This document shows, piece after piece, positions 1-64,000 of a stretch of 64,000 nt of DNA. Positions within the stretch are counted from its first letter, which is position 1, and the number at the start of each line of letters is the position of its first letter. The DNA is from Escherichia coli. GTDB taxonomy: Bacteria; Pseudomonadota; Gammaproteobacteria; Enterobacterales; Enterobacteriaceae. The position numbers and the translations under genes were made by a program. The stretch lies in NCBI RefSeq assembly GCF_003018255.1, contig NZ_CP027440.1, one strand, 5' to 3'. The notes beneath the pieces are model-generated. The model had not been told where the DNA came from. It worked only from the letters and a program-made list of their open reading frames with translations, and ran no database searches.

Positions 1-945
1 CCAGATAATCGCCACACCAGTAGCAACAATTTTATCGCTTCCCCACAGCGTCAGTACCAGCGCGCTCAGGGCGAGCACAAACGGTGCGCCCGCTAAGGCC
101 AGTTTCACCGAACGTTTGAGAATAAACGACGAAAGCGATGTCCCGACAAAGCTGGCGATACCAAAACTCAGCAGCACCAGGGTTAAGCCATCAACACCGA
201 ATCCCGCCAGATTCATATACACTGGGCGAATATAAGTGAAAAAAGCAAACTGTCCGGCAAAGGACATAAAGATGGCGATCATCCCGGCCATCACTCCCGG
301 ACGTTGTAATAAGCGGAAAGTATTTTGTTTCTGATGCGAAGGTTCACCTGGCAGCGAAGGCAGTGATTTGATAATCCAGAAAATACACAGCACGCCCATC
401 GCCGCCGCCGCATTAAAGACATTGCGCCAACCGATAAGCTCGCCTAAAAAACTGCCCAACGGCGCAGCAATCACCAGCGCAATAGAAACCGCGCCGAAGA
501 TCACCGACAGCGCCTTCGGCACCGTACGCGGCGGTACCAGACGCATGGTCAGCGACGCCGACATCGCCCAGAACCCGCCCAGCGCCAGCCCCAGACAGGC
601 GCGACCGATTAACAGCAGACTGAATGAGTTGGCAAAGGAAACCAGCAAACAGGAAAGCGTCAGCAAAACGGCGAACAGAATGACAACGTAGCGGCGGTCA
701 GTGGCCTGAATGGTCTGGGTAATAAACAAACTGGCAAACATCGCCACAAAGGCGGTCACGGTCACCGATTGGCCGGCAACCCCTTCCGAAATGCCTAAAT
801 CCTGGGCCATTGGCGTCAACAAACTGACAGGCAAAAACTCAACGATAATCAGACAGGCGACGCAAAACGCCACCGAGAAAACGGCTGACCAGTTCGGTCG
901 GGTGATGGCATTCGCGCCGCGGTTTTCAGCAATAAATTCACTCAT
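1..945 (-). CDS. nepI: Purine ribonucleoside efflux pump NepI (MFS transporter); partial, C-terminus cut by window edge, start codon at 943-945
   Basis: Reverse-strand translation from the ATG at 945 gives [43 protein letters not shown]..., an MFS-type membrane protein; position next to yicN/adeQ matches. Confidence 0.8.
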
Positions 946-1155
946 GGTGTTACCCGTGGCATGTTTCAGGGGAAAAGCCGACCAGTCTAACATTGAAATG
1001 TGTGATGCATTTAACGTTTTTGCAACTTTTACGATGTTGCTTGAGCTGGAGTTAAGATCGAAACGGAACAGGGCAAAGATTACCGGATGCGGCATGAACG
1101 CCTTATCCACCCTACAGGTCAGGCGCGGTCTGTAGGCTGATAAGACGAAGCGGTT

Positions 1156-1608
1156 TTAATGCAGCCAGTGAACGCCCTCGGCAGGCTGAAAGAACGCGTT
1201 ATAGCGCATCTGAAAAGCATTAATATCCTGCATTTCAGGTTCGGTTTCGCGCAGAAAACCCAGCGCCAGCCTGACCTGAGCATCGGTAATGGGAGCGGCA
1301 AGGCGGGCTTTTTGTAAAATCCGATGCCATTGCAGCAAGTTCTGTTCGCTACCATCGACAATGACAATTTGCCAGATGAGCAACACCTGCGCGGCGTTTT
1401 GCAGGTGCGACTCATCCGGACGATGCAAATAACGTAAAAATTCGTCACCGGCTGACTTTCCCATTTGATCGACCATCGACTCCACGGGTACGACATCGAT
1501 ATTCAGCCGATCGCTGAGACGGCGAATCGCTTTTCTGGCCCCGGATGTCAGCACCCGAAAACCAACCACAAACACTACCGCCAGCGTGGCGAGCATTATC
1601 CAGATCAT
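1156..1608 (-). CDS. yicN: DUF1198 family protein YicN (about 150 aa)
   Basis: ORF 1156..1635; chosen start is the internal ATG at 1606-1608 (MIWIMLATL...), preceded by an AGGAG Shine-Dalgarno. Confidence 0.7.
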   Translation of the reverse strand: MIWIMLATLAVVFVVGFRVLTSGARKAIRRLSDRLNIDVVPVESMVDQMGKSAGDEFLRYLHRPDESHLQNAAQVLLIWQIVIVDGSEQNLLQWHRILQKARLAAPITDAQVRLALGFLRETEPEMQDINAFQMRYNAFFQPAEGVHWLH

Positions 1609-1660
1609 GAGTTCTCCTGCGTAATCAGAACTCATGATATCTGGAAAACCTCGCCAGTTA

Positions 1661-2995
1661 CTAATCCACCAGAATAATCTTCAGTGCAAACAGAGCTGCG
1701 ACCACCACCACACACAGGTTCAGATCGCGCCAGCGCCCGGTGCACACTTTCATGATGCAGTACGACATAAAGCCGAGTGCAATCCCTTCGGTGATCGAGA
1801 AAGTAAAGGGCATCATCACCGTGGTAATAAACGCAGGTACCGATTCGGTAAAATCATCCCAGTTAACGCGCGCCAGACTTGAGGTCATCAACACGCCAAC
1901 AAAGATTAACGCTCCGGCGGTTGCGTAAGGAGGAACCATCGCCACCAGCGGTGAGAAGAACATAACCAACAGGAACATAACGCCGACCACAACCGCAGTC
2001 AGCCCCGTGCGACCACCGACTGCCACACCAGAAGTACTTTCAATATAGGCGGTAACAGACGAGGTGCCGATAAACGCACCCGCCACCGAACTGACGCTAT
2101 CAACATACAGCGCCTTATTCATATTAGGGAATTTACCGTTACTATCTATTAAGCCAGCTTTATCAGTTACACCAATTAATGTTCCTGATGAATCAAATAG
2201 GTTGATCAGCATAAAGGAGAAAATGATACCGGCGAGTTCAAGTGATAACGCGCCGCTCAAATCCACTTCACCAATGACGCTGCTAATATCAGGCGGAATG
2301 GAATAGACGCCGCTAAAATGAACATCACCGAAAAATAATCCACAGCAAGACGTCACCACAATAGAAACAAGCACCGCGGCATGAAAATGACGTGATGACA
2401 ACACAGTTATAATAAAAAACCCTAAAATACCTAACAACACGCCGTGAGAACTTAAATCGCCAATCATCACCAGGGTGTCTTTATTGGCGACAATAACGCC
2501 AGTATTTTTTAATCCCATTAAGGCGATAAATAATCCGATTCCGCTGGTGATACCAATACGTAAACTTAATGGAATGTTGGAGATCATCCAGTACCGGATA
2601 CGAAACAGCGTGAGCAAAAATAGCCCAACTGCGCCCCAGAATATCGCGCCCATCCCGGTCTGCCAGGAGATACCCATCGCCCCCACGACCACGAAGGCAA
2701 AGAAGGCGTTCAGGCCCATTGCCGGAGCCAGTGCCACGGGTAAGTTAGCAAATACCCCCATCGCAATACTGCCGATACCGGCAATCAAACAGGTGGTAAC
2801 AAACACCACTTTCGGGTCCATTTGTGCCGCACCGAGGATTTGCGGGTTCACAAAAACGATGTACACCATGGTTAAAAAAGTGGTCATCCCCGCAATCAAT
2901 TCTGTGCGGACGGTGGTCCCATGCTGAGGTAGTTTAAATAATCGCGAAAGCGTCCCTGATTCATTACTCACGTAATCGGTATTGTCATTATTCAT
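1661..2995 (-). CDS. adeQ: Adenine permease AdeQ (NCS2 family), 444 aa
   Basis: ORF 1661..3073; NCS2 transporter sequence; start assigned to the ATG at 2993-2995 (MNNDNTDYVSNESG...). Confidence 0.85.
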   Translation of the reverse strand: MNNDNTDYVSNESGTLSRLFKLPQHGTTVRTELIAGMTTFLTMVYIVFVNPQILGAAQMDPKVVFVTTCLIAGIGSIAMGVFANLPVALAPAMGLNAFFAFVVVGAMGISWQTGMGAIFWGAVGLFLLTLFRIRYWMISNIPLSLRIGITSGIGLFIALMGLKNTGVIVANKDTLVMIGDLSSHGVLLGILGFFIITVLSSRHFHAAVLVSIVVTSCCGLFFGDVHFSGVYSIPPDISSVIGEVDLSGALSLELAGIIFSFMLINLFDSSGTLIGVTDKAGLIDSNGKFPNMNKALYVDSVSSVAGAFIGTSSVTAYIESTSGVAVGGRTGLTAVVVGVMFLLVMFFSPLVAMVPPYATAGALIFVGVLMTSSLARVNWDDFTESVPAFITTVMMPFTFSITEGIALGFMSYCIMKVCTGRWRDLNLCVVVVAALFALKIILVD

Positions 2996-3169
2996 TTTTT
3001 TGTCCATTGGAGGAGATTTAATCCCTTGCTTTTGTAAAACAAATGACAACAACGGTTCAGTGATAATTATCACATTTCAATTGCACATTAATGGATATTC
3101 TTTAATAATCTCGCGACGTTTCTTTATGATAAATAATAATCAAATTGATAAAATCAAAATGAGAAAAAT

Positions 3170-4936
3170 ATGAATAATTCTATTAACCATAAATTTCATC
3201 ACATTAGCCGGGCTGAATACCAGGAATTGTTAGCCGTTTCCCGTGGAGACGCTGTTGCCGATTATATTATTGATAATGTCTCTATTCTCGACCTGATCAA
3301 TGGCGGAGAAATTTCCGGCCCAATTGTGATTAAAGGACGTTACATTGCCGGTGTTGGCGCAGAATACGCTGATGCTCCGGCTTTGCAGCGGATTGATGCC
3401 CGCGGCGCAACGGCGGTGCCAGGGTTTATTGATGCTCACCTGCATATTGAATCCAGCATGATGACGCCGGTCACCTTTGAAACTGCTACCCTGCCGCGCG
3501 GCCTGACGACCGTTATTTGCGACCCTCATGAAATCGTCAACGTGATGGGCGAAGCCGGTTTCGCCTGGTTTGCCCGCTGTGCCGAACAGGCAAGGCAAAA
3601 CCAATACTTGCAGGTCAGCTCTTGCGTACCCGCCCTGGAAGGCTGCGATGTTAACGGTGCCAGTTTTACCCTTGAACAGATGCTCGCCTGGCGGGACCAT
3701 CCGCAGGTTACCGGCCTTGCAGAAATGATGGACTACCCTGGCGTAATTAGCGGGCAGAATGCACTGCTCGATAAACTGGATGCATTTCGCCACCTGACGC
3801 TGGACGGTCACTGCCCGGGTTTGGGTGGTAAAGAACTTAACGCCTATATTGCTGCGGGTATTGAAAACTGCCACGAAAGTTATCAGCTGGAAGAAGGACG
3901 CCGGAAATTACAACTCGGCATGTCGTTGATGATCCGCGAAGGGTCCGCTGCCCGCAATCTCAACGCGCTGGCACCGTTGATCAACGAATTTAACAGCCCG
4001 CAATGCATGCTCTGTACCGATGACCGTAACCCGTGGGAAATCGCCCATGAAGGACACATCGATGCCTTAATTCGCCGCCTGATCGAACAACACAATGTAC
4101 CGCTGCATGTGGCATATCGCGTAGCCAGCTGGTCGACGGCACGCCACTTTGGTCTGAATCACCTCGGCTTACTGGCACCCGGCAAGCAGGCCGATATCGT
4201 CCTGTTGAGCGATGCGCGTAAGGTCACGGTGCAGCAGGTACTGGTGAAAGGCGAGCCGATCGATGCACAAACCTTACAGGCGGAAGAGTCGGCGAGACTG
4301 GCACAATCCGCCCCGCCATATGGCAATACCATTGATCGCCAGCCAGTTTCCGCCAGCGACTTTGCCCTGCAATTTACCCCCGGAAAACGCTATCGCGTTA
4401 TTGAGGTAATCCATAACGAACTGATCACGCACTCCCGCTCCAGCGTCTACAGCGAAAACGGTTTTGATCGCGATGATGTGTGCTTTATTGCCGTTCTTGA
4501 GCGTTACGGACAACGACTGGCTCCGGCCTGTGGTTTGCTCGGCGGCTTTGGCCTGAATGAAGGTGCGCTGGCTGCGACGGTCAGCCATGACAGCCATAAT
4601 ATTGTAGTGATCGGTCGTAGCGCAGAAGAGATGGCGCTGGCGGTCAATCAGGTGATTCAGGATGGCGGCGGGCTGTGCGTGGTCCGTAACGGCCAGGTAC
4701 AAAGTCATCTACCGTTGCCCATTGCCGGGCTAATGAGCACCGACACGGCGCAGTCACTGGCGGAGCAAATTGACACCTTGAAAGCCGCCGCCCGTGAATG
4801 CGGTCCGTTACCGGATGAGCCGTTTATTCAGATGGCGTTTCTTTCCCTGCCAGTGATCCCCGCGCTGAAACTAACCAGTCAGGGGCTGTTTGATGGTGAG
4901 AAGTTTGCCTTCACTACGCTGGAAGTCACGGAATAA
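3170..4936 (+). CDS. ade: Adenine deaminase, 588 aa
   Basis: ORF 3170..4936; metal-dependent amidohydrolase motif ([12 protein letters not shown]); divergent from adeQ across an AT-rich intergenic region. Confidence 0.9.
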
Positions 4937-4964
4937 TAAAAAAAAGCCCGGCGTCATGCCGGGC
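4936..4964 (-). terminator. Rho-independent terminator hairpin after uhpT (GCCCGGC-GTCAT-GCCGGGC with a flanking A/T run)
   Basis: 7-bp GC stem at 4946-4952 / 4958-4964; A-run at 4936-4945 gives a U-run on the minus-strand transcript. Confidence 0.6.
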
Positions 4965-4982
4965 AAAAGTCACCAGTTAAGT

Positions 4983-6374
4983 TTATGCCACTGTCAACTG
5001 CTGAATTTTTTTCTCGCGGCGGATTTTGCGTTCTTCCATCACCGCCACTATCGCCATCAGGCAGATACAACCAATCGCGGCGATATCCAGCGCGGCGAAG
5101 GTGCCTGCCCAGCCGGTAAGGCCAAATACCGGCGTCCCATCGGCAATCATTCCCAGACCTAACTTGGCAAAGCTGTCACCAATCAGGTAAGCGAAGGTGC
5201 CTTTAATACCATCGGCAGCGCCAATCGCTTTTTTAGGTACAAAGCCAACAGCAGCCACACCAATCAACAATTGCGGGCCAAAGACCAGGAAACCCAACGC
5301 AAAGAGAGAAGCCAGGTAGATATATTCGTTGCTGGCGTGTTGATACACACCGAGCGTGGCGATAATCAGCGCCAGCGCGATACAGGCCACCAGGCCACGG
5401 CGACCGTTCGCCAGGTCAGAGAGCCAGCCCCACAGCAGCGTACCGACCAGCGCACCAGCTTCAAACAGCGTAAAGCCCTGAATCGCCACCGCTTTAGAGA
5501 GTTTCAGTTCCTGGAACGCATACACGGTTGACCACTGGTCGATACCAATACGCACCACATAGAGGAAAATGTTGGCGAAGCACAGCAGCCAGATCACTTT
5601 GTTTTTCAGCACATACTCAACAAAGATCTGCCACTTGGTCATATCGGTAGATTCTGTCTCTTTGTCCTCTTCGCTGATCTCCTCGCCGAACAGCTCTTCA
5701 GCTTTGCCGAGGCCATAAGATTCCGGGGAGTCGCTGCCGTAACGCAGGCCGATAAAACCGACAATCAGCGCGATAATCGACGGGAAAATAAACATGCCGA
5801 TGACATGACCATCGAACAGGTAATTTGCGCCGAACAGCGCCACACCTGCTGCGCCTGCACCACCAAGGTTGTGAGAAATGTTCCAGAAACCGAGGAATGT
5901 CCCGCGTTTACGACGCGGCGTCCATTTGGTGATGGTGGAGTAACTGCACGAACCGCCGGTACTCTGGAAAAAGCCGCTCAAGGCGTAGAAGGCAATCATC
6001 AGGAACAGGCTAACCGAGCCGCTGCCCATACTGGCACTGAAGCCCAGCATACAAATGGCGGACAGAATCAGCATGAACGGCAGGAATTGTTTGGTGTTTT
6101 TGCCGTCGGCGTAGTAAGAAACCAGCGTTTTACCCACGCCATAAGTGATGGAGAAGCCCAGGCCGATCATCCCCAGCTGCGTCATGCTCAACCCGTAGGT
6201 CGAGATCATGTCGTTCTGCGCGATGTTAAAGTTCTTGCGAATCAGGTACATCGTAAGGTAGCCGATAAAGACCACCAGGTAGGATTGCATGAACGGTTTG
6301 AACCACATTTTGCGCCGCACTTCGAGCGGAAGGTCCAGGGTCGGCTTGCGAACCTGGTTTAGGAAAGCCAGCAT
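4983..6374 (-). CDS. uhpT: Hexose-6-phosphate:phosphate antiporter UhpT, 463 aa
   Basis: ORF 4983..6374; MFS organophosphate antiporter sequence ([33 protein letters not shown]...). Confidence 0.95.
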
Positions 6375-6571
6375 GGGTTACTCCTGATTTCCCTTCATAC
6401 TTCAAGCCGCAGGTGCCTTAGCTGCACGCATTCCTCCCGGTCACATAGTTCACTATGCTCCCGGGACTCACGCGTTTGCTGCGTTCCTGCAACTTGAATT
6501 ATTTTGGGAAAGAATTAATGAATGATGGCATTGTAAAAATCAGCAGCAAATCAGGCCTGAGATAGCGTCCA

Positions 6572-6603
6572 GGCAAAACCTGGAAAATTTCTTAGTTTTG
6601 CCG
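6572..6603. promoter_or_regulatory. Perfect 8-bp inverted repeat GGCAAAAC-N16-GTTTTGCC upstream of uhpT; candidate UhpA-binding element
   Basis: Read directly from sequence in the uhpC-uhpT intergenic region; functional assignment is inference. Confidence 0.4.
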
Positions 6604-6629
6604 GATATGAAGTGAAAAGGTGAGATGCA

Positions 6630-7949
6630 TCACGCTTCGCGCGGTGTCTGGGCGTTCAAAAAGGGCAGTAACAGCAGTGCGGAAACCCCGGCGGCAATGG
6701 CGATAACCACAAAAAATCCGCTCCAGTGCCAGGTATCGAGCACTTTCGCCAGCGGCCAACCAGCAAGCGACGCCCCCAGATAAGCAAACAAGCCGACAAA
6801 CCCCGTCGCCGCCCCTGCCGCCTCTTTGTGGGAACATTCTGCCGCCGCCATGCCGATTAACATCTGCGGGCCAAAGACAAAAAAACCAATGGTGAAGAAG
6901 CAGGTTGCCTGCATCACGTAGCTGGCAAATGGCATCAGCCACAGCGAGCCGACTGAAAGCAAAATTCCGGCGGCGAAAATCAAATTCATCGGCCCGCGGT
7001 TGCCGTTAAACAATTTGTCCGAGCCCCAACCCGCTACCAGCGCACCGATAAATCCACCCAGTTCAAACATCGTCACTGCCGTATTCGCCGTGACCAGATC
7101 GACGCCCAGCGTCTCGGACATATACAAATTGCCCCAGTCGTTGATTGCCGCCCGGACCACATAGACCAGCACATAGCAAAACGAAAGCAGCCAGATATAC
7201 GGATTCAGTAACACATATTTGGTGAGGATCTCTTTACGCGTCAGCCCTGCCCCTTCTTGTTGTTGAGCTATCTCCAGCGCGTCGTGCCGCCATTCACCAA
7301 CCGCCGGTAAACCTAACGCCTGCGGGCGATCGCGCAGCCGCCAGCAGAGAAAAATCCCCACGACTATCGCCATACAACCCGCAATCATCATCCCGGCACG
7401 CCAGCCGTAATGCAGCGCGCTCGCTGCCATCACAATGGGAATGAGTGCGCCGCCGACGTTATGCGCCGTGTTCCATAATGCCCACCAACCGCCGCGCTCG
7501 GTACGAGAATACCAGGCGGTTAACAGACGCGCACACACCGGTGAACCCCAGCCCTGGAAAAAGGCGTTCAACACCCAAAGCACGGCAAACGCCCATAGCG
7601 ACGTCGAGAAGCCAAACAGAATGTTGATAATGCCCGTGGCAATAAGCCCTATCCCCATAAAATAACGGGCATTTGAGCGATCGCTGACAATGCCGGAGAC
7701 AAACTTCGACACGCCGTAGGTAATGTAAAACAGGGTCGCTAACAGGCCAATATCGCTACGGCTGAGCACGCCGTTAGCAAGGATTTCTGGTACGGCGGCG
7801 TTAAAACTTTTACGCGTGAAGTAAAACAGCGCGTAACCCAGCCAGATGGTCAGCAGAATATGCCGACGCCAGTAGCGATAGCGGGCATCAATTTCATGTT
7901 TATCAGTCAGTAATGGCGCATCGGCAGGCGCTTTCAGAAACGGCAACAT
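6630..7949 (-). CDS. uhpC: Glucose-6-phosphate sensor/MFS protein UhpC, 439 aa
   Basis: ORF 6630..7952 (MMLPFL...); second Met taken as start. Confidence 0.9.
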   Translation of the reverse strand: MLPFLKAPADAPLLTDKHEIDARYRYWRRHILLTIWLGYALFYFTRKSFNAAVPEILANGVLSRSDIGLLATLFYITYGVSKFVSGIVSDRSNARYFMGIGLIATGIINILFGFSTSLWAFAVLWVLNAFFQGWGSPVCARLLTAWYSRTERGGWWALWNTAHNVGGALIPIVMAASALHYGWRAGMMIAGCMAIVVGIFLCWRLRDRPQALGLPAVGEWRHDALEIAQQQEGAGLTRKEILTKYVLLNPYIWLLSFCYVLVYVVRAAINDWGNLYMSETLGVDLVTANTAVTMFELGGFIGALVAGWGSDKLFNGNRGPMNLIFAAGILLSVGSLWLMPFASYVMQATCFFTIGFFVFGPQMLIGMAAAECSHKEAAGAATGFVGLFAYLGASLAGWPLAKVLDTWHWSGFFVVIAIAAGVSALLLLPFLNAQTPREA

Positions 7950-7958
7950 CATCGAACC

Positions 7959-9464
7959 TTAGACATAACGTTGAGGTAGAGAAACGCTGACACGCGTGCC
8001 GTGCAGACAGGAAATGTGTAATGTGCCACCCAGCGCCGTTACGCGCTCGCGCATTCCGGTAAGGCCAAAACCGTGTTGCCCGGAATCTGGCGGTAAACCG
8101 CTGCCATCGTCTTCAATCACCAGCATTAACCGCTCATCATGCTGCCAGCCTTGCAGCGTGACCGCGCTGGCATCGGCATGTTTCACAATGTTGTTCAACC
8201 CTTCCTGGCAGACGCGAAATAGCGTCACGCGCTGGTTTTCGCTTAACGCTGATTCATCGATTCGCCATTCGAGATGACTGACAATGCCGCGCCCTTCCAG
8301 CTCCATTTCCCGCATCAGTGAGCGGATGGCCTGCTCCAGGGTGAGATCATCCAGCTGGCGCGGACGTAACCGCCCTAACAAGCGGCGCACCGCGTCGTAA
8401 ACGCCCAGCGATAGTTGTTCGATGAGCTGCCCGCTCTGTTTCACGCTGGCGTTATCCGCCGCGAGCCGCTGGACAATGCCCGCTTGAGTTCGAATAGCAG
8501 TAATGGTCTGACCGATATCATCGTGCAGCTCACGTGCCACATCACGGCGCACGCTCTCTTCGGTTTCCAGCAACCGTTCAGCGAGATGCTGATTGCGCGC
8601 CAGTTCCTTTTGCAGCGACTGGTTAAGTTCACGCAACCGCTGGATGCCTGCGCCCAGTAACAACCCTGTCAGACTTTGCACCAGCAGCGAGAGCAATAAA
8701 TCCACCGGATGATCGCGCCAGGTTTGACTGGCGATCAGCGCGATGGCGTTCATCAACGTCGCAATTAGCGCCCCTTGCCAGCCATAGTGCCAGGCCAGCG
8801 CGATAATCGGCAGCGCCAGGCAGAATGGCGTAAAGCGCGACAGTTCGTCCGGCAATCCCAACTGGAGCCAGAGACTGATAACAAACAGCAGCAAGTACCA
8901 GACCAGATGCCGCCCACGCCAGTTGATCGGTTGAGAAACTAACGACGGGCCGAGCGGCAGCCAGGTGTTATTGGCGAGATAGTGCCAGAACACCAGACAT
9001 ATCGGGGCCAGCGTCAGGCCGCCAGTTAAAGTCAGCAACAGCGCATTCCACGACTCTTTGCCGTGCCAAAGCCAGGGCAGCGACTGCAACAACGCCGCCG
9101 CCGTTAATGCCGCCCCTTGTAGCAGCAAGGTGCGCCAGTCACGTTGATGGCGATAGCGCGAGATCAGCGCCACGGGCAGTAACGTCAGTAAACTACCGAT
9201 CATCAATAAGAAGAAATGGGTTAAACCGACCGCCTGCGTTAACCAGTAAATCAGCAGCCACTCCGCGCCCAGCAACACCGGCCAGTATCCGCGCGGGCAT
9301 TGCAGCATTAGCCCCAGACGCAGACCAAACGGAAATAACAGCACCGCCATATCAGGGCGCTCAACCAGGTGCAGGCTGATACTCCACAGGCAAAACCATG
9401 CGGCAGAGAAGATAAAAAAGCAGGCAATAACGGTAATTAAGCGGGAGAACAACGTCTTCATCAC
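7959..9464 (-). CDS. uhpB: Sensor histidine kinase UhpB
   Basis: ORF 7959..9464; N-terminal membrane domain plus HisKA_3/HATPase C-terminus; start overlaps uhpA stop by 4 nt (ATGA). Confidence 0.9.
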
Positions 9465-10051
9465 CAGCCATCAAACATACGGCGCGCCAGTTCAACGTCG
9501 TTACTGACGCCCAGTTTTTCCATCAGATTGGCGCGATGGACGTGTACCGTTTTCGGTGACAAGCCCAGTTCGGCGGCAATCTCTTTCACCGCCATTCCTT
9601 GCGCCAGTTTTTCTGCCACCTGGCGTTCGCGTTTGGTTAGCGGGTCCTGGCGACCGGATGCCAGTTTAATGGCAATATCCGGCGTCAGATAACAGCCGCC
9701 AGTGGCAACCGTATGCACCGCAGCAATGAGTTCATCCGGGCTACAGCGTTTGGAGAGAAAGCCGCGCGCCCCGGCGTTAAGCGCCTGCTCAACCAGCGCC
9801 GGACTGTCGTGAACGGAGAGCATAATTGTCGCCATGCCTTTCGGCAGCTGGCTTAGAAGCTCCAGACCGGAGATATCAGGCATGGAGATATCGCAAATAC
9901 ACACCTGCACACCGCGCCCCGGCAGCCCCGCCAGCGCCTCGCGCCCCGAACCAAACTCGGCAACTACCTGCAAATCAGGTTCCAGCCCCAGCAGCTGCGC
10001 AAAGCCGGAGCGGACGATAAGGTGATCGTCTATAAGGGCAACGGTGATCAT
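9461..10051 (-). CDS. uhpA: Response regulator UhpA (NarL/FixJ family), 196 aa
   Basis: ORF 9461..10051; receiver domain plus LuxR-type HTH. Confidence 0.95.
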
Positions 10052-10123
10052 GATCTTGTCCTGGAGGGTAATAAAACGCGCTTACCTTAACGATAAGCGC
10101 GATGTTGTTCAAGCCTTGAGCGG

Positions 10124-10414
10124 TTACTGAAAAAACACCGCAATCTTGTTAAACATGGTCGGATCGGACTGATTACGCTGCACTTTCACCACATCTTCCA
10201 GCTTGTCGATTTGGCTTATCATCTGCTCCAGACGCTGGTCGTCATTGACCAGTAGCCAGATGTGGCTTTTGTCGCTGTCCTGAATCGGCAGGCAGAGAAT
10301 ACCTTCAACGTTAAAAGCGCGACGGGCAAAAAGGCCACAAACGTGGGTCATTACGCCCGGATGGTTGCGAACGGTGAGTTCGAGAATCACGTTGTCATGA
10401 GTTGTGTTTTGCAT
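10124..10414 (-). CDS. ilvN: Acetolactate synthase I small (regulatory) subunit, 96 aa
   Basis: ORF 10124..10414 ([40 protein letters not shown]...). Confidence 0.95.
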
Positions 10415-10417
10415 GGC

Positions 10418-12106
10418 TTATTCCCCCACCATTTCAGTATTCGCCGCACCTGGCGGCACCATCGGGTACACTTTTTCTTCGGCATCAATGCGCACGTGGA
10501 TCAGCGCCGGGCCAGGGCGATTGATGATTTCCTGCAATGCAGCCTGCGGATCGGCTTCGTTATTCAAATCACAGGTTTCGAGGCCGAATCCTGCGGCAAT
10601 CTGCATAAAGTTGATTTTGCCCGGATAGGTAGCGGCAAAAACGCCCTGCTTGTAGAACAGACTCTGTTGCTGATGCACCAGCCCCAGCGCTTCGTTGTTC
10701 ATCAAAATGATTTTAACATCCAGCTGATTTTCACTGGCGGTCGCCATCTCCTGAATATTCATCATCAGGCTGCCGTCGCCGGAGAAGCACAACACTTTGC
10801 GGTCCGGGTTCGCCAGCGCCGCGCCAATCGCCGCAGGCAGGCCAAAGCCCATCGTGCCCAGCCCGCCGGAGGTCAGCCACTGGCGTGGGCGATTGAGCGG
10901 ATAGGCTTGCGCCGTCCACATCTGATGCTGACCCACGTCAGTGGTAATAATCGCGTTGTCATCCACGCAGGCGGCAACGGCATTAATCAGGCCGTAATGG
11001 CTTAATGGATCGCACGCTTTCGGGATTGGACACGGGAATTCACGCTGCAAATCCGCCACCAACTGGTGCCACTCTGCACGCGGTTGCGCTTCCACCAGCG
11101 GGATCAACTGCGCCAGCACGTCATCAACATCCGCCTGAATTGCCACATGCGGTTGCTTGATTTTGCCCAGCTCTGCGCGGTCGATATCGACATGAATAAT
11201 TTTGGCATTCGGACAGAACTGCTCGGTTTTGCCAATCGCCCGGTCATCAAAACGCGCACCGAGTACAATCAGCAGATCCGCCTCCTGCAAAATATAGTTG
11301 GTGCTGCGCACACCGTGCATCCCCAGCATACCCAGCGACAGCGGATGTGCTTTTGGCAACATACCCAGTGCCATTAAAGTCATGGTGGTAGGCAGTTGCG
11401 CTTTCTCCGCCAGTTCACGCACTCGCGCAGGCGCGTTGATCACACCACCACCCAGATAAAGCACCGGGCGTTTGGCGGCGTTAATCATCGCCGCCGCGTC
11501 ACGAATACTTTCTTCGCTAAAGGCGGGTGCGGCGGCTTTTTCTGCCATAGCGGGCTGTGTTTCAATCTCAAAAACTGCCGTTTGCACATCCTTAGGAATG
11601 TCTATCCACACCGGGCCAGGGCGGCCTGATTGCGCAATACGGAAGGCATCGCTCATGACCTGCGGGAGTTCTTCGATATGTCTGACCAGATAGTTGTGTT
11701 TGGTGATGGGGATAGAGATGCCGTAGGTGTCGACTTCCTGGAAGGCGTCGGTGCCGATCATCGAGGCGGGAACCTGACCAGTAATGCAAATCAGCGGGAT
11801 GGAGTCCAGCCGTGCATCGGCAATGGCGGTCACCAGGTTAGTCGCCCCCGGTCCGCTACAGGCCATACAGACCGCCGGTTTACCGTCGGTGCGCGCCATT
11901 CCCTGAGCGATAAACCCCGCGCCCTGTTCATGGCGAGCCAGAATATGGCGGATTTGCGTGCTTTGGCTTAAGGCATCGTAAACAGGCAGGATAGAACCGC
12001 CCGGAATGCCCGTCACAATCTTAATGCCCTGCTGTTCCAGGAAATGAACGATAAATTCTGCGCCGGTAAAGCGCTTACGCGTCGATGTTGTGCCCGAACT
12101 TGCCAT
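10418..12106 (-). CDS. ilvB: Acetolactate synthase I large subunit, 562 aa
   Basis: ORF 10418..12106; thiamine diphosphate enzyme sequence. Confidence 0.95.
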   Translation of the reverse strand: MASSGTTSTRKRFTGAEFIVHFLEQQGIKIVTGIPGGSILPVYDALSQSTQIRHILARHEQGAGFIAQGMARTDGKPAVCMACSGPGATNLVTAIADARLDSIPLICITGQVPASMIGTDAFQEVDTYGISIPITKHNYLVRHIEELPQVMSDAFRIAQSGRPGPVWIDIPKDVQTAVFEIETQPAMAEKAAAPAFSEESIRDAAAMINAAKRPVLYLGGGVINAPARVRELAEKAQLPTTMTLMALGMLPKAHPLSLGMLGMHGVRSTNYILQEADLLIVLGARFDDRAIGKTEQFCPNAKIIHVDIDRAELGKIKQPHVAIQADVDDVLAQLIPLVEAQPRAEWHQLVADLQREFPCPIPKACDPLSHYGLINAVAACVDDNAIITTDVGQHQMWTAQAYPLNRPRQWLTSGGLGTMGFGLPAAIGAALANPDRKVLCFSGDGSLMMNIQEMATASENQLDVKIILMNNEALGLVHQQQSLFYKQGVFAATYPGKINFMQIAAGFGLETCDLNNEADPQAALQEIINRPGPALIHVRIDAEEKVYPMVPPGAANTEMVGE

Positions 12107-12153
12107 GCTCCAGTCCTTTTCTTCTGGGCCGACTTTCCGGGAGGTGCTTAAAC

Positions 12154-12190
12154 GAAAAACCCCGCCCGGTTTGCGCCGGCGGGGTTTTGG
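12154..12190 (-). terminator. ilvB leader attenuator (intrinsic terminator hairpin with U-tract)
   Basis: Minus-strand CCCCGCCGGCGCAAACCGGGCGGGG followed by TTTTTCGTTT, between ivbL and ilvB. Confidence 0.7.
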
Positions 12191-12211
12191 AATCGTGTGT
12201 TGTTCCAGTCC

Positions 12212-12310
12212 CTACGGCGCATTGCCGACGACCACCACCACACGCACGACGACCACTGCGGCGGATGGCGCAGTTGGTAGTAGTTTTGCGTTGAGCATGG
12301 AAGTAGTCAT
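12212..12310 (-). CDS. ivbL: ilvB operon leader peptide, 32 aa (Val/Leu-rich)
   Basis: Minus-strand ORF ATG ACT ACT TCC ATG CTC ... encoding MTTSMLNAKLLPTAPSAAVVVVRVVVVVGNAP with a run of Val codons. Confidence 0.85.
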   Translation of the reverse strand: MTTSMLNAKLLPTAPSAAVVVVRVVVVVGNAP

Positions 12311-12436
12311 TGGGGACCTTGTTGGTTTTGTGTTTAACAATATTTATACAAGCACAGCTTTACAGGGGAGACAATGGAAAATTTTTCAGCAAGGGAAAAT
12401 TGAGGGGTTGATCACGTTTTGTACTGAATTGCAGGT

Positions 12437-12513
12437 AACAAAAAACCCCGCCGGAGCGAGGTTTCGTCAGTCGCCTGCGGCTGGTAACCGCAAAGCACAC
12501 TGTATTATGTCAA
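12437..12513 (-). ncRNA. istR: IstR-1 antitoxin sRNA of the tisB/istR type I toxin-antitoxin locus (approximate ends)
   Basis: Minus strand reads GTTGACATAATACAGTGTGCTTTGCGGTTACCAGCCGCAGGCGACTGACGAAACCTCGCTCCGGCGGGGTTTTTTGTT, ending in an intrinsic terminator; a TATACT -10 lies just upstream. Confidence 0.6.
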
Positions 12514-12619
12514 CACTGAAAGTATACGTGTTCCGCGCAGAACGCGCAATTTCGGCACGAATTTTGACGTATTTAGTGCATAGTTGAGTATCGATCACAG
12601 TTTGCGTTTTGTCCAATAT

Positions 12620-12639
12620 TACTGTTTATTTATACAGTA
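12620..12639. promoter_or_regulatory. LexA box TACTGTTTATTTATACAGTA at the tisAB promoter (TATAAT -10 at 12646-12651)
   Basis: Canonical CTGT-N8-ACAG SOS box read directly from sequence. Confidence 0.8.
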
Positions 12640-12873
12640 AACTTCTATAATATCACTGTACGCAATGTGTTATGCGGGGGCCGCATCGTTACCCGGCGCA
12701 CTAAGTCCTGGCAGAAACGGGTGGTGCCGTCAGCGCCTTAACCCCGCGTGAGCACACTGTGTTATGTCAACAAGCACAACGTTTCTCCTTGAGATACCGC
12801 GTGCACAACAGCTGGCAACAGGCAGCGGAAAGGTACGTCAGCTGGCAGTGCTCCTGAACCACAGGAGACGCGT

Positions 12874-12963
12874 ATGAGCCTGGTGGATATCGCCATTCTT
12901 ATCCTCAAACTCATTGTTGCAGCACTGCAACTGCTTGATGCTGTTCTGAAATACCTGAAGTAA
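12874..12963 (+). CDS. tisB: Type I toxin TisB, 29 aa (SOS-induced membrane peptide)
   Basis: ORF encodes MSLVDIAILILKLIVAALQLLDAVLKYLK, followed by an intrinsic terminator. Confidence 0.85.
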   Translation: MSLVDIAILILKLIVAALQLLDAVLKYLK

Positions 12964-12983
12964 TTCAGATTCAAGTCGCACTA

Positions 12984-13014
12984 AAGGGGAGCGGGTAACC
13001 GCTCCCCTTTTATA
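12984..13014 (+). terminator. Intrinsic terminator after tisB (AAAGGGGAGCGGG-TAAC-CGCTCCCCTTTT)
   Basis: Perfect GC-rich stem followed by a T-run. Confidence 0.8.
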
Positions 13015-13242
13015 TTTAGCGTGTGGGTTGGTGTCGGATGCGATGCTGACGCATCTTATCCGCCCTACCATCCCTCCCGGCAACATTTATTGCCGCTTTT
13101 GTTTACATATTCTGCCGCTAAACAATTCCCCATTCCTGGCGTATATCTGGCTAACATTTATCAATGTGATAGATTCCTCTCCCGCATTTATGGGAATGCG
13201 TAGTGACTTATTCTAATTATTTTTATAAAAGCATCCGTGATA

Positions 13243-14427
13243 ATGAAAAGGCATAGAAACGTCAATTTGTTATTGATGTTGGTATTACTCGTGGCCGTCG
13301 GTCAGATGGCGCAAACCATTTATATTCCAGCCATTGCCGATATGGCGCGCGATCTCAACGTCCGTGAAGGGGCGGTGCAGAGCGTAATGGGCGCTTATCT
13401 GCTGACTTACGGTGTCTCACAGCTGTTTTATGGCCCAATTTCCGACCGTGTGGGTCGCCGACCGGTGATCCTCGTCGGAATGTCCATTTTTATGCTGGCA
13501 ACGCTAGTCGCGGTCACGACCTCCAGTTTGACGGTATTGATTGCCGCCAGCGCGATGCAGGGCATGGGCACCGGCGTTGGCGGCGTAATGGCGCGTACTT
13601 TGCCGCGTGATTTATATGAACGGACACAGTTGCGCCATGCTAACAGCCTGTTAAACATGGGGATTCTTGTCAGTCCGTTGCTCGCACCGCTAATCGGCGG
13701 TCTGCTGGATACGATGTGGAACTGGCGCGCCTGTTATCTCTTTTTGTTGGTTCTTTGTGCCGGTGTGACCTTCAGTATGGCCCGCTGGATGCCGGAAACG
13801 CGTCCGGTCGACGCACCGCGCACGCGCCTGCTTACCAGTTATAAAACGCTTTTCGGTAACGGCGGTTTTAACTGTTATTTGCTGATGCTGATTGGCGGTC
13901 TGGCCGGGATTGCCGCCTTTGAAGCCTGCTCCGGCGTGCTGATGGGCGCGGTGTTAGGGTTGAGCAGTATGACGGTCAGTATTTTGTTTATTCTGCCGAT
14001 TCCGGCAGCGTTTTTTGGCGCATGGTTTGCCGGACGTCCCAATAAACGCTTCTCCACGTTAATGTGGCAGTCGGTTATCTGCTGCCTGCTGGCTGGCTTG
14101 CTGATGTGGATCCCCGACTGGTTTGGCGTGATGAATGTCTGGACGCTGCTCGTTCCCGCCGCGCTGTTCTTTTTCGGTGCCGGGATGCTGTTTCCGCTGG
14201 CGACCAGCGGCGCGATGGAGCCGTTCCCCTTCCTGGCGGGCACGGCTGGCGCGCTGGTCGGCGGTCTGCAAAACATTGGTTCCGGCGTGCTGGCGTCGCT
14301 CTCTGCGATGTTGCCGCAAACCGGTCAGGGCAGCCTGGGGTTGTTGATGACCTTAATGGGATTGTTGATCGTGCTGTGCTGGCTACCGCTGGCAACGCGG
14401 ATGTCGCATCAGGGGCAGCCCGTTTAA
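13243..14427 (+). CDS. emrD: Multidrug efflux MFS transporter EmrD, 394 aa
   Basis: ORF 13237..14427 (track start is GTG); ATG at 13243 gives MKRHRNVNLLLMLVLLVAVGQ... Confidence 0.9.
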   Translation: MKRHRNVNLLLMLVLLVAVGQMAQTIYIPAIADMARDLNVREGAVQSVMGAYLLTYGVSQLFYGPISDRVGRRPVILVGMSIFMLATLVAVTTSSLTVLIAASAMQGMGTGVGGVMARTLPRDLYERTQLRHANSLLNMGILVSPLLAPLIGGLLDTMWNWRACYLFLLVLCAGVTFSMARWMPETRPVDAPRTRLLTSYKTLFGNGGFNCYLLMLIGGLAGIAAFEACSGVLMGAVLGLSSMTVSILFILPIPAAFFGAWFAGRPNKRFSTLMWQSVICCLLAGLLMWIPDWFGVMNVWTLLVPAALFFFGAGMLFPLATSGAMEPFPFLAGTAGALVGGLQNIGSGVLASLSAMLPQTGQGSLGLLMTLMGLLIVLCWLPLATRMSHQGQPV

Positions 14428-14434
14428 GCGCACA

Positions 14435-14932
14435 TCACCGCAGCATCGTCATCAGCTCCATGGGAGAACGATGCTGCTTTATCAGATCACGCATCACCCG
14501 CATATGCGGTGCGGAGTAAGAATAAAACGCCTGATAGCCCGCACATAGCATGCTGTCTGGCGTCTCCTCCCGAGCGTGCGGACACAGCCGATGCCAGTCG
14601 CACGCCTGGCAGTCACGGCGCGATTGCGGGTTTTCGCTGCCACACCATTTTTGTAAGGTGGCGTCAAAAAGCTCAATCGAAATACGACTGATATCTGCCC
14701 GCACCCAACACTCAAACAGGGCAATTAAAAATTTCCCCCACAGCTCTGCTGTCACCGAAGCGGCCGTCAGATCGCCCCGGTCATCAAATTCAAGATAGGG
14801 AATGAGCTGTACGGAGCGGATGCCCCGCTGTTTGAAATTGTGATAAAAATCGGCAGGTTGCAAAGCATCCTTATACTCTACAACCAGTTTATGCCTGTCC
14901 TCTTCAGCATCAATGACCTGACTTCCTGTCAT
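14435..14932 (-). CDS. yidF: Uncharacterised protein YidF, 165 aa
   Basis: ORF 14435..14932; 4-nt overlap with yidG. Confidence 0.8.
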   Translation of the reverse strand: MTGSQVIDAEEDRHKLVVEYKDALQPADFYHNFKQRGIRSVQLIPYLEFDDRGDLTAASVTAELWGKFLIALFECWVRADISRISIELFDATLQKWCGSENPQSRRDCQACDWHRLCPHAREETPDSMLCAGYQAFYSYSAPHMRVMRDLIKQHRSPMELMTMLR

Positions 14933-15291
14933 GCGACTCTCTCAATAAATACGATAAGTTGATGTATATGCGTTACAGCAAACAGTATTGCGAGAGATAA
15001 CACCGCGAGGGAGATCAAAAATTTGTCACGGACTACGTGAAATTGGGAAAAATCGCTATTCGTGACATCCATTAAATTGCGATTACGGGTGTAGTGCCAG
15101 AGGATCAGCGCCACGATGGCGAGGATGCCAATCGAAATCCAGAATAACATGCCCGCCTGGTGCCAGTTGTGTTTGATAGCCAACGCCATCAACGCGCCGT
15201 AGCCCAGCATGGTACGAAACCACGCCAGTGATGTGCGCTCCGGCTGCAGTCCTGGGTCGGCAATGCGTCTGGCTTTGCGGCTATCCGGCAT
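14929..15291 (-). CDS. yidG: Inner membrane protein YidG, 120 aa
   Basis: ORF 14929..15291; hydrophobic small protein. Confidence 0.8.
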   Translation of the reverse strand: MPDSRKARRIADPGLQPERTSLAWFRTMLGYGALMALAIKHNWHQAGMLFWISIGILAIVALILWHYTRNRNLMDVTNSDFSQFHVVRDKFLISLAVLSLAILFAVTHIHQLIVFIERVA

Positions 15292-15628
15292 ACAACACCA
15301 GTCCCATAACGATCACCGCCACGACCATCAATATTAAGCTGATGATTAATAAGCTGTTGGTGTAGGGCAGGTCCTCTTTCAGACGCATCGCTTTTTCATT
15401 GCGTAACCAGCGCAAGTAGCCATACATCGCTAACCCGCCGGAAAACAGACACAACAACAACGCCAGCAGTTCGCGAATGACGGGCGTGGCGAAATCTGGC
15501 GCAAGTTGGTCAAGCCCAACCCCCGCCGCCAGAAATCCTAGTGCGGTACGGATCCACGCCAGAAAAGTACGCTCATTAGCCAGCGAGAAGCGGTAATCGG
15601 GCGCTTCTCCGAGGCGGGAAATTTTCAT
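15281..15628 (-). CDS. yidH: Inner membrane protein YidH (DUF202), 115 aa
   Basis: ORF 15281..15688; start assigned to the internal ATG at 15626-15628 (MKISRLGEAPDYRF...). Confidence 0.75.
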   Translation of the reverse strand: MKISRLGEAPDYRFSLANERTFLAWIRTALGFLAAGVGLDQLAPDFATPVIRELLALLLCLFSGGLAMYGYLRWLRNEKAMRLKEDLPYTNSLLIISLILMVVAVIVMGLVLYAG

Positions 15629-15687
15629 TGTTGCTCCTTGTAAACTGTTCCTCGCCGAAAAATTAGGCCAGGAACAGCAATAATGCA

Positions 15688-17181
15688 TCAGAACTTCTGT
15701 TTTTTCTCTTCCACCTTCACCCCTTGTGTCGGTAGGCCGGTGTCATAGTCGCGTACTACTGGCGAATAGCCATCTTGTGGGCGTGGACGAAATGCCCCCA
15801 TCCAGCGCGGCTGTGCATCTTTACGCCACGGACGCAGGCTCCATTGGTAACTGCGGAACGGATCGCGAATTTTGTCCATGTAATCCAATAAGGCGTCATG
15901 CATTTTGCGGCGAACGTCGGCAAAACGGATATCATCGATCAGGTTATGCATTTCATTTGGGTCATTACGGCGATCGTAAAGTTCATCACTGGTGAAGAGG
16001 TTGAGTACCAGTTTAAAGTCATCCGTCACCCAGCAACGCACCGGAATAAAACCGCCAAAGCTGTCATGCTCAATCTCGTAGCGGTTAAATTCCACCATTA
16101 CGCCGCGTGGCTCTTTCACGGCAAGGATATTTTCCCCCGGCAGAATCTCTGGTTTTTCAATATCTGCCAGCGCCATCATTGTCGGCAGTAAGTCAATATG
16201 ACTGACTGGCGTATCGACCTGTCGCCGCTCCCCTTGCGGCGAACGGATGATCAGCGGAATGCGGGTGATGTCGTCATACATCGCCGCCCCTTTACTGATC
16301 AGCTTATGTGCGCCCATCATTTCACCATGATCGGAGGTATAAATGACCCACGTATTTTCACGTTGCTCTGGCGTTAAGGCATTGATGACACGTCCGATTT
16401 GGTCATCAACAAAGTCATTGCAGGCAAAATAGAGCGGATGGTGATAAAGCCCGTCATCACCGACTGGCGATGGCATCGCCTGCGCCCATAAGCGGTGATG
16501 TTCCGGTTTGTTCGCCAGGTCATCCTGTGATTTCTCGCCAAGTTCGTAGTAAAAATCAGCGTATTTCTCTAAATACTCCACCGGACAGGTGAACGGGTGA
16601 TGCGGCTCATCATACGAAACCACCATCAGGAAAGGTTCGTCGGCGCGCGCGGGCTGTTGCAGAAAATCTACCGCCCGATTGCTGATGCGGTGCGCCCAGG
16701 TGAAGGTTTCGTCGATATGGTTCGCCTGTAAATCCTCAACGCTGTTTAGGCCATTGCGCCACAGGCTGATCTCTTTTTCCGTCAGTTCGCTAAGGTAGTT
16801 CGCCCCATCGAACCAGTAATCAGCGTCCCACTCCGGCGGACACTCGCCAGTGCCGAAATAGTCATGACCGTCGAGATGCCATTTGCCAATGTAACAGGTG
16901 TGATAGCCCGCATCCTTAAAGTAGCGCCCCATGGTGGAAATGTTTTTACCTGGCGCGACGTTGTTGGTCCACGGGCCGGACTGGTTAGCGTAGATACCGG
17001 TAAACAGCCCGGCGCGCGCTGGTGTACAAACCGGTGAACAGGTATAGGCGGAATTAAAGCGAATACTTTCCGCCGCCAGACTATCAATATTTTGCGTATT
17101 CAGCGGCTTACCGCTATAGCAACCGACCATATTGGTGGCCTGGGTATCGGTCATGATGAACAGAAAATTGGGGCGTTTCAT
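15688..17181 (-). CDS. yidJ: Putative sulfatase YidJ, 497 aa
   Basis: ORF 15688..17181; sulfatase signature region (CSPVCTPARAGLFTG). Confidence 0.9.
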   Translation of the reverse strand: MKRPNFLFIMTDTQATNMVGCYSGKPLNTQNIDSLAAESIRFNSAYTCSPVCTPARAGLFTGIYANQSGPWTNNVAPGKNISTMGRYFKDAGYHTCYIGKWHLDGHDYFGTGECPPEWDADYWFDGANYLSELTEKEISLWRNGLNSVEDLQANHIDETFTWAHRISNRAVDFLQQPARADEPFLMVVSYDEPHHPFTCPVEYLEKYADFYYELGEKSQDDLANKPEHHRLWAQAMPSPVGDDGLYHHPLYFACNDFVDDQIGRVINALTPEQRENTWVIYTSDHGEMMGAHKLISKGAAMYDDITRIPLIIRSPQGERRQVDTPVSHIDLLPTMMALADIEKPEILPGENILAVKEPRGVMVEFNRYEIEHDSFGGFIPVRCWVTDDFKLVLNLFTSDELYDRRNDPNEMHNLIDDIRFADVRRKMHDALLDYMDKIRDPFRSYQWSLRPWRKDAQPRWMGAFRPRPQDGYSPVVRDYDTGLPTQGVKVEEKKQKF

Positions 17182-18893
17182 AGGCTATCCTTCGCGTCGG
17201 GAGTAAAGGTTACGGCTGGGTCGTGACGATGCCGCCAGCTATCAAAAATCAGGTAGACAATCACTACGGCGGCAATGAAATAACTGATCATCGCTAACCA
17301 GCGCGTACCGTAGCCGCCGAATTCAGCCAGCCCGGCATAGACGCCAATCATCGCGAACAGGATGCCCATTGACGCGATCTTGACGTTTTTCCACGGTTTC
17401 ATGTCCACCGCAAACGCATCTTTGAAGGTGAACGGCGTGGCGCGCGGTTTGATAAAACCGATCACCAGCATCACGACCACGTTGATGCAGAACGTACAGG
17501 CCAGCACATAGAGGAAATGGAAGTCGAACTTCACCAGATAGTTGATGGTGATGTAGCTGATTATGCCAATCCCCATCGCCACTTTTGCCGCCAGCGCCGG
17601 GATGCGCGGGAAGAAAAAGCCCATAATGATGATGGTAACCAGCGGCACGTTGTAAATGCCGTTGAGCTGTTTCATCCAGCTATACAGCCCCTGCGGCGCG
17701 TTGGCGATCCACGGCGCTACCAGCACCGAAACGATGGCGATAAAGAAACCAAATTTGCGCCCGACGGTGACCAGCTGCTGCGGCTCGGCATTCTGGTTAA
17801 TGATGCGCCGGTAAATACCCATACTGAATAACGTACTGGCGCTATTCAGAAAGCCGTTGAAGGTACTGATCACCGCACCAAATAACACCGCGCCGAAGAA
17901 ACCCACCAGTGGCACTGGCAGAACGTTATTGACCAGCGTCGGGTAGGCCATGTCGGCTTTCGGTAGATCCTGATACAGATGAAACGCAATCAACCCTGGC
18001 AGCACCAGTACCAGCGGGTCGAGCATTTTCAGCACCGCCGTTAACAGCGCCCCCTTTTGCCCTTCCGCCAGGCTTTTTGACGCCAGCGTGCGTTGCACGA
18101 TGCCCTGATTTGTACACCAGTAAAAGGTGTTCACCAGAATCAAACCGGTAAATGCCGCGCCAATCGGCAAGGGATCGGTCGGGCCGCCGACTGAGTTTAA
18201 TTTCTCGGCGTGAACGGTGGTGAGTTGCTCAATGCCCTGCATAAAGCTGCCCTTGCCCATCGCGATCAGGCCAAATACCGGCACCATCAACCCGCCAATA
18301 ACCAGCCCAATACCGTTAATGGAGTCCGCCACTGCCATTGCGCGCAGTCCGCCGATCACCGCATACAAAATTCCCGCCAGACCAAGCAAAATAACCAGTA
18401 ACCAGATAGCCGCACCATCGGAAAGTTGTAGCGACTCACCCACATGAAACAGGCTGTTGAGCGCCAACGCGCCGGAATAGAGAACAATCGGCAGAAAGCA
18501 GACGCCGGTGGCAATGAGGAAGCAGAAGTCGATGATAATACGCGTCGTTTTATCATAACGTTCCTCCAGAAAATCGGGGATGGTGGCAATGCTGCGCTTC
18601 AGATAGCGCGGTAAAAAGATTAGCGCGAGGAAGATCAGCGTCACTGCAGAGGTGACTTCCCAGCCCATCACCGACATGCCACTTTTGTAGGCCTGCCCAG
18701 AAAGGCCGACCAGTTGTTCCGTGGAAAGGTTGGTTAGCATTAACGAAGCGGCAATAACCGGCGCTTTTAGTGAACGTCCGGCAAGAAAATAGCCTTGTTG
18801 CGATCCGGTATCTGTTTTACGGACCTTCCACCAGGTGATGACCGCTACCAGCAGCGTAAAACCGACAAAACTCAAGATTTGTAACGAATTCAT
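17178..18893 (-). CDS. yidK: Sodium:solute symporter family transporter YidK, 571 aa
   Basis: ORF 17178..18893; polytopic membrane protein; 4-nt overlap with yidJ. Confidence 0.9.
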   Translation of the reverse strand: MNSLQILSFVGFTLLVAVITWWKVRKTDTGSQQGYFLAGRSLKAPVIAASLMLTNLSTEQLVGLSGQAYKSGMSVMGWEVTSAVTLIFLALIFLPRYLKRSIATIPDFLEERYDKTTRIIIDFCFLIATGVCFLPIVLYSGALALNSLFHVGESLQLSDGAAIWLLVILLGLAGILYAVIGGLRAMAVADSINGIGLVIGGLMVPVFGLIAMGKGSFMQGIEQLTTVHAEKLNSVGGPTDPLPIGAAFTGLILVNTFYWCTNQGIVQRTLASKSLAEGQKGALLTAVLKMLDPLVLVLPGLIAFHLYQDLPKADMAYPTLVNNVLPVPLVGFFGAVLFGAVISTFNGFLNSASTLFSMGIYRRIINQNAEPQQLVTVGRKFGFFIAIVSVLVAPWIANAPQGLYSWMKQLNGIYNVPLVTIIIMGFFFPRIPALAAKVAMGIGIISYITINYLVKFDFHFLYVLACTFCINVVVMLVIGFIKPRATPFTFKDAFAVDMKPWKNVKIASMGILFAMIGVYAGLAEFGGYGTRWLAMISYFIAAVVIVYLIFDSWRHRHDPAVTFTPDAKDSL

Positions 18894-19059
18894 CTCATAG
18901 CCCTTATTTATGTTTATGTCCCGGACGCATGAATATAGGGAGAGGTAAAATGCGTCGGGTCAGGCAGTCAGATTCTTAAAATACAAACGTCGTATCCCTG
19001 AACGGATTGTTTTCTGTTAAGTTCAGGTTGTGAGCATAATTCGCCGGAGGGATATTAAA

Positions 19060-19926
19060 ATGAATGGAAAATTGCAAAGTTCGGATGTAAAAAACGAAAC
19101 TCCGTACAATATTCCCTTATTGATTAACGAAAATGTGATCTCCAGCGGAATTTCTCTGATATCGCTCTGGCATACCTACGCCGACGAGCATTATCGGGTG
19201 ATCTGGCCGCGGGACAAGAAGAAACCGCTTATCGCCAACTCATGGGTTGCGGTGTATACCGTACAAGGATGTGGGAAAATTCTTTTAAAGAATGACGAGC
19301 AAATAACTCTGCATGGCAACTGTATTATATTTTTAAAGCCAATGGATATTCACTCTTATCACTGTGAAGGTTTGGTCTGGGAACAGTACTGGATGGAATT
19401 TACCCCCACCAGTATGATGGATATTCCCGTCGGTCAGCAAAGCGTTATTTATAATGGCGAAATTTATAATCAGGAACTCACCGAAGTTGCTGAATTAATT
19501 ACTTCACCAGAAGCAATAAAAAATAATCTGGCAGTCGCTTTTCTGACGAAAATTATTTATCAGTGGATTTGTCTTATGTACGCAGACGGTAAAAAAGATC
19601 CACAACGGCGGCAAATTGAAAATTTAATTGCCACTTTACATGCCAGTCTGCAACAACGCTGGAGCGTAGCTGATATGGCTGCCACGATCCCCTGTAGCGA
19701 AGCCTGGTTGCGTCGTCTGTTTTTACGCTATACCGGCAAGACGCCGAAAGAATATTACCTCGATGCGCGTCTGGATCTGGCGCTATCGCTATTAAAACAA
19801 CAAGGAAACTCGGTTGGCGAAGTCGCTGATACGCTCAACTTCTTCGACTCCTTTCATTTCAGCAAAGCCTTTAAGCATAAATTTGGTTATGCGCCGTCAG
19901 CTGTGCTGAAGAATACGGACAGGTAA
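19060..19926 (+). CDS. yidL: AraC-family transcriptional regulator YidL
   Basis: ORF 19030..19926 (track start is GTG); ATG at 19060 follows a GGAGG Shine-Dalgarno; C-terminal AraC-type HTH. Start codon uncertain. Confidence 0.75.
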   Translation: MNGKLQSSDVKNETPYNIPLLINENVISSGISLISLWHTYADEHYRVIWPRDKKKPLIANSWVAVYTVQGCGKILLKNDEQITLHGNCIIFLKPMDIHSYHCEGLVWEQYWMEFTPTSMMDIPVGQQSVIYNGEIYNQELTEVAELITSPEAIKNNLAVAFLTKIIYQWICLMYADGKKDPQRRQIENLIATLHASLQQRWSVADMAATIPCSEAWLRRLFLRYTGKTPKEYYLDARLDLALSLLKQQGNSVGEVADTLNFFDSFHFSKAFKHKFGYAPSAVLKNTDR

Positions 19927-20015
19927 TAACCAGAATGGCGAGTGTGTAAATGACTCGATGATGTTCAGAAATACCAGGTGGAGTACCATTTACGGCGACT
20001 CCACCCGGAAAAGAG

Positions 20016-21677
20016 TTAACCGATACTCCAGAAGAGCACCGCCAGTAATTGGGGGGTGATAATGCGCAGGAACATCACTAACGGATAGACAGTGGCGTAA
20101 GAGAGCGCCGCCGCACCGCTGGTTGGATGAAGATTATTAGCAAACGCCAGCGCCGGAGGATCGGTCATGGAACCTGCCAGCATCCCGCACATGGTCAGGT
20201 AATTCATTTTGGCTAACATCCGCGCCAGAATGCCAACAGTAATCAGCGGAACGGCGGTGATCAGGGCACCATAACCAATCCAGCTTAGCCCTTCGCCATT
20301 GACCAGGGTATTCACAAAATCCCCACCAGATTTCAGACCAACGACCGAGAGGAACAGCACAATGCCTAACTCGCGTAGCGCCAGGTTAGCGCTTGGTGGC
20401 ATAAACCAGTACAGCTTGCCGATACTGCCGATACGCCCGAGGATCAACGCCATAATCAGCGGACCGCCCGCCAGCCCGAGTTTCAACGCCGCCGGGAACC
20501 CAGGCACAAAGACGGGAATAGAACCTAACAATACGCCAAGCCCGATACCAATAAACACTGGCAGCATCTGAACCTGTTGCAGTTTTTGCTGCGCATTCCC
20601 CAGCACATTGGCAACGGCATCAATTGCGGACGGACGCCCCACCAGGTTGAGGATATCGCCGAACTGCAGGCTGATATCGCTACTTGCAACTAATTCAACA
20701 CCAGCACGGTTCAGGCGCGAGATAACAACGTCATAGCGTTCTTTAAAGTGCAGGTCGCGAATACGTTTACCGAGCACGTTTTCATTGGTGACCACCACAC
20801 GCGCGACGCGCAAATCAGTGCCTTTCGTAGACAGCGAGGTATCGACCTCCTGACCAATCACCAGTTGCGCATTATGTAAATCCGCAGGCTGCCCCACCAG
20901 ATGCAGCAAATCGCCCAGTTGAATAACGGTTTCTGGCGAAGGCACTTTTAGGGTTTCTTCTCGTTTCAATCGTGAGCAAATAACTTTATCGCCATTGAGA
21001 ATCGGCACATCTTTAATGGCTAAATTATGCAAATTAGGATTCTCAACTCGGATGTTAATCGTCCTGATTAGCGCACCGCCGTTGGTTCGCGTGGACTCGT
21101 GCTGCTGGGCCTCAGTCTCAACATTGACGCGGAAAATAACCCGCAGCATCCACATAGTGAACAAAATGCCGCAAATCCCAAATGGATACGCCATCGCATA
21201 GCTCATCCCCATTTGATCGACCATCGCCATCGGTGTCCCCAGGTCGCGCAAGATCTGCTGCCCTGCCCCCAGCGCTGGCGTATTGGTGACCGCGCCGGAA
21301 AAAATCCCCAGCACTACCGGCAGTGGAATATCAAACAGTTTATGCAGGATGGCGGTAACCAGACCACCGATGATGACGATCAGAACAGCAAACAGGTTGA
21401 GGCGTAATCCGGAGACGCGCAATGAGGCAAAGAAGCCCGGCCCTACCTGAATCCCGATGGTATAAACGAACAGGATCAGGCCAAACTCCTGAATAACATG
21501 CAGCATATCGCTACTTAATGTCATCCCCGCCTGAGAAACAAAATGGCCGACGATGATCCCACCGAACAGCACGCCGCCAATGCCCAATCCAACACCGCGA
21601 AACTTGACGTTGCCGATAAACAACCCGACGACCGCCACCAAAGCCAGAATACTGACCGTTAATGCTATATCACTCAT
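20016..21677 (-). CDS. yidE: Putative transporter YidE (AAE family), 553 aa
   Basis: ORF 20016..21701; start assigned to [14 protein letters not shown]... at 21675-21677. Confidence 0.85.
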
Positions 21678-21828
21678 CGTCCATTTCTCTTGAGATAACA
21701 TTTTAATTGCTACGGATTATGGCTGAATCGGTGAAGCAGATTTGCCTTATAGCGCACATTATCACGGGAAAGAACGTGCCGAAATATCTTAAACAGGCGA
21801 AAATTAACGCATTGTTGAAGAAGAAAGA

Positions 21829-21857
21829 CAAAAAAGCCCCACCAGAATGGCGGGGCA
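21829..21857 (-). terminator. Intrinsic terminator after ibpB
   Basis: GC stem (GCCCCACC/GGCGGGGC) with an adjacent A/T run. Confidence 0.5.
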
Positions 21858-21871
21858 AAGAGAATAGCTAG

Positions 21872-22300
21872 TTAGCTATTTAACGCGGGACGTTCGCTGA
21901 TAGCGATACGCTGCGCTGCGATGGGTTCAGGCTCATTACGAATTAAATCAATATGCAGTAAACCGTTTACGAAGGTTGCACCAGAGACTTCCATATTTTC
22001 AGCCAGCGTAAAGCTCAGGCTAAATGGCTGATTCATAAGCCCTTGATGCAGCCATTTTTTCTCTTCTTTTGGCTGCTCCGGCGTGCCTTTTACGCTCAGG
22101 CGCGTACCTTCCAGTTGAATCTCTAAATCTTCCTGACGAAAACCTGCCAGCGCAAGGGTAATGCGGTAGTGGTTATCGTCGCTTTTCTCAATGTTGTACG
22201 GCGGGAAGCTCTGGCTTTCACCGGCGTTTTGCAGTGCGTTGGCCAGTTTGTCAAAACCGATCCATTGACGCATCAGTGGGGATAAATCGAAGTTACGCAT
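21872..22300 (-). CDS. ibpB: Small heat shock protein IbpB, 142 aa
   Basis: ORF 21872..22396; start at internal ATG ([16 protein letters not shown]...); alpha-crystallin domain. Confidence 0.9.
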
Positions 22301-22411
22301 AGTCATTTCTCCTTCTAAGAAGCGAGTAAGTACCTGCAAATCCGAAGATTCGCATATGCTCCCTGACGGCGAGCATGGAGATGTCAGGCCGCGCAAGGCG
22401 GCCTTAGGGAA

Positions 22412-22825
22412 TTAGTTGATTTCGATACGGCGCGGTTTTTTCGCTTCCGGAATCACGCGTTCGAGATCGATATACAGCAAACCATTTACCAGGTTAGCAC
22501 CACGAACATGAATGTTCTCAGCTAACTGGAATTTGCGTTCAAAGTTGCGTTCAGCGATGCCCTGGTACAGATAGGTGCGCTCTTTTTGTTCGTCGGCGTG
22601 AGCACCTTTCACCACCAGCAGATTATCCTGGGCGGTAATTTCCAGTTCGCTCTCAGCAAAACCAGCCACAGCGATAGCAATGCGGTAATGGTTTTCGTCT
22701 ACCAGTTCAACGTTATACGGAGGGTAGCCGCCATTACTCTGGCTCTGGTTGTTTTCTAAGTGGTTAAACAAACGGTCAAATCCAATAGCAGAACGGTAAA
22801 GCGGGGATAAATCAAAGTTACGCAT
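22412..22825 (-). CDS. ibpA: Small heat shock protein IbpA, 137 aa
   Basis: ORF 22412..22831; start at [16 protein letters not shown]... Confidence 0.95.
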
Positions 22826-22917
22826 AATCAATAGCTCCTGAAATCAGCGAGAATCTAAGACCTTCCACAATGGACAGGTCAGGTAGCCAGAACCCCCATC
22901 AGGCGCGTCCTCATCGG
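22826..22917 (-). promoter_or_regulatory. ibpA 5' UTR (ROSE-like RNA thermometer region)
   Basis: About 90-nt leader between the sigma32 promoter and the ibpA start, containing the SD AGGAG; thermometer function is from established knowledge of ibpA. Confidence 0.5.
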
Positions 22918-22921
22918 CTAC

Positions 22922-22956
22922 GATGTAAAAATGGGTCTGGAAATGAACTTTTCAAG
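22922..22956 (-). promoter_or_regulatory. sigma32 heat-shock promoter of ibpAB (CTTGAAA-N13-CCCATTTTT)
   Basis: Minus strand reads GGCTTGAAAAGTTCATTTCCAGACCCATTTTTAC; matches the sigma32 consensus TTGAAA / CCCCATNT. Confidence 0.8.
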
Positions 22957-23130
22957 CCTTATCAGCGGACTTTTTTTTGCAGTTTATGGTCTATTGCATA
23001 GACTGAGGGGGCAGCACGAAACGTTAAAGTGCGATAGCCGCCACAGTGCGACGTTATGATGATGTTATTTTCAGCAAGGGATCGCTATAACTCATCAGGC
23101 CAACACCCACGATCAACAGATGAATTTATT

Positions 23131-23463
23131 ATGATAAGAAATGTGTTGTTAGCGTTCATGATATGCAGCGGAATGACATTACTCGGAGGATGCTCCAGCG
23201 TGATGTCCCATACCGGAGGGAAAGAAGGAACATATCCCGGCACCCGCGCCAGCGCCACCATGATTGGCGACGATGAAACCAACTGGGGTACTAAGTCGTT
23301 GGCGATTCTCGATATGCCGTTTACCGCTGTGATGGACACGCTTTTACTGCCGTGGGATGTGTTCCGCAAAGACAGCTCGGTGCGCTCGCGCGTTGAAAAA
23401 AGCGAAGCCAACGCGCAAGCCACCAATGCGGTTATTCCACCCGCCAGAATGCCTGATAACTGA
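23131..23463 (+). CDS. yidQ: Lipoprotein YidQ, 110 aa
   Basis: ORF 23056..23463; start at MIRNVLLAFMICSGMTLLGGCSS (lipobox). Confidence 0.8.
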   Translation: MIRNVLLAFMICSGMTLLGGCSSVMSHTGGKEGTYPGTRASATMIGDDETNWGTKSLAILDMPFTAVMDTLLLPWDVFRKDSSVRSRVEKSEANAQATNAVIPPARMPDN

Positions 23464-23464
23464 T

Positions 23465-24715
23465 TTAGCGATCAGTTTCGGTGATCCACAGCTGGCCACC
23501 TTCCATCCACGCCAGCCATCGACCATCCGGCGAGAAGACCACGGCGTCCGCAGAAGGTGGATTGGCGTGGTTTTCGGTTAAATACTCAACCTCGCCGCTT
23601 TGCGCATGGGCGCAAGCAATTCGATTATCCAGCACAAAGCCCAACCATTCTCCTGATGGATGCCAGTTAAATGCAGACTGAATATCCGTTTTGTTATGGG
23701 TTAACTGGCGCGGCTCGCCGCCCTGTGGCGAGATAAGCCACAGTTGCACAATGCCGTTATCATCACGCATTAAAAACGCGATTTGCGTACCCTGCGGATT
23801 ACAGCGCACCCAGTGGCGCGGGACGTTGACTAATCCCGGATAAGCCCGATGGTGGGTAAAGGTTAAACGTCGCTGCACGACGCCACGCGGTGGCGCAGGC
23901 AGGGTTGTTTCCGTTCCGCTTAACGGCGCATCACCTGCCACTTTCCAGCCAGCTTCATCTTGCGGCAACTCGACAATAAACAGCTCCGGCACTTTCGCGC
24001 CCTTTGCCGAAAGTGTGTCGCCAATAAACGCCAGCGCGTGATTTCCTACCCATCCTTCTTCATAAGCACGATTGATTTCATTACTGCCAGGCTGCGGCGT
24101 GGGCGTTGTTTTACTCACCAGTACGCACCAGTGGCTACCGCTGTATTCACGCGGATGCTGCTTTTGTACGTTGACCGGGCCAAACGGTACCGCAACACCG
24201 ACATTTCGCAAATCCAGCGCCGGGCAGAGTTCATGCATTACATGGTCGTTATAGGTAAAGCTCACCCTTTCACCGTTCGGGCTAAAGACATGTACATGAC
24301 TGCCGCCACGCAGTGCTCCTGGGGTGTACGGCGCGGTAATATCCATTGCATCGAGATTGCTCACCTTGCCGCCTTCAACAATCACTCCGCGTCGATGATG
24401 GAAGTCGTAATGCCATGTTTCATCAGGATTTTCCGGGCCGTGGATGAAAACATATTTCTCTGACTTCGGATGAACGGTCACCACGCCGACGTACGCGCCC
24501 TGTGACGCGCGATAGATAACCTCGACCTCGCCGGTATGGATATTCACACGCTCAATGGTCTCGCCGGTAAACGACGCCCCTGAAGGACGCACGTCAAATA
24601 CCAACCACTGACTGTCGGGCGTCCAGGTATTGGTATTGGTGAGCAGGTGATTACGGAGAGCAAAGGTTATCTGTTTCATGGCGCGGTCCTGATACAAAAC
24701 GGGTCCCGCCATCAT
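23465..24715 (-). CDS. yidR: Uncharacterised protein YidR (DUF3748); start codon uncertain
   Basis: ORF 23465..24715, 416 aa. Confidence 0.8.
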   Translation of the reverse strand: MMAGPVLYQDRAMKQITFALRNHLLTNTNTWTPDSQWLVFDVRPSGASFTGETIERVNIHTGEVEVIYRASQGAYVGVVTVHPKSEKYVFIHGPENPDETWHYDFHHRRGVIVEGGKVSNLDAMDITAPYTPGALRGGSHVHVFSPNGERVSFTYNDHVMHELCPALDLRNVGVAVPFGPVNVQKQHPREYSGSHWCVLVSKTTPTPQPGSNEINRAYEEGWVGNHALAFIGDTLSAKGAKVPELFIVELPQDEAGWKVAGDAPLSGTETTLPAPPRGVVQRRLTFTHHRAYPGLVNVPRHWVRCNPQGTQIAFLMRDDNGIVQLWLISPQGGEPRQLTHNKTDIQSAFNWHPSGEWLGFVLDNRIACAHAQSGEVEYLTENHANPPSADAVVFSPDGRWLAWMEGGQLWITETDR

Positions 24716-24779
24716 ACTTCACAAGGACTTCACTTTCAGACAATAGTCTTTTGCCATCGTGATGAATGTGAGTGAAAAG

Positions 24780-25844
24780 ATGGAACATTTCGACGTGGCG
24801 ATTATTGGCCTCGGCCCGGCAGGTTCGGCGTTGGCGCGAAAGTTAGCAGGCAAAATGCAGGTGATCGCGCTGGATAAAAAGCACCAGTGTGGTACTGAAG
24901 GTTTCAGCAAACCCTGCGGCGGTCTGCTGGCACCGGACGCGCAGCGATCTTTTATTCGCGATGGACTGACGCTTCCTGTCGATGTGATCGCCAACCCGCA
25001 GATTTTCAGCGTCAAAACCGTCGACGTCGCCGCATCGCTCACGCGTAACTACCAGCGAAGCTATATCAATATTAATCGCCATGCTTTCGACTTGTGGATG
25101 AAATCTTTGATCCCCGCCAGCGTTGAGGTTTACCACGATAGTCTGTGTCGAAAAATCTGGCGTGAGGATAATAAATGGCATGTCATTTTTCGTGCAGACG
25201 GTTGGGAGCAGCATATTACCGCCCGCTATCTGGTCGGTGCCGATGGTGCCAACTCGATGGTGCGGCGACATCTCTACCCGGATCATCAGATTCGTAAATA
25301 TGTCGCCATCCAGCAGTGGTTCGCAGAGAAACATCCGGTACCGTTCTACTCCTGCATCTTTGATAATGCGATAACTGACTGTTACTCATGGAGTATCAGC
25401 AAAGACGGTTATTTTATCTTTGGCGGTGCCTATCCCATGAAAGACGGTCAGACGCGTTTCACGACGCTGAAAGAGAAAATGAACGCCTTTCAGTTCCAGT
25501 TTGGTAAAGCGGTGAAAAGCGAGAAATGTACCGTGCTGTTTCCCTCACGCTGGCAGGATTTTGTCTGCGGTAAGAACAACGCCTTTCTGATTGGTGAAGC
25601 GGCGGGATTTATCAGCGCCAGTTCGCTGGAGGGGATTAGCTATGCGCTGGATAGCGCAGAGATTCTGCGTTCGGTGTTACTGAAGCAGCCGGAGAAGAGC
25701 AACGCCGCCTACTGGCGCGCCACCCGCAAACTGCGTTTAAAACTCTTCGGCAAAATAGTAAAAAGCCGATGCCTGACCGCACCGGCTTTAAGAAAGTGGA
25801 TTATGCGCAGTGGTGTGGCGCATATTCCACAGTTGAAAGATTAG
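24780..25844 (+). CDS. cbrA: FAD-binding oxidoreductase CbrA (colicin E2 tolerance), 354 aa
   Basis: ORF 24759..25844 (track start GTG); ATG at 24780 gives [19 protein letters not shown] (Rossmann GxGxxG). Confidence 0.85.
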
Positions 25845-27133
25845 CCAACGCGCTTCACATCGCCCACCAGCAGGATGTAAGAGAGCGCGCCAATCAACGC
25901 GACGGCGGAGATATAAACCAGTGCAGGTGCGAAACCGTAACCCTGCGCCAGGTACCCCACCACCAGCGGAACGGTGATGCCGCCCAGACCACCGGCAAAG
26001 TTAAACACGCCGCCGGTTAAACCAATCAGGCGCATCGGTGCCAGAGAAGAGACCAACGACCAGGTAATCGAAGCAAAACCGTTGCCGAAGAATGCCAGCG
26101 CCATCAGGCACATAATCATCATCGGATCGTTGGTGTAGTTCGCACCCATAATGCAGGTGGAGATCAGCAAGCCGCAGATAATCGGCGTTTTACGCGCAAA
26201 GCCCAGTGAAAAGCCCTTACGTACCAGCAGATCCGCGACCCAGCCTGAGAGCAGGACGCCAATAAACGCCGCAAGGAACGGCACTGTGGTCATAAAGCCC
26301 GCTTTCAGCGCCGTGATTCCTTTTTCCTGAGTTAAATAGTTCGGGAACCAGGTTAAGAAGAACCACAGTGTAGAAGCCACCGCAAATTGCCCAAGATAGA
26401 CACCGATCAGTTTACGATGGAACACCAGTTTCCAGTCTTTGGCTGTTAACGGCTGACGCGCCTCTTTCTTCACCGGCGCATCGCCATCCACCAGACCACC
26501 GCCATCACGAATGTAATCCAGTTCAGCTTTGCTGATGCCTTTGGTCAGACGCGGCGGCTGATAAACCTTAAACCAAATCAGCGACCAGATAATGCCGATA
26601 CCACCGGTGACAATGAACACCCAGTGCCAGCTCAACATCTCCTGAATCCAGATCAGCAGCGGAGTCAGAAACGCCAGACCGACAAACTGACCAGACGTAT
26701 AAAAACCAACGGCAGAAGCACGTTCATGTTCCGGGAACCAACTGGTTACCATCCGGTTATTGGTCGGGAACGCGGGCGCTTCGAAAATACCGGTTATCGC
26801 GCGCAGACCAATTAATGACATTAAGCCCGTGGCAAAGCCCTGGAATAACGTCGCCACTGACCAGCCAAATATCGCAATAAAATAAGTCACGCGTGAACCT
26901 ACGCGATCTAAAAACCAACCACCGGGGATCTGACATAGCGTATAAAGCCAGGCGAAGGCTGAAAATACATAGCCCATTTGCGCTTTAGTAATACCAAACT
27001 CTTCCTGAATATGGGCAGAAGCCACGGCCAGGTTAGCGCGGTCAACATAACAAATGACCACCGTAATAAAGATCATCACCAGCGTCAGATAACGCCGACG
27101 CCCCGGCTTTGCTGCATTAACGGGAATATCCAT
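25841..27133 (-). CDS. dgoT: D-galactonate:H+ symporter DgoT, 430 aa
   Basis: ORF 25841..27178; start at [16 protein letters not shown]...; MFS transporter. Confidence 0.9.
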
Positions 27134-27252
27134 AGCGAGCTTTCTCCAGATTTTGGGCATAGCGAAGCCGCTCACCATGCCCTGTAATTTACAGAGGGTT
27201 ATATTTTTGTATTACTGTTTTAGTGCCCGATGAGGGGCTTACGTGGCAGGAA

Positions 27253-28401
27253 TTACCACTCTGCTACGCTGTTATCTTCATGACGCCAGAGCGGATTACG
27301 CCAGTCCGGGGCATTTTTACTGAACTCAATAACTTTAGCTTCGTCGATTTCCACACCTAAGCCCGGTTTCGTTAATGGTTTAAAGAAACCGCCGACCATG
27401 CTGAAGTCTTCTTTGTTTTTCACAAAGTCGAGTAACTCCGCGCCTTTGTTGTAATGAATGCCCATACTTTGTTCCTGAAGTACGGCGTTATAGGAAACAA
27501 AGTCGATATGCAGGCAAGCCGCCAGTGCAATCGGTCCGAGCGGACAGTGCGGCGCAAGGGTCACGTCATAGGCTTCTGCCATTCCGGCAATTTTGTAGCA
27601 TTCGGTAATACCGCCCGCGTGGGAGAGATCTGGTTGCAGAATCGAAATACCACCCGCCTCCAGCACACGTTTAAAATCGAAACGTGAGAACATGCGTTCA
27701 CCCGCCGCCAGTGGAATATGCGTTTGTGCCGCCAGTTTCGGGTAGTATTCGGCTTGTTCCGCCAGCACCGGTTCTTCAATAAACAGTGGGCGATACGGCT
27801 CCAGTTCTTTAATCAGCACTTTCGCCATCGGCGCGCTGACGCGACCGTGGAAATCAAGACCAAACTCAATCTGATTGCCAAAAGCTTCACGAATTTGTGC
27901 CACGGTGTTGACCGCCGCATCTACCGCGCGGGAGTTATCAATTAGCCCCAGTTCTTCACAACCATTCAGTTTGAAGGTATCGAAGCCGATTTCGCGCAGG
28001 GTTTTTATGCCGTCGATAACATCCGCCGGACGATCGCCGCCGACCCAACTGTAGGCTTTAATTTTGTCGCGAACCAGGCCGCCCATCAGTTGCCAGACCG
28101 GCGCATTCAGCACTTTGCCTTTGATATCCCATAACGCCTGGTCGATCCCGGCGATGGCGCTCATCAGGATTGGACCGCCACGATAAAATCCGGCGCGATA
28201 CATCACTTGCCATAAGTCATTGATGCGCGATGGATCCTGACCAATCAAATAGTCACCCAGCTCGTGAACTGCCGCTTCCACCGTGCGGGCGCGGCCTTCA
28301 ATCACTGGCTCGCCCCAGCCGACCACGCCTTCATCGGTTTCAATTTTCAGGAACATCCAGCGGGGAGGTAAACGATACGTGGTAATTTTGGTGATTTTCA
28401 T
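27253..28401 (-). CDS. dgoD: D-galactonate dehydratase, 382 aa
   Basis: ORF 27253..28401; enolase-superfamily sequence. Confidence 0.95.
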
Positions 28402-29015
28402 TGCACTGCCTCTCGATACGCCTTAACAAATGCTGCTGCCTGCTGCGCGGTGCGTTCTACGGACTGCCCGGCGCGATAGAGATCGCTGCCTAAGCCCGCC
28501 CCTGCACAACCTGCGTCTATCCACTGCGCCAGGTTTTCTGGCGTCACGCCGCCAACGGCAAAGACTGCGATGTCCGGTGGTAATACCGCTTTTAACGCTT
28601 TGATGTATTGCGGACCAAAAGCCGATGACGGAAATATTTTCAGCGCCTGAGCGCCCGCGTCGAGCGCGGTAAAGGCTTCGGTCGCCGTCGCACAGCCGGG
28701 GCAGACGGTCATGCCGTAGCCCACCGCACGGCGGATCACTTCACTATGGATATTGGGCGTAACGATGAGCTGACAGCCCATTCTGGCGAGCGCATCGACC
28801 TGTTCAGGTTTGAGTACCGTACCTGCGCCAATCAACGCCTTGTCGCCATACGCATCAACGATGGCGGGAATGCTCTGCTCCCATTGTGGAGAATTCAGCG
28901 GGATTTCAACCGCGTCGAACCCGGCGTCAATCACCGCGCCAACATGTGCCAGTGCCTCGTCGGGCGTAATGCCGCGCAAAATGGCGATCAGCGGGAGTTT
29001 AGTTTGCCACTGCAT
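28398..29015 (-). CDS. dgoA: 2-dehydro-3-deoxy-6-phosphogalactonate aldolase, 205 aa
   Basis: ORF 28398..29015; 4-nt overlap with dgoD. Confidence 0.9.
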
Positions 29016-29877
29016 GAGCGATGCTCCTTATACCAGCCTGAAATGCCGTGTCGCCTGCCACCGCCGTCACGTCGCAACCCATCGCCTGAAAGGCTTGCTG
29101 GTAGCGCACGGTCAGCGATGTTCCGGCGACAAGGGTGATGACTTGTTGATGGGTCACATAGTCGCGCATACTGGCGACCTCTGCGCCAATCAACAAACCA
29201 GAGAGAAATTCGCTGACCTGTTCGCGGGGAAGTGTTCCCAGCACATGCGAGGCGCGAACTTCAAAAAGCTGCGGCAATATGTCGGGAGCATTAAGGCCAC
29301 GCTCAAGACCAGCCGCGAAAGCATCGGCAGAGTTTTCCTGCGGCGGCAAACCTGCGCCAATCAATGAGTGATTTAACAGTAAATGATGTAATTCACCGGT
29401 CATCACGGTGCGAAAATCGTTAATTTGCTGGCTATCGGCCTGCACCCATTTGCAATGCGTACCGGGCATGACATAAAGAGAGGAAGGAGCGAGAGTGCGC
29501 GCGCCGATCAATTGTGTTTCTTCGCCGCGCATCACATTGTGGTTATCGTCATGAGAGACGCATAATCCGGGAATAATCCAGATATTGTCGCCAGCAGATG
29601 TTAATTGTTCGCCAATAGACGAAAAACGTGCAGGAACGGATAAATACGGCGCGACTTTCCAGCCGACATTGCTGCCGACCATTCCTGCCATTACCACTGG
29701 CGTATTCTCTTCACGCCAGTCGGTCGTCACTTCTGCTAACACCGCAGCCGGAGATTTTCCGTTCAGGCGCGTGACGCCTGCTTCTGATTGCCTGCTCTCC
29801 AGGCAGTGGTCGCCCTGATAAAGCCAGGCGCGCAGATTGGTCGATCCCCAGTCAATTGCGATGTAGCGAGCTGTCAT
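28999..29877 (-). CDS. dgoK: 2-dehydro-3-deoxygalactonokinase, 292 aa
   Basis: ORF 28999..29877. Confidence 0.9.
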   Translation of the reverse strand: MTARYIAIDWGSTNLRAWLYQGDHCLESRQSEAGVTRLNGKSPAAVLAEVTTDWREENTPVVMAGMVGSNVGWKVAPYLSVPARFSSIGEQLTSAGDNIWIIPGLCVSHDDNHNVMRGEETQLIGARTLAPSSLYVMPGTHCKWVQADSQQINDFRTVMTGELHHLLLNHSLIGAGLPPQENSADAFAAGLERGLNAPDILPQLFEVRASHVLGTLPREQVSEFLSGLLIGAEVASMRDYVTHQQVITLVAGTSLTVRYQQAFQAMGCDVTAVAGDTAFQAGIRSIAHAVAN

Positions 29878-30563
29878 GTGATTTCCTTTAACCTTCGTGT
29901 CGAGCTGGCAATCATGGTAAGCGCCGCCTGCTCTGCCGCATCGCCGTCCTGATGCCGTATAGCATCGAACAGCGCCTTATGTTCCTGGAGCGTTTGCGGC
30001 ATGTTGGCCTCATCGCCCATCCAGGTTCGTTCAAAAACCGCCCGCTGCAGCGAACTGATCGCAATGCTAAGTTGCTGTAACACCGGGTTATGCACCGACT
30101 GCAGCACCGCCTCGTGGTAGCGAATATCCGCTTCGTTAAACGCTTCGCGGTCCTGATTGTTGGCAATCATCTCGTTCAGCGCCGATTCAATCTGCGCCAG
30201 ATCGCTGGAAGTCGCGCGCTCTGCTGCCCAACGGGCAATCGCCGGTTCCACCAGATTTCGCACTTCGCTCATGGCACTGATAAGCCGTGGGTCGTAGTCG
30301 TTTTCCAGCACCCATTGCAGTACGTCAGTGTCGAGGTAATTCCACTGGTTACGCGGTGCCACAAACGCGCCGCGATAACGTTTCATTTCAATCAGCCGCT
30401 TCGCCATCAGCGAACGGAACACCTCACGGATGATGTTGCGCGAGGTTGCAAACTCCTCACAGAGTTCCGCCTCAGCCGGAAGCGGCGAGCCTGGCACGTA
30501 TTTACCGTGAACGATCTGTTTACCCAGCGTAATGACTATGCGATCGGTTTTATTGAGAGTCAT
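29874..30563 (-). CDS. dgoR: GntR/FadR-family repressor DgoR, 229 aa
   Basis: ORF 29874..30563; N-terminal winged HTH. Confidence 0.9.
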   Translation of the reverse strand: MTLNKTDRIVITLGKQIVHGKYVPGSPLPAEAELCEEFATSRNIIREVFRSLMAKRLIEMKRYRGAFVAPRNQWNYLDTDVLQWVLENDYDPRLISAMSEVRNLVEPAIARWAAERATSSDLAQIESALNEMIANNQDREAFNEADIRYHEAVLQSVHNPVLQQLSIAISSLQRAVFERTWMGDEANMPQTLQEHKALFDAIRHQDGDAAEQAALTMIASSTRRLKEIT

Positions 30564-30673
30564 GGAGAGTCCTTGTGCTCTGTATGTTCTTCTCTACTTT
30601 ACCCCGATCGATGCATAACGCGGCAACTTTGTAGTGCCAGCGTGATGACGTTCGCGTTTGCCGCGTGCGTAAT

Positions 30674-30702
30674 GTAGTACAAAATTATATTGTTGTACTA
30701 CA
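30674..30702. promoter_or_regulatory. Candidate DgoR operator: inverted repeats TGTAGTACAA / TTGTACTACA upstream of dgoR
   Basis: Two 10-bp repeats 9 bp apart read from sequence, plus a related half-site TTGTAGTGCCA about 35 bp upstream. Confidence 0.6.
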
Positions 30703-30840
30703 ATTTAGATCACAAAAAGAACAATGCATAAAAAAATGACATGCGTCGGGCAGAAATCTGAAAAGGGATATCAGGCGCTAAACAGGAGGAAAAGAAGAGT
30801 ATGCTTTCAACGGCTTAGCTACTCGTTTAAAGGATTAATC

Positions 30841-31497
30841 ATGAAGTTGAATCTTAAGGGATTTTTTAAGGCTGCCGGTTTGTGTTCTTTGGCATTTGCG
30901 TTGACCGGATGTATCACCTGGGGATTGGTTTCCAATACTGCAGGCCGTCCACATGCCGAGCAATGGCGGTCAGACACGATTAAGGGTTTATCGCTGGCTG
31001 AAGACAGTAACGGTACGAAAGGCTATGTTTTTGTTGGTGAATCGTTGGACTATCTGTTGACCACCGGCGGCGGTGAGGTGGTTAAAATGCTGAACGATCC
31101 GGCAATTCATGGTGAAAGAATCACCGTTTCTGATAACGCGAAATTTATTTTAAGCAGCAGTAATAAGAAATTCTCTGGTGCTATTACGCTCTATTACGAC
31201 TGGAACAACGAAGAAGATAAGGCACTGGCAACACAATATGGTTTTATTTGTGATACCCGCCGTTGTACATGGATGCTGGACGGCCTGAAAGGCTCTATCC
31301 ACCAGAAAAATAAAAAAGCGGATTACTCAAACGTGATGGTTTTCCATCAACCCTTTACGGTGGGATTTTATGAGTACAAAGCATCAGATGGCGTTCCGCG
31401 CGGCCTCGTTAATGCGCTGCTGCCAGTCACTCTTACGCTGGATATAGTAACGTCACCACTCCAGTTCCTGATTTTATGCACGACCAGAAATTGTTAA
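30841..31497 (+). CDS. yidX: Lipoprotein YidX, 218 aa
   Basis: ORF 30724..31497; start at [24 protein letters not shown] (lipobox) after an AGGA Shine-Dalgarno. Confidence 0.8.
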
Positions 31498-31540
31498 TCG
31501 CTGCGGGCAAACGCATTCATGCCGTTTGCCCGTTCACTGA

Positions 31541-32353
31541 TTAATTCAGCACATACTTCTCAATAGCAAATGCCACGCCATCTTCAAGGTTAGATTTGGT
31601 GACAAAGTTCGCCACTTCTTTCACCGAAGGAATAGCGTTATCCATCGCCACACCGACGCCTGCATATTCAATCATTGCGATGTCGTTTTCCTGATCGCCA
31701 ATCGCCATGATTTCTTCCGGTTTAATACCTAACACGTCGGCCAGTGATTTCACACCCGTACCCTTGTTAACGCGTTTATCGAGGATTTCGAGGAAGTACG
31801 GCGCACTTTTCAGCACGGTGTATTTTTCTTTCACTTCCTGCGGAATACGCGCGATGGCCTGGTCGAGGATGGCAGGTTCATCAATCATCATCACTTTCAG
31901 GAACTGGGTATTGGGGTCCATTTTCTCCGCTTCGCAGAACACCAGCGGAATGGTGGCAACGAAAGATTCATGCACCGTGTAGTAGCTGATATCTCGGTTG
32001 GCGGTGTACAGCGTGGTGCGGTCCAGGGCGTGGAAATGAGAACCGACTTCGCGGGAGAGTTTTTCCAGGAAACGGTAGTCGTCATAGCTGAGAGCGGTTT
32101 GCGCCACAGTGCTACCATCGGCGGCCTTCTGTACCAGCGCGCCGTTATAAGTAATGCAGTAGTCGCCCGGCTGTTCCATGTGCAGCTCTTTCAGGTAATT
32201 ATGAACACCTGCATAAGGGCGGCCCGTCGTCAGCACGACATTTACGCCACGGGCGCGAGCTGCGGCAATCGCATTTTTAACGGCGGGTGAAATGGTGTGA
32301 TCGGGCAGCAGAAGGGTGCCATCCATATCGATAGCAATAAGTTTGATAGCCAT
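31541..32353 (-). CDS. yidA: Sugar phosphatase YidA (HAD superfamily, Cof-type), 270 aa
   Basis: ORF 31541..32353; begins MAIKLIAIDMDGTLL (HAD motif I). Confidence 0.95.
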   Translation of the reverse strand: MAIKLIAIDMDGTLLLPDHTISPAVKNAIAAARARGVNVVLTTGRPYAGVHNYLKELHMEQPGDYCITYNGALVQKAADGSTVAQTALSYDDYRFLEKLSREVGSHFHALDRTTLYTANRDISYYTVHESFVATIPLVFCEAEKMDPNTQFLKVMMIDEPAILDQAIARIPQEVKEKYTVLKSAPYFLEILDKRVNKGTGVKSLADVLGIKPEEIMAIGDQENDIAMIEYAGVGVAMDNAIPSVKEVANFVTKSNLEDGVAFAIEKYVLN

Positions 32354-32467
32354 GAGTTCCCCAGGTAGATTGGTTCCTGACCCATGCTAACGCGATTCCG
32401 CTCAAAAATCAGTACAACACCCTGGGGAAAAGGGGGATGCAACGCGCGTTGCGTGCTCCCCATTTGC

Positions 32468-32866
32468 TTAGCGGAAGAGTTTCCCTTTCAGCAGTTCCAT
32501 GCCTGCGGAAAGCAGATCGTTATTGGCTTGTGGTGACACTTCACCTTGCGGTGAGAGTGCATCAATAATCTTCGGCAATTGTTCTGCCAGTAAACTGGAA
32601 GCCGTACTGGTATCCACGCCCAGTTTTTGCCCGAGATCGGACACCGCATTTGTGCCGAGCGCCGATTCCAGTTGCTCGCCGCTAACCGATTGATTGCCCT
32701 GTTGATTACTCAGCCAGGTTGAGAGAATGGCCCCTAAGCCGCCACTTTGCAGTTTTTCCAGCAGCACCTGAATACCGCCCTGCTCCTCAACCCAGCTCAA
32801 AATGGCCTGATATTTCCCCGCATCGCCTTTCAGAAAGGCACCGACAACTTCATCAAAAAGCCCCAT
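32468..32866 (-). CDS. yidB: DUF937 protein YidB, 132 aa
   Basis: ORF 32468..32875; start at MGLFDEVVGAFLKG... Confidence 0.85.
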   Translation of the reverse strand: MGLFDEVVGAFLKGDAGKYQAILSWVEEQGGIQVLLEKLQSGGLGAILSTWLSNQQGNQSVSGEQLESALGTNAVSDLGQKLGVDTSTASSLLAEQLPKIIDALSPQGEVSPQANNDLLSAGMELLKGKLFR

Positions 32867-32948
32867 GATAATCACCTGTAAAGCGTTACGTGTTGACCCA
32901 AAAAGTATAGATCTGCGGGATGATAATTGCGGATTGCAGAAATAAAAA

Positions 32949-32976
32949 GGGCGAAGATGATCTCCGCCCTTTTCTT
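32949..32976. terminator. Bidirectional intrinsic terminator hairpin (GGGCGAAGAT/ATCTCCGCCC) with A/T runs on both sides
   Basis: Read directly from sequence downstream of gyrB. Confidence 0.6.
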
Positions 32977-32986
32977 ATAGCTTCTT

Positions 32987-33084
32987 GCCGGATGCGGCGT
33001 TAACGTCTGATCCGGCCTACAAAATCATGCAAATTCAATATATTGCAGGAGTCTCGTAGGCCTGATAAGCGTAGCGCATCAGGC
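32987..33084. repeat. Pair of REP (repetitive extragenic palindrome) elements in opposite orientation (BIME-like)
   Basis: GCCGGATGCGGCGTTAACGTCTGATCCGGCCTAC and the inverted copy GTAGGCCTGATAAGCGTAGCGCATCAGGC. Confidence 0.8.
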
Positions 33085-33105
33085 ACGCTCGCATTGTTAA
33101 CGCCA

Positions 33106-36621
<3,516 letters not shown>

Positions 36622-36622
<1 letters not shown>

Positions 36623-37722
36623 TACAGTCTCATTGGCATGACAACATAAGCCGCGCTCTGGCTGGCCGCATCTTCAATCTGCACGCTGGAAACCGAATCG
36701 GTCAGCATCATGCGGACGTTTTCGCATTTCAGTGCGTTCAGAACATCCAGCACATAGCTGACGTTGAAGCCGATTTCCATCTCCGCACCGCTATAGGTAA
36801 CGTCGAGGATCTCTTCCGCTTCTTCCTGTTCTGGGTTGTTGGCGGTGATTTTCAGCTGGTTTTCGCTGACATACAGACGCACGCCGCGGAATTTCTCGTT
36901 AGAGAGAATTGCCGCACGGGCAAACGCCTGCTTGAGCAGATCACAGCCAGCTTCCAGATGCTTGTCCGGGTTCTTCGGCAGAACGCGACGGTAATCCGGG
37001 AAGCGACCATCCACCAGTTTCGAGGTGAAGATAAAGTCGCCAACGTGGGCGCGAATGTTGTTGCTGCCAATCTGCACGCGCAGCGGATTGTCGCCGCCGT
37101 CGAGCATACGCATCAGTTCAATCACGCCTTTACGCGGCACGATCACCGAATGGCTTGGCAAAGATTGACCAATTGGCATTGAACAGACCGCCAGACGGTG
37201 GCCGTCGGTCGCCACGGTGCGCAGTTCTTCACCTTCGGTTTCAAACAGCATACCGTTTAAGTAATAGCGAACGTCCTGATGTGCCATAGAAAACTGGGTC
37301 GCTTCAATCAGACGCTTCATCGTCGCCTGCGGCAGGGTAAATTCGACTTCGCTCTGCCAGTCATCGAGGTTCGGGAAATCTGCCGCTGGCAGGGTAGACA
37401 GCGAAAAACGGCTACGCCCGGAGCGCACCAGCATCCGCTCACCTTCCAGCTGCACGGCAATTTCCGCGCCTTCAGGCAGACCACGGCAGATATCAAAGAA
37501 TTTGCGCGCCGGAACGGTCGTCGCCCCTGGTTCGTGCGGCTGAACCAGCGCAACGCGTGCCACCATTTCCATCTCGAGATCAGTACCGGTCAGCGACAAC
37601 GTACCGTCAGCAACCTGTAACAGCAGATTACCGAGAATCGGTAGCGTAGGACGACCACCTAACGGACCGCTCACCTGTTGTAGCGGTTTTAATAAATGCT
37701 CACGTTCTACGGTAAATTTCAT
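36622..37722 (-). CDS. dnaN: DNA polymerase III beta sliding clamp, 366 aa
   Basis: ORF 36622..37722 ([37 protein letters not shown]...). Confidence 0.97.
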
Positions 37723-37726
37723 AGGT

Positions 37727-39130
37727 TTACGATGACAATGTTCTGATTAAATTAGAGAAATCTTCTTTGATATCGTGGCTCTCTTCACGCAACTGCTCGA
37801 TCTTCCGGCAGGCATGAAGCACCGTCGTGTGGTCACGACCACCAAACGCATCGCCAATCTCCGGCAGACTGTGGTTAGTCAGCTCTTTCGCCAGCGCCAT
37901 CGCCATCTGGCGCGGACGTGCCACCGAGCGGGATCGACGCTTGGAAAGGAGATCCGCGACTTTGATCTTGTAGTACTCCGCCACCGTCTTCTGAATATTG
38001 TCGATGGTGACCAGTTTTTCCTGCAATGCCAGCAAGTCGCGCAGCGCCTCACGCACGAAGTCGATGGTGATCGCCCGTCCGGTAAAGTTGGCGTTAGCAA
38101 TAACGCGGTTCAGCGCGCCTTCCAGCTCACGTACGTTAGATCGTAGACGCTTGGCGATAAAGAACGCCACTTCGCCCGGCAAACGAATGTCGTTTTCGTC
38201 GGCCTTTTTCATCAGGATCGCCACGCGGGTTTCCAGCTCTGGCGGTTCGATCGCCACAGTCAGCCCCCAGCCGAAGCGGGATTTCAAACGATCCTCAACG
38301 CCGTTGATCTCTTTAGGATAGCGATCCGAGGTGAGAATGATCTGTTGATTACCTTCCAGCAGGGCGTTGAAGGTGTGGAAAAACTCTTCCTGAGATCGTT
38401 CTTTATTAGCAAAAAACTGAATATCGTCGATCAGCAGTGCATCTACGGAACGGTAGTAGCGTTTAAACTCTTCGATCGCGTTGTTTTGCAGGGCTTTAAC
38501 CATGTCCTGAACAAAGCGCTCGGAGTGCATATAAACCACTTTGGCATTCGGCTTGCGCGCCATAATGCCGTTACCCACCGCATGCAGCAGGTGAGTTTTA
38601 CCCAGACCCGTGCCGCCATAAAGGAACAACGGGTTATAGGCACCGCCAGGGTTATCTGCCACCTGGCGAGCCGCCGCGCGCGCCAGTTGGTTAGATTTAC
38701 CTTCAACGAAGTTATCAAACGTGTGTTTGACGTTTACGTTAGAACGATAGGTCGGTTCTGCCGGAGCCGGGACGTTATCCCAACCCGAGCGCGTAGAAGG
38801 CGCAGCACGTTGCGGCTGCGTTTGCGCCACCTGTGCAGGGGCCGCGACGTTGCTCGTCACTGCCGCTTGTGGCGTTTGCGTCACCGGTTTGGTGCCGACT
38901 TCAAAACGCAGCTGTGGGGCATCCGCTCCGCAGAAACTGGTTAGCAGTCCATTGATATTATTAAGGTACTTGTCCCGTACCCAATCGAGGACAAAACGGT
39001 TTGGCGCGTACAGGGCCAGCGTGTTATCGCTCAGTTCCGCCTGCAATGGGCGTATCCACATACTGAATTCTGTGGCTGGTAACTCATCCTGCAATCGGGC
39101 AAGACACTGCTGCCAAAGCGAAAGTGACAC
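37727..39130 (-). CDS. dnaA: Chromosomal replication initiator DnaA, 467 aa, GTG start
   Basis: ORF 37727..39142; start placed at the GTG at 39128-39130 to give [30 protein letters not shown]... Confidence 0.95.
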
Positions 39131-39253
39131 GGCGGACTCCACTCGAACAAAAGTCGATAATGACTAAGGCTGAAACATTCATGATTGTTGACGTACGTCG
39201 AAAAGACCCTGCATGAGGGTGACGCACGAACCGCTGTCTGCGGTTATATGCCC

Positions 39254-39479
39254 GATCAAGATCCTGCAAAACGATCGGGACCGCGGATCATAGCCTAAAC
39301 TGCGCAAGAGATCTTCTGTTTCTCACAGATTTTCCCGATTTATCCACAGGACTTTCCAGAACTCGCTAAGTGTAAACGATCCTGCCGCGGGCCGGGCACG
39401 ATTTACGCCGCATATTGGAAAATTTAATGACCATAGACAAAAATTGGCTTAATCGATCTAATAAAGATCCAGGACGATC
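39254..39479. promoter_or_regulatory. dnaA promoter region: cluster of 9 GATC Dam sites plus a consensus DnaA box TTATCCACA at 39340-39348
   Basis: GATC counted directly at 39254, 39260, 39273, 39286, 39310, 39378, 39455, 39466 and 39476; about 0.9 expected by chance in 226 bp. Confidence 0.8.
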
Positions 39480-39605
39480 CTTGCGCTTTACCCATCAGCC
39501 CGTATAATCCTCCACCCGGCGCGCCATGCTGGTTTTCACTGGTGTGAGGCCGTACATTTTCCCTGCGAAAAGGTGCGGAAAAGCGCGGTAAATAAGGAAA
39601 GAGAA

Positions 39606-39634
39606 TTGACTCCGGAGTGTACAATTATTACAAT
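39606..39634 (+). promoter_or_regulatory. Candidate sigma70 promoter for rpmH (TTGACT-N17-TACAAT)
   Basis: Near-consensus -35 and -10 hexamers with 17-bp spacing, about 100 bp upstream of rpmH. Confidence 0.6.
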
Positions 39635-39724
39635 CCGGCCTCTTTAATCACCCATGGCTTCGGTGTCCATCGTTTCATTTTTCGGCGGATATCCAATAAA
39701 GCCATTGAATTTATTCAAGTTTAG

Positions 39725-39877
<153 letters not shown>

Positions 39878-39893
39878 TAAAGCTAACCCCTGA

Positions 39894-40253
39894 GTGGTTA
39901 AGCTCGCATTTCCCAGGGAGTTACGCTTGTTAACTCCCAGTCAATTCACATTCGTCTTCCAGCAGCCACAACGGGCTGGCACGCCGCAAATTACCATTCT
40001 CGGCCGCCTGAATTCGCTGGGGCATCCCCGTATCGGTCTTACAGTCGCCAAGAAAAACGTTCGACGCGCCCATGAACGCAATCGGATTAAACGTCTGACG
40101 CGTGAAAGCTTCCGTCTGCGCCAACATGAACTCCCGGCTATGGATTTCGTGGTGGTGGCGAAAAAAGGGGTTGCCGACCTCGATAACCGTGCTCTCTCGG
40201 AAGCGTTGGAAAAATTATGGCGCCGCCACTGTCGCCTGGCTCGCGGGTCCTGA
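39894..40253 (+). CDS. rnpA: RNase P protein component, 119 aa, GTG start
   Basis: ORF 39894..40253; start codon is GTG. Confidence 0.95.
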
Positions 40254-40474
40254 TAGCCCTCATTCGGGTCTATCAACGCCTGATTAGTCCGCTACTCGGG
40301 CCGCATTGTCGTTTCACTCCAACCTGTTCAAGCTACGGAATTGAGGCATTGCGCAGGTTTGGAGTGATAAAAGGCAGTTGGTTGACGGTGAAACGCGTAT
40401 TAAAATGCCACCCTTTACACCCTGGTGGTGACGATCCCGTCCCGCCCGGACCATTTGATACCAGAGAACACTAA
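40217..40474 (+). CDS. yidD: Membrane protein insertion efficiency factor YidD, 85 aa
   Basis: ORF 40217..40474; overlaps the rnpA 3' end by 37 nt. Confidence 0.9.
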
Positions 40475-40476
40475 CG

Positions 40477-42123
40477 ATGGATTCGCAACGCAATCTTTTA
40501 GTCATCGCTTTGCTGTTCGTGTCTTTCATGATCTGGCAAGCCTGGGAGCAGGATAAAAACCCGCAACCTCAGGCCCAACAGACCACGCAGACAACGACCA
40601 CCGCAGCGGGTAGCGCCGCCGACCAGGGCGTACCGGCCAGTGGCCAGGGGAAACTGATCTCGGTTAAGACCGACGTGCTTGATCTGACCATCAACACCCG
40701 TGGTGGTGATGTTGAGCAAGCTCTGCTGCCTGCTTACCCGAAAGAGCTGAACTCTACCCAGCCGTTCCAGCTGCTGGAAACTTCACCGCAGTTTATTTAT
40801 CAGGCACAGAGCGGTCTGACCGGTCGTGATGGCCCGGATAACCCGGCTAACGGCCCGCGTCCGCTGTATAACGTTGAAAAGGACGCTTATGTGCTGGCTG
40901 AAGGTCAAAACGAACTGCAGGTGCTGATGACGTATACCGACGCGGCAGGCAACACGTTTACCAAAACGTTTGTCCTGAAACGTGGTGATTACGCTGTCAA
41001 CGTCAACTACAACGTGCAGAACGCTGGCGAGAAACCGCTGGAAATCTCCTCGTTTGGTCAGTTGAAGCAATCCATCACTCTGCCACCGCATCTCGATACC
41101 GGAAGCAGCAACTTCGCACTGCACACCTTCCGTGGCGCGGCGTACTCCACGCCTGACGAGAAGTACGAGAAATACAAGTTCGATACCATTGCCGATAACG
41201 AAAACCTGAACATCTCTTCGAAAGGTGGTTGGGTGGCGATGCTGCAACAGTATTTCGCGACGGCATGGATCCCGCATAACGACGGTACCAACAACTTCTA
41301 TACCGCTAATCTGGGTAACGGCATCGCCGCTATCGGCTATAAATCTCAGCCGGTACTGGTTCAGCCTGGTCAGACTGGCGCGATGAACAGCACCCTGTGG
41401 GTTGGCCCGGAAATCCAGGACAAAATGGCAGCTGTTGCTCCGCACCTGGATCTGACCGTTGATTACGGTTGGTTGTGGTTCATTTCTCAGCCGCTGTTCA
41501 AACTGCTGAAATGGATCCATAGCTTTGTGGGTAACTGGGGCTTCTCCATTATCATCATCACCTTTATCGTTCGTGGCATCATGTACCCGCTGACCAAAGC
41601 GCAGTACACCTCCATGGCGAAGATGCGTATGCTGCAGCCGAAGATTCAGGCAATGCGTGAGCGTCTGGGCGATGACAAACAGCGTATCAGCCAGGAAATG
41701 ATGGCGCTGTACAAAGCTGAGAAGGTTAACCCGCTGGGCGGCTGCTTCCCGCTGCTGATCCAGATGCCAATCTTCCTGGCGTTGTACTACATGCTGATGG
41801 GTTCCGTTGAACTGCGTCAGGCACCGTTTGCACTGTGGATCCACGACCTGTCGGCACAGGACCCGTACTACATCCTGCCGATCCTGATGGGCGTAACGAT
41901 GTTCTTCATTCAGAAGATGTCGCCGACCACTGTGACCGACCCGATGCAGCAGAAGATCATGACCTTTATGCCGGTCATCTTCACCGTGTTCTTCCTGTGG
42001 TTCCCGTCAGGTCTGGTGCTGTACTATATCGTCAGCAACCTGGTAACCATTATCCAGCAGCAGCTGATTTACCGTGGTCTGGAAAAACGTGGCCTGCATA
42101 GCCGCGAGAAGAAAAAATCCTGA
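40477..42123 (+). CDS. yidC: Membrane protein insertase YidC, 548 aa
   Basis: ORF 40477..42123. Confidence 0.97.
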
Positions 42124-42228
42124 TTCGGTGAGTTTTCGCTAAAATAAGGGCGGTCAGTTGACCGCCTTTTTTCTTTTCGTAGGGCGGATAAGCACCGCAC
42201 ATCCGCCACACAAAGCAACAGGAACATC

Positions 42229-43593
42229 ATGAGCGATAATGACACTATCGTAGCCCAGGCCACGCCTCCGGGACGTGGCGGCGTTGGCATCCTGCGCATC
42301 TCCGGCTTCAAAGCCCGTGAAGTTGCCGAAACCGTGCTGGGTAAACTGCCTAAGCCGCGCTACGCCGATTATCTTCCGTTTAAAGACGCCGACGGCAGCG
42401 TGCTCGATCAGGGGATTGCGCTATGGTTCCCTGGCCCGAACTCGTTCACCGGCGAAGATGTGCTGGAACTGCAAGGTCATGGCGGTCCGGTGATCCTCGA
42501 CCTGCTGTTAAAACGCATTCTGACCATTCCCGGCCTGCGGATTGCTCGCCCGGGTGAGTTTTCCGAACGCGCGTTTCTTAACGATAAACTCGACTTAGCC
42601 CAGGCCGAGGCGATTGCGGATCTTATCGACGCCAGTTCGGAACAGGCGGCCCGTTCGGCACTTAACTCGCTGCAAGGCGCATTCTCCGCACGGGTTAATC
42701 ATCTGGTAGAAGCCCTCACCCACTTGCGCATTTACGTTGAAGCGGCAATTGATTTCCCCGATGAAGAGATCGATTTCCTCTCCGACGGCAAAATTGAAGC
42801 CCAGCTTAATGACGTGATTGCCGATCTCGATGCAGTGCGTGCTGAAGCACGTCAGGGTAGTTTGTTGCGCGAAGGGATGAAAGTGGTGATTGCCGGACGT
42901 CCTAACGCCGGTAAATCGAGCCTGTTAAACGCGCTGGCTGGCCGTGAAGCAGCAATCGTAACCGATATCGCCGGAACTACGCGTGACGTGTTGCGTGAGC
43001 ATATCCACATTGACGGAATGCCGCTGCATATCATCGACACCGCCGGGCTACGTGAAGCCAGCGATGAAGTGGAACGTATTGGTATCGAGCGCGCGTGGCA
43101 AGAAATTGAACAAGCCGACCGCGTGCTGTTTATGGTCGATGGCACCACGACAGACGCCGTTGATCCAGCAGAGATCTGGCCGGAGTTTATCGCCCGTCTG
43201 CCAGCGAAACTGCCGATCACCGTGGTGCGCAATAAAGCCGATATCACCGGAGAAACGTTGGGGATGAGCGAAGTGAACGGTCACGCGTTAATTCGTCTCT
43301 CTGCAAGGACTGGTGAAGGTGTGGACGTGCTGCGTAACCATCTCAAACAGAGCATGGGCTTTGACACCAACATGGAAGGCGGCTTCCTGGCGCGTCGTCG
43401 TCACCTACAGGCACTGGAACAGGCGGCAGAGCACCTGCAACAGGGTAAAGCGCAACTGTTAGGAGCCTGGGCAGGCGAGCTGCTGGCGGAAGAACTGCGT
43501 CTGGCGCAGCAGAACTTAAGCGAGATCACCGGGGAATTTACTTCTGACGACCTGCTGGGGCGAATTTTCTCCAGCTTCTGTATTGGTAAGTAA
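42229..43593 (+). CDS. mnmE: tRNA modification GTPase MnmE (TrmE), 454 aa
   Basis: ORF 42229..43593; G-domain motif [12 protein letters not shown]; C-terminal CIGK. Confidence 0.97.
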
Positions 43594-43601
43594 CCGCGCT
43601 T

Positions 43602-43637
43602 GCGAAGCCGCATTCTGACTGTCAGATGCGGCTTCGC
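43602..43637 (+). terminator. Terminator-like hairpin after mnmE (GCGAAGCCGCAT...ATGCGGCTTCGC)
   Basis: 12-bp inverted repeat immediately after the stop codon; weak T-run. Confidence 0.5.
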
Positions 43638-43744
43638 TTCATTGTTAGCACTCCTGTTACTCCTCAACCCTTTTTTTAAACATTAAAATTCTTACGTAAT
43701 TTATAATCTTTAAAAAAAGCATTTAATATTGCTTCCCGAACGAT

Positions 43745-43760
43745 TGTGATTCGATTCACA
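43745..43760. promoter_or_regulatory. CRP-binding site TGTGATTCGATTCACA at the tna promoter
   Basis: Perfect TGTGA-N6-TCACA palindrome about 90 bp upstream of tnaC. Confidence 0.8.
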
Positions 43761-43835
43761 TTTAAACAATTTCAGAATAGACAAATTTCTTGAGTATTAT
43801 ACTGTAGCCTCGTGTCTTTCGAGGATAAGTGCATT

Positions 43836-43910
43836 ATGAATATCTTACATATATGTGTGACCTCAAAATGGTTTAATATTGACAACAAGATTGTCGATCA
43901 CCGCCCTTGA
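43836..43910 (+). CDS. tnaC: Tryptophanase operon leader peptide TnaC, 24 aa
   Basis: Encodes MNILHICVTSKWFNIDNKIVDHRP with Trp12 and the terminal Pro24-stop. Confidence 0.9.
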   Translation: MNILHICVTSKWFNIDNKIVDHRP

Positions 43911-44130
43911 TTTGCCCTTCTGTAGCCATCACCAGAGCCAAACCGATTAGATTCAATGTGATCTATTTGTTTGCTATATCTTAATTTTGCCTTTTACAAA
44001 GGCCATCTTTCGTTTATTTACTTGTTTTAGTAAATGATGGTGCTTGCATATATATCTGGCGAATTAATGGATATTGCAAATGTAATATTCACAGGGATCA
44101 CTGTAATTAAAATAAATGAAGGATTATGTA

Positions 44131-45546
44131 ATGGAAAACTTTAAACATCTCCCTGAACCGTTCCGCATTCGTGTTATTGAGCCAGTAAAACGTACCACTC
44201 GCGCTTATCGTGAAGAGGCAATTATTAAATCCGGTATGAACCCGTTCCTGCTGGATAGCGAAGATGTGTTTATCGATTTACTGACCGACAGCGGCACCGG
44301 GGCGGTGACGCAGAGTATGCAGGCCGCGATGATGCGCGGCGACGAAGCCTACAGCGGCAGCCGCAGCTACTATGCGTTAGCCGAGTCAGTAAAAAATATC
44401 TTTGGTTATCAATATACTATTCCGACTCACCAGGGCCGTGGTGCAGAACAAATCTATATTCCGGTACTGATTAAAAAACGCGAGCAGGAAAAAGGCCTGG
44501 ATCGCAGCAAAATGGTGGCGTTCTCTAACTATTTCTTTGATACCACGCAGGGCCATAGCCAGATTAACGGCTGTACCGTGCGTAACGTCTATATCAAAGA
44601 AGCCTTCGATACTGGCGTGCGTTACGACTTTAAAGGTAACTTTGACCTTGAGGGATTAGAACGCGGCATTGAAGAAGTTGGCCCGAATAACGTGCCATAT
44701 ATCGTTGCGACCATCACCAGTAACTCTGCAGGTGGTCAGCCGGTTTCACTGGCAAACTTAAAAGCGATGTACAGCATCGCGAAGAAATACGATATTCCGG
44801 TGGTCATGGACTCCGCACGCTTTGCTGAAAATGCCTATTTCATCAAGCAGCGTGAAGCAGAATACAAGGACTGGACCATCGAGCAGATCACCCGCGAAAC
44901 CTACAAATATGCCGATATGCTGGCGATGTCCGCCAAGAAAGATGCGATGGTGCCGATGGGCGGCCTGCTGTGCATGAAAGACGACAGCTTCTTTGATGTG
45001 TACACCGAATGCAGAACCCTTTGCGTGGTGCAGGAAGGCTTCCCGACATATGGCGGCCTGGAAGGCGGCGCTATGGAGCGTCTGGCGGTAGGTCTGTATG
45101 ACGGCATGAATCTGGACTGGCTGGCTTATCGTATCGCGCAGGTGCAGTATCTGGTCGATGGTCTGGAAGAGATTGGCGTTGTCTGTCAGCAGGCGGGCGG
45201 TCACGCGGCATTCGTTGATGCAGGTAAACTGTTGCCGCATATCCCGGCAGATCAGTTCCCGGCACAGGCGCTGGCCTGCGAGCTGTATAAAGTCGCCGGT
45301 ATCCGTGCGGTAGAAATTGGCTCTTTCCTGTTAGGCCGCGATCCGAAAACCGGTAAACAACTGCCATGCCCGGCTGAACTGCTGCGTTTAACCATTCCGC
45401 GCGCAACATATACTCAAACACATATGGACTTCATTATTGAAGCCTTTAAACATGTGAAAGAGAACGCGGCGAATATTAAAGGGTTAACCTTTACCTACGA
45501 ACCGAAAGTATTGCGTCACTTCACCGCAAAACTGAAAGAAGTTTAA
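44131..45546 (+). CDS. tnaA: Tryptophanase, 471 aa
   Basis: ORF 44116..45546; start at [32 protein letters not shown]... Confidence 0.97.
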
Positions 45547-45637
45547 TTAAAACACTCAGAGTGGCTATAAGGATGTTAGCCACTCTATTACCCTACATCC
45601 TCAATAACAAAAATAGCCTTCCTCTAAAGGTGGCATC

Positions 45638-46885
45638 ATGACTGATCAATCAGAAAAAAAACACTCTGCATTTTGGGGTGTTATGGTTATAGCCGGTACA
45701 GTAATTGGCGGTGGGATGTTTGCTTTACCTGTTGACCTTGCCGGAGCCTGGTTTTTTTGGGGCGCTTTTATTCTTATTATCGCCTGGTTTTCAATGTTAC
45801 ATTCAGGGCTATTATTATTAGAAGCAAACTTAAATTATCCCGTCGGATCCAGTTTTAACACCATCACCAAAGATTTAATCGGTAACACCTGGAACATTAT
45901 CAGCGGTATTACCGTTGCCTTCGTTCTCTACATCCTCACTTATGCCTATATCTCTGCTAATGGTGCGATCATTAGTGAAACGATATCAATGAATTTGGGT
46001 TATCATGCTAATCCACGTATTGTCGGGATCTGCACTGCCATTTTCGTTGCCAGCGTATTGTGGATAAGTTCGTTAGCCGCCAGTCGTATTACCTCATTGT
46101 TCCTTGGGCTGAAGATTATCTCCTTTGTAATTGTTTTTGGTTCTTTCTTCTTCCAGGTCGATTACTCCATTCTGCGCGATGCCACCAGCACCACGGCGGG
46201 AACATCTTATTTCCCGTATATCTTTATGGCTTTGCCGGTGTGTCTGGCGTCATTTGGTTTCCACGGCAATATTCCCAGCCTGATTATTTGCTATGGCAAA
46301 CGCAAAGATAAGCTAATCAAAAGCGTGGTCTTCGGTTCGCTGCTGGCGCTGGTGATTTATCTCTTCTGGCTCTATTGCACGATGGGGAATATCCCGCGAG
46401 AAAGCTTTAAGGCGATAATCTCCTCAGGCGGCAACGTTGATTCGCTGGTGAAATCGTTCCTCGGCACCAAACAGCATGGCATTATCGAGTTTTGCCTGCT
46501 GGTGTTCTCCAACTTAGCTGTTGCCAGTTCGTTCTTTGGTGTCACGCTGGGATTGTTCGATTATCTGGCGGATCTGTTTAAGATTGATAACTCCCACGCC
46601 GGGCGTTTCAAAACCGTGCTGTTAACCTTCCTGCCACCTGCGTTGTTGTATCTGATCTTCCCGAACGGCTTCATTTACGGGATCGGCGGTGCCGGACTGT
46701 GTGCCACCATCTGGGCGGTCATTATCCCCGCGGTGCTGGCAATCAAAGCTCGCAAGAAGTTTCCCAATCAGATGTTCACGGTCTGGGGCGGCAATCTTAT
46801 TCCGGCGATTGTCATTCTCTTTGGTATAACCGTAATTTTATGCTGGTTCGGTAACGTCTTTAACGTGTTACCTAAATTTGGCTAA
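45638..46885 (+). CDS. tnaB: Low-affinity tryptophan permease TnaB, 415 aa
   Basis: ORF 45638..46885. Confidence 0.95.
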   Translation: MTDQSEKKHSAFWGVMVIAGTVIGGGMFALPVDLAGAWFFWGAFILIIAWFSMLHSGLLLLEANLNYPVGSSFNTITKDLIGNTWNIISGITVAFVLYILTYAYISANGAIISETISMNLGYHANPRIVGICTAIFVASVLWISSLAASRITSLFLGLKIISFVIVFGSFFFQVDYSILRDATSTTAGTSYFPYIFMALPVCLASFGFHGNIPSLIICYGKRKDKLIKSVVFGSLLALVIYLFWLYCTMGNIPRESFKAIISSGGNVDSLVKSFLGTKQHGIIEFCLLVFSNLAVASSFFGVTLGLFDYLADLFKIDNSHAGRFKTVLLTFLPPALLYLIFPNGFIYGIGGAGLCATIWAVIIPAVLAIKARKKFPNQMFTVWGGNLIPAIVILFGITVILCWFGNVFNVLPKFG

Positions 46886-47016
46886 ATCCTTCAAGAAGCC
46901 AGCCATTCGCTGGCTTCTTGCCTCTCAGGAAATCACTTATGTCCAAATGGCAACTCGCCTGATCCTCCTTCACCACGTATGCTTTGCGTCACCTTACTAT
47001 CAGGACGCTTTAGCCC

Positions 47017-48192
47017 ATGTCCCGCTTTTTGATTTGTAGTTTTGCCCTGGTTTTACTTTATCCCGCAGGGATTGATATGTACCTCGTTGGTTTACCGCGC
47101 ATCGCCGCCGATCTCAATGCCAGCGAAGCGCAGTTGCATATTGCGTTCTCCGTTTATCTGGCGGGGATGGCGGCTGCGATGTTATTTGCCGGTAAAGTGG
47201 CCGATCGTTCAGGGAGAAAGCCTGTCGCCATACCCGGCGCGGCGCTATTTATTATCGCCTCGGTGTTCTGTTCACTGGCTGAAACCAGCGCGTTATTTCT
47301 TGCAGGGCGATTTCTACAGGGACTGGGCGCGGGCTGTTGTTACGTAGTGGCGTTCGCCATTTTGCGCGACACGCTGGATGATCGACGTCGGGCTAAAGTG
47401 CTGTCGTTACTCAACGGCATTACCTGCATCATTCCGGTGTTAGCGCCGGTGCTCGGACACCTGATTATGCTTAAATTCCCTTGGCAGAGTCTGTTCTGGA
47501 CGATGGCAACGATGGGCATCGCGGTACTGATGTTGTCTTTGTTTATTTTAAAAGAAACGCGCCCTGCGGCCCCCACAACTTCGGACAAACCACGAGAAAA
47601 TAGCGAGTCACTGCTTAATCGGTTTTTCCTCAGCCGTGTTGTTATCACCACCCTCAGCGTTTCGGTGATCCTCACCTTCGTCAACACGTCGCCAGTATTG
47701 CTGATGGAAATCATGGGTTTTGAGCGCGGAGAATACGCCACCATTATGGCGTTGACCGCTGGCGTCAGCATGACCGTTTCATTCTCCACGCCGTTTGCGC
47801 TGGGAATTTTTAAGCCACGTACGTTGATGATCACCTCACAGGTGTTATTCCTGGCGGCGGGGATCACCCTTGCCGTTTCACCTTCCCATGCGGTTTCGCT
47901 GTTTGGTATCACGCTGATTTGCGCCGGTTTCTCGGTAGGTTTTGGTGTGGCGATGAGTCAGGCGTTAGGGCCGTTTTCATTACGCGCGGGCGTAGCCAGC
48001 TCGACCTTAGGTATTGCGCAAGTTTGCGGTTCGTCACTGTGGATTTGGCTGGCGGCGGTGGTTGGTATCGGCGCATGGAATATGCTGATCGGGATTCTGA
48101 TTGCCTGTAGCATAGTGAGCCTGTTGCTGATTATGTTCGTCGCGCCTGGACGCCCGGTTGCCGCTCATGAAGAAATCCATCACCACGCTTGA
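47017..48192 (+). CDS. mdtL: Multidrug resistance MFS transporter MdtL, 391 aa
   Basis: ORF 47017..48192. Confidence 0.9.
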
Positions 48193-49126
48193 TCTCAATC
48201 TGCTGCTCTGTCTGCAACTGCTGATGCAGGAGCGCAGCGTGACCAAAGCGGCGAAGCGGATGAACGTGACCCCTTCGGCGGTGAGTAAGTCGCTGGCAAA
48301 GTTAAGAGCGTGGTTTGACGACCCGCTCTTTGTGAACTCACCGCTGGGGCTGTCGCCCACACCGCTAATGGTCAGCATGGAGCAAAATCTGGCGGAGTGG
48401 ATGCAAATGAGCAACCTGCTGCTGGATAAACCGCACCACCAGACACCGCGCGGCCTGAAGTTTGAGCTGGCAGCAGAATCACCGCTAATGATGATCATGC
48501 TTAATGCGCTGTCGAAACAGATCTACCAACGTTACCCGCAGGCGACCATCAAATTACGTAACTGGGATTACGATTCCTTAGATGCCATTACTCGTGGTGA
48601 AGTGGATATTGGTTTTTCCGGTCGCGAAAGTCATCCCCGTTCGCGGGAGCTGTTAAGCTCGCTACCGTTAGCCATTGATTATGAAGTGCTGTTTAGTGAT
48701 GTGCCCTGCGTCTGGTTACGCAAAGATCATCCGGCACTGCATGAAGCATGGAATCTGGACACCTTTTTACGTTATCCGCATATCAGCATTTGCTGGGAAC
48801 AGAGCGATACCTGGGCGCTGGACAATGTGTTACAGGAGCTGGGGCGCGAACGCACGATTGCTATGAGCCTGCCGGAATTCGAGCAGTCACTGTTTATGGC
48901 AGCACAGCCCGACAATCTGCTACTGGCGACCGCGCCGCGCTACTGCCAGTACTACAATCAACTCCACCAACTGCCGTTGGTTGCTCTTCCTCTCCCGTTT
49001 GATGAAAGCCAGCAAAAAAAGCTGGAAGTCCCTTTTACCCTGCTGTGGCATAAACGGAACAGCCATAATCCGAAGATCGTCTGGTTACGGGAAACCATTA
49101 AAAATCTTTACGCGTCGATGGCATAA
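48167..49126 (+). CDS. yidZ: LysR-family transcriptional regulator YidZ, 319 aa
   Basis: ORF 48158..49126; start at ATG 48167 ([14 protein letters not shown]...); overlaps the mdtL 3' end. Confidence 0.85.
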
Positions 49127-49270
49127 CCGAATCGTATGAAACGCGACCCAATTTCACAATAAAATGTAAAAAAGTTGTAATAAGCTTGTCTGAATCGAAC
49201 TTTTAGCCGCTTTAGTCTGTCCATCATTCCAGTAAATGATTACTCTTGTATTCATAATGGACCATTAAGC

Positions 49271-50032
49271 ATGGAGCGAAAAATGGCGACTCACTTTGCC
49301 CGAGGGATTTTAACGGAAGGACATCTGATTTCTGTTCGTCTCCCCTCCCAGTGTCATCAAGAAGCCCGAAACATTCCCCCTCATCGTCAAAGCCGTTTTC
49401 TGGCGTCCAGAGGTTTACTCGCAGAACTGATGTTCATGCTGTATGGCATTGGCGAATTGCCGGAAATCGTCACCCTGCCGAAAGGAAAACCGGTTTTCAG
49501 CGATAAAAATTTGCCTTCGTTTTCTATTTCCTATGCCGGGAATATGGTCGGCGTGGCGTTAACAACCGAAGGTGAATGTGGCCTCGATATGGAACTACAG
49601 CGTGCGACACGCGGGTTTCATAGCCCACACGCGCCCGATAACCACACCTTTTCCAGCAATGAATCGCTATGGATCAGTAAACAAAACGATCCTAACGAAG
49701 CGCGGGCGCAGCTCATCACGCTGCGCCGAAGCGTGCTAAAACTAACCGGTGATGTTTTGAATGACGATCCGCGCGATCTGCAACTACTGCCCATTGCCGG
49801 ACGCCTGAAATGTGCTCATGTAAATCATGTAGAAGCGTTATGCGACGCGGAGGACGTGCTGGTGTGGTCCGTGGCGGTCACGCCCACGATTGAAAAGCTC
49901 AGTGTCTGGGAGTTAGATGGCAAACACGGCTGGAAAAGCCTGCCCGATATTCACAGCCGCGCCAACAATCCTACCAGCCGGATGATGCGTTTTGCCCAGC
50001 TCTCTACCGTGAAGGCTTTTTCGCCAAATTGA
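49271..50032 (+). CDS. yieE: Putative phosphopantetheinyl transferase YieE
   Basis: ORF 49271..50032, 253 aa; start could alternatively be the ATG at 49283. Confidence 0.75.
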   Translation: MERKMATHFARGILTEGHLISVRLPSQCHQEARNIPPHRQSRFLASRGLLAELMFMLYGIGELPEIVTLPKGKPVFSDKNLPSFSISYAGNMVGVALTTEGECGLDMELQRATRGFHSPHAPDNHTFSSNESLWISKQNDPNEARAQLITLRRSVLKLTGDVLNDDPRDLQLLPIAGRLKCAHVNHVEALCDAEDVLVWSVAVTPTIEKLSVWELDGKHGWKSLPDIHSRANNPTSRMMRFAQLSTVKAFSPN

Positions 50033-50053
50033 TAGACAACCACAGGAGTCATC

Positions 50054-50620
50054 ATGTCTGAAAAATTGCAGGTGGTTACGTTACTGGGGAGCCTGCGCAA
50101 AGGCTCATTTAATGGCATGGTTGCACGTACCCTGCCGAAAATTGCTCCGGCGAGCATGGAAATCAATGCGTTACCTTCCATTGCCGACATTCCCCTGTAT
50201 GACGCTGACGTACAGCAGGAAGACGGTTTTCCAGCAACAGTTGAAGCTCTGGCGGAACAGATCCGTCAGGCTGACGGTGTGGTAATCGTCACGCCGGAAT
50301 ATAACTACTCGGTACCGGGTGGGCTGAAAAATGCCATCGACTGGCTTTCCCGCCTGCCGGATCAACCGCTGGCAGGTAAACCGGTATTGATTCAGACCAG
50401 CTCAATGGGCGTGATTGGCGGCGCGCGCTGTCAGTATCACCTGCGCCAGATTCTGGTTTTCCTCGATGCAATGGTGATGAACAAGCCAGAATTTATGGGC
50501 GGCGTGATTCAGAACAAAGTTGATCCGCAAACCGGGGAAGTGATTGATCAGAGTACGCTGGACCACCTGACCGGGCAATTGACCGCATTTGGTGAGTTTA
50601 TTCAGCGAGTTAAGATCTAA
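50054..50620 (+). CDS. chrR: NAD(P)H-dependent FMN reductase / chromate reductase ChrR (YieF), 188 aa
   Basis: ORF 50054..50620; AGGAG Shine-Dalgarno; flavodoxin-like fold sequence. Confidence 0.9.
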   Translation: MSEKLQVVTLLGSLRKGSFNGMVARTLPKIAPASMEINALPSIADIPLYDADVQQEDGFPATVEALAEQIRQADGVVIVTPEYNYSVPGGLKNAIDWLSRLPDQPLAGKPVLIQTSSMGVIGGARCQYHLRQILVFLDAMVMNKPEFMGGVIQNKVDPQTGEVIDQSTLDHLTGQLTAFGEFIQRVKI

Positions 50621-50623
50621 ATA

Positions 50624-50658
50624 AAAAACCCGCCAGCAATCATGCATGGCGGGTTTTT
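50624..50658. terminator. Bidirectional intrinsic terminator between chrR and adeP (AAAAACCCGCC...GGCGGGTTTTT)
   Basis: GC stem flanked by an A-run and a T-run. Confidence 0.8.
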
Positions 50659-50673
50659 AACGCGCTATCGATT

Positions 50674-52011
50674 TTAGTGAGCGTCGATAAAGACAATCTT
50701 CAGGATAAACAGCAGCGCAACGATGATTACGCACGGGCTAAGGTCACGCAGACGTCCGGTACCAATCTTCATCACGCAGTAGGAGATAAAGCCCAGCGCG
50801 ATACCTTCAGTAATCGAGAAGCTGAACGGCATCATCACAGCGGTAATAAACGCCGGAACAGATTCAGTAAGATCCTGCCAGTTCACGCGAGCAAGACTTG
50901 AGGTCATCAACACGCCAACGTAAATCAGCGCACCAGCTGCAGCGTAGCCTGGCACCATCCCCGCCAGCGGCGACAGGAAGATAACCAGCAGGAACAGCAG
51001 ACCAACAACCACTGCCGTCAGACCGGTACGACCGCCAACGGAAACGCCGGAAGAAGATTCAATATACGCCGTAACAGAAGAAGTACCGATAAACGAACCG
51101 GTCACCGAAGAGATACTGTCGACATACAGCGCCTGCTTCATGCGCGGGAATTTACCTTTCTCATCAGCCAGACCTGCTTTATCGGTCACGCCAATCAGCG
51201 TACCGGAGGAGTCAAACAAGTTGACCAGCATGAAAGAGAAAATCACCCCTGCCAGCCCAAGGTTAAACGACCCGGCTAAATCTACATGACCCACGACACT
51301 CATTACGCTCGGCGGCGCAGAAACGATGCCATTATAGTGGACATCACCCAGCATCCAGCCCAGCAGCGTTGTCACCACGATGGAAACCAGCACCGCCGCG
51401 TGAATATTGCGCGAGGCCAGAATGGCGATGATGAAGAAGCCGAGGATCCCCAGCAGCACGCTGTGAGAAGTCAGATTACCGATGCTCACCAGCGTTTCCG
51501 GGTTAGCGACAATCACACCTGCATTCTTCAGTCCCATCATGCCAATAAACAGGCCGATACCGCTGGTAATGCCCACACGCAGACTCACCGGAATGTTGGC
51601 TATCATCCAGTAGCGAACGCGGAAAATCGTCAGTAACAGCAGACCAATCGCGCCCCAGAAGATTGCGCCCATCCCGACCTGCCACGGCAAGCCCATCGCC
51701 TGCACAACCACAAAAGCGAAGAACGCATTCAGGCCCATAGCGGGTGCCAGTGCAACTGGCAGGTTAGCAAACAGTCCCATCATAATACTGCCGAATGCAG
51801 CAATCAGACAGGTAGTAACGAAGACGGCGCTGGTATCCATGCCAGCAACGCCAAGAATTTGCGGGTTAACAAAAACGATGTAAACCATCGTCAGGAAGGT
51901 GGTAAAACCGGCGATCACTTCGGTCCGTGCCGTCGTGCCATGTTCGCGCAGTTTAAACACGCGTTCCAGCATCCCCTGGCCAGAAGCCTGGGTTGTGTGT
52001 TGTTGACTCAT
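50674..52011 (-). CDS. adeP: Adenine permease AdeP (YieG, NCS2 family), 445 aa
   Basis: ORF 50674..52011; paralogous to adeQ in this window. Confidence 0.9.
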   Translation of the reverse strand: MSQQHTTQASGQGMLERVFKLREHGTTARTEVIAGFTTFLTMVYIVFVNPQILGVAGMDTSAVFVTTCLIAAFGSIMMGLFANLPVALAPAMGLNAFFAFVVVQAMGLPWQVGMGAIFWGAIGLLLLTIFRVRYWMIANIPVSLRVGITSGIGLFIGMMGLKNAGVIVANPETLVSIGNLTSHSVLLGILGFFIIAILASRNIHAAVLVSIVVTTLLGWMLGDVHYNGIVSAPPSVMSVVGHVDLAGSFNLGLAGVIFSFMLVNLFDSSGTLIGVTDKAGLADEKGKFPRMKQALYVDSISSVTGSFIGTSSVTAYIESSSGVSVGGRTGLTAVVVGLLFLLVIFLSPLAGMVPGYAAAGALIYVGVLMTSSLARVNWQDLTESVPAFITAVMMPFSFSITEGIALGFISYCVMKIGTGRLRDLSPCVIIVALLFILKIVFIDAH

Positions 52012-52177
52012 TATCTATTTCCGAACAAGGAGGGAAAATCCGTCGCTATCGTATACCAAAATGAGACAATATGGACGGCTGAAGATAACTTTTTTTCATT
52101 GTATTTGCTTATACGGCAACGATTGCGTCATGCGAATTGGCATGACGAAAACGTTAAACTAACGATAAAGGAAAGAC

Positions 52178-52843
52178 ATGTCCCAGATAGAAGCGGTATT
52201 TTTCGACTGCGACGGTACGCTGGTCGATAGCGAGGTCATTTGCTCTCGCGCCTATGTCACGATGTTCAGGGAATTTGGCATTCACGTTGACCTGGAAGAG
52301 ATTTTTACCCGTTTTAAAGGCGTAAAACTCTACGAAATCATCGACATCATCAGTAAAGAACAGGGCGTGACGATGGTCCAGGCCGATGCCGAGCACGTTT
52401 ACCGCGCAGAAGTAGCACGTCTGTTTGATACCGAACTTGAGGACATCGCTGGAGCGAACGAATTGCTGGCAAGCATTAACGTGCCGATGTGCGTCGTCTC
52501 TAACGGTCCGGTCAGCAAAATGCAACATTCGCTTGGTAAGCTCAACATGCTGCACTACTTCCCGGAAAAACTGTTCAGCGGCTATGATATCCAGCGTTGG
52601 AAGCCCGATCCGGCATTAATGTTCCATGCGGCAAAAGCGATGAATGTGAACGTTGAAAACTGCATTCTGGTCGATGACTCCAGCGCAGGTGCGCAATCAG
52701 GGATAGATGCCGGAATGGAAGTGTTTTACTTCTGCGCTGACCCGCACAATAAACAGATCGTTCACCCGAAAGTCACCACCTTTACCCATCTTTCGCAATT
52801 ACCGGAACTGTGGAAGGCGCGTGGTTGGGATATTACGGCATAG
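52178..52843 (+). CDS. yieH: HAD-superfamily phosphatase YieH, 221 aa
   Basis: ORF 52178..52843; begins MSQIEAVFFDCDGTLVDSE (HAD motif I). Confidence 0.9.
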   Translation: MSQIEAVFFDCDGTLVDSEVICSRAYVTMFREFGIHVDLEEIFTRFKGVKLYEIIDIISKEQGVTMVQADAEHVYRAEVARLFDTELEDIAGANELLASINVPMCVVSNGPVSKMQHSLGKLNMLHYFPEKLFSGYDIQRWKPDPALMFHAAKAMNVNVENCILVDDSSAGAQSGIDAGMEVFYFCADPHNKQIVHPKVTTFTHLSQLPELWKARGWDITA

Positions 52844-52909
52844 TTATTCACACTCCCTTCACTTACTCCACTTAAATTGGCACGCAAAGGTAAGTAAAGG
52901 GAGTTTGAT

Positions 52910-53383
52910 ATGTCTGTTTCACGTCGGGTAATTCATCACGGACTGTATTTTGCGGTTTTAGGGCCGTTAATTGGTGTTCTGTTTCTTGTCCTCTACATAT
53001 TCTTCGCAAAAGAACCGCTGATTCTTTTGGTAATAATACAGGTACTTCCATTGTTTCTCTTAATGTCGATAACTACGGGAGCTATTCCTGCAATGTTAAC
53101 TGGCGTAATGGTCGCCTGTCTGCCGGAAAAGATCGGGTCACAGAAACGTTATCGTTGTCTGGTTGGCGGCATAGGTGGAGTCGTTATCACCGAGATCTAT
53201 TGCGCTGTTATCGTACATATTAAGGACATGGCTTCCTCAGCGTTATTTGAAAACATTCTTTCTGGTGAAAATCTCGTTGTCCGCATCATCCCAGCATTGC
53301 TGGCAGGCGTGGTGATGAGCAGAATCATTACACATCTACCCGGATTGGATATTTCATGTCCTGAAACAGACTCTTTAAGCTAA
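52910..53383 (+). CDS. cbrB: Inner membrane protein CbrB (YieI), 157 aa
   Basis: ORF 52910..53383; hydrophobic. Confidence 0.8.
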   Translation: MSVSRRVIHHGLYFAVLGPLIGVLFLVLYIFFAKEPLILLVIIQVLPLFLLMSITTGAIPAMLTGVMVACLPEKIGSQKRYRCLVGGIGGVVITEIYCAVIVHIKDMASSALFENILSGENLVVRIIPALLAGVVMSRIITHLPGLDISCPETDSLS

Positions 53384-53417
53384 GCGGAATGTTTTATCTA
53401 TTTGTCATTAAATGTTG

Positions 53418-53458
<41 letters not shown>

Positions 53459-53464
53459 TTAAGC

Positions 53465-60505
<7,041 letters not shown>

Positions 60506-60506
60506 T

Positions 60507-61447
<941 letters not shown>

Positions 61448-61449
61448 AG

Positions 61450-61600
61450 TCATTAATTAATGGTTTTTATAACGAACATCCAGGTTCGAAAATTAATTTA
61501 GTTGCGTGCAGAGAAAATAGCAATGCTCTATTTATAAAAGTATGATCATGCTCGCAGTTATTAATTTTGTGTAATTTTAGGATTTTATAAAGTTATATAT
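61450..61600. promoter_or_regulatory. AT-rich bgl promoter / upstream silencer region
   Basis: Roughly three-quarters A+T with many A/T tracts immediately upstream of the bgl leader; H-NS silencing is from established knowledge of the bgl operon. Confidence 0.6.
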
Positions 61601-61603
61601 AAC

Positions 61604-61632
61604 AAATCCCAATAATTAAATTATTGGGATTT
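61604..61632 (-). terminator. phoU terminator hairpin (AAATCCCAATAATT-A-AATTATTGGGATTT)
   Basis: Perfect 14-bp inverted repeat 10 bp past the phoU stop. Confidence 0.75.
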
Positions 61633-61642
61633 ACTTGGTGAA

Positions 61643-62368
61643 TTATTTATCGCTATCTTTTTCTGCCAGCAGTTTATCGAGCTCGTCACCACCGACGTGA
61701 CGGAAATCCTGCCCCTTCACGTAGTAGAAGATAAACTCACAAATATTCTGGCAGCGGTCGCCGATACGTTCGATTGAACGCGCACAAAACAGCGCGGTAA
61801 GTACGCTTGGAATGGTGCGCGAATCTTCCATCATGTAGGTCATCAGCTGACGAACAATACCTTCGTACTCCTGATCGACTTTTTTATCTTCACGATAAAT
61901 ACGTACCGCTTCATCAATGTCCATCCGCGCGAACGCGTCCAGCACGTCGTGCAGCATCTGGATGGTATGACGGCCCAGCGACTCCAGACTTACCAGCAAT
62001 AGCTGATGCTGCTGGGAGAATTTCTCCAGTGCAGTACGGCAGATTTTGTCCGCCACGTCGCCAATACGCTCCAGCTCGGCAATGGTTTTACTGATCACCA
62101 TAACCAGACGCAGGTCGCTCGCCGTCGGCTGGCGTTTGGCAATAATGCGCACGCAGGCTTCATCGATCGCCACTTCCATCATGTTGACGTTCTTGTCGCC
62201 TTCGATGACGCGCTTCGCCAGATCGCTGTCCTGGTTGTGCATTGCAGTGATCGCATCAGAAAGCTGCTGCTCCACCATGCCGCCCATGGTCATCACCTGC
62301 GTGCGGATGCTTTCCAGTTCGGCGTTGAACTGGCCGGAAATATGTTTATTAAGATTGAGACTGTCCAT
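61643..62368 (-). CDS. phoU: Phosphate signalling complex protein PhoU, 241 aa
   Basis: ORF 61643..62386; start at [19 protein letters not shown]... Confidence 0.95.
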
Positions 62369-62382
62369 AACGCACTCCTGAA

Positions 62383-63195
<813 letters not shown>

Positions 63196-63246
63196 TCAGG
63201 CTTACCGTAGGCCGGATAAGGCGTTTACGCCGCATCCAGCAAAGTG

Positions 63247-64000
<754 letters not shown>

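Follow-up and report, generated by a model that had tools for sequence, protein, structure and literature searches.

A palindrome in the AT-rich spacer between the divergent adeQ and ade genes of Escherichia coli is very probably the core of a cAMP-CRP site

The Escherichia coli genes for an adenine permease (adeQ) and an adenine deaminase (ade, also named adeD) are transcribed divergently from a common intergenic region. The region was analyzed within a stretch of 64 kb, which is referred to as the window, and the features of the locus are compiled in Table 1. A preliminary description had recognized the region as the spacer between these two genes, and this is borne out by the RefSeq annotation as well as by the annotation of MG1655, which has an identical 174-bp adeQ/ade gap. 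In a query of the complete E. coli genomes with 371 bp, adeQ and adeD were named by RefSeq in 5,396 of 5,426 genomes. The spacer had also been described as strongly AT-rich, and this was readily confirmed. Its GC content of 27.0% is far below that of the window (51.4%), an equally high AT content is found in only 0.2% of the 174-bp windows of the 64 kb, and the GC content of the 64 kb is lowest here, with a minimum of 23.6% at positions 3026-3199.

Table 1. Genes, sequence motifs and candidate promoter elements at the adeQ/ade locus; positions are those of the window.
Feature	Position	Strand	Remarks
Divergent adeQ/ade (adeD) intergenic region	2996-3169		E. coli; 174 bp, 27.0% GC
adeQ (yicO), adenine permease	1661-2995	minus	RefSeq and MG1655 annotation
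ade/adeD (yicP), adenine deaminase	3170-4936	plus	RefSeq and MG1655 annotation
-10-like TACAAA	3031-3036	minus	Candidate for adeQ; TAAAAA or TAAAAG in other genera
Probable CRP 22-mer TTCAGTGATAATTATCACATTT	3056-3077		Right half ATCACATTT perfect
Probable CRP box AGTGATAATTATCACA (AGTGA-TAATTA-TCACA)	3059-3074		Dyad centre at 3066.5
Perfect 14-bp palindrome GTGATAATTATCAC	3060-3073		Contains the 12-mer at 3061-3072
Extended -10-like G-A-T-A-n-n-n-T	3094-3101	plus	ade side; TATTCT in E. coli, TAAACT in Citrobacter
Conserved AATAAT	3104-3109	plus	Alternative ade -10 candidate; CRP would be out of phase for activation, at about -49.5
TATGAT	3125-3130	plus	Alternative ade -10 candidate; start would be at about 3137, CRP at -70.5
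Conserved 44-bp block	3126-3169	plus	Directly upstream of the ade ATG; 93% identical across genera
TG-extended TAAAAT	3146-3154	plus	Alternative ade -10 candidate; start would be at about 3161, CRP at -94.5
Four-codon uORF ATGAGAAAAATATGA (MRKI*)	3159-3173	plus	Stop codon overlaps the ade ATG

The extent of the spacer depends on the translational start of adeQ. Positions 2996-3055 contain indels and are poorly conserved across genera, and we therefore regard the annotated ATG at 2995 as the start of the gene. A longer reading frame (1661-3073, 470 aa), which would begin with a GTG at 3073 (minus strand, 3071-3073) inside the palindrome, was considered and was not supported by the comparison across genera. 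On the adeQ side of the spacer the triplet TCC at 3004-3006 is invariant; read on the minus strand, it is a GGA SD motif.

The preliminary description had drawn attention to a perfect palindrome of 12 bp. This sequence, TGATAATTATCA, is indeed present at 3061-3072, and it is the only exact copy in the window; its length had been underestimated, because the perfect symmetry extends over 14 bp. When up to one mismatch was allowed for the 12-mer, two matches were found in the window versus 0.15 expected. The sole one-mismatch relative, TGACAATTATCA at 53608-53619, lies within an ORF of 240 aa (53465-54187, minus strand) and looks like a chance match. In 174 bp of the composition of the spacer about 0.05 perfect palindromes of 14 bp and 0.16 of 12 bp would be expected, and the whole window contains four perfect palindromes of 14 bp versus 5.0 expected. 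The bare symmetry is thus only mildly unusual, and its significance comes from the match to the CRP consensus. The hexamer TGATAA is found four times in the spacer when both strands are counted (at 3061, at 3072 on the minus strand, at 3127 and at 3146), versus 0.40 expected from the composition (P about 0.0002). The palindrome itself accounts for two of these copies; the other two, farther downstream, do not vary between genera.

The palindrome is embedded in a 16-mer that deviates by one mismatch from TGTGA-N6-TCACA, such that nine of the ten core bases match. The lone mismatch, in the first half-site AGTGA, falls at a position that carries 0.29 bits. For quantification, a symmetric log-odds matrix was built from 150 other CRP boxes of Table S3 of Shimada 2011, and the site under study was excluded from it. 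The 16-mer reached 15.38 bits, which is above the scores of 87% of the 150 training boxes and ranks second among the approximately 64,000 positions of the window. By chance, 0.097 sites with at least this score would be expected in 64 kb of random sequence and 0.0006 in 174 bp of spacer-like sequence. No other position of the spacer exceeded 5 bits with this matrix; a candidate for a second CRP site, TGTAAAACAAATGACA, has two mismatches, but it scored below 5 bits, is confined to Escherichia and was rejected. The top position of the window is TGTGATTCGATTCACA (43745-43760, 15.86 bits), which, judged from the gene order, we take to be probably the CRP site of the tnaC promoter. Third and fourth follow ATTGACCTGAGTCACA (55240-55255, 12.2 bits), which lies within an ORF, and GGTGAGATGCATCACG (6619-6634, 12.0 bits), which is the published uhpT CRP box.

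The same 16-mer has already been found experimentally. Table S3 of Shimada 2011 lists it, with the entry 'yicO< >ade AGTGATAATTATCACA', as a CRP target in genomic SELEX-chip analysis, and the site was at that time absent from RegulonDB. According to Li 2021 (PMC8085971), adeD and adeQ are among the 'novel and validated' transcription units activated by Crp; the basis given there is RNA-seq of a crp deletion strain versus the wild type across carbon sources, together with EMSA with Crp-cAMP on the adeD and adeQ promoters. We assume that the site predicted in that study is this 16-mer. Neither ade nor adeQ turned up in supplementary text from a Crp ChIP-exo study, which may lack the full list of sites. 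The proposal of the preliminary description that the palindrome could be a regulator binding site shared by both promoters has thus proven sound: the 16-mer was recovered by SELEX with CRP, and EMSA results and crp-dependence have been reported for both genes. The CRP identity of the palindrome is already in the literature, and the feature is real, but ordinary.

When Ade was used as the query against the species genomes of GTDB, 15 loci from Enterobacterales were retrieved. The divergent arrangement of adeQ and ade, with a spacer that can be aligned, is found in Escherichia, Citrobacter, Cedecea, and Kluyvera. In the seven sequences from outside Escherichia (Citrobacter, Cedecea, and Kluyvera), all 12 bases of the two half-sites (AGTGAT...ATCACA, 3059-3064 and 3069-3074) are invariant, whereas the central 4 bp of the box are conserved to only 43% (AATT, AGTT, TGCA, or TACA); the spacer that flanks the box is conserved to 54-59%. 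GATAAT is replaced by GATTGC in three sequences (both of C. amalonaticus and that of K. intermedia) and by GATTAC in Kluyvera genomosp. 1. Conservation of the palindrome in related genomes therefore applies to its outer bases, whereas its central AATT is variable. The CRP scores of the seven orthologous sites are 14.7-16.0 bits. Judged from this alignment, invariant half-sites around a free centre are the signature of CRP and the reverse of what Fur would require. With TAACA in place of TCACA, the box of E. albertii (L004:2890-2905) scores 9.3 bits instead of 15.4, so the CRP site is not universally maintained; a lineage-specific weakening of CRP control is possible in this species. Upstream of ade in Serratia and Morganella no site comparable to the CRP box was found. 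Upstream of the ade homologue of Serratia sp. DD3 (L011, about 2962-2979) lies TGATAA-CTGCAT-TTATCA, in which the half-sites of the E. coli palindrome recur with 6 bp between them. Near this TGATAA pair lies ATCAAAATGATAA, which resembles the conserved E. coli block upstream of ade. This likeness could be a coincidence or could reflect a common factor that recognizes TGATAA.

Taken as a whole, we consider it highly probable that the palindrome forms the core of one high-affinity cAMP-CRP site, located centrally in the control region from which adeQ and ade diverge. The preliminary description had favored a different regulator and had likened the palindrome to a Fur-box half-site. If Fe2+-Fur bound the GATAAT-bearing palindrome, iron status would be linked to adenine deaminase, which is an Fe/Mn enzyme; such a link is conceivable because Mn2+ or Fe2+ reportedly activates Ade. 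The palindrome shares with Fur boxes (the 19-bp GATAATGATAATCATTATC and the 7-1-7 model TGATAATnATTATCA) a high AT content and, on each strand, the heptamer TGATAAT, a perfect 7-mer Fur half-site. When three published consensus models were compared with shuffled spacers and with the rest of the window, however, none of the matches rose above the background. The 19-bp consensus is matched at 11 of 19 positions, a score that is attained at 564 positions of the window and in 55% of the shuffled spacers, and the best match to the 7-1-7 model (10 of 14) is attained at 84 positions; across the models 38-55% of the shuffled spacers match equally well. In addition, the spacing is that of a 6-0-6 and not of a 7-1-7 element, such that the half-sites abut and are 3 bp too close, and each strand carries only one hexamer repeat, whereas a Fur box is expected to have at least three adjacent GATAAT-like hexamers or a good match to the 19-bp consensus. 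GATAAT is lost in four of the seven sequences from outside Escherichia, in which the 7-1-7 match drops to 7-8 of 14, whereas the flanking GTGAT and ATCAC are invariant. A literature search retrieved no paper that links adeD to regulation by Fur, and Li 2021 (PMC8085971) lists shiA as the only new Fur target. By the criteria of the preliminary description itself, background-level matches together with an unconserved GATAAT core amount to a refutation of the Fur reading, which is extremely improbable, even though the outer bases of the palindrome are conserved.

The other readings of the palindrome are likewise improbable. The palindrome might be incidental to AT-rich DNA, without any sequence-specific regulator, and the sole role of the spacer might be binding or nucleation of H-NS. 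The low GC content of the spacer, the published silencing of ade by H-NS (Petersen 2002, as cited elsewhere), and the lack of enrichment of perfect 14-bp palindromes in the window are in line with this. It is nevertheless very unlikely, because the G/C-bearing half-sites are invariant and the AT centre is variable, which is the opposite of a constraint on composition alone, and because SELEX and EMSA results with CRP have been published. In a check for H-NS motifs, as suggested by the preliminary description, no enrichment was seen: the best match to the high-affinity motif TCGATAAATT has 8 of 10 bases (3145-3154), and at a threshold of at least 7 of 10 there are five matches versus 5.7 in random sequence of the same composition. 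GATAAT on both strands (3062-3067 and 3071-3066) could instead represent overlapping divergent -10 hexamers of a symmetric bidirectional core promoter. Each hexamer matches TATAAT in five of six positions, a -10 candidate of a promoter scan overlaps the palindrome, and AT-rich DNA bound by H-NS is known to carry many promoter-like elements. However, the four promoter-like matches in the region versus 1.9 +/- 1.2 expected are not a strong excess. Moreover, GATTGC (three sequences) and GATTAC (Kluyvera genomosp. 1) are not -10 hexamers, and the adeQ leader would start within the CRP box, such that the chance of a bidirectional core promoter is as small as that of a Fur box. Even less credence is due to another regulator, either FNR (TTGAT-N4-ATCAA) or PlaR (YiaJ). 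Eight of ten core bases match the FNR consensus, but the discriminating bases are of the CRP type (GTGA, not TTGA) at both positions and are invariant in all species. For PlaR, a gSELEX-chip peak has been reported for the adeQ/adeD spacer; the best match to its box (ATGACAACAACGGTTCAGTG, 3043-3062) comprises, however, only 10 of 15 specified bases, adjoins the palindrome without covering it, and is restricted to Escherichia. A PurR box was also looked for by eye at about 3110-3125 and was rejected: the sequence agrees with what we take to be the PurR consensus at only 8 of 16 positions, lacks the left half, and is not conserved.

A cAMP-CRP site in the spacer has to be reconciled with the silent state of ade. 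The preliminary description had related the AT-richness to silencing of ade, which fits the published silencing by H-NS: the gene is cryptic and is activated by IS insertions upstream, including insertions within adeQ (Petersen 2002, as cited elsewhere). IS insertions upstream of adeD are also reported to recur in adenine-rich cocultures. The extreme AT-richness of the spacer would provide the substrate for H-NS. Both the silencing and its relief by IS elements are published, and CRP-dependent activation of ade would thus normally be masked by H-NS. In the bgl operon of E. coli, a CRP-dependent promoter is likewise silenced by H-NS and activated by insertion of IS1 or IS5, and better binding of CRP can override the silencing. 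The ade gene resembles bgl in that it is a cryptic catabolic gene with an AT-rich control region, a CRP site, silencing by H-NS and activation by upstream IS insertions. It differs in that its CRP site is common to a divergent transporter gene, adeQ, and we know of no antitermination layer at ade, unlike at bgl. In E. coli ECONIH5 (L038:2374-3476) an IS5 lies directly upstream of a 5'-shortened adeD, and adeQ, the spacer and several neighboring genes are deleted. The query of the complete genomes hit 5,403 places in 5,396 records, which suggests that the region is split in two in about seven genomes, and these split adeQ/ade regions possibly arose from natural IS insertions.

The positions of the putative promoters relative to the cAMP-CRP site were deduced from conserved sequence elements. 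On the ade side, the G, A, T, A, and final T of the extended -10-like element G-A-T-A-n-n-n-T are invariant in nine of nine sequences, and their distance from the CRP dyad does not vary. A transcriptional start at about 3108 would place this element at -14 to -7 and CRP at -41.5. On the adeQ side, a start at about 3024 might place CRP at about -42.5; this geometry is the weaker of the two because TACAAA lacks the final T of the consensus. Since each side of the dyad has a conserved -10-like element at a distance of about 30 bp, a pair of class II promoters is the most economical geometry. At high cAMP concentrations, one CRP dimer would thus activate transcription in both directions from two back-to-back class II promoters. 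Divergent promoters that are activated from one CRP site were reportedly obtained by El-Robh and Busby with synthetic constructs. Alternatively, ade may start farther downstream, at about 3137 or 3161, and be subject to class I activation with CRP at -70.5 or -94.5. The activating IS insertions of Petersen are said to range from -145 to +13. If this range is right, the start with CRP at -94.5 would be excluded, because +13 would fall inside ade.

A single CRP site between divergent units for uptake and catabolism is not peculiar to adeQ/ade, and the same arrangement is found at nagE/nagB, fucAO/fucPIK, glpT/glpA, and araBAD/araC. The sites in these spacers are listed in the same table (Shimada 2011, Table S3) and are of the same symmetric 16/22-bp type, and the adeQ/ade site shares with them binding in vitro and crp-dependence in vivo. 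Its differences are the AGTGA half-site, the centre TAATTA, which yields a longer perfect palindrome than usual, and the fact that one of its targets, ade, is normally silenced by H-NS.

Besides the CRP half-sites, a block of 44 bp directly in front of the ade ATG is conserved. Its identity is 93% across Citrobacter, Cedecea, and Kluyvera and 98-100% in Citrobacter, compared with 78-79% for the coding DNA of ade and 54% for the third codon positions. Within E. coli, the complete spacer is identical to that of MG1655 (174 of 174 nt; L037:2291-2464), whereas adeQ and ade of the strain diverge from their MG1655 counterparts by 2.1% and 2.9%, respectively, and 68 of 1,034 third codon positions of both genes differ (6.6%), so that the stretch does not come from K-12. 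At that rate about 11 differences would be expected in the spacer and none was seen, which indicates a constraint beyond the CRP site alone. The identity to MG1655 reflects either strong constraint or a recombined patch.

The block contains TGATAA twice (3127 and 3146), the arms TTGAT-N3-ATCAA, the extended -10-like sequence TGATAAAAT at 3146-3154, and a weak SD-like GAGA at 3161-3164. It also holds ATGATA-17-TAAAAT, preceded by TG, which is the most promoter-like element of the region. In most genera the ATG of the uORF at 3159 is out of frame with ade; an insertion of 1 nt brings it into the frame of ade in two cases, Escherichia sp. E1V33 and E. whittamii (L001 and L002). No repeats of the block were found elsewhere in the 64-kb window, and the spacer had no match in Rfam at E<=1. 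An RNA element was considered and rejected, since the putative leaders fold no better than shuffled sequences (z = +1.05 and +0.73). The block may conceivably represent an undescribed operator, perhaps purine-responsive, or serve translational control, beside a CRP dimer that drives two class II promoters, but we regard this combined picture as rather doubtful.

The palindrome should therefore carry the label of a CRP site and not that of a Fur-like box. What remains of interest at the locus is the exact geometry of the promoters and the near-invariant 44-bp block upstream of ade. The CRP site would explain the reported crp-dependence of adeQ and adeD, and it would tie the uptake and the deamination of adenine to catabolite control. 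The adeQ/ade region would then represent a second example of the arrangement known from bgl, in which a CRP-dependent promoter lies in AT-rich DNA that is silenced by H-NS and is woken by IS elements.

Follow-up and report, generated by a model that had tools for sequence, protein, structure and literature searches.

The 64,000-nucleotide stretch of Escherichia coli DNA analysed here (assembly GCF_003018255.1, contig NZ_CP027440.1; hereafter the window) carries the genes uhpA, uhpB, uhpC and uhpT, all four of which scored far above the curated NCBIfam cut-offs (Table 1). Hexose phosphates enter inducibly through UhpT, which is also one of two ways into the cell for the antibiotic fosfomycin, and this makes the uhpT promoter clinically relevant. 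The four genes lie on the minus strand, so the 255-bp intergenic region at 6375-6629, bounded by the uhpC stop codon (6630-6632) on one side and the uhpT start codon (6374-6372) on the other, has to be read on the minus strand as well. In 5416 of the 5426 complete E. coli genomes, a 401-bp query around the inverted repeat that is the subject of this analysis found a match, in every case between annotated uhpC and uhpT genes. The cognate regulator gene uhpA and the sensor genes uhpB and uhpC are encoded beside the candidate operator. Within the operon, the stop of uhpA overlaps the listed start of uhpB by 4 bp (9461-9464), an ordinary arrangement that is consistent with translational coupling within uhpABC.

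A perfect 8-bp inverted repeat had been claimed for this intergenic region by a sequence-only reading of the same DNA, and both the arms, GGCAAAAC and GTTTTGCC, and their location between the uhpC stop and the uhpT start were confirmed. The spacer of 16 nt and the end at 6603 that had been given with it were in error; the arms are in fact 15 nt apart, and the last position of the repeat is 6602. Across the window, GGCAAAAC-N16-GTTTTGCC has no exact match, and allowing two mismatches recovers only an unrelated site at 15919. A repeat search extended the element to 15-nt arms around a single central base, with 12 of the 15 positions complementary. The perfect arms are by themselves only slightly out of the ordinary; when the 255-bp region was dinucleotide-shuffled, 6.4% of the shuffles contained a perfect 8-bp inverted repeat with a spacer of 3-20 nt. 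The significance of the repeat is therefore due to its position and its conservation, and not to the perfection of its arms.

To describe that position, +1 was set at 6523, 7 nt past the -10 hexamer TACAAT, which puts the centre of a CRP/CAP-type dyad at -103.5 and the centre of the repeat at -64 (Table 1). The core of the repeat contains an inner dyad, CTAAGA-N5-TCCAGG, held between an A tract and a T tract (AAAA-CTAAGA-AATTT-TCCAGG-TT), and a second dyad, CCTGGA-N6-CTCAGG, follows so closely that its first CC is also the last CC of the flagged repeat. No match to a -35 element was found in the uhpT promoter and a sigma-70 two-hexamer scan found no promoter there; we read the empty scan as reflecting the absence of a -35 element, as expected of an activator-dependent promoter, and not the absence of a promoter. 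At the upstream end of the region, the CRP 22-mer takes in the uhpC stop codon TGA (6632-6630) as part of its left half-site, CGTGA, so that these bases are under coding as well as regulatory constraint.

Table 1. Features of the uhp locus and of the uhpT control region, in order of window position. Promoter coordinates are relative to +1 at 6523.
Feature	Window position	Strand	Promoter position	Top-base frequency (78 promoters)	Remarks
uhpT, hexose-6-phosphate:phosphate antiporter, the regulated gene	4983-6374	minus			NCBIfam equivalog NF007107, 832 bits
ERIC-like 123-bp imperfect palindrome in the uhpT 5' leader	6391-6513	minus			Rfam match, fold, copy number
Probable uhpT transcription start	6523	minus	+1		Accurate to ~1-2 nt; deduced from -10 and CRP spacing
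-10 hexamer TACAAT	6530-6535	minus	-12 to -7	mean 0.99	Conserved TGATTTT just before
TGATTTT			-19 to -13	mean 0.94	
Spacer			-32 to -20	mean 0.62	
Second dyad CCTGGA-N6-CTCAGG	6556-6573	minus	-50 to -33		Centre -41.5
Hexamers CCTGGA, CTCAGG			-50 to -45, -38 to -33	0.96, 0.97	
Junction			-53 to -51	mean 0.62	
Flagged inverted repeat GGCAAAAC-N15-GTTTTGCC	6572-6602	minus	-79 to -49		Exact, single match in window; centre 6587 = -64
Conserved core AAAACTAAGAAATTTTCCAGGTT	6577-6599	minus	-76 to -54		
Core AAAACTAAGAAATTTTCCnGGTT, inner 23 bp			-76 to -54	mean 0.94-0.98	
Spacer			-92 to -80	mean 0.71	
CRP/CAP-type 22-mer AAGCGTGAtgcatcTCACCTTT	6616-6637	minus	-114 to -93	mean 0.86	Centre 6626.5 = -103.5; half-sites 6634-6630, 6623-6619
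uhpC, glucose-6-phosphate receptor	6630-7952	minus			NCBIfam subfamily NF008661, 864 bits
uhpB, sensor kinase	7959-9464	minus			NCBIfam equivalog NF008649, 896 bits
uhpA, NarL/FixJ-type response regulator, proposed repeat-binding protein	9461-10051	minus			NCBIfam equivalog NF007685, 442 bits

Conservation was assessed in 80 uhpT loci taken from one-genome-per-species contigs and aligned on the repeat, which yielded 78 distinct promoters from about 20 genera, including Escherichia, Salmonella, Citrobacter, Klebsiella, Raoultella, Kluyvera, Enterobacter, Lelliottia, Leclercia, Cedecea, Buttiauxella, Pantoea, Rouxiella, Brenneria and Dickeya. The blocks from -76 to -54 and from -50 to -33 match the -10 hexamer in conservation, whereas the flanking spacers do not. 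The outer arm bases of the repeat are variable, both at the GGC of -79 to -77 and at -53 to -51, where TTG stands in place of the consensus TCA, and the terminal CC of the repeat, which belongs to the CCTGGA of the next dyad, is conserved with it. Only 5 of 79 loci carry the exact 8-N15-8 repeat, namely four Escherichia and Salmonella enterica subsp. arizonae. Complementarity follows the same division, as the pairs -76/-52 and -77/-51 are complementary in 20% and 46% of distinct 31-mers, respectively, compared with 91-100% of promoters for the pairs -68/-60, -67/-61, -65/-63 and -72 to -74/-56 to -54. Furthermore, the core occurs only once in the window and never in shuffles of it, it sits at a fixed distance from both the CRP site and the -10 hexamer across loci, and the repeat co-occurs with uhpABCT at every locus examined.

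These observations bear on the simplest alternative, that the perfect 8-bp arms are a chance palindrome without a function of their own. The shuffle frequency given above is compatible with such an origin, as is the poor conservation of the outermost bases (0.71 at -79 to -77 and 0.62 at -53 to -51), but a core that is near-invariant over about 20 genera, fixed in its spacing and absent from window shuffles makes this very improbable as an account of the repeat. For the same reasons the element as a whole is clearly under selection, with the inner 23 bp as the selected part, even if the perfection of the arms is partly fortuitous in Escherichia. More divergent loci retain the dyad but vary its halves. 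The half-sites of the dyad are swapped in Brenneria (CCGAGAAAATTTCTTAG, AAAACCGAGAAAATTTCTTAGTT; locus L053) and in Dickeya (CCGGGAAAATTTCCTAG, AACCGGGAAAATTTCCTAGTT; locus L081), and a locus titled Aeromonas sp. RU39B (L079) carries a perfect 10-bp palindrome with an N3 spacer, GAACTAGGAA-AAA-TTCCTAGTTC. Such variants show dyad symmetry, and not a fixed orientation, to be the property that is preserved; halves that are swapped or made symmetrical in distant species fit a symmetric helix-turn-helix dimer of the NarL/FixJ type and do not fit an asymmetric motif or an RNA stem.

An RNA stem has nevertheless to be weighed, since the repeat could, instead of or besides binding UhpA, form a hairpin 28 nt past the uhpC stop that would terminate or stabilise the uhpABC transcript and keep read-through from reaching uhpT. 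The flagged arms do pair in the fold of the 56-nt sense RNA (-16 kcal/mol, z = -3.7), with none of 200 shuffles equally stable, and uhpT expression is undetectable in a uhpA mutant (PMC5352689), so read-through from uhpABC must be low. In these respects the repeat resembles an intrinsic terminator, being an inverted repeat just past a stop codon that can fold as RNA. It differs from one in having no U-run after the stem on either strand, a 15-nt loop, an A/U-rich stem and a complementarity that is not maintained across species; about 80% of promoters lack the -76/-52 pair, and the conserved bases fall in the would-be loop and the inner stem, the opposite of what is expected of an RNA stem. A terminator scan returned only one weak site, on the plus strand, against 0.7 expected by chance, and an Rfam search matched no family to the flagged repeat. 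In a compensatory pairing test, 72% of outer-arm cells were paired, but -76/-52 was paired in only 18% and -77/-51 in 55%, most pairs were invariant A:T, and maintenance by compensatory change was not seen. No stem being maintained, the terminator reading is unsupported, and the earlier judgement that a simple terminator is unlikely, made from the lack of an adjacent U-run, was borne out by the absence of a T-run on both strands and by a stem that is not kept across species. A hairpin acting on the uhpABC transcript is therefore improbable, and would at most be a secondary function in Escherichia. It is conceivable, though less so than the effect of the leader allele considered below, that the outer arms peculiar to Escherichia allow the operator to serve also as a hairpin at the 3' end of the uhpABC mRNA.

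In other species the same 56-nt frame gave a median fold of -13.5 kcal/mol, which stems largely from a different palindrome, TTTTGCCCC-N4-GGGGCAAAA, and so does not discriminate between the readings. This palindrome lies in the spacer between the CRP and UhpA sites (-94 to -73) in many genera other than Escherichia, for example at loci L007, L030, L037 and L043, and Escherichia is without it. Its cells were paired in 77% of cases, compared with at most 56% in slid controls, and double changes from C:G to G:C and from G:C to A:T were found. The idea that the Escherichia outer arms are a replacement for the TTTTGCCCC-N4-GGGGCAAAA hairpin was dropped, as the two are not anticorrelated and many promoters have both.

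The DNA-binding interpretation can be set against what is known of the same promoter in K-12. From the 3' end of uhpC through TACAATGC, i.e. to -5, the control region is 100% identical to that of K-12 (strain XL1-Blue), so whatever mapping in K-12 showed applies here. On the uhpT promoter UhpA occupies two neighbouring regions, the upstream one strongly and the downstream one weakly, its binding is stimulated by phosphorylation, and for CRP there is one site, upstream of these UhpA regions (PMC4790336). For the CRP-cAMP complex the target is an inverted repeat with its centre at -103, some 30 bp upstream of where UhpA binds, and expression of uhpT is undetectable when uhpA is absent (PMC5352689). 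Binding of UhpA to two regions and of CRP at -103 thus come from the literature, and the anatomy, the spacing, the K-12 identity and the cross-species conservation are observations of the present analysis; the promoter layout found here matches the published architecture, in which CAP at -103 is followed by the strong and then the weak UhpA region. Footprints on uhpT from the Kadner laboratory reportedly run from -80 to -50 for the strong region and from -50 to -32 for the weak one, limits that would fit the flagged repeat and the second dyad exactly. The strong or S region of the K-12 promoter is said to have been treated by Merkel (1992, 1995), Dahl (1997) and Olekhnovich and Kadner (1999, 2002). 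In the site itself there is no difference from this K-12 S region, with which the present sequence shares everything from the uhpC 3' end to -5, the position relative to CRP and the -10 hexamer, and the regulator genes; only downstream of -4 does an ERIC-like element lengthen the leader.

Taken together, position, literature, identity to K-12 and conservation of the core in 78 promoters indicate that the flagged repeat is very probably the upstream, high-affinity UhpA operator of the uhpT promoter. The sequence-only reading had put the repeat forward as a candidate UhpA element, and that interpretation stands with some refinement; the genes are on the minus strand, and what is conserved, and presumably recognised, is the inner AAAACTAAGAAATTTTCCnGGTT and not the outer GGC/GCC. 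The conserved core is likely to be the recognition determinant for a UhpA dimer, and the second dyad at -41.5 presumably represents the weak UhpA region, standing in for a -35 element. A degenerate hexamer-pair pattern derived from the four putative half-sites matched only the S dyad, one uninformative match against 2.1 expected by chance.

Recognition of the repeat by another regulator, for instance as an FNR operator or as a second CRP site, would draw on the gel shift of uhpT upstream DNA that FNR(D154A) produced together with CRP, but no specific FNR footprint was obtained on that DNA (PMC5352689). The repeat resembles neither TTGAT-N4-ATCAA nor TGTGA-N6-TCACA, the CRP-type dyad lies elsewhere (6619-6634), and the repeat accompanies uhpABCT in all loci examined, so that an operator for a protein other than UhpA is scarcely credible.

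With the repeat read as a UhpA operator, a sequence of events at the promoter can be proposed. External glucose-6-phosphate would be sensed by UhpC and UhpB, leading to phosphorylation of UhpA, a dimer of which would occupy the dyad centred at -64 (AAAA-CTAAGA-AATTT-TCCAGG-TT). This first dimer may then help a second onto the adjacent CCTGGA-N6-CTCAGG dyad, whose position at -41.5 would allow it to replace the missing -35 element and bring RNA polymerase to the TACAAT -10 hexamer. CRP-cAMP, bound at -103.5 across the uhpC stop codon, would boost activation. We infer that each dyad takes one dimer, that +1 lies exactly where it has been placed, and that the outer GGC/GCC contributes little to recognition.

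Among systems described in the literature searched, NarL is the closest structural analogue. As a dimer, NarL recognises inverted heptamers in a 7-2-7 arrangement beside the -35 position, at -43.5 in yeaR, and at ogt it uses tandem sites at -44.5 and -77.5 that are both needed for full activation (PMC10853779). UhpA and NarL belong to the same NarL/FixJ family, their operators are built of inverted half-sites bound by a dimer, and the tandem arrangement likewise has one site beside the -35 position and a second upstream. They differ in that NarL half-sites are TACYYMT heptamers with a 2-bp spacer, whereas those of UhpA are CTAAGA/CCTGGA-type hexamers with spacers of 5-6 bp and flanking A and T tracts. 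Moreover, unlike the NarL tandem promoters, uhpT has its UhpA centres at -64 and -41.5 and an additional contributing CRP site at -103.5.

The UhpA operator at uhpT is already known as a textbook control element, dissected decades ago, and to find it again is not a discovery and adds nothing new. The comparative gain, a modest one, is that conservation singles out the inner 23 bp as the determinant, along with the equally conserved dyad at -41.5, and not the perfect outer arms. At the level of strains, the gain is a polymorphic ERIC-like insertion in the uhpT leader, so that although the operator is textbook, the allele around it may be new; a literature search found no mention of an ERIC-like insertion in the uhpT leader.

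The allele departs from K-12 from -4 onward, where it replaces a small leader hairpin. The distance from the first base of TACAAT to the ATG is 161 nt here against 43 nt in K-12, and the uhpT leader is about 150 nt long against about 36 nt. The predicted RNA hairpin of the ERIC-like repeat is very stable (-67.3 kcal/mol, z = -6.2) and stops 4 nt short of the Shine-Dalgarno sequence. The element is missing from K-12 and is present in full length at the uhpT site in 736 of 5416 E. coli genomes (~14%). Copies with 73-79% identity are detectable at one to seven places per E. coli genome (median 3), for example beside iscX. It is conceivable, if rather doubtful, that the ERIC-bearing allele with its leader of about 150 nt alters the choice of uhpT start site, the stability of the mRNA or its translation; if true, this would amount to natural variation in glucose-6-phosphate uptake and in fosfomycin entry.

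The leader element shares with the known ERIC/IRU repeats of ~127 bp a length of about 125 bp, an imperfectly palindromic structure and an intergenic but transcribed location, as well as a multi-copy distribution, presence/absence polymorphism and short internally deleted forms. It differs from them in its centre, which has diverged from the primer-derived core; when it was aligned with a 44-nt core reconstructed from the standard pair of ERIC-PCR primers, identity was 26 of 37 aligned bases, a result equalled by 4 of 1000 shuffles. A further difference is that its Rfam match is to a Vibrio family, RF02818 (V_AS5), which it matches end to end with 43.9 bits (E = 3e-8 to 7e-9), short of the 96 set as gathering score.

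Shorter, internally deleted forms occupy the same leader position in Escherichia sp. E1V33 and Escherichia whittamii (loci L002 and L003), and likewise in Raoultella terrigena and Enterobacter sp. 10-1 (L035 and L036). That further species and genera carry these shorter forms points either to a polymorphism of long standing or to a preferred site of insertion. Meanwhile, the end-to-end hit of an E. coli ERIC-like repeat to V_AS5, described in Rfam as 'Vibrio RNA AS5', is in agreement with weak partial matches to Ysr49 and CssrA, and the V_AS5 family may have been built on a copy of a dispersed repeat rather than on a dedicated antisense RNA gene.

Follow-up and report, generated by a model that had tools for sequence, protein, structure and literature searches.

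The region upstream of ilvB in the window (the whole 64-kb stretch of DNA that was analysed) is almost certainly a trp-type transcription attenuator of the ivbL-ilvBN operon, in which the position of the ribosome on a short leader sets whether RNA polymerase continues into the structural genes. The earlier note on this DNA had proposed classical ribosome-stalling attenuation at this place, and the proposal is supported by a family match of the leader peptide, by mutually exclusive hairpins in the leader RNA and by reporter work on the identical allele of E. coli K-12. The open reading frame, its codon run, the two alternative structures with their overlap, the conservation and the identity to K-12 are all observed here, and the element is the known ivbL-ilvBN attenuator, with nothing new in the leader. 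The work of Friden, Newman and Freundlich in 1982 and of Hauser and Hatfield in 1983 and 1984 is said to have founded the study of this attenuator.

The operon is located on the minus strand, and the gene order uhpB, uhpA, ilvN, ilvB, ivbL, istR, tisB, ysdE, emrD is that of E. coli K-12. CDS ilvB (12106..10418, 562 codons) encodes the large subunit of acetohydroxy acid synthase I (AHAS I), with a score of 1088 bits to NCBIfam NF006016 (cut-off 870), and ilvN (10414..10124, minus strand, 96 codons) encodes the small subunit, with 185.8 bits to NF006036 (cut-off 128); both are annotated in RefSeq. A ribosome-binding site AAGGA was read in front of ilvB and together with the start codon it occupies 12118..12104 on the minus strand; the sequence AAAAGGA.TGGAGCATG at this site is nearly invariant in alignments. 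The neighbouring tisB/istR locus is missing from about 20% of E. coli genomes.

The leader of 242 nt shows 100% identity to E. coli K-12 MG1655 (NC_000913.3, ivbL = b3672), which bears out the claim that the attenuator is intact in this strain, and experiments on the K-12 allele therefore apply directly to it. When the comparison with MG1655 is extended to 550 nt, between the istR terminator and ilvB codon 19, the sole difference is C versus T at window position 12435, which sits in the spacer between istR and ivbL, outside the leader. Of 5426 complete E. coli genomes, 5418 matched a 471-nt query around the leader; every match is chromosomal, and nearly all of these genomes have just one. Leader models for Leu, His, Thr and Trp exist in Rfam, and none was found for the ilvB leader, so that the absence of any leader family at E ≤ 1 in a search of positions 11000–14000 says nothing against the mechanism. 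The matches in that interval were istR (RF01400, 150 bits) and chance hits below threshold on the terminator, which is palindromic.

The leader peptide gene ivbL extends over 12310..12212 on the minus strand, with 32 codons followed by UAG, and the inferred product is MTTSMLNAKLLPTAPSAAVVVVRVVVVVGNAP; the open reading frame and its translation were both given exactly in the earlier note, stop codon included. The product matches NCBIfam NF007579 ("ilvB operon leader peptide IvbL") with 78.7 bits (cut-off 60) over residues 1–32 of 32, and Pfam PF08049 (IlvB_leader) with 72.6 bits (cut-off 25). RefSeq gives the name ivbL to an identical sequence in front of ilvB and ilvN. The context is also that of the family, with ivbL on the same strand and directly upstream of ilvB-ilvN, and it is alike in 11 other taxa; the stop codon of ivbL lies 105 nt upstream of the ilvB ATG. 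A Shine-Dalgarno sequence AAGG is located at 12320..12317 (minus strand), 6 nt 5' of the AUG, and its AGG is invariant in all ten sequences of alignment A1.

Codons 19–28 of ivbL, at 12256..12227 on the minus strand, read VVVVRVVVVV. The count of nine Val codons in the earlier note stands, while the tightest stretch that holds them is ten codons and not eleven. Three Leu codons (CUC, CUA and CUA) went unmentioned there; the two rare CUA codons are in tandem as codons 10–11 (12283..12278, minus strand), and all six of their bases are invariant in 10 of 10 sequences of alignment A1, as is most of the Val run across the same ten sequences. The Shine-Dalgarno sequence, start codon and short open reading frame with codons for the end products (nine Val in ten codons, and three Leu) that an attenuator needs are all present. 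Stretches of ten codons with at least nine identical residues occur only twice in the 64-kb window and never when the whole window was shuffled 30 times, and a chance origin of the Val run is excluded. The second stretch is taken to be the antisense reading of the same DNA, since an open reading frame on the plus strand, 12090..12587, gives TTTTTRTTTT there.

The promoter, recognized by its conservation in 11 taxa, is located at 12374..12343 on the minus strand, with a conserved TTGT that resembles a -35 region and with CTGTGnTTGTATAAAT, which holds the -10 region TATAAA at 12348–12343. From the conserved TATAAA, transcription should start at about 12336, about 26 nt 5' of ivbL, which gives a CA-rich 5' UTR of 26 nt. 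A putative CRP site, cGTGA-N6-CCTCA, is found at 12416..12401 (minus strand), with its centre about 72.5 nt 5' of the presumed transcription start. Its conserved left half TGTGATC is kept in 10 of 11 aligned taxa, the variants being CGCGATC in Pluralibacter and TGTGACC in one further taxon. Friden et al. reportedly showed in 1982 that cAMP-CRP activates ilvB. A simple σ70 scanner did not call the ivbL promoter, which presumably fits an activator-dependent promoter with a weak -35 region and does not count against the promoter. The span of 12107–12320 given earlier therefore located the unit and fell short of its true extent, which reaches 5' to the probable start at about 12336 and further to about 12416, where the CRP-like site lies.

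In the RNA, the 5' half of ivbL and the Val run are predicted to form a long imperfect hairpin (12310..12228, minus strand, -33.5 kcal/mol), and a closing helix on the same strand, 12318–12313 with 12212–12207, adds the Shine-Dalgarno region of ivbL and a part of region 2. Across genera, 74–90% of the cells of the long hairpin are paired as against 36–54% in slid controls, and one of the pairs is compensatory. The published helix model for the ilvB leader consists of a protector, a preemptor and a terminator, and the long hairpin is a candidate for the protector or for a pause structure.

An intrinsic terminator, the attenuator proper, is located at 12188..12155 on the minus strand, as judged from folding, from conservation in 11 taxa and from RNAalifold, which recovered it independently. 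The stem AAAACCCCGCCGG / CC-G-GGCGGGGUUUU has the loop CGCAAA and is followed by a U5 tract at 12159–12155. Its G+C core arms are 12184–12176 and 12169–12160 with one bulged G, an A/U extension takes the stem to 12188 and 12156, and the predicted energy is about -21.1 to -23.5 kcal/mol. The G+C-rich hairpin with a U-tract that had been placed at 12154–12190 is thus real, and that span encloses the whole structure. The ivbL stop codon is separated from the terminator by 23 nt, and the U-tract from the start codon of ilvB by 48 nt, so the predicted terminator stands between the leader open reading frame and the first structural gene, as in an attenuator. A simple terminator scanner did not call it, since that scanner permits no bulge, and the miss is no evidence against the attenuator. 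When the terminator segment was shuffled, 26 of 1000 shuffles did as well, and the whole leader is more stable than all of 200 dinucleotide shuffles (z = -3.5).

The alternative structure, an antiterminator at 12221..12172 (minus strand), appears in folds of the nascent transcript with -21.4 to -21.9 kcal/mol. It pairs UGCGCCG (12221–12215) with CGGCGCA (12178–12172) and GGG (12212–12210) with CCC (12183–12181), and it encloses an inner hairpin at 12207–12188. The 5' arm, GCG CCG UAG GG, consists of the last two sense codons of ivbL and the stop codon, and on the 3' side the antiterminator overlaps the 5' arm of the terminator by about 8 nt, at about 12183–12176. The two structures are nearly isoenergetic, and they are mutually exclusive because both need the terminator 5' arm. 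Such mutually exclusive hairpins, for which the earlier note had suggested folding the leader, are predicted in 12 of 12 taxa (here antiterminator 12221..12172 against terminator 12188..12156). As the antiterminator arm includes the stop codon, a ribosome at UAG should block antitermination and one stalled at a Val or Leu codon should not.

Ribosome positions were modelled by masking an assumed footprint of 30 nt in a thermodynamic fold of nascent RNA ending before the terminator 3' arm. The antiterminator forms in these folds with the A site on codons 10–26; with the A site at codon 28 the arm is partly occluded and the antiterminator is partial, and with the A site on UAG the whole arm is covered and no antiterminator forms. 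Equilibrium folds of the full leader gave the terminator together with the long 5' hairpin, and the terminator formed at every masked position of the ribosome. Masked folding of the full-length leader was dropped as a test of the switch, since the decision falls on nascent RNA. On this model the switch would be a kinetic one, as in trp, with the alternative fold appearing only in the nascent transcript.

Classical attenuation leads to termination when there is no translation. The minimum free energy fold of the nascent RNA free of any ribosome has the antiterminator too, and termination in the absence of translation is thus not reproduced by thermodynamics alone. Before the antiterminator forms, region 2 is held in the helix with the ivbL Shine-Dalgarno region (12318–12313/12212–12207) and in a 4-bp hairpin, and according to the folds termination without translation might depend on a slow rearrangement of this earlier-formed closing helix. 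When the 43 nt upstream were shuffled with the terminator arm kept fixed (n = 1000), 28 shuffles were as stable as the antiterminator and 18 were as stable and also sequestered as much of the arm. By folding statistics alone the antiterminator is thus modestly better than chance, because G+C-rich sequence pairs easily with a G+C-rich arm.

Transcription would begin at about 12336, and a ribosome would read the 32-codon leader while RNA polymerase nears the terminator. With ample charged tRNA-Val and tRNA-Leu the ribosome should reach UAG and cover GCGCCGUAGGG, the antiterminator 5' arm, so that the terminator 5' arm is left free to pair with the emerging 3' arm and transcription would stop at the U5 tract, 12159–12155, before ilvB. 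Under a shortage of Val or Leu the ribosome should stall at the Val run (codons 19–28) or at CUA CUA (codons 10–11), the region of the stop codon would be left naked, and the antiterminator 12221..12172 could form, block the terminator and let the polymerase enter ilvBN. The kinetic order of these events is a likely one, and the in vivo response to Val and Leu and to occupancy of the stop codon is known from the literature (PMC11187965, PMC5373646).

It is highly improbable that the hairpin is a plain unregulated terminator, with ilvB read from a downstream promoter of its own and the Val-rich open reading frame incidental. The full-length equilibrium folds, which always give the terminator, and the modest folding support for the antiterminator would suit such an arrangement. 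However, a scan found no promoter-like site between the terminator and ilvB, where the gap is only 48 nt. Of the nucleotide columns in the antiterminator 5' arm, 93% show no change across 11 taxa, and reporters normalised to leader expression show a regulated read-through (PMC5373646, PMC11187965).

The conservation was followed in two samples. A narrow scan of species-representative genomes with a degenerate pattern for IlvB residues AEFIVHFLEQQG gave six Escherichia loci with almost identical leaders. A further sample, from a search for IlvB homologues, gave the regions upstream of ilvB in ten more taxa, namely Salmonella, Citrobacter, Intestinirhabdus, Leclercia, Enterobacter, two Klebsiella groups, Raoultella, Pluralibacter and one other. 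A leader of 31–32 codons with a Val run, ending VVVV[R/S]VVVV(V)GNAP and located 101–107 nt upstream of ilvB, is present in 12 of 12 taxa. A homologue search with the ivbL open reading frame extended to 42 residues from a TTG gave matches from Enterobacteriaceae only.

In the alignment of 11 taxa, 93% of the columns are invariant both from ivbL codon 29 to the stop codon, which is the antiterminator 5' arm, and in the terminator, and 70% in the Val run; the values are 39% for ivbL codons 1–18, 12% for the 5' UTR and 10% for the spacer between the terminator and the ribosome-binding site. Third positions of ivbL codons 19–32 are invariant to 64%, compared with 14% of the third codon positions in ilvB, and this difference suggests that not only the peptide but also the RNA is under selection.

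These values also bear on whether IvbL might mainly be a functional small hydrophobic peptide, for instance a membrane-active one, whose Val run would be selected for the activity of the peptide itself and not as a sensor. The C-terminal half VVVVRVVVVVGNAP is indeed almost invariant as a peptide, and the adjacent tisB encodes a small membrane toxin. The third positions of codons 19–32, however, indicate a constraint at the level of the RNA, and the conserved block does not end with the stop codon but continues into the terminator; the N-terminal half of IvbL varies freely, and mutants with swapped codons shift the amino-acid specificity as attenuation predicts (PMC11187965). A role of this kind as the main one is therefore very unlikely.

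When the leaders were folded separately both structures were obtained in all 12 taxa, the antiterminator with -19.9 to -22.9 and the terminator with -20.7 to -21.1 kcal/mol. The core stems show no variation in 10–12 taxa, and since they never vary the covariation tests are almost uninformative and speak neither for nor against them. Two-sided changes are confined to the inner antiterminator hairpin and to one pair of the 5' hairpin; in the inner hairpin the pairing is kept as GGAAC/GAUUCC, GGAUC/GAAUCC or GAAUC/GAUUC.

The attenuator is reported to be bivalent, responding to both Val and Leu. A gfp gene behind the MG1655 ivbL region is repressed when Val and Leu are both supplied (thresholds of the response: about 0.018 mM for Leu, about 0.3 mM for Val), and it does not respond to six other amino acids that have codons in ivbL; codon swaps in ivbL altered the amino-acid specificity (PMC11187965). 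With paired lacZ reporters in the leader and downstream, deletion of RF3 led to a longer occupancy of UAG and to more attenuation at ivbL (PMC5373646), which is what the geometry of the stop codon and the antiterminator found here predicts.

The small RNA GcvB adds a further layer on ivbL, and its repression is described as weak (PMC9299463). That GcvB should dominate the control of the leader through CA-rich sites, with ribosome stalling secondary, is exceedingly improbable: the CA-rich stretches at 12336–12319 in the 5' UTR and at about 12206–12196 in the loop of the inner antiterminator hairpin do give the best duplexes with R1, but the best predicted one has -15.8 kcal/mol as against a mean of -17.5 for shuffled leaders and is no better than the shuffles, and the layer does not replace attenuation because the response to Val and Leu tracks the codon content (PMC11187965). 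No feature supports a riboswitch or T-box, a terminator standing alone, or a functional small protein, and these readings were rejected.

Compared with other systems, ivbL-ilvBN of E. coli K-12 (b3672) is the same element with the same peptide, and the nucleotides are identical from the promoter to ilvB. The leaders trpL, hisL, leuL, thrL, pheL and ilvL likewise have a short open reading frame with tandem cognate codons, and in them the position of the ribosome decides the outcome, as it should in ivbL. As in trpL and the enterobacterial leaders, the antiterminator and terminator hairpins have one strand in common, and a stop codon near region 2 should let the terminating ribosome block the antiterminator. 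Unlike trpL and the others, ivbL is reported to be bivalent, its regulatory codons being Val (nine) and Leu (three); its antiterminator 5' arm includes the stop codon, and a long upstream hairpin pairs one half of the coding region with the other, with no direct pairing of region 1 with region 2. The ilvBNC leaders of Corynebacterium and other Actinobacteria are reported to exert a similar control on the same enzyme, with an upstream open reading frame rich in branched-chain codons and a three-hairpin model upstream of ilvB (PMC11857589, PMC10272879, PMC1262725); they differ in having an unrelated sequence and in belonging to another operon (ilvBNC) and another phylum.

Direct repeats of 10 bp, GTGGTCGTCG, enclose the Val run at 12256–12247 and 12235–12226 and are 21 nt apart. 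The window carries the standard ivbL allele, and public assemblies of E. coli and Shigella contain alleles with IvbL peptides of 25, 26, 31, 33 and 39 residues; a Shigella sonnei lineage is among the carriers. The 25-residue allele has three Val, those of 31 and 33 residues have one Val fewer and one more respectively, and the 39-residue allele has 14 Val and is an exact 21-nt tandem duplication, as verified at the DNA level. Among the 5418 complete E. coli genomes the 21-nt deletion is apparently absent, the weakest match to a 101-nt core having 96% coverage and 99% identity, and most of the length variants may therefore be rare, neutral or assembly errors. It is a doubtful proposal that gain and loss of codons between the repeats heritably resets the derepression of AHAS I under limitation for Val or Leu, in a contingency-like manner; if it were true, the Val run would be a natural tuning dial of the attenuator.

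The reading made from the sequence alone recovered an experimentally established switch with essentially correct coordinates. The limits of the methods are also illustrated, as equilibrium folding is blind to a kinetic switch and ultra-conserved helices give no covariation signal. Beyond a correct annotation the significance is small, and genome scans could use the locus as a positive control. With an attenuator identical to that of K-12, AHAS I in this strain should respond normally to the supply of valine and leucine.

The type I toxin-antitoxin pair istR/tisB is located immediately upstream of the ilvB promoter. The istR sRNA is encoded on the minus strand at 12440-12569 (Rfam RF01400, 150 bits, full length), and tisB, with the product MSLVDIAILILKLIVAALQLLDAVLKYLK, on the plus strand at 12874-12963, followed by a strong terminator hairpin at 12983-13010 that was found in the terminator scan. 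The presumptive transcriptional start point of ivbL, the leader peptide gene of ilvBN, follows only some 100 nt after the end of the istR terminator. Position 12435, in the spacer just past this terminator, is C in the window and T in K-12 MG1655, and is the sole difference to that strain across 550 nt comprising istR, ivbL and the start of ilvB.

The toxin-antitoxin region is not present in all strains. In 1057 of the 5418 complete E. coli genomes (about 20%) matched by the 471-nt query around the leader, the match is confined to the part downstream of approximately position 12387. One of these, strain E41-1, is without both tisB and istR, and has ysdE about 245 nt from ivbL (comparison locus L021, 1240-1600). 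The interval of the window concerned is about 12387-13100; in this strain the break falls shortly before the ilvB -35 region, and the CRP-like half-site is retained in the diverged form AAAATGTGATCTGCCACGTATTTTT.

The Val run of ivbL is flanked by 10-bp direct repeats, GTGGTCGTCG, spaced by 21 nt (12226-12256, minus strand). IvbL alleles of 25, 26, 31, 33 and 39 residues are found in public assemblies of E. coli and Shigella. The 25-residue alleles, known at the peptide level, have only three Val; one is listed for Shigella sonnei, on 25 contigs, and a second one on 55 contigs. Comparison of the DNA (locus L017, 601-720) shows that in the 39-residue allele 21 nt are duplicated exactly and in tandem. 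No Val-run deletion allele was apparent among the 5418 complete E. coli genomes.

Some weak Rfam matches were also obtained in this part of the window. Over the attenuator hairpin, at 12129-12197 on the plus strand, STnc310 and Pseudomonas P6 both score 21 bits, below threshold, and were rejected as real genes; the likeliest source of the matches is the palindromic G+C stem, with an A-run on one side and a T-run on the other, which looks like a terminator hairpin on either strand. Another weak match, to the REP-like hairpin naRNA4, is found between tisB and emrD (13032-13064, plus strand; 22 bits, below the gathering score), and this is probably a REP element.

The leader contains two CA-rich stretches on the minus strand: the inner hairpin of the antiterminator carries AACAACACACG in its loop (12196-12206), and UAAACACAAAACCAACAA is in the ivbL 5' UTR (12319-12336). 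The sRNA GcvB has been reported to interact, via its R1 seed, with regions matching both of them (PMC9299463). In our duplex predictions the GcvB-leader energies were no better than those of shuffled leaders.

RNAalifold also pairs codons 4-6 of ivbL (CCAUGCUC, 12299-12292, minus strand) with the Shine-Dalgarno and start region of ilvB (GAGCAUGG, 12110-12103, minus strand). The two segments are 8-nt perfect complements about 190 nt apart, mostly conserved across 10 taxa, and include the self-complementary CAUG; by a rough estimate, chance alone would give an 8-nt complement in some 4 of 10 leaders of the same size. The predicted pairing could mask the start of ilvB in read-through transcripts.

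Follow-up and report, generated by a model that had tools for sequence, protein, structure and literature searches.

Locus identity and organization

The intergenic region between ivbL and emrD in the window (the whole 64-kb stretch of Escherichia coli DNA analysed here) carries, at 12430-13014, what is almost certainly this species' tisAB/istR locus, a chromosomal type I toxin-antitoxin system that is expected to act as its K-12 counterpart does. The tisB/istR-1 module found here is already known and is among the best-characterised of the chromosomal type I toxin-antitoxin systems. Its identity with the characterised K-12 locus is observed element by element, while its regulation, processing and toxicity are predicted by homology with that locus. 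A 941-nt region spanning it has 100% identity with E. coli DETEC-S792 and approximately 99% with MG1655, matches 5421 of the 5426 complete E. coli genomes and overlies the RefSeq features ivbL, tisB and ysdE; RefSeq puts tisB at this position in both DETEC-S792 and K-12. The gene order ilvB, ivbL, tisB, ysdE, emrD is that of MG1655, in which tisAB-istR (b4618/b4616) occupies the same ivbL-emrD position and displays the same architecture. Since the alignment shows 99% identity, the MG1655 annotation, which has an experimental basis, can be transferred to the window, which provides the comparison with annotated tisB/istR sequences that an earlier note on this DNA had proposed. The features of the locus are as follows.

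12440..12466, minus strand: istR intrinsic terminator, a GC-rich hairpin with a U6 tail (terminator scan; fold energy -15.4 kcal/mol)
12440..12512, minus strand: IstR-1 sRNA, 73 nt according to the MG1655 RefSeq annotation, with a 75-nt form starting at 12514; 100% identical to K-12
12440..12579, minus strand: IstR-2, the longer isoform, with a 3' end in common with IstR-1 (MG1655 annotation transferred by alignment); 100% identical to K-12
12495..12515, minus strand: IstR-1 5' antisense segment, complementary to the tisB leader
12521..12549, minus strand: istR-1 promoter, -35 TTGCGC at 12549-12544, 17-bp spacer, -10 TATACT at 12526-12521 (hexamers in PMC11264685, Table 1)
12587..12615, minus strand: istR-2 promoter, -35 TGGACA at 12615-12610, 17-bp spacer, -10 GATACT at 12592-12587 (promoter scan and PMC11264685, Table 1)
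12620..12639, no strand assigned: LexA operator TACTGTTTATTTATACAGTA, spanning -39 to -20 in the tisAB promoter; same sequence as in K-12
12646..12651, plus strand: tisAB -10 hexamer TATAAT, read from the sequence
12658..13014, plus strand: tisAB primary transcript (+1 mRNA), of which 216 nt are leader (isoforms as in PMC7708055 and PMC4147584)
12707..12734, plus strand: 5' pseudoknot of the +42 mRNA, stem 1 12707-12710/12718-12721, stem 2 12711-12715/12730-12734 (PMC7708055)
12752..12772, plus strand: ribosome standby site and IstR-1 target, +95 to +115, an invariant core across genera (mechanism in PMC4147584)
12764..12877, plus strand: tisA, a 37-codon leader ORF (ORF list), reportedly untranslated (PMC11264685)
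12863..12868, plus strand: tisB Shine-Dalgarno sequence AGGAGA, at +206 (PMC11264685, Table 1)
12874..12963, plus strand: tisB CDS, 29 aa, MSLVDIAILILKLIVAALQLLDAVLKYLK, Ser-2 allele, WP_000060506.1 (ORF list, RefSeq)
12983..13014, plus strand: tisAB intrinsic terminator, a 12-bp GC-rich stem (12983-13010; -24.3 kcal/mol) with a GUAA loop and a T-rich tail

The earlier note had described an intact SOS-regulated tisB/istR-1 module between ivbL and emrD, and every element that it listed is present, with Rfam, NCBIfam and RefSeq in agreement. IstR-1, IstR-2, the LexA box, the -10 and -35 hexamers, the 21-nt target, the Shine-Dalgarno sequence, tisA, the length of tisB and the terminator stems are all identical to those of K-12, and the promoter hexamers, Shine-Dalgarno sequence and ORF length agree with those listed as conserved in a survey of over 2,000 E. 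coli strains (PMC11264685). The word intact holds for the ORF, the sRNA, the promoters, the LexA box, the target and the terminators; for translation of the toxin it is unproven, owing to a substitution in the leader (U56A, at 12713) that is discussed below.

Conservation was assessed on a cross-genus set obtained by a pattern scan with one genome per species, which returned 15 enterobacterial istR loci. A tisAB leader was found by nhmmer in 14 of these, and 13 were aligned together with K-12 and the window. The LexA box, the pseudoknot block, the standby site and TisB are kept in Citrobacter, Salmonella, Franconibacter, Siccibacter and Pseudenterobacter. Short ORFs are plentiful in such DNA, with 50 of at least 20 aa overlapping 11500-14800, so that a 29-codon ORF flanked by inverted repeats might be regarded as a set of chance intergenic features and no gene pair at all. 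The probability of this is vanishingly small: the HMM and covariance-model scores exceed their curated thresholds by a wide margin, conservation across genera extends to the ORF, the leader and the sRNA, and an experimental literature exists on the identical K-12 sequences. The profile and covariance matches, together with the cross-genus conservation, refute the chance reading in favour of a genuine tisAB/istR locus.

Predicted SOS control and the tisAB transcript

The operator TACTGTTTATTTATACAGTA departs from the consensus TACTG(TA)5CAGTA at two positions, both of them central, and is the sole site within three mismatches in the 64-kb window, where shuffled sequences lead to an expectation of 0.00. 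Its CTGT...ACAG core is invariant in all 15 enterobacterial sequences of the alignment, the window included. Control of tisAB by LexA within the SOS response is thus predicted here from an operator sequence that is the same as in K-12. The box and the overlapping promoter with its TATAAT hexamer both lie where the earlier note had placed them, and the long leader and strong terminator that it described were likewise recovered.

The transcription start was assigned to the G at 12658 because the mutant positions published in PMC7708055 (CC50/51, G54, C55, U56, G57, C74, A75, G76 and C77), on which the numbering was anchored, fit the sequence only in this register. In this numbering +42 falls at 12699, the Shine-Dalgarno sequence at +206 and the tisB AUG at +217.

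A 35-nt partial match elsewhere was considered as a second copy of the promoter and was rejected, as it is this locus in a different strain, where ISKox3 interrupts it. In that strain, E. coli EcE.CRE.COL (NZ_CP191804, 659-2035), the ISKox3 transposase insertion cuts the locus in or just upstream of the LexA box and removes the istR side, leaving the -10 hexamer, tisB, ysdE and emrD.

Downstream of the tisAB terminator, a REP-like palindrome at 13030-13066 (a sub-threshold naRNA4 hit of 22 bits) lies before ysdE and agrees with the single REP described for this intergenic region (PMC2577331). The gene ysdE itself (13087-13161, minus strand) has ATA in place of a start codon at 13159-13161 in the window and in DETEC-S792, where K-12 and four other strains have ATG; an in-frame TTG lies directly upstream (13164-13162), and RefSeq annotates ysdE in DETEC-S792 despite the ATA. 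Elsewhere in the window, Rfam families above their gathering scores include the ROSE_2 thermoregulator upstream of ibpA (22819-22891, minus strand), the ES036 (CssrF) sRNA (33021-33063, plus strand) and AsdA, an antisense RNA of the dnaA mRNA (38540-38620, plus strand), all of which are expected in this chromosomal region. The sub-threshold hits to Termite-leu, P6, naRNA4, STnc310, RsmY and RRE were set aside as terminator hairpins or the REP element, not members of those families.

The IstR antitoxin and its target

The Rfam istR family (RF01400) matches 12440-12569 on the minus strand over the full model (1-130) and scores 150.1 bits, the gathering threshold being 45. The earlier note had drawn the divergent istR-1 at about 12437..12513, which is within 3 nt of the ends transferred from MG1655, and had credited it with its own -10 hexamer and terminator, the latter formed by the hairpin around 12445-12466. 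The longer IstR-2 is induced in the SOS response and exerts no repression on tisB (PMC4147584; PMC11264685).

Base pairing between the antitoxin and the tisB leader was predicted as the earlier note had suggested. All 21 nucleotides of 12495-12515 pair with 12752-12772, one pair being G:U, to form a helix of -33.5 kcal/mol; no other copy of the target occurs in the window, and 0.00 are expected by chance. The RNase III cut that generates the +106 form falls within this standby and target region (PMC4147584). A whole-transcript RNAduplex comparison of IstR-1 with tisAB was set aside, as the method scores intermolecular pairs only and its background was in consequence very broad (mean -53, sd 7.6, with an outlier at -160).

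Of the 14 other enterobacterial loci, 8 are missing approximately 33 nt within the tisA frame (alignment columns 191-224), and the copy in E. coli E69 is 1 nt shorter. The frame is therefore not kept beyond Escherichia, Salmonella and some Citrobacter, a pattern consistent with an untranslated leader RNA.

The TisB toxin and its second residue

The 29-codon ORF that the earlier note had named tisB passes both NCBIfam TisB equivalog models over its full length (1-29), with 69.9 bits for NF011340 (cutoff 53) and 61.5 bits for TIGR04459 (cutoff 38), and 28 of its 29 residues are those of K-12 TisB. A sequence search of the PDB with TisB returned no match. The single replacement, by which MNLVD... 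becomes MSLVD... through an AAC to AGC change at 12878, is a true N2S variant relative to K-12, as the earlier note had suggested, but it does not stand as a noteworthy one, Ser-2 being the majority allele. At least 3161 of the 4358 tisB-carrying complete E. coli genomes match the window exactly over a 91-mer around codon 2, as against 1001 of 4358 for the K-12 Asn-2 91-mer. Residue 2 is Ser in 9 and Gly in 3 of the 12 other complete TisB sequences across genera, with Asn in K-12 alone.

Shore and Fozo (mSystems 2024) have reported Ser-2 as the consensus, carried by 85% of the loci in 2,212 E. coli assemblies, and have made and tested N2S TisB, the toxicity of which is no lower than that of the K-12 form; among laboratory strains, the K-12 lineage has Asn-2 and the B lineage Ser-2 (PMC11264685). 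The toxin of the consensus allele in that study begins MSLVD..., as does that of the window. The toxicity of Ser-2 TisB has accordingly been demonstrated for the identical peptide, and is predicted for its expression from the leader allele of the window. Ser-2 carries no novelty, being the published, tested and dominant natural allele. As this residue is in the majority in E. coli and the commonest in other enterobacterial genera, K-12 is the odd one. Nearly all work on tisB has taken K-12 as its reference, and with K-12 bearing the minority Asn-2, a variant relative to K-12 is not for that reason an unusual one.

Single-base differences from K-12

Across 12400-13030 the window differs from K-12 by seven single-base changes, two of which are rare (the deletion after 12615 and the substitution at 12713).

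12435: G, A in K-12
after 12615: 1-bp deletion of an A relative to K-12
12713: A, T in K-12; U56A in the pseudoknot
12878: G, A in K-12; Ser-2 for Asn-2
12982: T, C in K-12
12996: T, A in K-12; terminator loop
13024: T, C in K-12

The deletion falls in a run of A between the istR-2 -35 hexamer (TGGACA) and the LexA box and shortens a spacing that is otherwise conserved: among the 15 sequences of the cross-genus alignment only the window is one base shorter at this point, with Citrobacter sp. 18056 two bases longer. It is common to 76 of 4352 genomes by exact 91-mer, many of them from avian pathogenic strains (O78:H4 and similar). The substitution at 12713 is far rarer. By exact 91-mer matching among tisB-carrying complete E. 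coli genomes, on which these allele counts are based, the K-12 form with U56 is present in 4099 of 4356 and the A56 form of the window in 4 of 4356, namely DETEC-S792 (China), 2017.09.02CC (Viet Nam), and JNE23-011 and JNE112863 (both Japan). U56A and the deletion are thus minority states (4 and 76 genomes), and the survey of Shore and Fozo makes no mention of the pseudoknot (PMC11264685). Neither change, nor any other observation, speaks against the identification of the locus; both count against fully wild-type function.

Each of these differences involves a single base, and the deletion occurs within a short A run, as would a sequencing or assembly error at a locus that is really of consensus sequence. 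Such an origin is very improbable for the substitution at 12713 and the deletion after 12615, and is effectively refuted by independent assemblies and a shared haplotype: besides the window, four independent complete assemblies from three countries carry A56, 76 assemblies carry the deletion, and both changes reside on the one haplotype. Both are taken here as genuine alleles.

Haplotype and population context

A 1.2-kb segment (11814-13023) comprising the 3' end of ilvB, ivbL, istR and tisAB is identical in the window, 2017.09.02CC, JNE23-011 and JNE112863, whereas the ilvB and emrD flanks of the latter three strains differ from the window at approximately 2% of sites. Strain E04, which over the first 25 kb is closer to the window than any genome but DETEC-S792, nevertheless has T at 12713. 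An identical segment set between divergent flanks, together with the T of E04, makes the mosaic around the locus consistent with homologous recombination, in which the haplotype or its flanks were apparently exchanged and the haplotype persisted.

Approximately 20% of complete E. coli genomes, including that of Nissle 1917, are without tisB/istR. A published survey of the tisB locus gave 15% with no match and 3% with an interrupted locus (PMC11264685). Weakening or loss of TisB is evidently tolerated in E. coli.

The pseudoknot and the U56A leader allele

Translation of TisB requires a 5' pseudoknot that binds ribosomal protein S1, as has been shown experimentally (PMC7708055). It is an H-type pseudoknot of the +42 mRNA, needed for standby binding of S1 and the 30S subunit, and in mRNA numbering is composed of stem 1 (50-53/61-64) and stem 2 (54-58/73-77), and the stem 2 pairs G54-C77, C55-G76, U56-A75 and G57-C74 were defined by compensatory mutagenesis (PMC7708055). 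The A at 12713 of the window, a T in K-12, corresponds to U56A of the tisB mRNA. Its partner A75 (12732) is unchanged and thus uncompensated, so that the central pair of the 5-bp stem 2, U56-A75, gives way to an A-A mismatch, with eight of the nine pairs of the pseudoknot intact.

U56 is kept in 14 of the 14 comparison sequences (13 enterobacterial loci and K-12). It lies in a block of 27 nt (+50 to +76) that is the same in all of them with the sole exception of UBA3516, in which G54A is paired with C77U; over the alignment, the G54-C77 pair is GC in 11 sequences, GU in three and AU in one. When the published pseudoknot is mapped onto the 15 sequences, 134 of the 135 cells pair, and the lone non-pair is A56-A75 of the window. 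The covariation is not significant, its score being attained in 139 of 500 shuffles, since a block so nearly invariant offers little variation. Structural support for the pseudoknot is therefore experimental, not comparative.

A natural weakening of the toxin arm of the tisB/istR-1 system, in which U56A would reduce standby binding of S1 and the 30S subunit and hence the SOS-induced synthesis of TisB, is a possible reading of this allele, if on balance a somewhat doubtful one. The published single changes that neighbour U56 in stem 2 each lower the toeprints of 30S initiation complexes (8-fold for G54A, 1.5-fold for C55A and to near zero for G57C), and the double mutant U56C/G57C abolishes toxicity, which C74G/A75G rescues (PMC7708055). 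The rarity of the window allele and the constancy of U56 within its near-invariant block point in the same direction, as does an estimated ddG of approximately +5.1 kcal/mol for U56A in a toy helix, which lies between C74G (+3.8, toxic) and G57C (+6.4, non-toxic); this estimate is only a rough guide, as values of this kind do not follow the phenotypes of the published mutants. Single mismatches in this stem are, however, very unequal in effect, as is evident from the 1.5-fold drop of C55A and from C74G, which is still toxic as a single mutant where G57C is not (PMC7708055). The persistence and spread of the allele (China, Viet Nam and Japan) argue against strong deleteriousness, although the loss of toxin may be neutral. 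Approximately one in five E. coli genomes is without the locus altogether. Nested minimum free energy and partition folding of the +42 leader with U56 or A56 (ViennaRNA) assigned the published stem 1 a probability of about 0 and was uninformative on the variant, because pseudoknots cannot be represented by this method. A search of the accessible literature for tisB U56A or for natural variants of the pseudoknot found none. U56A is rare and is the only feature of the locus that is out of the ordinary, and by virtue of it toxin output may fall below that of K-12.

Proposed mechanism and related systems

The characterised system is one in which tisAB is under LexA repression and is switched on by DNA damage, the +1 mRNA is inert and the processed +42 form is active; IstR-1 competes with standby ribosomes and triggers cleavage by RNase III, while TisB depolarises the inner membrane and promotes the formation of persisters (PMC4147584; PMC11264685). 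By homology, LexA bound to the operator at 12620-12639 would hold the tisAB promoter of the window off until DNA damage leads to its cleavage and to transcription from +1 (12658). The primary +1 mRNA would be translationally inert, and its cleavage to the +42 form (12699) would expose the single-stranded standby site (12752-12772) and the 5' pseudoknot (12707-12734). Together these elements would attract ribosomal protein S1 and the 30S subunit and so give them access to the structurally sequestered tisB ribosome-binding site approximately 100 nt downstream. The 29-aa TisB would enter the inner membrane, collapse the proton motive force and favour dormancy, as in persisters. The 21 nt at the 5' end of the constitutive IstR-1 (12440-12512, minus strand) are predicted to pair with the standby site, and this pairing would block standby ribosomes and trigger cleavage by RNase III to the inactive +106 form. 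Within this scheme, U56A (12713) would remove the central pair of stem 2, and toxin output may as a result be lower than in K-12.

The same logic is shared by dinQ/agrB, zor/orz and shoB/ohsC, each of which encodes a small membrane toxin from an inert primary mRNA that is activated by 5' processing, with an sRNA whose pairing site is at a long distance upstream of the ribosome-binding site, as in tisB/istR-1. Like tisAB, dinQ is also under LexA control, and 5' pseudoknots have been predicted for zor and shoB. These systems are without sequence homology to the locus described here and reside at other chromosomal sites.

Implications

The window and four of the 4356 genomes represent a small lineage with a leader allele that breaks the central pair of the pseudoknot at a nucleotide invariant in at least seven enterobacterial genera. 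If the mismatch acts as the neighbouring published mutations do, this allele might conceivably, at rather less than an even chance, constitute a natural hypomorph of a persistence toxin in which transcription, antitoxin and ORF are intact and translation alone is weakened. U56A offers a ready-made natural test of the pseudoknot and standby model at a position that the published mutagenesis covers in a double mutant (U56C/G57C). Should it lower TisB, then the dosage of the toxin would be tunable in nature through standby translation, by a route other than gene loss or IS insertion.

Follow-up and report, generated by a model that had tools for sequence, protein, structure and literature searches.

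In the Escherichia coli DNA analysed here (a 64,000-nt stretch of contig NZ_CP027440.1, hereafter the window), yidH and yidJ are almost adjacent, and the locus raises the question of what has become of yidI, the gene that lies between them in K-12. The original prediction, made by reading the window without database searches, was that yidI is missing from a junction of 59 bp. Both flanking genes belong to a minus-strand cluster next to emrD, and the features of the cluster and of the junction are as follows:

17178-18893, minus strand: yidK, a solute:sodium symporter gene and the first gene of the co-directional cluster (NCBIfam NF007790, E = 1.7e-256).
15688-17181, minus strand: yidJ, encoding a Cys-type (CTPAR motif) sulfatase-family protein (Pfam Sulfatase, E = 1.4e-71).
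15629-15687: the yidJ-yidH intercistronic spacer, 59 bp; its K-12 counterpart is 603 bp long and includes yidI.
15640-15687: the allele-specific segment, 48 bp; K-12 homology stops after 15639 and returns at 15688.
15645-15677, minus strand: a stem-loop with 8 + 3 bp around a C-C mismatch and a 9-nt loop.
15634-15639, minus strand: AAGGAG, the Shine-Dalgarno sequence of yidH, which precedes the ATG by 5 nt and is also present in the K-12 allele.
15281-15628, minus strand: yidH, encoding a 115-aa DUF202 membrane protein (Pfam DUF202, E = 2.8e-19).
14929-15291, minus strand: yidG, encoding a 120-aa DUF202 membrane protein.
14435-14932, minus strand: yidF, with which the cluster ends; its 165-aa product is a short form of an anaerobic sulfatase-maturase-like radical SAM/SPASM protein.
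13237-14427, plus strand: emrD, just upstream.

On the minus strand, the yidH start codon occupies 15626-15628 and the yidJ stop codon (TGA) occupies 15688-15690. The predicted distance of 59 bp was thus confirmed by both the coordinates of the open reading frames (ORFs) and the window sequence. The claim that the junction lacks a plus-strand ORF of about 150 aa also held, since the ORF list contains none of at least 30 aa within 15629-15687. An AAGGAG-like motif is conserved in yidJ-yidH spacers across species. We did observe that an ATG overlapping the yidJ stop codon by one base (TGATG, 15686-15690, minus strand) opens a longer yidH ORF of 135 aa (15281-15688), with 20 extra codons free of stops. 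An extended YidH of 135 aa was rejected because manual translation of the spacers revealed that neither E. coli HS-02 nor Citrobacter amalonaticus keeps the frame open. Given that 20 stop-free codons would be expected by chance in about 38% of cases, by our estimate, the extension is probably fortuitous.

Junctions elsewhere in the cluster are overlaps of 4-11 nt: yidK overlaps the start of yidJ by 4 nt, yidH overlaps yidG by 11 nt, and yidG overlaps yidF by 4 nt. The 59-nt yidJ-yidH spacer is therefore the sole gap. The YidH protein carries a RefSeq accession, WP_000703959.1, that is common to K-12 and E. coli DETEC-S792. When compared with TIGR03942, YidF gave an E value of 2.7e-21 over model positions 160-245 of 363 only (the best stretch), a match far below the cut-off. 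Because only this central part of the model was matched, E. coli YidF lacks the radical-SAM N-terminal core. The orthologue is full-length (370 aa) in Citrobacter (for example, 7289-8401 of locus L008) and in many other genera, and short forms are found in Salmonella arizonae (176 aa) and Escherichia albertii (159 aa). In Klebsiella and Superficieibacter the yidF tblastn match begins right after yidG, which suggests a short form there too. Elsewhere in the window, at 47077-48039 on the plus strand, there is a second MFS transporter gene with a weak EmrD-like tblastn match (27% identity).

To compare the junction with that of K-12, we used strain DH10B, in which yidI (450 bp, 149 aa, opposite strand) lies inside the 603-bp yidH-yidJ spacer. 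The position given for yidI in K-12 was thus correct, as seen in both the DH10B annotation and the alignment. The alignment, which had been proposed as the check on the prediction, also indicated that K-12 does not have the tight junction. Window and K-12 are identical over the yidH start and Shine-Dalgarno sequence (CATTGTTGCTCCTT, 15626-15639), and they align again from precisely the stop codon of yidJ onwards (TCAGAAC, window position 15688). No similarity is left between these points: the window has 48 bp of its own (15640-15687), and K-12 has 592 bp, consisting of the divergent yidH-yidI intergenic region, yidI itself, and a hairpin with a perfect 11-bp stem between yidI and yidJ. Shuffle-controlled local alignment of the 48-bp core with the K-12 spacer gave no significant similarity, the best match being the 8-mer GCATTATT.

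We then searched the 64-kb window for yidI at any other position. With the K-12-specific 592 bp as query, blastn returned only chance matches of at most 44 nt (E of 0.11 or more), and tblastn, for which the queries were the YidI of K-12 and eight divergent members of its family, returned only short fragments, with a best E value of 0.098. No protein homologous to YidI (PF27700) was found to be encoded in the window. On the evidence of these tblastn and blastn searches, the prediction that yidI is missing stands for the 64-kb window. As a strain-specific or simple deletion, however, the absence does not stand, given the same junction in 1,412 genomes and the unrelated 48 bp at the site.

A positive control for simple deletion was provided by E. 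coli HH45. Its 85-bp spacer (2470-2554 of locus L082) keeps the K-12 'TTGCAATTTC' end next to yidH as well as the K-12 terminator hairpin next to yidJ, and it is thus a true internal deletion of the gene. The window allele, unlike that of HH45, has no K-12-specific sequence at either end, and we rejected a simple internal deletion of yidI as its origin. A mobile-element origin of the yidI segment (transposon, IS or MITE) was likewise rejected: at the boundaries of the segment in K-12 (3341 and 3932 of locus L001) we found no target-site duplication, direct repeats or terminal inverted repeats, and thus nothing indicates transposition.

How common the window junction is was determined in 5,426 complete E. 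coli genomes, using a 76-bp junction query that had to be matched over at least 80% of its length. The tight junction was present in 1,412 of them (26%); the identity was at least 99% in 1,037, 95-99% in 374, and 91% in one. Of the 5,426 genomes, 3,717 contain yidI, with a median of one place per positive genome. It is chromosomal in every case, with no plasmid copy, and every one of the yidI DNA matches listed is the yidI gene; in E. coli, yidI is found at the yidH-yidJ locus only. Both flanks of the junction were found in 5,112 genomes, corresponding to the 1,412 with the tight junction and about 3,700 with yidI; about 300 genomes have other alleles. Because these counts are complementary, at most about 17 genomes with the tight junction could also hold yidI. 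E. coli DETEC-S792 (NZ_CP116067.1) matches the window at 100% identity across 701 bp, and RefSeq places its yidH beside yidJ. APEC O1 (NC_008563.1) also carries the tight junction, with yidH followed by yidJ and no yidI in RefSeq. The window junction is therefore an ordinary natural polymorphism of an accessory gene, with many earlier annotations, and very probably the window simply carries a common, naturally segregating yidI-less allele, with an unrelated 48-bp spacer and a probable single-operon layout.

Among the other alleles, the internal deletion of the HH45 type was seen in one genome, and a deletion associated with an IS200/IS605 element, extending from yidI to beyond yidK, occurs in about 290. 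In SC516 (4330-6280 of locus L003) and MB06233 (locus L004), this IS allele retains 123 nt from the start of the K-12-specific segment, of which about 19 nt are the beginning of yidI. The element, of the IS200/IS605 type, has an intact TnpB/InsQ gene and a frameshifted tnpA pseudogene. yidJ and yidK are missing along with the remainder of yidI, and the first intact gene beyond them encodes a 6-phospho-alpha-glucosidase. Since matches to the tight allele and to the IS allele end at the same base, 15639, we considered a breakpoint common to both. This was rejected, as the IS allele continues with K-12-type sequence for 123 nt, and because that sequence includes the start of yidI, the IS allele derives from a yidI-positive allele.

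We asked next how yidI is distributed outside E. coli. The YidI family comprises about 110 clusters at 90% identity, and all clusters named for an organism belong to the Enterobacteriaceae. Precomputed annotations assign it to PF27700 (uncharacterised inner membrane protein YidI); K-12 YidI matched no model in our local copies of Pfam and NCBIfam. A yidI between yidJ and yidH is confined to the following lineages. Within Escherichia, it lies there in strains E69 and E1V33 and in E. whittamii (94-95% aa identity) and in E. albertii (84-85%). It is found at the same site in Phytobacter massiliensis (69% aa identity), Citrobacter youngae (73%) and a Klebsiella huaxiensis-like lineage (67%). The yidI of Salmonella enterica subsp. 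arizonae (64%; 6542-7017 of locus L053) is also at this site and is split into ORFs of 107 and 51 aa; it is probably a pseudogene, decaying in this lineage.

Two further copies lie apart from yidF-yidK. In Yokenella regensburgei (5001-5447 of locus L076), yidI adjoins yidE-ibpB-ibpA, in the same chromosomal neighbourhood and with yidF-yidK absent, and in Leclercia sp. S52 (5001-5450 of locus L075) it adjoins a PemK/MazE (mazEF-like) toxin-antitoxin pair. Because yidI occurs outside the sulfatase cluster in Yokenella and Leclercia, it behaves as an independent unit. We conclude that yidI is a patchy, dispensable gene restricted to the Enterobacteriaceae. YidI has been named among strain-variable membrane protein genes (PMC10304320); mentions of yidI and yidJ in the literature were otherwise incidental.

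To place the yidI-less layout in a wider context, we performed a YidJ-anchored scan with one genome per species, which yielded 69 loci, and located six neighbouring proteins in each by tblastn. In about 40 species of Enterobacterales, yidK-yidJ-yidH-yidG, usually with yidF, are contiguous on one strand with no yidI. These include Citrobacter werkmanii, C. braakii, C. amalonaticus and C. sedlakii, Klebsiella oxytoca and K. spallanzanii, and members of Kluyvera, Trabulsiella, Pluralibacter, Atlantibacter, Pseudocitrobacter, Superficieibacter, Buttiauxella, Rahnella, Limnobaculum, Pantoea and Erwinia. The distance between yidJ and yidH in these species is 10-433 bp. Judged by gene order in the species scanned, the contiguous layout of the window is the norm across the order.

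One of these spacers resembles that of the window. In C. amalonaticus, the first 10 nt past the stop codon of yidJ (TGCATTATTG) are common with the window and in register, and the 60-bp spacer also contains the window motif CCTGGCCT and a hairpin of the same geometry, followed by a Shine-Dalgarno sequence. This spacer gave the best score among about 45 comparisons, with p ~0.003 per comparison; the likeness is short and, after correction for the ~45 comparisons, suggestive only. Other spacers contain palindromes of their own. Several in Citrobacter (loci L008, L009, L012, L058 and L011) have a REP-like GCCGGATAAGGCG palindrome, and those of Pluralibacter, Dryocola, Cedecea and one Enterobacteriaceae genome (L025) have CCCTCTCCC...GGGAGAGGG units, with up to three in tandem (loci L020 and L024-L026). 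The yidJ-yidH spacer thus seems to be a preferred landing place for elements resembling repeated palindromes.

The hairpin that had been noticed in the short junction was recovered by folding. Its stem is formed by CTGTTCCT (15645-15652) pairing with AGGAACAG (15670-15677), with a GCC/GGC extension across the C-C mismatch. The mRNA strand of the spacer has a minimum free energy of -21.8 kcal/mol (z = -3.4), and only one of 200 dinucleotide shuffles folds as well. On the mRNA, the 3' end of the hairpin lies 5 nt upstream of the yidH Shine-Dalgarno sequence AAGGAG, and therefore the yidH ribosome-binding site is not occluded.

We considered three known classes for this element (an intrinsic terminator, a REP element and an RNA family in Rfam), and rejected each because the terminator scan, the copy number and the Rfam search were all negative. 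A Rho-independent terminator would have a GC-rich stem, a loop of 3-8 nt and a U-rich tract immediately after it; the consensus scan made no call here, the loop is 9 nt, and the tail, UUUACAAGG, contains no U-tract. A search of 15300-16000 on both strands with the covariance models of Rfam 15 gave no match at E of 1 or below. In a search for REP/BIME-like recurrence, the hairpin was found at one place per genome in all 1,412 genomes, and no second copy turned up in the window when as many as 6 substitutions were tolerated; because it is single copy, it is not a REP element. Nearly all of the 1,412 E. coli copies have the same stem sequence, and covariation within E. coli thus lends the hairpin no support. 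In other species, most yidI-less spacers of at least 44 nt fold into a stable hairpin of unrelated sequence. Because species with spacers of 10-32 nt have no hairpin, a hairpin is not required for the cluster.

How E. coli came by the tight allele is less certain than its presence. The account that we tentatively prefer, and regard as plausible rather than probable, is that the allele arose once and relatively recently in E. coli, when a short spacer of foreign or ancestral type, coming from a relative without yidI, replaced the yidI segment, and that it then spread between phylogroups by homologous recombination. All of the Escherichia outgroups sampled (E. albertii, E. whittamii and E1V33) are yidI-positive, and therefore parsimony within the genus favours an ancestral yidI and a later tight allele; the direction of this change in E. 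coli is an inference. There is hardly any variation in the tight spacer (1,037 genomes at 99% or more, 374 at 95-99%), and that of MS6198, the one sequenced member of the 95-99% class, differs from the window by a single base in the loop. Over about 190 bp, which cover the spacer with 47 nt of yidJ on one side and 83 nt of yidH on the other, the window is identical to APEC O1, yet the last 500 nt of yidJ differ by 4.2%, and the window flanks are nearer to K-12 (98.2-98.8%) than to APEC O1 (95.8-97.7%), indicating that flank haplotypes do not track the junction allele. The 3' end of yidJ (15688-16187) falls into two divergent haplotypes, one in K-12, the window, MS6198 and E. albertii and the other in APEC O1, E69, E1V33 and E. 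whittamii, and across Escherichia both types of flank are found with both junction states. This absence of correlation between the yidJ haplotypes and the presence of yidI points to recombination within ~50-90 nt of the junction. The resemblance to the C. amalonaticus spacer would fit a replacement as well. However, we found no donor with an identical spacer. The coding flanks by the junction have no donor-like tract of SNPs; such tracts, which would point to interspecies import, were sought there. The low diversity of the spacer could also be explained by purifying selection on the hairpin and the ribosome-binding site.

An older origin, which we consider possible but rather unlikely, would have both junctions predate E. 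coli and persist in the Enterobacteriaceae through selection or incomplete sorting, with the window retaining the older operon form. A contrast between presence and absence of yidI is seen in Citrobacter, where C. youngae is yidI-positive and C. werkmanii is yidI-less with flanks that are 93.6% identical, and the same contrast occurs within Klebsiella (the huaxiensis-like lineage versus K. oxytoca and K. spallanzanii) and in S. arizonae. The order-wide prevalence of the yidI-less layout agrees with it, and the 10 nt that C. amalonaticus has in common, in register, suggest descent of the tight spacer. The very low diversity of that spacer in E. coli and the yidI-positive Escherichia outgroups nevertheless argue against it, and tight spacers across genera are otherwise unrelated in sequence and length, as independent losses predict. 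That this strain alone recently lost yidI by deletion, starting from an ancestor like K-12, is highly improbable. While yidI is at this site in K-12, O157:H7, E. albertii and cryptic Escherichia lineages, and real deletions of yidI do exist (HH45 and the IS200/IS605 allele), the junction is shared by 1,412 genomes, including the distantly related APEC O1, and its 48 bp have no counterpart in the 592 bp of K-12, both ends of which are kept in HH45. The chance that assembly or sequencing collapsed the region is negligible, as 1,412 genomes, each finished independently, have the identical junction and the flanking genes are intact and in frame.

Whatever its origin, the tight allele places yidK, yidJ, yidH, yidG and yidF head-to-tail, and most likely they are co-transcribed as one operon. 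A single yidKJHGF operon is the most likely arrangement on several indirect grounds: the genes are on one strand, they overlap by 4-11 nt at the other junctions, no terminator-like site was called, and their order is contiguous in ~40 species. In neither allele did a simple promoter scan detect a sigma-70 site, and the scan thus does not tell the one-operon model from a model with two units. The single transcript would encode the sulfatase YidJ, the transporter YidK, two DUF202 proteins and the maturase-like YidF. Stem-loops and REP elements between cistrons can stabilise the upstream mRNA in operons, as in malE-malF. By analogy, the stem-loop in the spacer may act as an intercistronic mRNA element, a barrier to 3'-exonucleases that would protect the yidKJ message. 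Alternatively, it might be a weak attenuator that sets the ratio of yidKJ to yidHGF, rather than a full terminator. Where the allele is of the K-12 type, yidI, which is convergent, and the hairpin with the 11-bp stem, probably a bidirectional terminator, would presumably split the cluster into yidKJ and yidHGF units.

A bolder reading would make the junction a long-lived, trans-specific regulatory switch, in which the presence or absence of a convergent yidI cassette, itself without hallmarks of a mobile element, would be maintained in Escherichia, Citrobacter, Klebsiella and Salmonella because it toggles the cluster between one operon with a tuning hairpin and separately controlled yidKJ and yidHGF units, the tight E. 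coli allele having spread across phylogroups by short recombination tracts under selection. We think this improbable. The practical consequences of the common, segregating allele are modest. For annotators, the absence of yidI at this junction is genuine and not an error. K-12 is not a universal reference here, since yidKJHGF is contiguous in ~26% of the E. coli genomes that are finished and in most related genera. Studies of YidJ, YidK or YidG/YidH should expect the transcriptional wiring to differ between K-12-type and tight-junction strains. Beyond such bookkeeping, the finding carries little weight.

Compared with the K-12 yidH-yidI-yidJ region (b3676-b3678), the window has flanking genes that are 98-99% identical, with the same Shine-Dalgarno sequence, start codon and yidJ stop codon, and the wider neighbourhood, tisB-emrD-yidF-yidG-yidH ... 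yidJ-yidK, is also the same. The difference lies at the junction, where K-12 has 592 bp that are absent from the window and the window has 48 unrelated bp with a hairpin of their own. In APEC O1 and DETEC-S792, the 76-bp junction is 100% identical to that of the window and only the haplotype of flanking SNPs differs, being K-12-like in the window but not in APEC O1. The C. amalonaticus cluster has the same gene order and strand as the window, with a different sequence in the stem of its hairpin. Contiguous clusters elsewhere often have a yidF of 370 aa, compared with 165 aa in E. coli, and the spacers of other species contain REP-like or other palindromes, or no hairpin, in place of the hairpin of the window. 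That hairpin resembles textbook intercistronic stem-loops in that it is stable, lies just past a stop codon within a co-directional cluster, and is followed by no U-tract. It differs from REP elements in being present as a single copy per genome, and thus it is not a member of that family.

Follow-up and report, generated by a model that had tools for sequence, protein, structure and literature searches.

The closest described relative of the locus considered here is the glvCBG-yidP operon of Escherichia coli K-12, a cryptic alpha-glucoside/arbutin PTS operon. The gene order in MG1655 is yidL, glvG (a pseudogene), glvB, glvC, yidP and yidE. The K-12 operon is degraded by comparison with that of an ST38 strain (positions 6174-8604 of K-12 locus L001 against 2530-5468 of ST38 locus L003), such that glvG, annotated as a pseudogene, falls 508 bp short of the 1323 bp of the intact gene, and a single 538-residue IICB gene is split into glvC and glvB. 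A K-12 derivative also has a copy of IS1A within the glv block.

Intact and apparently functional glvA/glvCB/yidP modules lie beside yidE, at the same position and in the same order, in O157:H7, ST38, Klebsiella, Kluyvera and Citrobacter. In O157:H7 and the ST38 strain, the intact allele encodes a 440-residue GH4 enzyme annotated as a 6-phospho-alpha-glucosidase (glvA/glvG), a 538-residue alpha-glucoside-specific PTS IIBC (glvCB; 959 bits against TIGR02005) and the 238-residue GntR/UTRA regulator YidP. The intact module is comparable to the aglA/aglB alpha-glucoside system of Klebsiella pneumoniae described by Thompson and colleagues.

The window, a 64,000-nucleotide stretch of E. coli DNA, contains the same site between yidL and yidE, but the apparently functional module found there in other strains and genera is absent. 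K-12 keeps the degraded block, whereas the window is without all of it except a stub of yidP, made up of the last 105 or so nucleotides of that gene with a hairpin.

The yidL-yidE junction and the direction of the event

In the window, yidL (plus strand) and yidE (minus strand) are convergent and are separated by a spacer of 89 bp (19927-20015). The genes yidK and yidJ lie upstream of yidL, and ibpB and ibpA lie beyond yidE. The YidE reading frame of 561 residues scores 988 bits against NCBIfam PRK03818. The coordinates of the features at the locus are collected in Table 1.

Table 1. Coordinates of genes, junction features and the stem-loop at the yidL-yidE locus of the window
Feature	Position	Strand	Description and basis
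yidL, AraC-family regulator	ORF 19030-19926; RefSeq-type start 19060	+	ORF list and RefSeq coordinates of a 99.6%-identical genome
Left breakpoint	19920..19921		Homology to yidL of block carriers ends, 33 bp before the K-12 yidL stop; blastn and alignments
Diverged yidP remnant	~19924-19969	+	yidP nt about 611-657 of 717; provides the new yidL stop
Secondary 10-bp deletion	19969..19970		K-12 has AATGCCAGCG there; alignment
Last 46 nt of yidP	19970..20015	+	100% identical to K-12 yidP
Stem-loop	19974..20008	-	First paired base 20008, beginning 7 nt after the yidE stop; folding and conservation
yidE, putative AspT/YidE/YbjL-family transporter	ORF 20016-21701; RefSeq start 21677	-	NCBIfam PRK03818

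A preliminary description of this DNA had placed yidL and yidE about 90 bp apart, had stated that K-12 carries glvG-glvB-glvC and yidP between them, and had taken the absence of these genes as the mark of an indel junction at a locus unlike that of K-12. The measured spacer and the MG1655 annotation both agree with this account. By blastn, window positions 18000-19920 match positions 4224-6144 of the K-12 locus at 97.7% identity, and positions 19926-23000 match 9513-12598 at 95.9% identity. Both flanks are therefore collinear with K-12 and the glv-yidP block between them is skipped by the alignment. The gene order given for K-12 might have been wrong, with K-12 sharing the same short junction, but K-12 has the block in its place. 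The junction is confirmed as real and the earlier reading as essentially right, with three refinements. An assembly or sampling artefact can be set aside altogether, given that the identical junction is present in 1136 independently finished genomes.

The spacer is best read as the junction of one old deletion, which arose once, of an ancestral alpha-glucoside module and which left a stub of yidP behind; we assign this reading a probability of about 90%. The deletion begins 33 bp ahead of the original yidL stop and reaches to about nucleotide 611 of yidP, thereby removing the GH4 gene glvA/glvG, the alpha-glucoside PTS EIICB gene glvCB and most of yidP. Its length is about 3.87 kb when measured on the intact allele and about 3.37 kb on the degraded K-12 allele. 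In this scheme, yidL picked up a new stop from yidP-derived DNA and kept its whole HTH domain. The last 105 or so nucleotides of yidP stayed in place, with the 46 nt beside yidE unchanged while the rest decayed and lost a further 10 bp. The 46-nt part may have been retained because it supplies the convergent yidE transcript with a 3' stem-loop.

The direction of the event is indicated by an outgroup survey, in which a YidE scan with one genome per species gave 80 loci that were mapped by tblastn; E. fergusonii, E. marmotae and E. ruysiae are not among the loci returned, and the picture for the genus is to that extent incomplete. At least 12 loci from several genera have the order yidE-yidP-glvCB-glvA-yidL-yidK-yidJ, including those of Citrobacter braakii, Klebsiella oxytoca, several Kluyvera, Enterobacter sp. 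JUb54 and Pseudocitrobacter, among others. The protein divergence of the block in those genera is similar to that of its flanks. The same site and order across genera, together with this flank-like divergence, argue that the block is ancestral at this site. Given an ancestral block and a remnant of yidP in the spacer, the state of the window results from a deletion rather than from an insertion in K-12.

The opposite polarity, with the short arrangement as the ancestral state and glvGBC-yidP inserted later in K-12-like strains, would account for the tight fit of the K-12 block, the ends of which abut the flanking genes with 4-bp overlaps of convergent stops on both sides. It could also draw on the 46 nt that are shared by K-12 and the window, which lie almost wholly beyond the Pfam UTRA domain (this ends at residue 224 of 238), such that an inserted yidP could have read into intergenic DNA that was already there. 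The diverged part of the spacer, however, is significantly homologous to yidP nt 613-657, which falls within the UTRA domain, and the remnant is interrupted by a 10-bp gap that destroys its frame. Taken with the block at the same place and in the same order in many genera, these results largely refute the insertion reading and leave it very improbable.

Gene order with yidE directly beside yidL, in the absence of the block, is also found in C. youngae, C. werkmanii, C. sedlakii, S. enterica arizonae, Trabulsiella and Pluralibacter. Their spacers are unrelated and of differing lengths, and these differing junctions show that the block was lost independently in those genera. In the block-less Citrobacter and Salmonella loci (L012, L014, L017 and L019), REP-like palindromes (containing GCCGGATAAG or CTTATCCGGC) take the place of the yidP-derived hairpin in the yidE-yidL spacer. 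Additional copies occur as well. Two Superficieibacter loci (L079, 11687-19545, and L081, 11672-19517) have two tandem, diverged yidP-glvCB-glvA modules between yidE and yidL, and locus L030 has a second, diverged copy of yidP (11684-13125).

The remnant of yidP and the end of yidL

The spacer had been described as containing only a hairpin, and on this point the account has to be corrected, as the whole spacer derives from the 3' end of yidP. The right-hand blastn match to K-12 begins about 100 nt inside yidP, and the spacer is thus not neutral filler. Its last 46 nt encode the 15 C-terminal residues of YidP in K-12 and overlap the yidE stop by 4 bp. The other, diverged stretch can be assigned on its own. 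When these 49 nt alone are compared with the whole of yidP, the best local match is to the collinear nt 613-657, with a score of 20, as compared to 8.7±1.3 (maximum 15) for 300 shuffles. The same 49 nt match the collinear place in yidP from many genera. A hand count on the aligned sequences gives 32 of 46 ungapped identities to K-12 yidP, or about 70%. The matching yidP segment encodes part of the UTRA domain of YidP, which spans residues 87-224 of 238. The frame of the remnant is broken by the 10-bp gap listed in Table 1, and the same gap is present in every junction-carrying genome compared.

Mapping of the breakpoints, as proposed in the preliminary description, succeeded in part. The left edge of homology with yidL of block carriers could be placed to the base, and in E. 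whittamii, Escherichia sp. E1V33 and 'E. coli' E69 the yidL homology extends 3 bp further (AACCAG, followed by TAATAA). The exact original breakpoints and the mechanism of deletion cannot be read from these sequences, given that the event is too old, the remnant is too diverged and the intact allele shows no microhomology where it was broken. Direct repeats on either side of the junction were also looked for, as proposed, and only chance matches of 8-14 nt were returned, none of which marks the breakpoints.

The deletion cost yidL its last 11 codons. YidL of the window ends in AVLKNTDR, as compared to AVLKNTDQHPTDASPHN in K-12 (KNTDQHPTDASPHN in shorter form). The stop codon is the TAA at 19924-19926, and a second in-frame TAA follows directly. 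In the 298-residue YidL reading frame, the Pfam HTH_18/HTH_AraC domains extend to residue 294, which is before the altered tail, and the DNA-binding domain of YidL is therefore intact.

An antisense reading frame of 30 codons (19897-19989, minus strand) spans the junction and would encode the hydrophobic peptide MVLHLVFLNIIESFTHSPFWLLPVRILQHS. It was judged to be a chance frame and not a gene: most of the differences between lineages are non-synonymous, the putative ribosome binding site would be inside the hairpin stem, and a frame of 30 codons is not unlikely by chance. From a reading of their sequences, the frame is also open in E. whittamii and E69.

The stem-loop beside yidE

The hairpin that was first described, GGTGGAGT...ACTCCACC, occupies positions 19977-20005 and can be extended to arms at 19974-19984 and 19998-20008. 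It has one match in the 64-kb window, with none expected from shuffles. The RNA of the minus strand folds into a 14-pair stem of -24.2 kcal/mol (z = -5.95), and none of 200 shuffles was as stable. A dispersed palindrome of the REP or BIME type was considered and rejected, as the hairpin is single copy in the window and a 300-bp query across the junction matches one locus per genome. A scan of 19500-20500 against Rfam at E ≤ 10 returned two chance-level matches, far below the gathering threshold.

K-12 has the hairpin base for base within the last codons of yidP, and the hairpin is also found in most genera in which yidP lies directly against yidE. The deletion therefore did not create it as a scar. 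In an alignment of 35 sequences from many genera, 84.7% of cells are paired, as compared to 25-50% with slid partners. One stem pair is found as UG, CG, GC and UA across genera, and it is the only pair that changes on both sides. The pattern of substitution also distinguishes the two strands. Two conserved G·U pairs can form on the minus strand only and become A·C mismatches on the other strand, and in strain 536 a T-to-C change at 19979 retains pairing only on the strand of yidE. The stem is intact in all four Escherichia lineages that have lost yidP, whereas the adjoining remnant has decayed.

Most likely, then, the stem-loop serves the yidE transcript as a terminator, possibly a weak one, or as a 3' stabiliser. 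Such a role would explain why the 46-nt stub has survived. In genomes that carry the block, constraint on the coding sequence of YidP could by itself account for conservation of the hairpin. As with Rho-independent terminators between or inside convergent genes, the element is a stable, GC-rich stem-loop that begins shortly past a stop codon, and its pairing fits the strand of yidE. It differs from them in the tail that follows the stem, UAUUUCU (UAUUUCUG), which is a weak U tract with no direct run of U. A consensus scan for promoters and terminators (at least 5 T in 8) called no site within 19700-20300, and the role of the stem-loop in the yidE transcript thus stays putative.

Distribution and age of the junction

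The junction of the window was sought with a 300-bp query in 5426 complete E. coli genomes. It is present in 1136 (about 21%), and 4282 have the block; the characterization of the locus as unlike K-12 therefore holds up as a division within the species. Carriers of the junction include the uropathogenic strain 536, Iso00225 and avian APEC O78:H4 strains, and 536 and the APEC O78:H4 strains belong to phylogroups B2 and G. Carriers of the block include K-12, O157:H7, O103, O111, O145 and ST38. Only DETEC-S792 is more than 99% identical to the window over 12 kb, which points to a sparsely sampled lineage. As judged from the annotations of the deleted genes, carriers of the junction would have lost PTS-dependent uptake and hydrolysis of alpha-glucosides together with the regulator of this system.

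Several further differences in gene content were observed among these genomes. DETEC-S792, which is 99.6% identical, has IS200C insertions at the points that match window positions of about 4944 and about 32946, and the window is without both. The window has no yidI, the gene found in K-12 between yidH and yidJ: about 590 bp of K-12 sequence correspond to about 49 bp (15639-15687) that contain the inverted repeat CTGTTCCT…AGGAACAG. The yidI gene is also missing from the annotations of DETEC-S792 and APEC O78:H4. Strain IPCEC48 (NZ_AP026794.1), which carries the junction, has an ISApl1-family, IS30-like element in the yidL-yidE stretch (window 18900-21800); a second 'transporter' entry for this strain suggests that the element may be inside yidE.

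The junction is not restricted to E. coli in the strict sense. A junction that is identical down to the 10-bp secondary deletion and the diverged remnant is found in 536, Iso00225 and APEC O78:H4, and also in E. whittamii, Escherichia sp. E1V33 and E69, a divergent 'E. coli' that is the representative of a separate GTDB species. The flanks of the last three differ from the window by 6-12%. Shared breakpoints, the shared 10-bp gap and the shared remnant across Escherichia argue for a single, old origin. Recurrent deletion, in which the same junction was made several times in E. coli of the B2/G type and in each cryptic lineage, might be considered given that repeated losses of the block have occurred in other genera and that the site could be prone to deletion. 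The chance that this occurred is very small, however, as all of the Escherichia carriers have these three features in common and the losses in other genera left quite different spacers.

The spacer of the window is a mosaic. In the half that contains the hairpin, the sequence is that of K-12 and departs from that of E. whittamii at 7 of 46 positions, but the other 54 nt are exactly those of E. whittamii, from which the adjoining end of yidL differs at 7 of 31 positions. The yidL gene of the window is only 1.7-2.6% diverged from that of block-carrying E. coli, as compared to 5.5% for yidE. The yidE gene is 94.4-94.5% identical to its counterparts in K-12, ST38 and O157, whereas those three share 98.3-99.1% identity among themselves. 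Within E. coli, yidE (20016-21677) falls into two deeply diverged haplotype classes, 5.5% apart, where representatives of phylogroups A, D and E differ among themselves by 0.9-1.7%. The differences cluster at 20600-21400 and go together with whether the block is present.

An ABBA/BABA-style count of derived sites shared with E. whittamii, with E. albertii as the outgroup, gives 21 for the window and 10 for K-12 overall, and 17 and 5 in the centre of yidE; with few and linked sites (p about 0.07 overall), the result is suggestive only. Together with the mosaic spacer and the greater divergence of yidE than of yidL, the excess of shared derived sites would fit a history in which the one old event was followed by lateral spread of the deleted allele among Escherichia by homologous recombination, rather than by retention of a polymorphism. 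We consider such spread possible, at somewhat less than even odds. Throughout the flanks, however, K-12 is nearer to the window than any of the cryptic lineages is, the site counts are limited as described, and a very similar pattern would be expected from incomplete lineage sorting of an old polymorphism.

A broader proposal, to which we also give somewhat less than even odds, is that the deletion allele is an ancient haplotype that crosses Escherichia species (B2/G-type E. coli, E. whittamii, E1V33 and E69), whether as a long-lived polymorphism or by recombination together with the diverged yidE, and that the stub is kept for the yidE stem-loop. If so, a piece of the dead gene yidP would be kept alive by the need of its neighbour, yidE.

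In practice, the junction is a clean marker of presence or absence by which about one fifth of E. coli genomes can be told from K-12-like strains, and lineages that carry it are predicted to be unable to use alpha-glucosides via the Glv PTS route. It is ordinary gene-content variation, and the arrangement is already known in the sense that it is annotated in more than 1000 public genomes. A search of the open-access literature found no description of the glv-yidP polymorphism by phylogroup. The details given here do not change the understanding of the locus and are of modest interest, as a tidy, small example of a deletion remnant kept beside a convergent gene, with one junction across Escherichia species.

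The junction resembles other gene-loss polymorphisms in catabolic operons of E. coli in that the deletion is clean, the flanks are conserved and the loss is fixed in some lineages only. It differs from them in that the same junction is also found outside of E. coli sensu stricto, which sets it apart from the usual phylogroup marker as an older or a more mobile one.

Follow-up and report, generated by a model that had tools for sequence, protein, structure and literature searches.

The ibpA 5′ untranslated region (UTR) in Escherichia coli is, according to the literature, among the best-studied members of the ROSE-like RNA thermometers, the defining feature of which is the motif U(U/C)GCU. It is described as having three stem-loops, the third of which masks the Shine–Dalgarno (SD) sequence and melts with heat. 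A reporter fusion driven by an arabinose promoter was induced 4-fold between 25 and 42 °C, and deletion of the bulged G in a published K-12 mutant abolished thermosensing. The ibpAB operon has also been reported to be under sigma-32 control and to be processed into monocistronic transcripts, and an RNA thermometer has been reported for ibpB as well. Furthermore, oligomeric IbpA binds the 5′ UTRs of both ibpA and ibpB and represses translation through them, as reported from cells and also from a purified translation system. Aggregates relieve this repression even when no heat is applied, and leakiness at 37 °C has been described for the thermometer.

In this study, we analysed the control region of ibpAB in a stretch of 64,000 nucleotides of E. 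coli DNA, referred to as the window, to which all coordinates below apply. In gene, position, three stem-loops, CUCGCU sequence, bulged G and SD, the ibpA leader of the window is the same as the K-12 ibpA thermometer (RF01832; Waldminghaus et al. 2009), and 95 of the 97 bases compared, which comprise the 96-nt leader and the A of the ATG, are identical, with two substitutions, at 22894 and 22855. The founding ROSE element, ROSE1 of Bradyrhizobium japonicum hspA (RF00435), is alike in that the 5′ UTR in which it lies belongs to a small heat-shock gene, in consisting of several hairpins and in having U(U/C)GCU with a bulged G opposite the SD in the 3′-proximal hairpin; however, it has four hairpins in contrast to the three of the ibpA leader, the sequence similarity is limited to the motif, and the Rfam search of the window region gave no RF00435 match at E ≤ 1. 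The fourU thermometer of Salmonella agsA is likewise an SD-masking hairpin before a small heat-shock gene, but its SD pairs with four uridines, whereas that of the ibpA leader pairs with CUC-G-CU.

The ibpA promoter and thermometer are already known, being textbook examples that are included in Rfam, annotated in RefSeq and experimentally characterised. The ibpA element itself is hence of little discovery value, and the useful outcomes of the analysis are minor and methodological. We estimate the probability to be about 93% that this region controls the ibpAB small heat-shock operon of E. coli and is composed of a sigma-32 promoter followed by a ROSE-type thermometer leader.

The ibpAB locus and its heat-shock promoter

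The locus in the window is the yidE-ibpB-ibpA/yidQ region of the E. coli chromosome, where yidE, ibpB and ibpA are on the minus strand and yidQ is divergent from ibpA on the plus strand. Of the 5426 complete E. coli genomes, 5417 contain a 1.2-kb ibpAB stretch at an identity of at least 95%, the best match reaching 99.9%. The RefSeq annotation at the locus gives ibpA, ibpB and, over the ibpA leader, a sequence feature named "ROSE". The coding sequences and the end of the operon are as follows.

22412–22825, minus strand: ibpA coding sequence, 137 amino acids plus stop, with the ATG at 22825–22823
21872–22300, minus strand: ibpB coding sequence, 142 amino acids plus stop
21830–21856, minus strand: intrinsic terminator of the operon, a 9-bp GC stem followed by TTTTTT, from a terminator scan

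The listing of longest open reading frames places the ibpA start at TTG 22831 (MIMRNF...), two codons 5′ of ATG 22825. We rejected this TTG as an artefact of the longest-ORF rule, as both RefSeq and the conserved N-terminus MRNFDLSPL give 22825. Weak Rfam matches to anti-hemB, Hrs1 and GcvB at 21828–21900 were also rejected, being terminator look-alikes that scored below the gathering scores.

The preliminary description of this DNA had placed near-consensus sigma-32 elements upstream of ibpA, and these are indeed present there, unique in the window and conserved.

22950–22956, minus strand: sigma-32 −35 element CTTGAAA, which reads CTTGAAAA when extended to 22949
22927–22935, minus strand: sigma-32 −10 element CCCATTTTT, with the consensus register aCCCATTT at 22936–22929

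When compared with the consensus boxes quoted from the literature (CTTGAA(A) for −35 and CCCCATNT for −10, at a spacing range of 11–15 bp), the −35 element matched at 7 of 7 positions, or at 8 of 8 as CTTGAAAA, and the −10 element matched at 6 of the 7 specified positions, with a spacer of 13 nt in that register. A search of the 64-kb window for CTTGAAA-N13-CCCCATNT that tolerated up to one mismatch gave a single occurrence, where 0.02 were expected. For the analysis of conservation, we used an alignment of 59 distinct Enterobacterales leaders that were fetched via a coding-sequence anchor; in it, conservation at fixed spacing was at least 90% for TTGAAA and, within CCCATTT, for the C, A and TT. 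A sigma-70 scan of 21700–23300 returned zero sites. The 13-bp spacer of the preliminary description is correct in the register aCCCATTT (CCCCATNT) but not as it was written, 14 bases separating CTTGAAA and CCCAT. Similarly, its distance of about 95 nt from ibpA agrees with the presumed transcription start at 22918–22924 but not with the hexamers, the −10 element ending about 102 nt before the ATG.

Directly upstream of the −35 element, there is an A-tract, AAAAAAAAG (22972–22980, minus strand), and several related genera have an A-rich sequence followed by GTC at this position. The A-tract may be an UP-element-like feature.

Structure and conservation of the ibpA leader

The position of the transcription start can be approached from published numbers. 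A review gives the length of the ROSE-like element as 96 nt, which implies +1 at 22921 and coincides with the beginning of stem-loop 1, and the published numbering of "G71" implies +1 at 22918 instead. From the near-consensus promoter, sigma-32 RNA polymerase, for which the dependence is that reported in the literature, would start at about 22921, and the resulting leader of about 96 nt is predicted to form three stem-loops, with the following layout.

22826–22921, minus strand: ibpA 5′ UTR, with an inferred start at about 22921 (range, 22918–22924)
22883–22921, minus strand: stem-loop 1, with an outer stem GUAGCC/GGCUAC and an inner stem in which GCC...GGG is invariant and G22904 is bulged
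22859–22880, minus strand: stem-loop 2, GACCU-G-UCC / GGAAGGUC, with bulged G22875, from the structure line of Rfam ROSE_2
22829–22855, minus strand: stem-loop 3, the predicted thermosensor, with a core at 22851–22835 in which CUC-G-CUG pairs with CAGGAG
22846–22850, minus strand: ROSE anti-SD motif UCGCU, with bulged G22848
22835–22839, minus strand: ibpA SD AGGAG, of which GAG is invariant

In the third stem-loop, CUC-G-CU at 22851–22846 would pair imperfectly with AGGAG at 22839–22835 and exclude ribosomes in the cold. Heating would then open the weak anti-SD:SD helix and allow translation, in line with the temperature response in the K-12 literature, and oligomeric IbpA, as also described in the literature, would bind the same leader and repress translation until it is titrated by protein aggregates.

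The family membership of the leader was evaluated by an Rfam search, in which ROSE_2 (RF01832) matched at 22891–22819 with 96.6 bits, compared with a gathering score of 65 (E = 2.7e-22), over model positions 1–73 of 73. The match ends within the first ibpA codons, which puts it in the 5′ UTR directly before an alpha-crystallin-type small heat-shock gene. In the ROSE_2 structure line, A22839–G22835 are paired with U22846, C22847, C22849, U22850 and C22851, with G22848 being bulged. ROSE-like elements are expected to have two to four hairpins with the SD in the 3′-proximal one, and the leader has three helices in this arrangement; they are also expected to have U(U/C)GCU opposite the SD, with imperfect pairing and a bulged G, and this was found to be invariant in 59 species. 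A simple pattern match also detected U(U/C)GCU followed by an SD upstream of most of 120 small heat-shock protein (sHsp) genes fetched from alpha- and gamma-proteobacteria. Thus, the full-length ROSE_2 match, the RefSeq ROSE annotation and the conservation all support the earlier assignment of the leader as a ROSE-type thermometer with the SD AGGAG. The U-rich segments that had been suggested to pair with the SD were not substantiated: the anti-SD is the ROSE motif CUC-G-CU (22851–22846) with bulged G22848, and a U-rich partner is characteristic of the fourU type.

In the alignment of 59 sequences, 85.0% of the cells were paired according to the three-hairpin model, compared with 37–54% when the 3′ partners were slid, and 17 pairs were changed on both sides. 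The inner stem of stem-loop 1 was 91.7% paired, with double changes in 6 pairs, and stem-loop 2 was 92.8% paired, with double changes in 3 pairs, whereas the outer stem of stem-loop 1 was only 57% paired. The core of the thermosensor was 99.4% paired and the 2-bp basal helix of ROSE_2 only 61%, and the G, C and U of UCGCU were invariant. Because the core is essentially invariant, it provides no covariation evidence either way. RNAalifold, when applied to the same alignment, independently recovered both the inner stem of stem-loop 1 and, including its bulged G, the anti-SD:SD helix; stem-loop 2 was not returned by it, probably owing to gap-rich columns, but is supported by the explicit pair count. 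Taken together, the cross-species alignment supports the three stem-loops predicted in the ibpA leader.

The temperature dependence of folding was examined with ViennaRNA at 20–50 °C for the leader in full, its 3′ hairpin in isolation and the spacer, and then for the window, K-12 and single-substitution leaders. The preliminary description had proposed a comparison of the folds at 30 and 42 °C as a check, with an SD left unpaired at low temperature counting against the thermometer. In the minimum-energy fold of the full leader at 20–45 °C, CGC at 22849–22847 paired with GCG at 22823–22821, covering the G of the AUG, and UCAG paired with UUGA, an alternative fold that leaves the GAG of the SD unpaired at these temperatures, and the predicted probability of ROSE pairing went up with temperature. 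By that criterion, the open GAG in the cold would refute the thermometer, but the validated K-12 leader gave an identical alternative fold and the same inverse temperature trend. Because the failure is equal with the experimentally established K-12 thermometer, energy folding is non-diagnostic for the ibpA leader and, by extension, temperature-dependent energy folding cannot confirm or refute ROSE-class thermometers. A published Vienna-based study also found that the melting of ibpA was not significantly different from that of non-thermometers or ordinary mRNAs, and non-canonical pairs, which the ViennaRNA energy model leaves out, are known in ROSE hairpins. The ibpA leader was not more stable overall than shuffled sequence (z = −0.63). 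When G22848 was deleted in silico, the hairpin was predicted to be roughly twice as stable at 37 °C (−8.4 kcal/mol, compared with −4.6 kcal/mol before), in agreement with the published mutant.

It could be argued from the energy model that the alternative fold is the true low-temperature structure and would mask the start-codon region, not the SD, given that at 20–45 °C it is the minimum-energy structure of the window leader as well as of the K-12 leader and gains an extra 5-bp helix in the allele with G22855. For K-12, however, it is better by only 1–1.6 kcal/mol in a model that ignores the non-canonical ROSE pairs, both the covariance model and RNAalifold favour the anti-SD:SD helix, and the columns of UCGCU and AGGAG are jointly invariant across genera, whereas the region of the UUGA partner varies. 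We consider such a low-temperature structure to be very improbable.

Another explanation is that the leader serves chiefly as an IbpA-binding platform for aggregation sensing, with melting being minor and "thermometer" describing only part of the function. It is in keeping with the reported self-repression of IbpA via the 5′ UTRs, relief by aggregates without heat and leakiness at 37 °C, with the strong conservation of stem-loops 1 and 2, although these do not touch the SD, and with the unremarkable computed melting of the leader. On the other hand, the 4-fold induction from 25 to 42 °C was obtained under an arabinose promoter and thermosensing is lost without the bulged G, and IbpA binding and temperature melting are mutually compatible mechanisms. 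The platform as the chief function is possible but rather doubtful, and the sigma-32 promoter followed by a ROSE-type thermometer leader remains the reading that we prefer.

The ibpA-ibpB spacer

The spacer between ibpA and ibpB is 111 nt long and has four predicted hairpins, with a stability greater than that of shuffles (z = −2.91).

22403–22387, or 22404–22386 with a closing A-U pair, minus strand: GC-rich hairpin GGCCGC-CTTGC-GCGGCC (GGCCGCCTTGCGCGGCC), 8 nt 3′ of the ibpA stop
22335–22376, minus strand: two further hairpins, at 22376–22356 (invariant GCC..GGG, bulged G22370) and at 22354–22335
22301–22334, minus strand: ibpB leader hairpin, in which CUC-G-CUUC (UCGCU at 22325–22321, bulged G22323) pairs with GAAGGAG (SD at 22313–22309)

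The spacer would act as a second structured leader, at the end of which a comparable hairpin covers the SD of ibpB. The core of the ibpB leader hairpin was 100% paired in 39 species, and the hairpin gave zero Rfam family matches at E ≤ 1. As judged from its predicted pairing, this hairpin fits the ibpB thermometer reported in the literature. The spacer hairpin at 22376–22356 (GCUC-G-CC GUCA GGGAGC) and the inner stem of ibpA stem-loop 1 (22911–22889) have in common an invariant GCC-N4-GGG after a bulged G. There are hints that the ibpB leader descended from a duplicated ibpA leader, a point on which the pairwise alignment is not clear; such an origin of the upstream spacer hairpins was not demonstrated, the pairwise similarity being clear only in the thermosensor and the start codon.

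A sigma-54 promoter for ibpB is mentioned in the literature. When as many as 3 mismatches to the sigma-54 pattern TGGCAC-N5-TTGCA were allowed, the spacer had no match, and the overall count was 176 compared with 223 by chance. The only nearby match of the sigma-54-like GG-N10-GC type, TGGTAAATGGTTTGCT with 3 mismatches (22491–22476, minus strand, within ibpA), was rejected, as such matches are no commoner than chance.

With respect to the GC-rich hairpin after the ibpA stop, the preliminary description had suggested that it may attenuate read-through into ibpB. As a sequence feature, the hairpin was confirmed to be present at 22403–22387 and conserved; it has a stem of 6–7 bp and a loop of 5 nt, and it was 94.2% paired in 39 species, with double changes in 4 of 7 pairs. 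Because of this extent of pairing with compensatory changes, its structure is considered to be under selection. The hairpin is like an intrinsic terminator in its GC-rich stem of 6–7 bp, its 5-nt loop and its place after a stop codon, but unlike one in having neither a U-tract nor a mapped 3′ end, the true terminator of the operon being at 21856–21830. The tail after the stem, UGACAUCUCC / TGACATCTCC, is devoid of a U-tract, and the terminator scan does not flag the hairpin. In 44 related loci, ibpA is directly followed by a second sHsp gene; 40 of these loci have a hairpin of this kind, with a T-run in 0 of the 40. The loci without a downstream ibpB mostly had a hairpin with a T-run at the same place.

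Published RNA 3′ ends were also compared with the position of the hairpin. In supplementary files 1 and 3 of Adams et al. 2021, the Term-seq data include abundant 3′ ends at MG1655 positions 3867477 and 3866898 on the minus strand, which were converted to 22880 and 22301 in the window with an offset of 3,844,597. In these tables, which cover three non-stress conditions of MG1655, no 3′ end is listed near the hairpin (3866984), and 3867477 and 3866898 are the only ones listed. As the abundant 3′ end at 22301 is 86 nt beyond the hairpin, transcripts run past it.

Taking these results together, it is unlikely that the spacer hairpin at 22404–22386 is a transcriptional attenuator that halts some polymerases before ibpB: the U-tract is absent, with a T-run in none of the 40 relatives, the scan leaves the hairpin unflagged, and the non-stress Term-seq 3′ ends are not at the hairpin, in spite of the presence of a stable and structurally conserved GC stem-loop directly after the ibpA stop, the reported 3- to 10-fold greater abundance of IbpA than of IbpB and the hairpin with a T-run at the same position in most loci without a downstream ibpB. 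A second explanation is that the hairpin may keep 3′-to-5′ exonucleases off the 3′ end of monocistronic ibpA mRNA that has been processed, so that the ibpA message would exceed that of ibpB. The compensatory changes at a hairpin that has no terminator features and the excess of IbpA over IbpB in cells are consistent with this protective role, although the published non-stress Term-seq data have no 3′ end at the hairpin; we hold it tentatively, as somewhat short of an even chance, although we regard it as the likeliest single role of the hairpin. More generally, the GC hairpin would let transcription proceed into ibpB, and a role in the stability or processing of the bicistronic RNA seems most likely when set against that of a terminator. 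The spacer hairpin may hence be regarded as an element selected for structure without being a terminator.

In five Erwiniaceae loci (L014, L019, L051, L075 and L079, from Pantoea, Mixta and Tatumella), a canonical terminator is located 12–32 nt after the ibpA stop, and in all of these except L014, the terminator has GCCGC...GCGGC as the core of its stem and a T-run thereafter, the core being similar to GGCCGC...GCGGCC of the E. coli spacer hairpin. The idea that the E. coli hairpin is a relic of an ancestral ibpA terminator is speculation and was set aside: because the loss of ibpB in Erwiniaceae is secondary, they cannot polarise the change between terminator and hairpin.

Leader 3′ ends, bulged guanines and alleles

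The 3′ end at 22880 is 3 nt beyond stem-loop 1, at −55 from the ATG, with 52,389 reads and a flag for a significant Rho termination region, and that at 22301 is the last base before the ibpB AUG, with 76,140 reads. The main text of Adams et al. 2021 makes no mention of ibpA. The public 3′-end data point to putative stable leader fragments.

Every conserved helix of the ibpA leader and of the spacer contains one G that bulges from the 5′ strand, at 22904, 22875, 22848, 22370 and 22323. Within Enterobacterales, those at 22904, 22848, 22370 and 22323 are invariant, and that at 22875 is at least 90% conserved. The literature that we found discusses none of these except the G opposite the SD.

It may be speculated that the ibpAB leaders carry control beyond the promoter and the thermometer, in which the bulged Gs would serve in recognition by the IbpA oligomer, transcripts with a closed thermometer would be shortened, by Rho or by exonuclease trimming, to short RNAs ending at 22880 and 22301, and the spacer hairpin would be a stability element of the processed ibpA mRNA. 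We regard this extended scheme as unlikely.

The window differs from K-12 at 3 of about 720 positions, 22894, 22855 and 22395, all of which are non-coding, and the ibpA coding sequence is identical. The G for U at 22894 changes a G.U pair of stem-loop 1 to G.G, and the G for C at 22855 changes the basal C-G of stem-loop 3 to G.G, by which the 2-bp basal helix of this stem-loop is broken in the window allele; T22395 is within the loop of the spacer hairpin. With G22855, the energy model gives the ROSE fold a probability of 0.09 at 37 °C, as opposed to about 0.31 without this substitution. E. coli lineages accordingly differ in leader alleles at paired positions. Nissle 1917 and the type strain ATCC 11775 are among the 1105 of 5417 E. 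coli genomes in which a 57-mer with G22855 was found, and the complete leader of the window was found in at most 15 of the 5417, compared with 4232 for the K-12 leader.

Follow-up and report, generated by a model that had tools for sequence, protein, structure and literature searches.

The operators IR1 and IR2 of the dgo operon in Escherichia coli K-12 were reportedly characterised by Singh et al. in 2019 (J Bacteriol 201:e00281-18). In K-12, DgoR represses the whole dgo operon, its own gene dgoR included (PMC11705089), and two DgoR dimers occupy a pair of inverted repeats that lie close together and overlap the dgo promoter, IR1 being a perfect inverted repeat and IR2 carrying one mismatch (PMC11705089, PMC12288454; Chaba laboratory). 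The Sort-Seq text of Belliveau 2018 (PMC6003448) describes a K-12 repressor footprint at -140..-110 from the dgoR start codon, which vanished when dgoR was deleted or D-galactonate was present, and names DgoR as the factor most strongly enriched when a -145..-110 probe was used in affinity mass spectrometry. The same text places a class II CRP site with TGTGA at -160..-140 from the start codon, gives TACATT as the wild-type dgo -10 element, infers three overlapping RNA polymerase sites and locates one more site for RNA polymerase at -30..-70 from the start codon. Palindromes whose GT and AC cores are 3 nt apart represent the FadR-subfamily form, which has been assigned to DgoR, FadR, LldR and PdhR, among others (Suvorova 2015, PMC4494728). 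In K-12, IR1 and IR2 are already known: their prediction dates from 2015 and their validation from 2018-2019. The present analysis concerns the corresponding promoter in a 64-kb stretch of E. coli DNA (64,000 nucleotides, hereafter the window), and comparison at the sequence level supported the assignment of its repeats to the known DgoR operators IR1 and IR2 of the E. coli dgoRKADT promoter.

Positions 30564-30840 of the window correspond exactly to the 277-bp intergenic region between the divergent genes dgoR (minus strand) and yidX (plus strand). Because dgoR lies on the minus strand, this region has to be read in reverse. The gene order matches that of the dgo-yidX locus in the K-12 annotation, with the following genes:

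25841-27133, minus strand: dgoT, product 99% identical to K-12 (2 of 430 residues differ)
27253-28401, minus strand: dgoD, NCBIfam match above the curated cut-off
28398-29015, minus strand: dgoA, NCBIfam match above the curated cut-off
28999-29877, minus strand: dgoK, product 96% identical to K-12 (11 of 292 residues differ)
29874-30563, minus strand: dgoR, GntR/FadR-type repressor of 229 aa, identical to K-12 DgoR at 229/229 residues
30841-31497, plus strand: yidX, product 62% identical to K-12 YidX (133/213)

DgoR consists of an N-terminal GntR winged-helix domain (PF00392, E = 2.9e-14) and a C-terminal FCD domain (PF07729, E = 2.1e-27). The NCBIfam scan returned no DgoR-specific model above its cut-off, and the identity of the protein is based on its 100% match to K-12 b4479 together with the RefSeq naming. 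An earlier note on this DNA had placed the repeats in front of dgoR as the first gene of dgoRKADT, which is borne out by the K-12-identical DgoR and by dgoK, dgoA, dgoD and dgoT downstream of it. These four genes (25841..29877, minus strand) form the remainder of the operon that the dgo promoter controls. Divergence from K-12 is uneven inside the operon, with DgoR identical, DgoT differing at 2/430 and DgoK at 11/292 residues. On the other side, the intergenic region is about 98% and DgoR 100% identical to K-12, YidX only 62%, and the first ~20 bases of yidX still closely match K-12. The divergence must therefore increase sharply somewhere inside yidX, a pattern that suggests divergent alleles or recombination in E. 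coli. Among 5,426 complete E. coli genomes, none was identical to the window; the best identity was 98.2% over 30400-31000, and 99.6% for gyrB.

Read in the direction of dgoR, the intergenic region is arranged as ...TTTTGTGATCTAAA-TTGTAGTACAA-CAATATAATT-TTGTACTACAT-TACGCACGCGG...CTGGCACTACAAAGTTGCCG...GGTAAAGTAG...AAGGACTCTCCATG. The two operators are:

30693-30703, minus strand: IR1, TTGTAGTACAA, a perfect 11-bp palindrome at -140..-130 from the dgoR ATG
30672-30682, minus strand: IR2, TTGTACTACAT, an 11-bp palindrome with one mismatch at -119..-109 from the dgoR ATG

The centres of IR1 and IR2 are 21 bp apart, and the pair spans -140..-109 from the dgoR ATG. Both 11-mers are identical to the K-12 sequence, none of the 7 intergenic positions that differ from K-12 falls within either of them, and the window from 30708 to 30687 exactly matches the published IR1 22-mer CTAAATTGTAGTACAACAATAT (PMC11705089). 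The proposal that the repeats are DgoR sites is thus supported by their identity to K-12 IR1 and IR2 and by the exact match to the published 22-mer. Their proposed GntR-family character was equally upheld, as GT occupies positions 3-4 and AC positions 8-9 of TTGTAGTACAA and TTGTACTACAT, giving cores 3 nt apart in the TKGT-N3-ACMA form. The earlier note had expected a DgoR footprint within 30630-30710, and the K-12 footprint at -140..-110, as given in the Sort-Seq text of Belliveau 2018 (PMC6003448), falls there, because IR1 at -140..-130 and IR2 at -119..-109 match it. A search for TTGTASTACAW in the 64-kb window yielded 4 exact strand-matches, with 0.08 expected, and none of 100 shuffles reached 4. 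Three of the four matches fall on IR1 and IR2, and the fourth lies within the yidC coding sequence. There, positions 41782-41792 carry TTGTACTACAT, identical to IR2, at codons LALYYM; we considered this copy as a further DgoR site and rejected it as probably due to chance, because it lies within the coding sequence of yidC.

To assess conservation, a scan with one genome per species was used, which gave 80 loci with DgoR relatives (79-99% identity, mostly from Enterobacterales genera). The sequence set (n=80) comprised 78 usable upstream regions, K-12 and the window, and the operator pair showed the following features:

IR1 perfect: 75/80 sequences
IR1-to-IR2 start spacing of 21 bp: 79/80 sequences
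IR2 with exactly one mismatch: 73/80 sequences
GT/AC cores invariant: 79-80/80 sequences

The 10-bp spacer between IR1 and IR2 is nearly unique to each species, and the leader is mostly poorly conserved in the same 80 sequences. The footprint of the boxes therefore reflects selection on the boxes themselves, and not a low overall divergence of the region.

The repeat search described the 30-bp block as a single hyphenated palindrome, with arms at 30673-30687 and 30688-30702 that are 87% complementary. The earlier note had likewise joined two 10-bp arms into one inverted repeat. The second arm, TTGTACTACA, lies at 30693-30702 as it stated, and the first, TGTAGTACAA, exists but is located at 30673-30682, 1 nt away from the 30674-30683 that had been given. 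The arms are indeed inverted repeats, complementary at 10/10 positions, although they are separated by 10 bp (30683-30692) instead of 9 bp. One may accordingly ask whether the long inverted repeat represents a single operator, in which each 10-bp arm provides the half-site for one subunit of a DgoR dimer or tetramer. The complete complementarity of the arms and the 87% self-complementarity of the 30-bp block agree with such an arrangement, and a cooperative dimer-of-dimers contacting both boxes would be compatible with it. We nevertheless regard a single operator as highly improbable. Taken singly, each 11-mer is already palindromic, its GT/AC cores being 3 nt apart as in the site of a FadR-subfamily dimer; one winged-helix dimer cannot span half-sites 21 bp apart; the published model places two dimers on two inverted repeats (PMC11705089, PMC12288454); and each box is conserved whereas the central spacer is not. 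The larger 30-bp symmetry arises automatically from two near-identical palindromes. What had been taken for half-sites of one repeat are therefore better described as two complete 11-bp palindromic operators, one per arm.

Analysis of the sequence around the two operators gave the following known or candidate promoter elements:

30699-30714, minus strand: CRP site, TGTGATCTAAATTGTA, whose left half TGTGA (30714 to 30710) is perfect and whose right half is weak
30684-30689, minus strand: TATAAT, between IR1 and IR2, where K-12 has TATAAG
30671-30676, minus strand: TACATT, inside IR2, the -10 hexamer of the dgo promoter, which CRP activates and DgoR represses
30596-30601, minus strand: TAAAGT, within the conserved block GGTAAAGTAG (30594-30603, -40..-31 from the dgoR ATG)

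The CRP 16-mer overlaps IR1 by 5 bp, and its centre is at about -42.5 from the start predicted from the -10 hexamer. It has 3 mismatches to the consensus, a level expected by chance, and the total number of matches in the window in the CRP consensus search was below the chance expectation. Since the sequence by itself stands at chance level, the support for this site comes from the literature and from conservation, with TGTGATC retained in most of the 80 sequences across genera. The half-site contains GATC at 30708-30711, the A being at -147 from the dgoR ATG. Elsewhere in the 64-kb window, a single zero-mismatch match to the CRP consensus 16-mer was found, TGTGATTCGATTCACA at 43745-43760, which, judged from gene order, presumably belongs to the tna operon promoter. 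The TATAAT allele between the boxes also occurs in E. coli 042 and ST2747 and thus represents a shared polymorphism; as a perfect -10 consensus, it is a candidate for one of the RNA polymerase sites that overlap here, which it may strengthen. The GGTAAAGTAG block is one of the best conserved parts of the leader in the 80 sequences (mostly Enterobacterales). By our own reckoning, its TAAAGT probably serves the downstream RNA polymerase site (-30..-70) as -10 element, the match for the -35 element being ambiguous. A scan of the region for consensus sigma-70 promoters and terminators found nothing, a result that is expected for a weak activator-dependent promoter and is not counted as positive support.

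Taken together, these features very probably describe a D-galactonate-inducible, autoregulated dgoRKADT promoter with two operators, IR1 and IR2. DgoR binding, release by D-galactonate and cAMP-CRP dependence have been shown in K-12 on the same sequences (PMC11705089 and the Sort-Seq text of PMC6003448). In this model, one DgoR dimer would bind each 11-mer, the functional symmetry TTGTA-N-TACAA lying within each, and the 21-bp distance, equal to two helical turns, would place both dimers on the same face of the DNA. Transcription would start about 7 nt after TACATT, near 30664-30666, so that IR1 would be centred at about -34 and IR2 at about -13. With this start, IR1 would overlie the right half of the class II CRP site together with the -35 region, and IR2 would cover the -10 hexamer TACATT (30676 to 30671); bound DgoR would therefore exclude both RNA polymerase and CRP. 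Binding of D-galactonate to the FCD domain would release DgoR from the DNA, after which cAMP-CRP could activate transcription.

The position of the boxes in a shared 277-bp divergent intergenic region also raises the question of whether they mainly or additionally control yidX, given that paired GntR-family sites between divergent genes can serve both sides (Suvorova 2015, PMC4494728). We find this unlikely. Across genera, the spacing between the boxes and the dgoR ATG stays constant, sequence conservation is absent on the side of the CRP site that faces yidX, the promoter scan of the region found no yidX promoter, and the overlap of the boxes with the dgo -10 and -35 elements mapped in the Sort-Seq text fully accounts for them. 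Control of the dgo promoter by IR1 and IR2 thus stays the preferred reading.

A third, related element lies closer to dgoR:

30629-30639, minus strand: box 3, TGGCACTACAA, where K-12 has TGGTACTACAA; candidate auxiliary operator

On the plus strand, box 3 reads TTGTAGTGCCA, and 33 bp separate it from the first arm to its right. The earlier note had pointed to a related half-site about 35 bp upstream; the sequence exists close to that distance, but it is a full-length degenerate box and not a half-site. Nor is it upstream: because dgoR is on the minus strand, "upstream" in plus-strand coordinates means towards dgoR, which places the element in the leader, downstream of the dgo promoter. Box 3 is located at -76..-66 from the dgoR ATG, or about +26..+36 from the predicted start, and begins 43 bp after the start of IR2. 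This phasing corresponds to about 4 helical turns from IR2 and about 6 from IR1.

Comparison of the 80 sequences revealed a site with no more than two mismatches at this position in 77 of them, and the spacing from IR2 is 43 bp in 71/80 and 42-44 bp in 79/80. Among shuffled leaders, only 1.2% contained a site with no more than two mismatches in a comparable range. Within the box, G3, T4, A5, C9, A10 and A11 are near-invariant, and positions 2 and 8 are variable. Box 3 is perfect in none of the 80 sequences, and in 67/80 it departs from the motif at exactly one position; the window copy does so at two, one of them the otherwise invariant T4. The third of three DgoR sites predicted for E. coli b4479 is CACGCTGGTACTACAAAGTTG (Suvorova 2015, PMC4494728, S1 File). 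In the literature, box 3 was found as a computational prediction only, and we found no experimental test of it; the 2025 models of the Chaba laboratory include two operators only (PMC11705089, PMC12288454), and the K-12 Sort-Seq text describes no repressor signature at -76..-66 (Belliveau 2018, PMC6003448).

These observations can be read in two ways. Judged from its sequence and position, box 3 may be a functional low-affinity auxiliary operator, a proposal that we rate as an even call. Such an operator could act as a roadblock, through looping, or by occlusion of the downstream RNA polymerase site. The stronger form of this proposal, in which box 3 is a real, deliberately sub-optimal third operator in higher-order repression and the C allele of the window is an operator-down variant, appears doubtful to us. 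On the other reading, to which we give slightly less than even weight, box 3 is no DgoR operator and is conserved as part of, or beside, the -35/UP region of the downstream promoter, its likeness to the motif being incidental. The lack of a perfect copy in any of the 80 sequences fits an incidental likeness, as do the restriction of the experimental papers to two operators (PMC11705089, PMC12288454) and the tolerance of a T->C change in the core by the window strain. In addition, according to the Sort-Seq text (Belliveau 2018, PMC6003448), the RNA polymerase site at -30..-70 reaches with its upstream edge into the downstream half of the box, and no repressor signal is described there. An incidental likeness is harder to reconcile with the fixed distance of 42-44 bp from IR2 in 79/80 sequences, with a pattern of variation that mirrors the DgoR motif, with the 1.2% frequency of comparable sites in shuffled leaders and with the independent prediction of box 3 as a DgoR site (Suvorova 2015, PMC4494728).

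Conservation of an RNA structure would be another way to account for the box. Folding of the 103-nt leader gave z = 0.23 against shuffles, indicating no significant RNA structure, and a permissive Rfam scan of 30400-31000 returned no family. An explanation of box 3 through RNA structure is unsupported on both grounds, which also counts against a non-operator role. We specifically considered a stem-loop around box 3 formed by the 9-bp inverted repeat 30618-30626/30658-30666 and rejected it in view of the leader z value; in addition, K-12, 042, ST2747 and E. whittamii have a different left arm. A direct repeat, GATCGATGCATAA/GAACAATGCATAA, present in two copies with 85% identity, was treated as a chance occurrence.

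The closest allele of the intergenic region is that of E. coli 042, from which the window differs at two positions, 30636 and 30664. The change at 30636 (T->C on the minus strand) is the one that alters position 4 of box 3, which is otherwise invariant, and the change at 30664 is A->G, near the predicted transcription start. A 41-nt query centred on the C at 30636 had 0 matches in the 5,426 complete E. coli genomes, and the control query with the K-12 allele matched 4,855 genomes. Two private changes in 277 bp are in line with the gyrB distance of about 0.4% to the nearest relative, and thus no selection is needed to explain them. If box 3 is an operator, it would permit a looped or roadblock complex that the current two-operator model omits, and the T->C change of the window would be a natural operator-down allele with galactonate catabolism partly derepressed. 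An operator-level variant of this kind could interest specialists, as D-galactonate use and dgoR mutations are discussed for gut commensal E. coli. Overall, box 3 is a position-conserved element across Enterobacterales and a loose end of modest value beside otherwise known biology.

Compared with the FadR-subfamily operators (TKGT-N3-ACMA; FadR, LldR, PdhR, GlcC and ExuR), the dgo sites are likewise palindromes whose GT/AC cores are separated by 3 nt, each occupied by one dimer that the effector releases. Specific to dgo are the TTGTA(G/C)TACAA sequence, the two operators 21 bp apart over the -35 and -10 elements, and the leader box. For the last of these, the nearest analogue would be LldR of lldPRD, with a promoter-distal and a leader operator, for which looping has been proposed. 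In Salmonella, the hemimethylated GATC at -147 has been tied to Dam-dependent ON/OFF heterogeneity of dgoR (PMC7708049), and derepression of dgo by P22 Pid has been described (PMC3573128). The Salmonella enterica dgo promoter carries this GATC within the CRP half-site at -147 from the ATG (PMC7708049), as does the window at 30708-30711, and the S. enterica locus in our set has the same layout of IR1, IR2 and box 3. Bistability and Dam dependence have been shown in Salmonella only (PMC7708049). The prediction for b4479 lists all three boxes, TTGTAGTACAA, TTGTACTACAT and TGGTACTACAA (Suvorova 2015, PMC4494728, S1 File); it is a prediction only, and the box 3 of the window, TGGCACTACAA, is one step further from the motif. 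The closest likeness is to the K-12 dgo promoter (Belliveau 2018, PMC6003448). The differences are confined to the flanks: between the boxes TATAAT replaces TATAAG, three further changes follow directly on the -10 hexamer, and box 3 has the T->C change. The repressor itself is identical, and so are both 11-mers with their distance to the ATG, the -10 TACATT and the CRP half-site.
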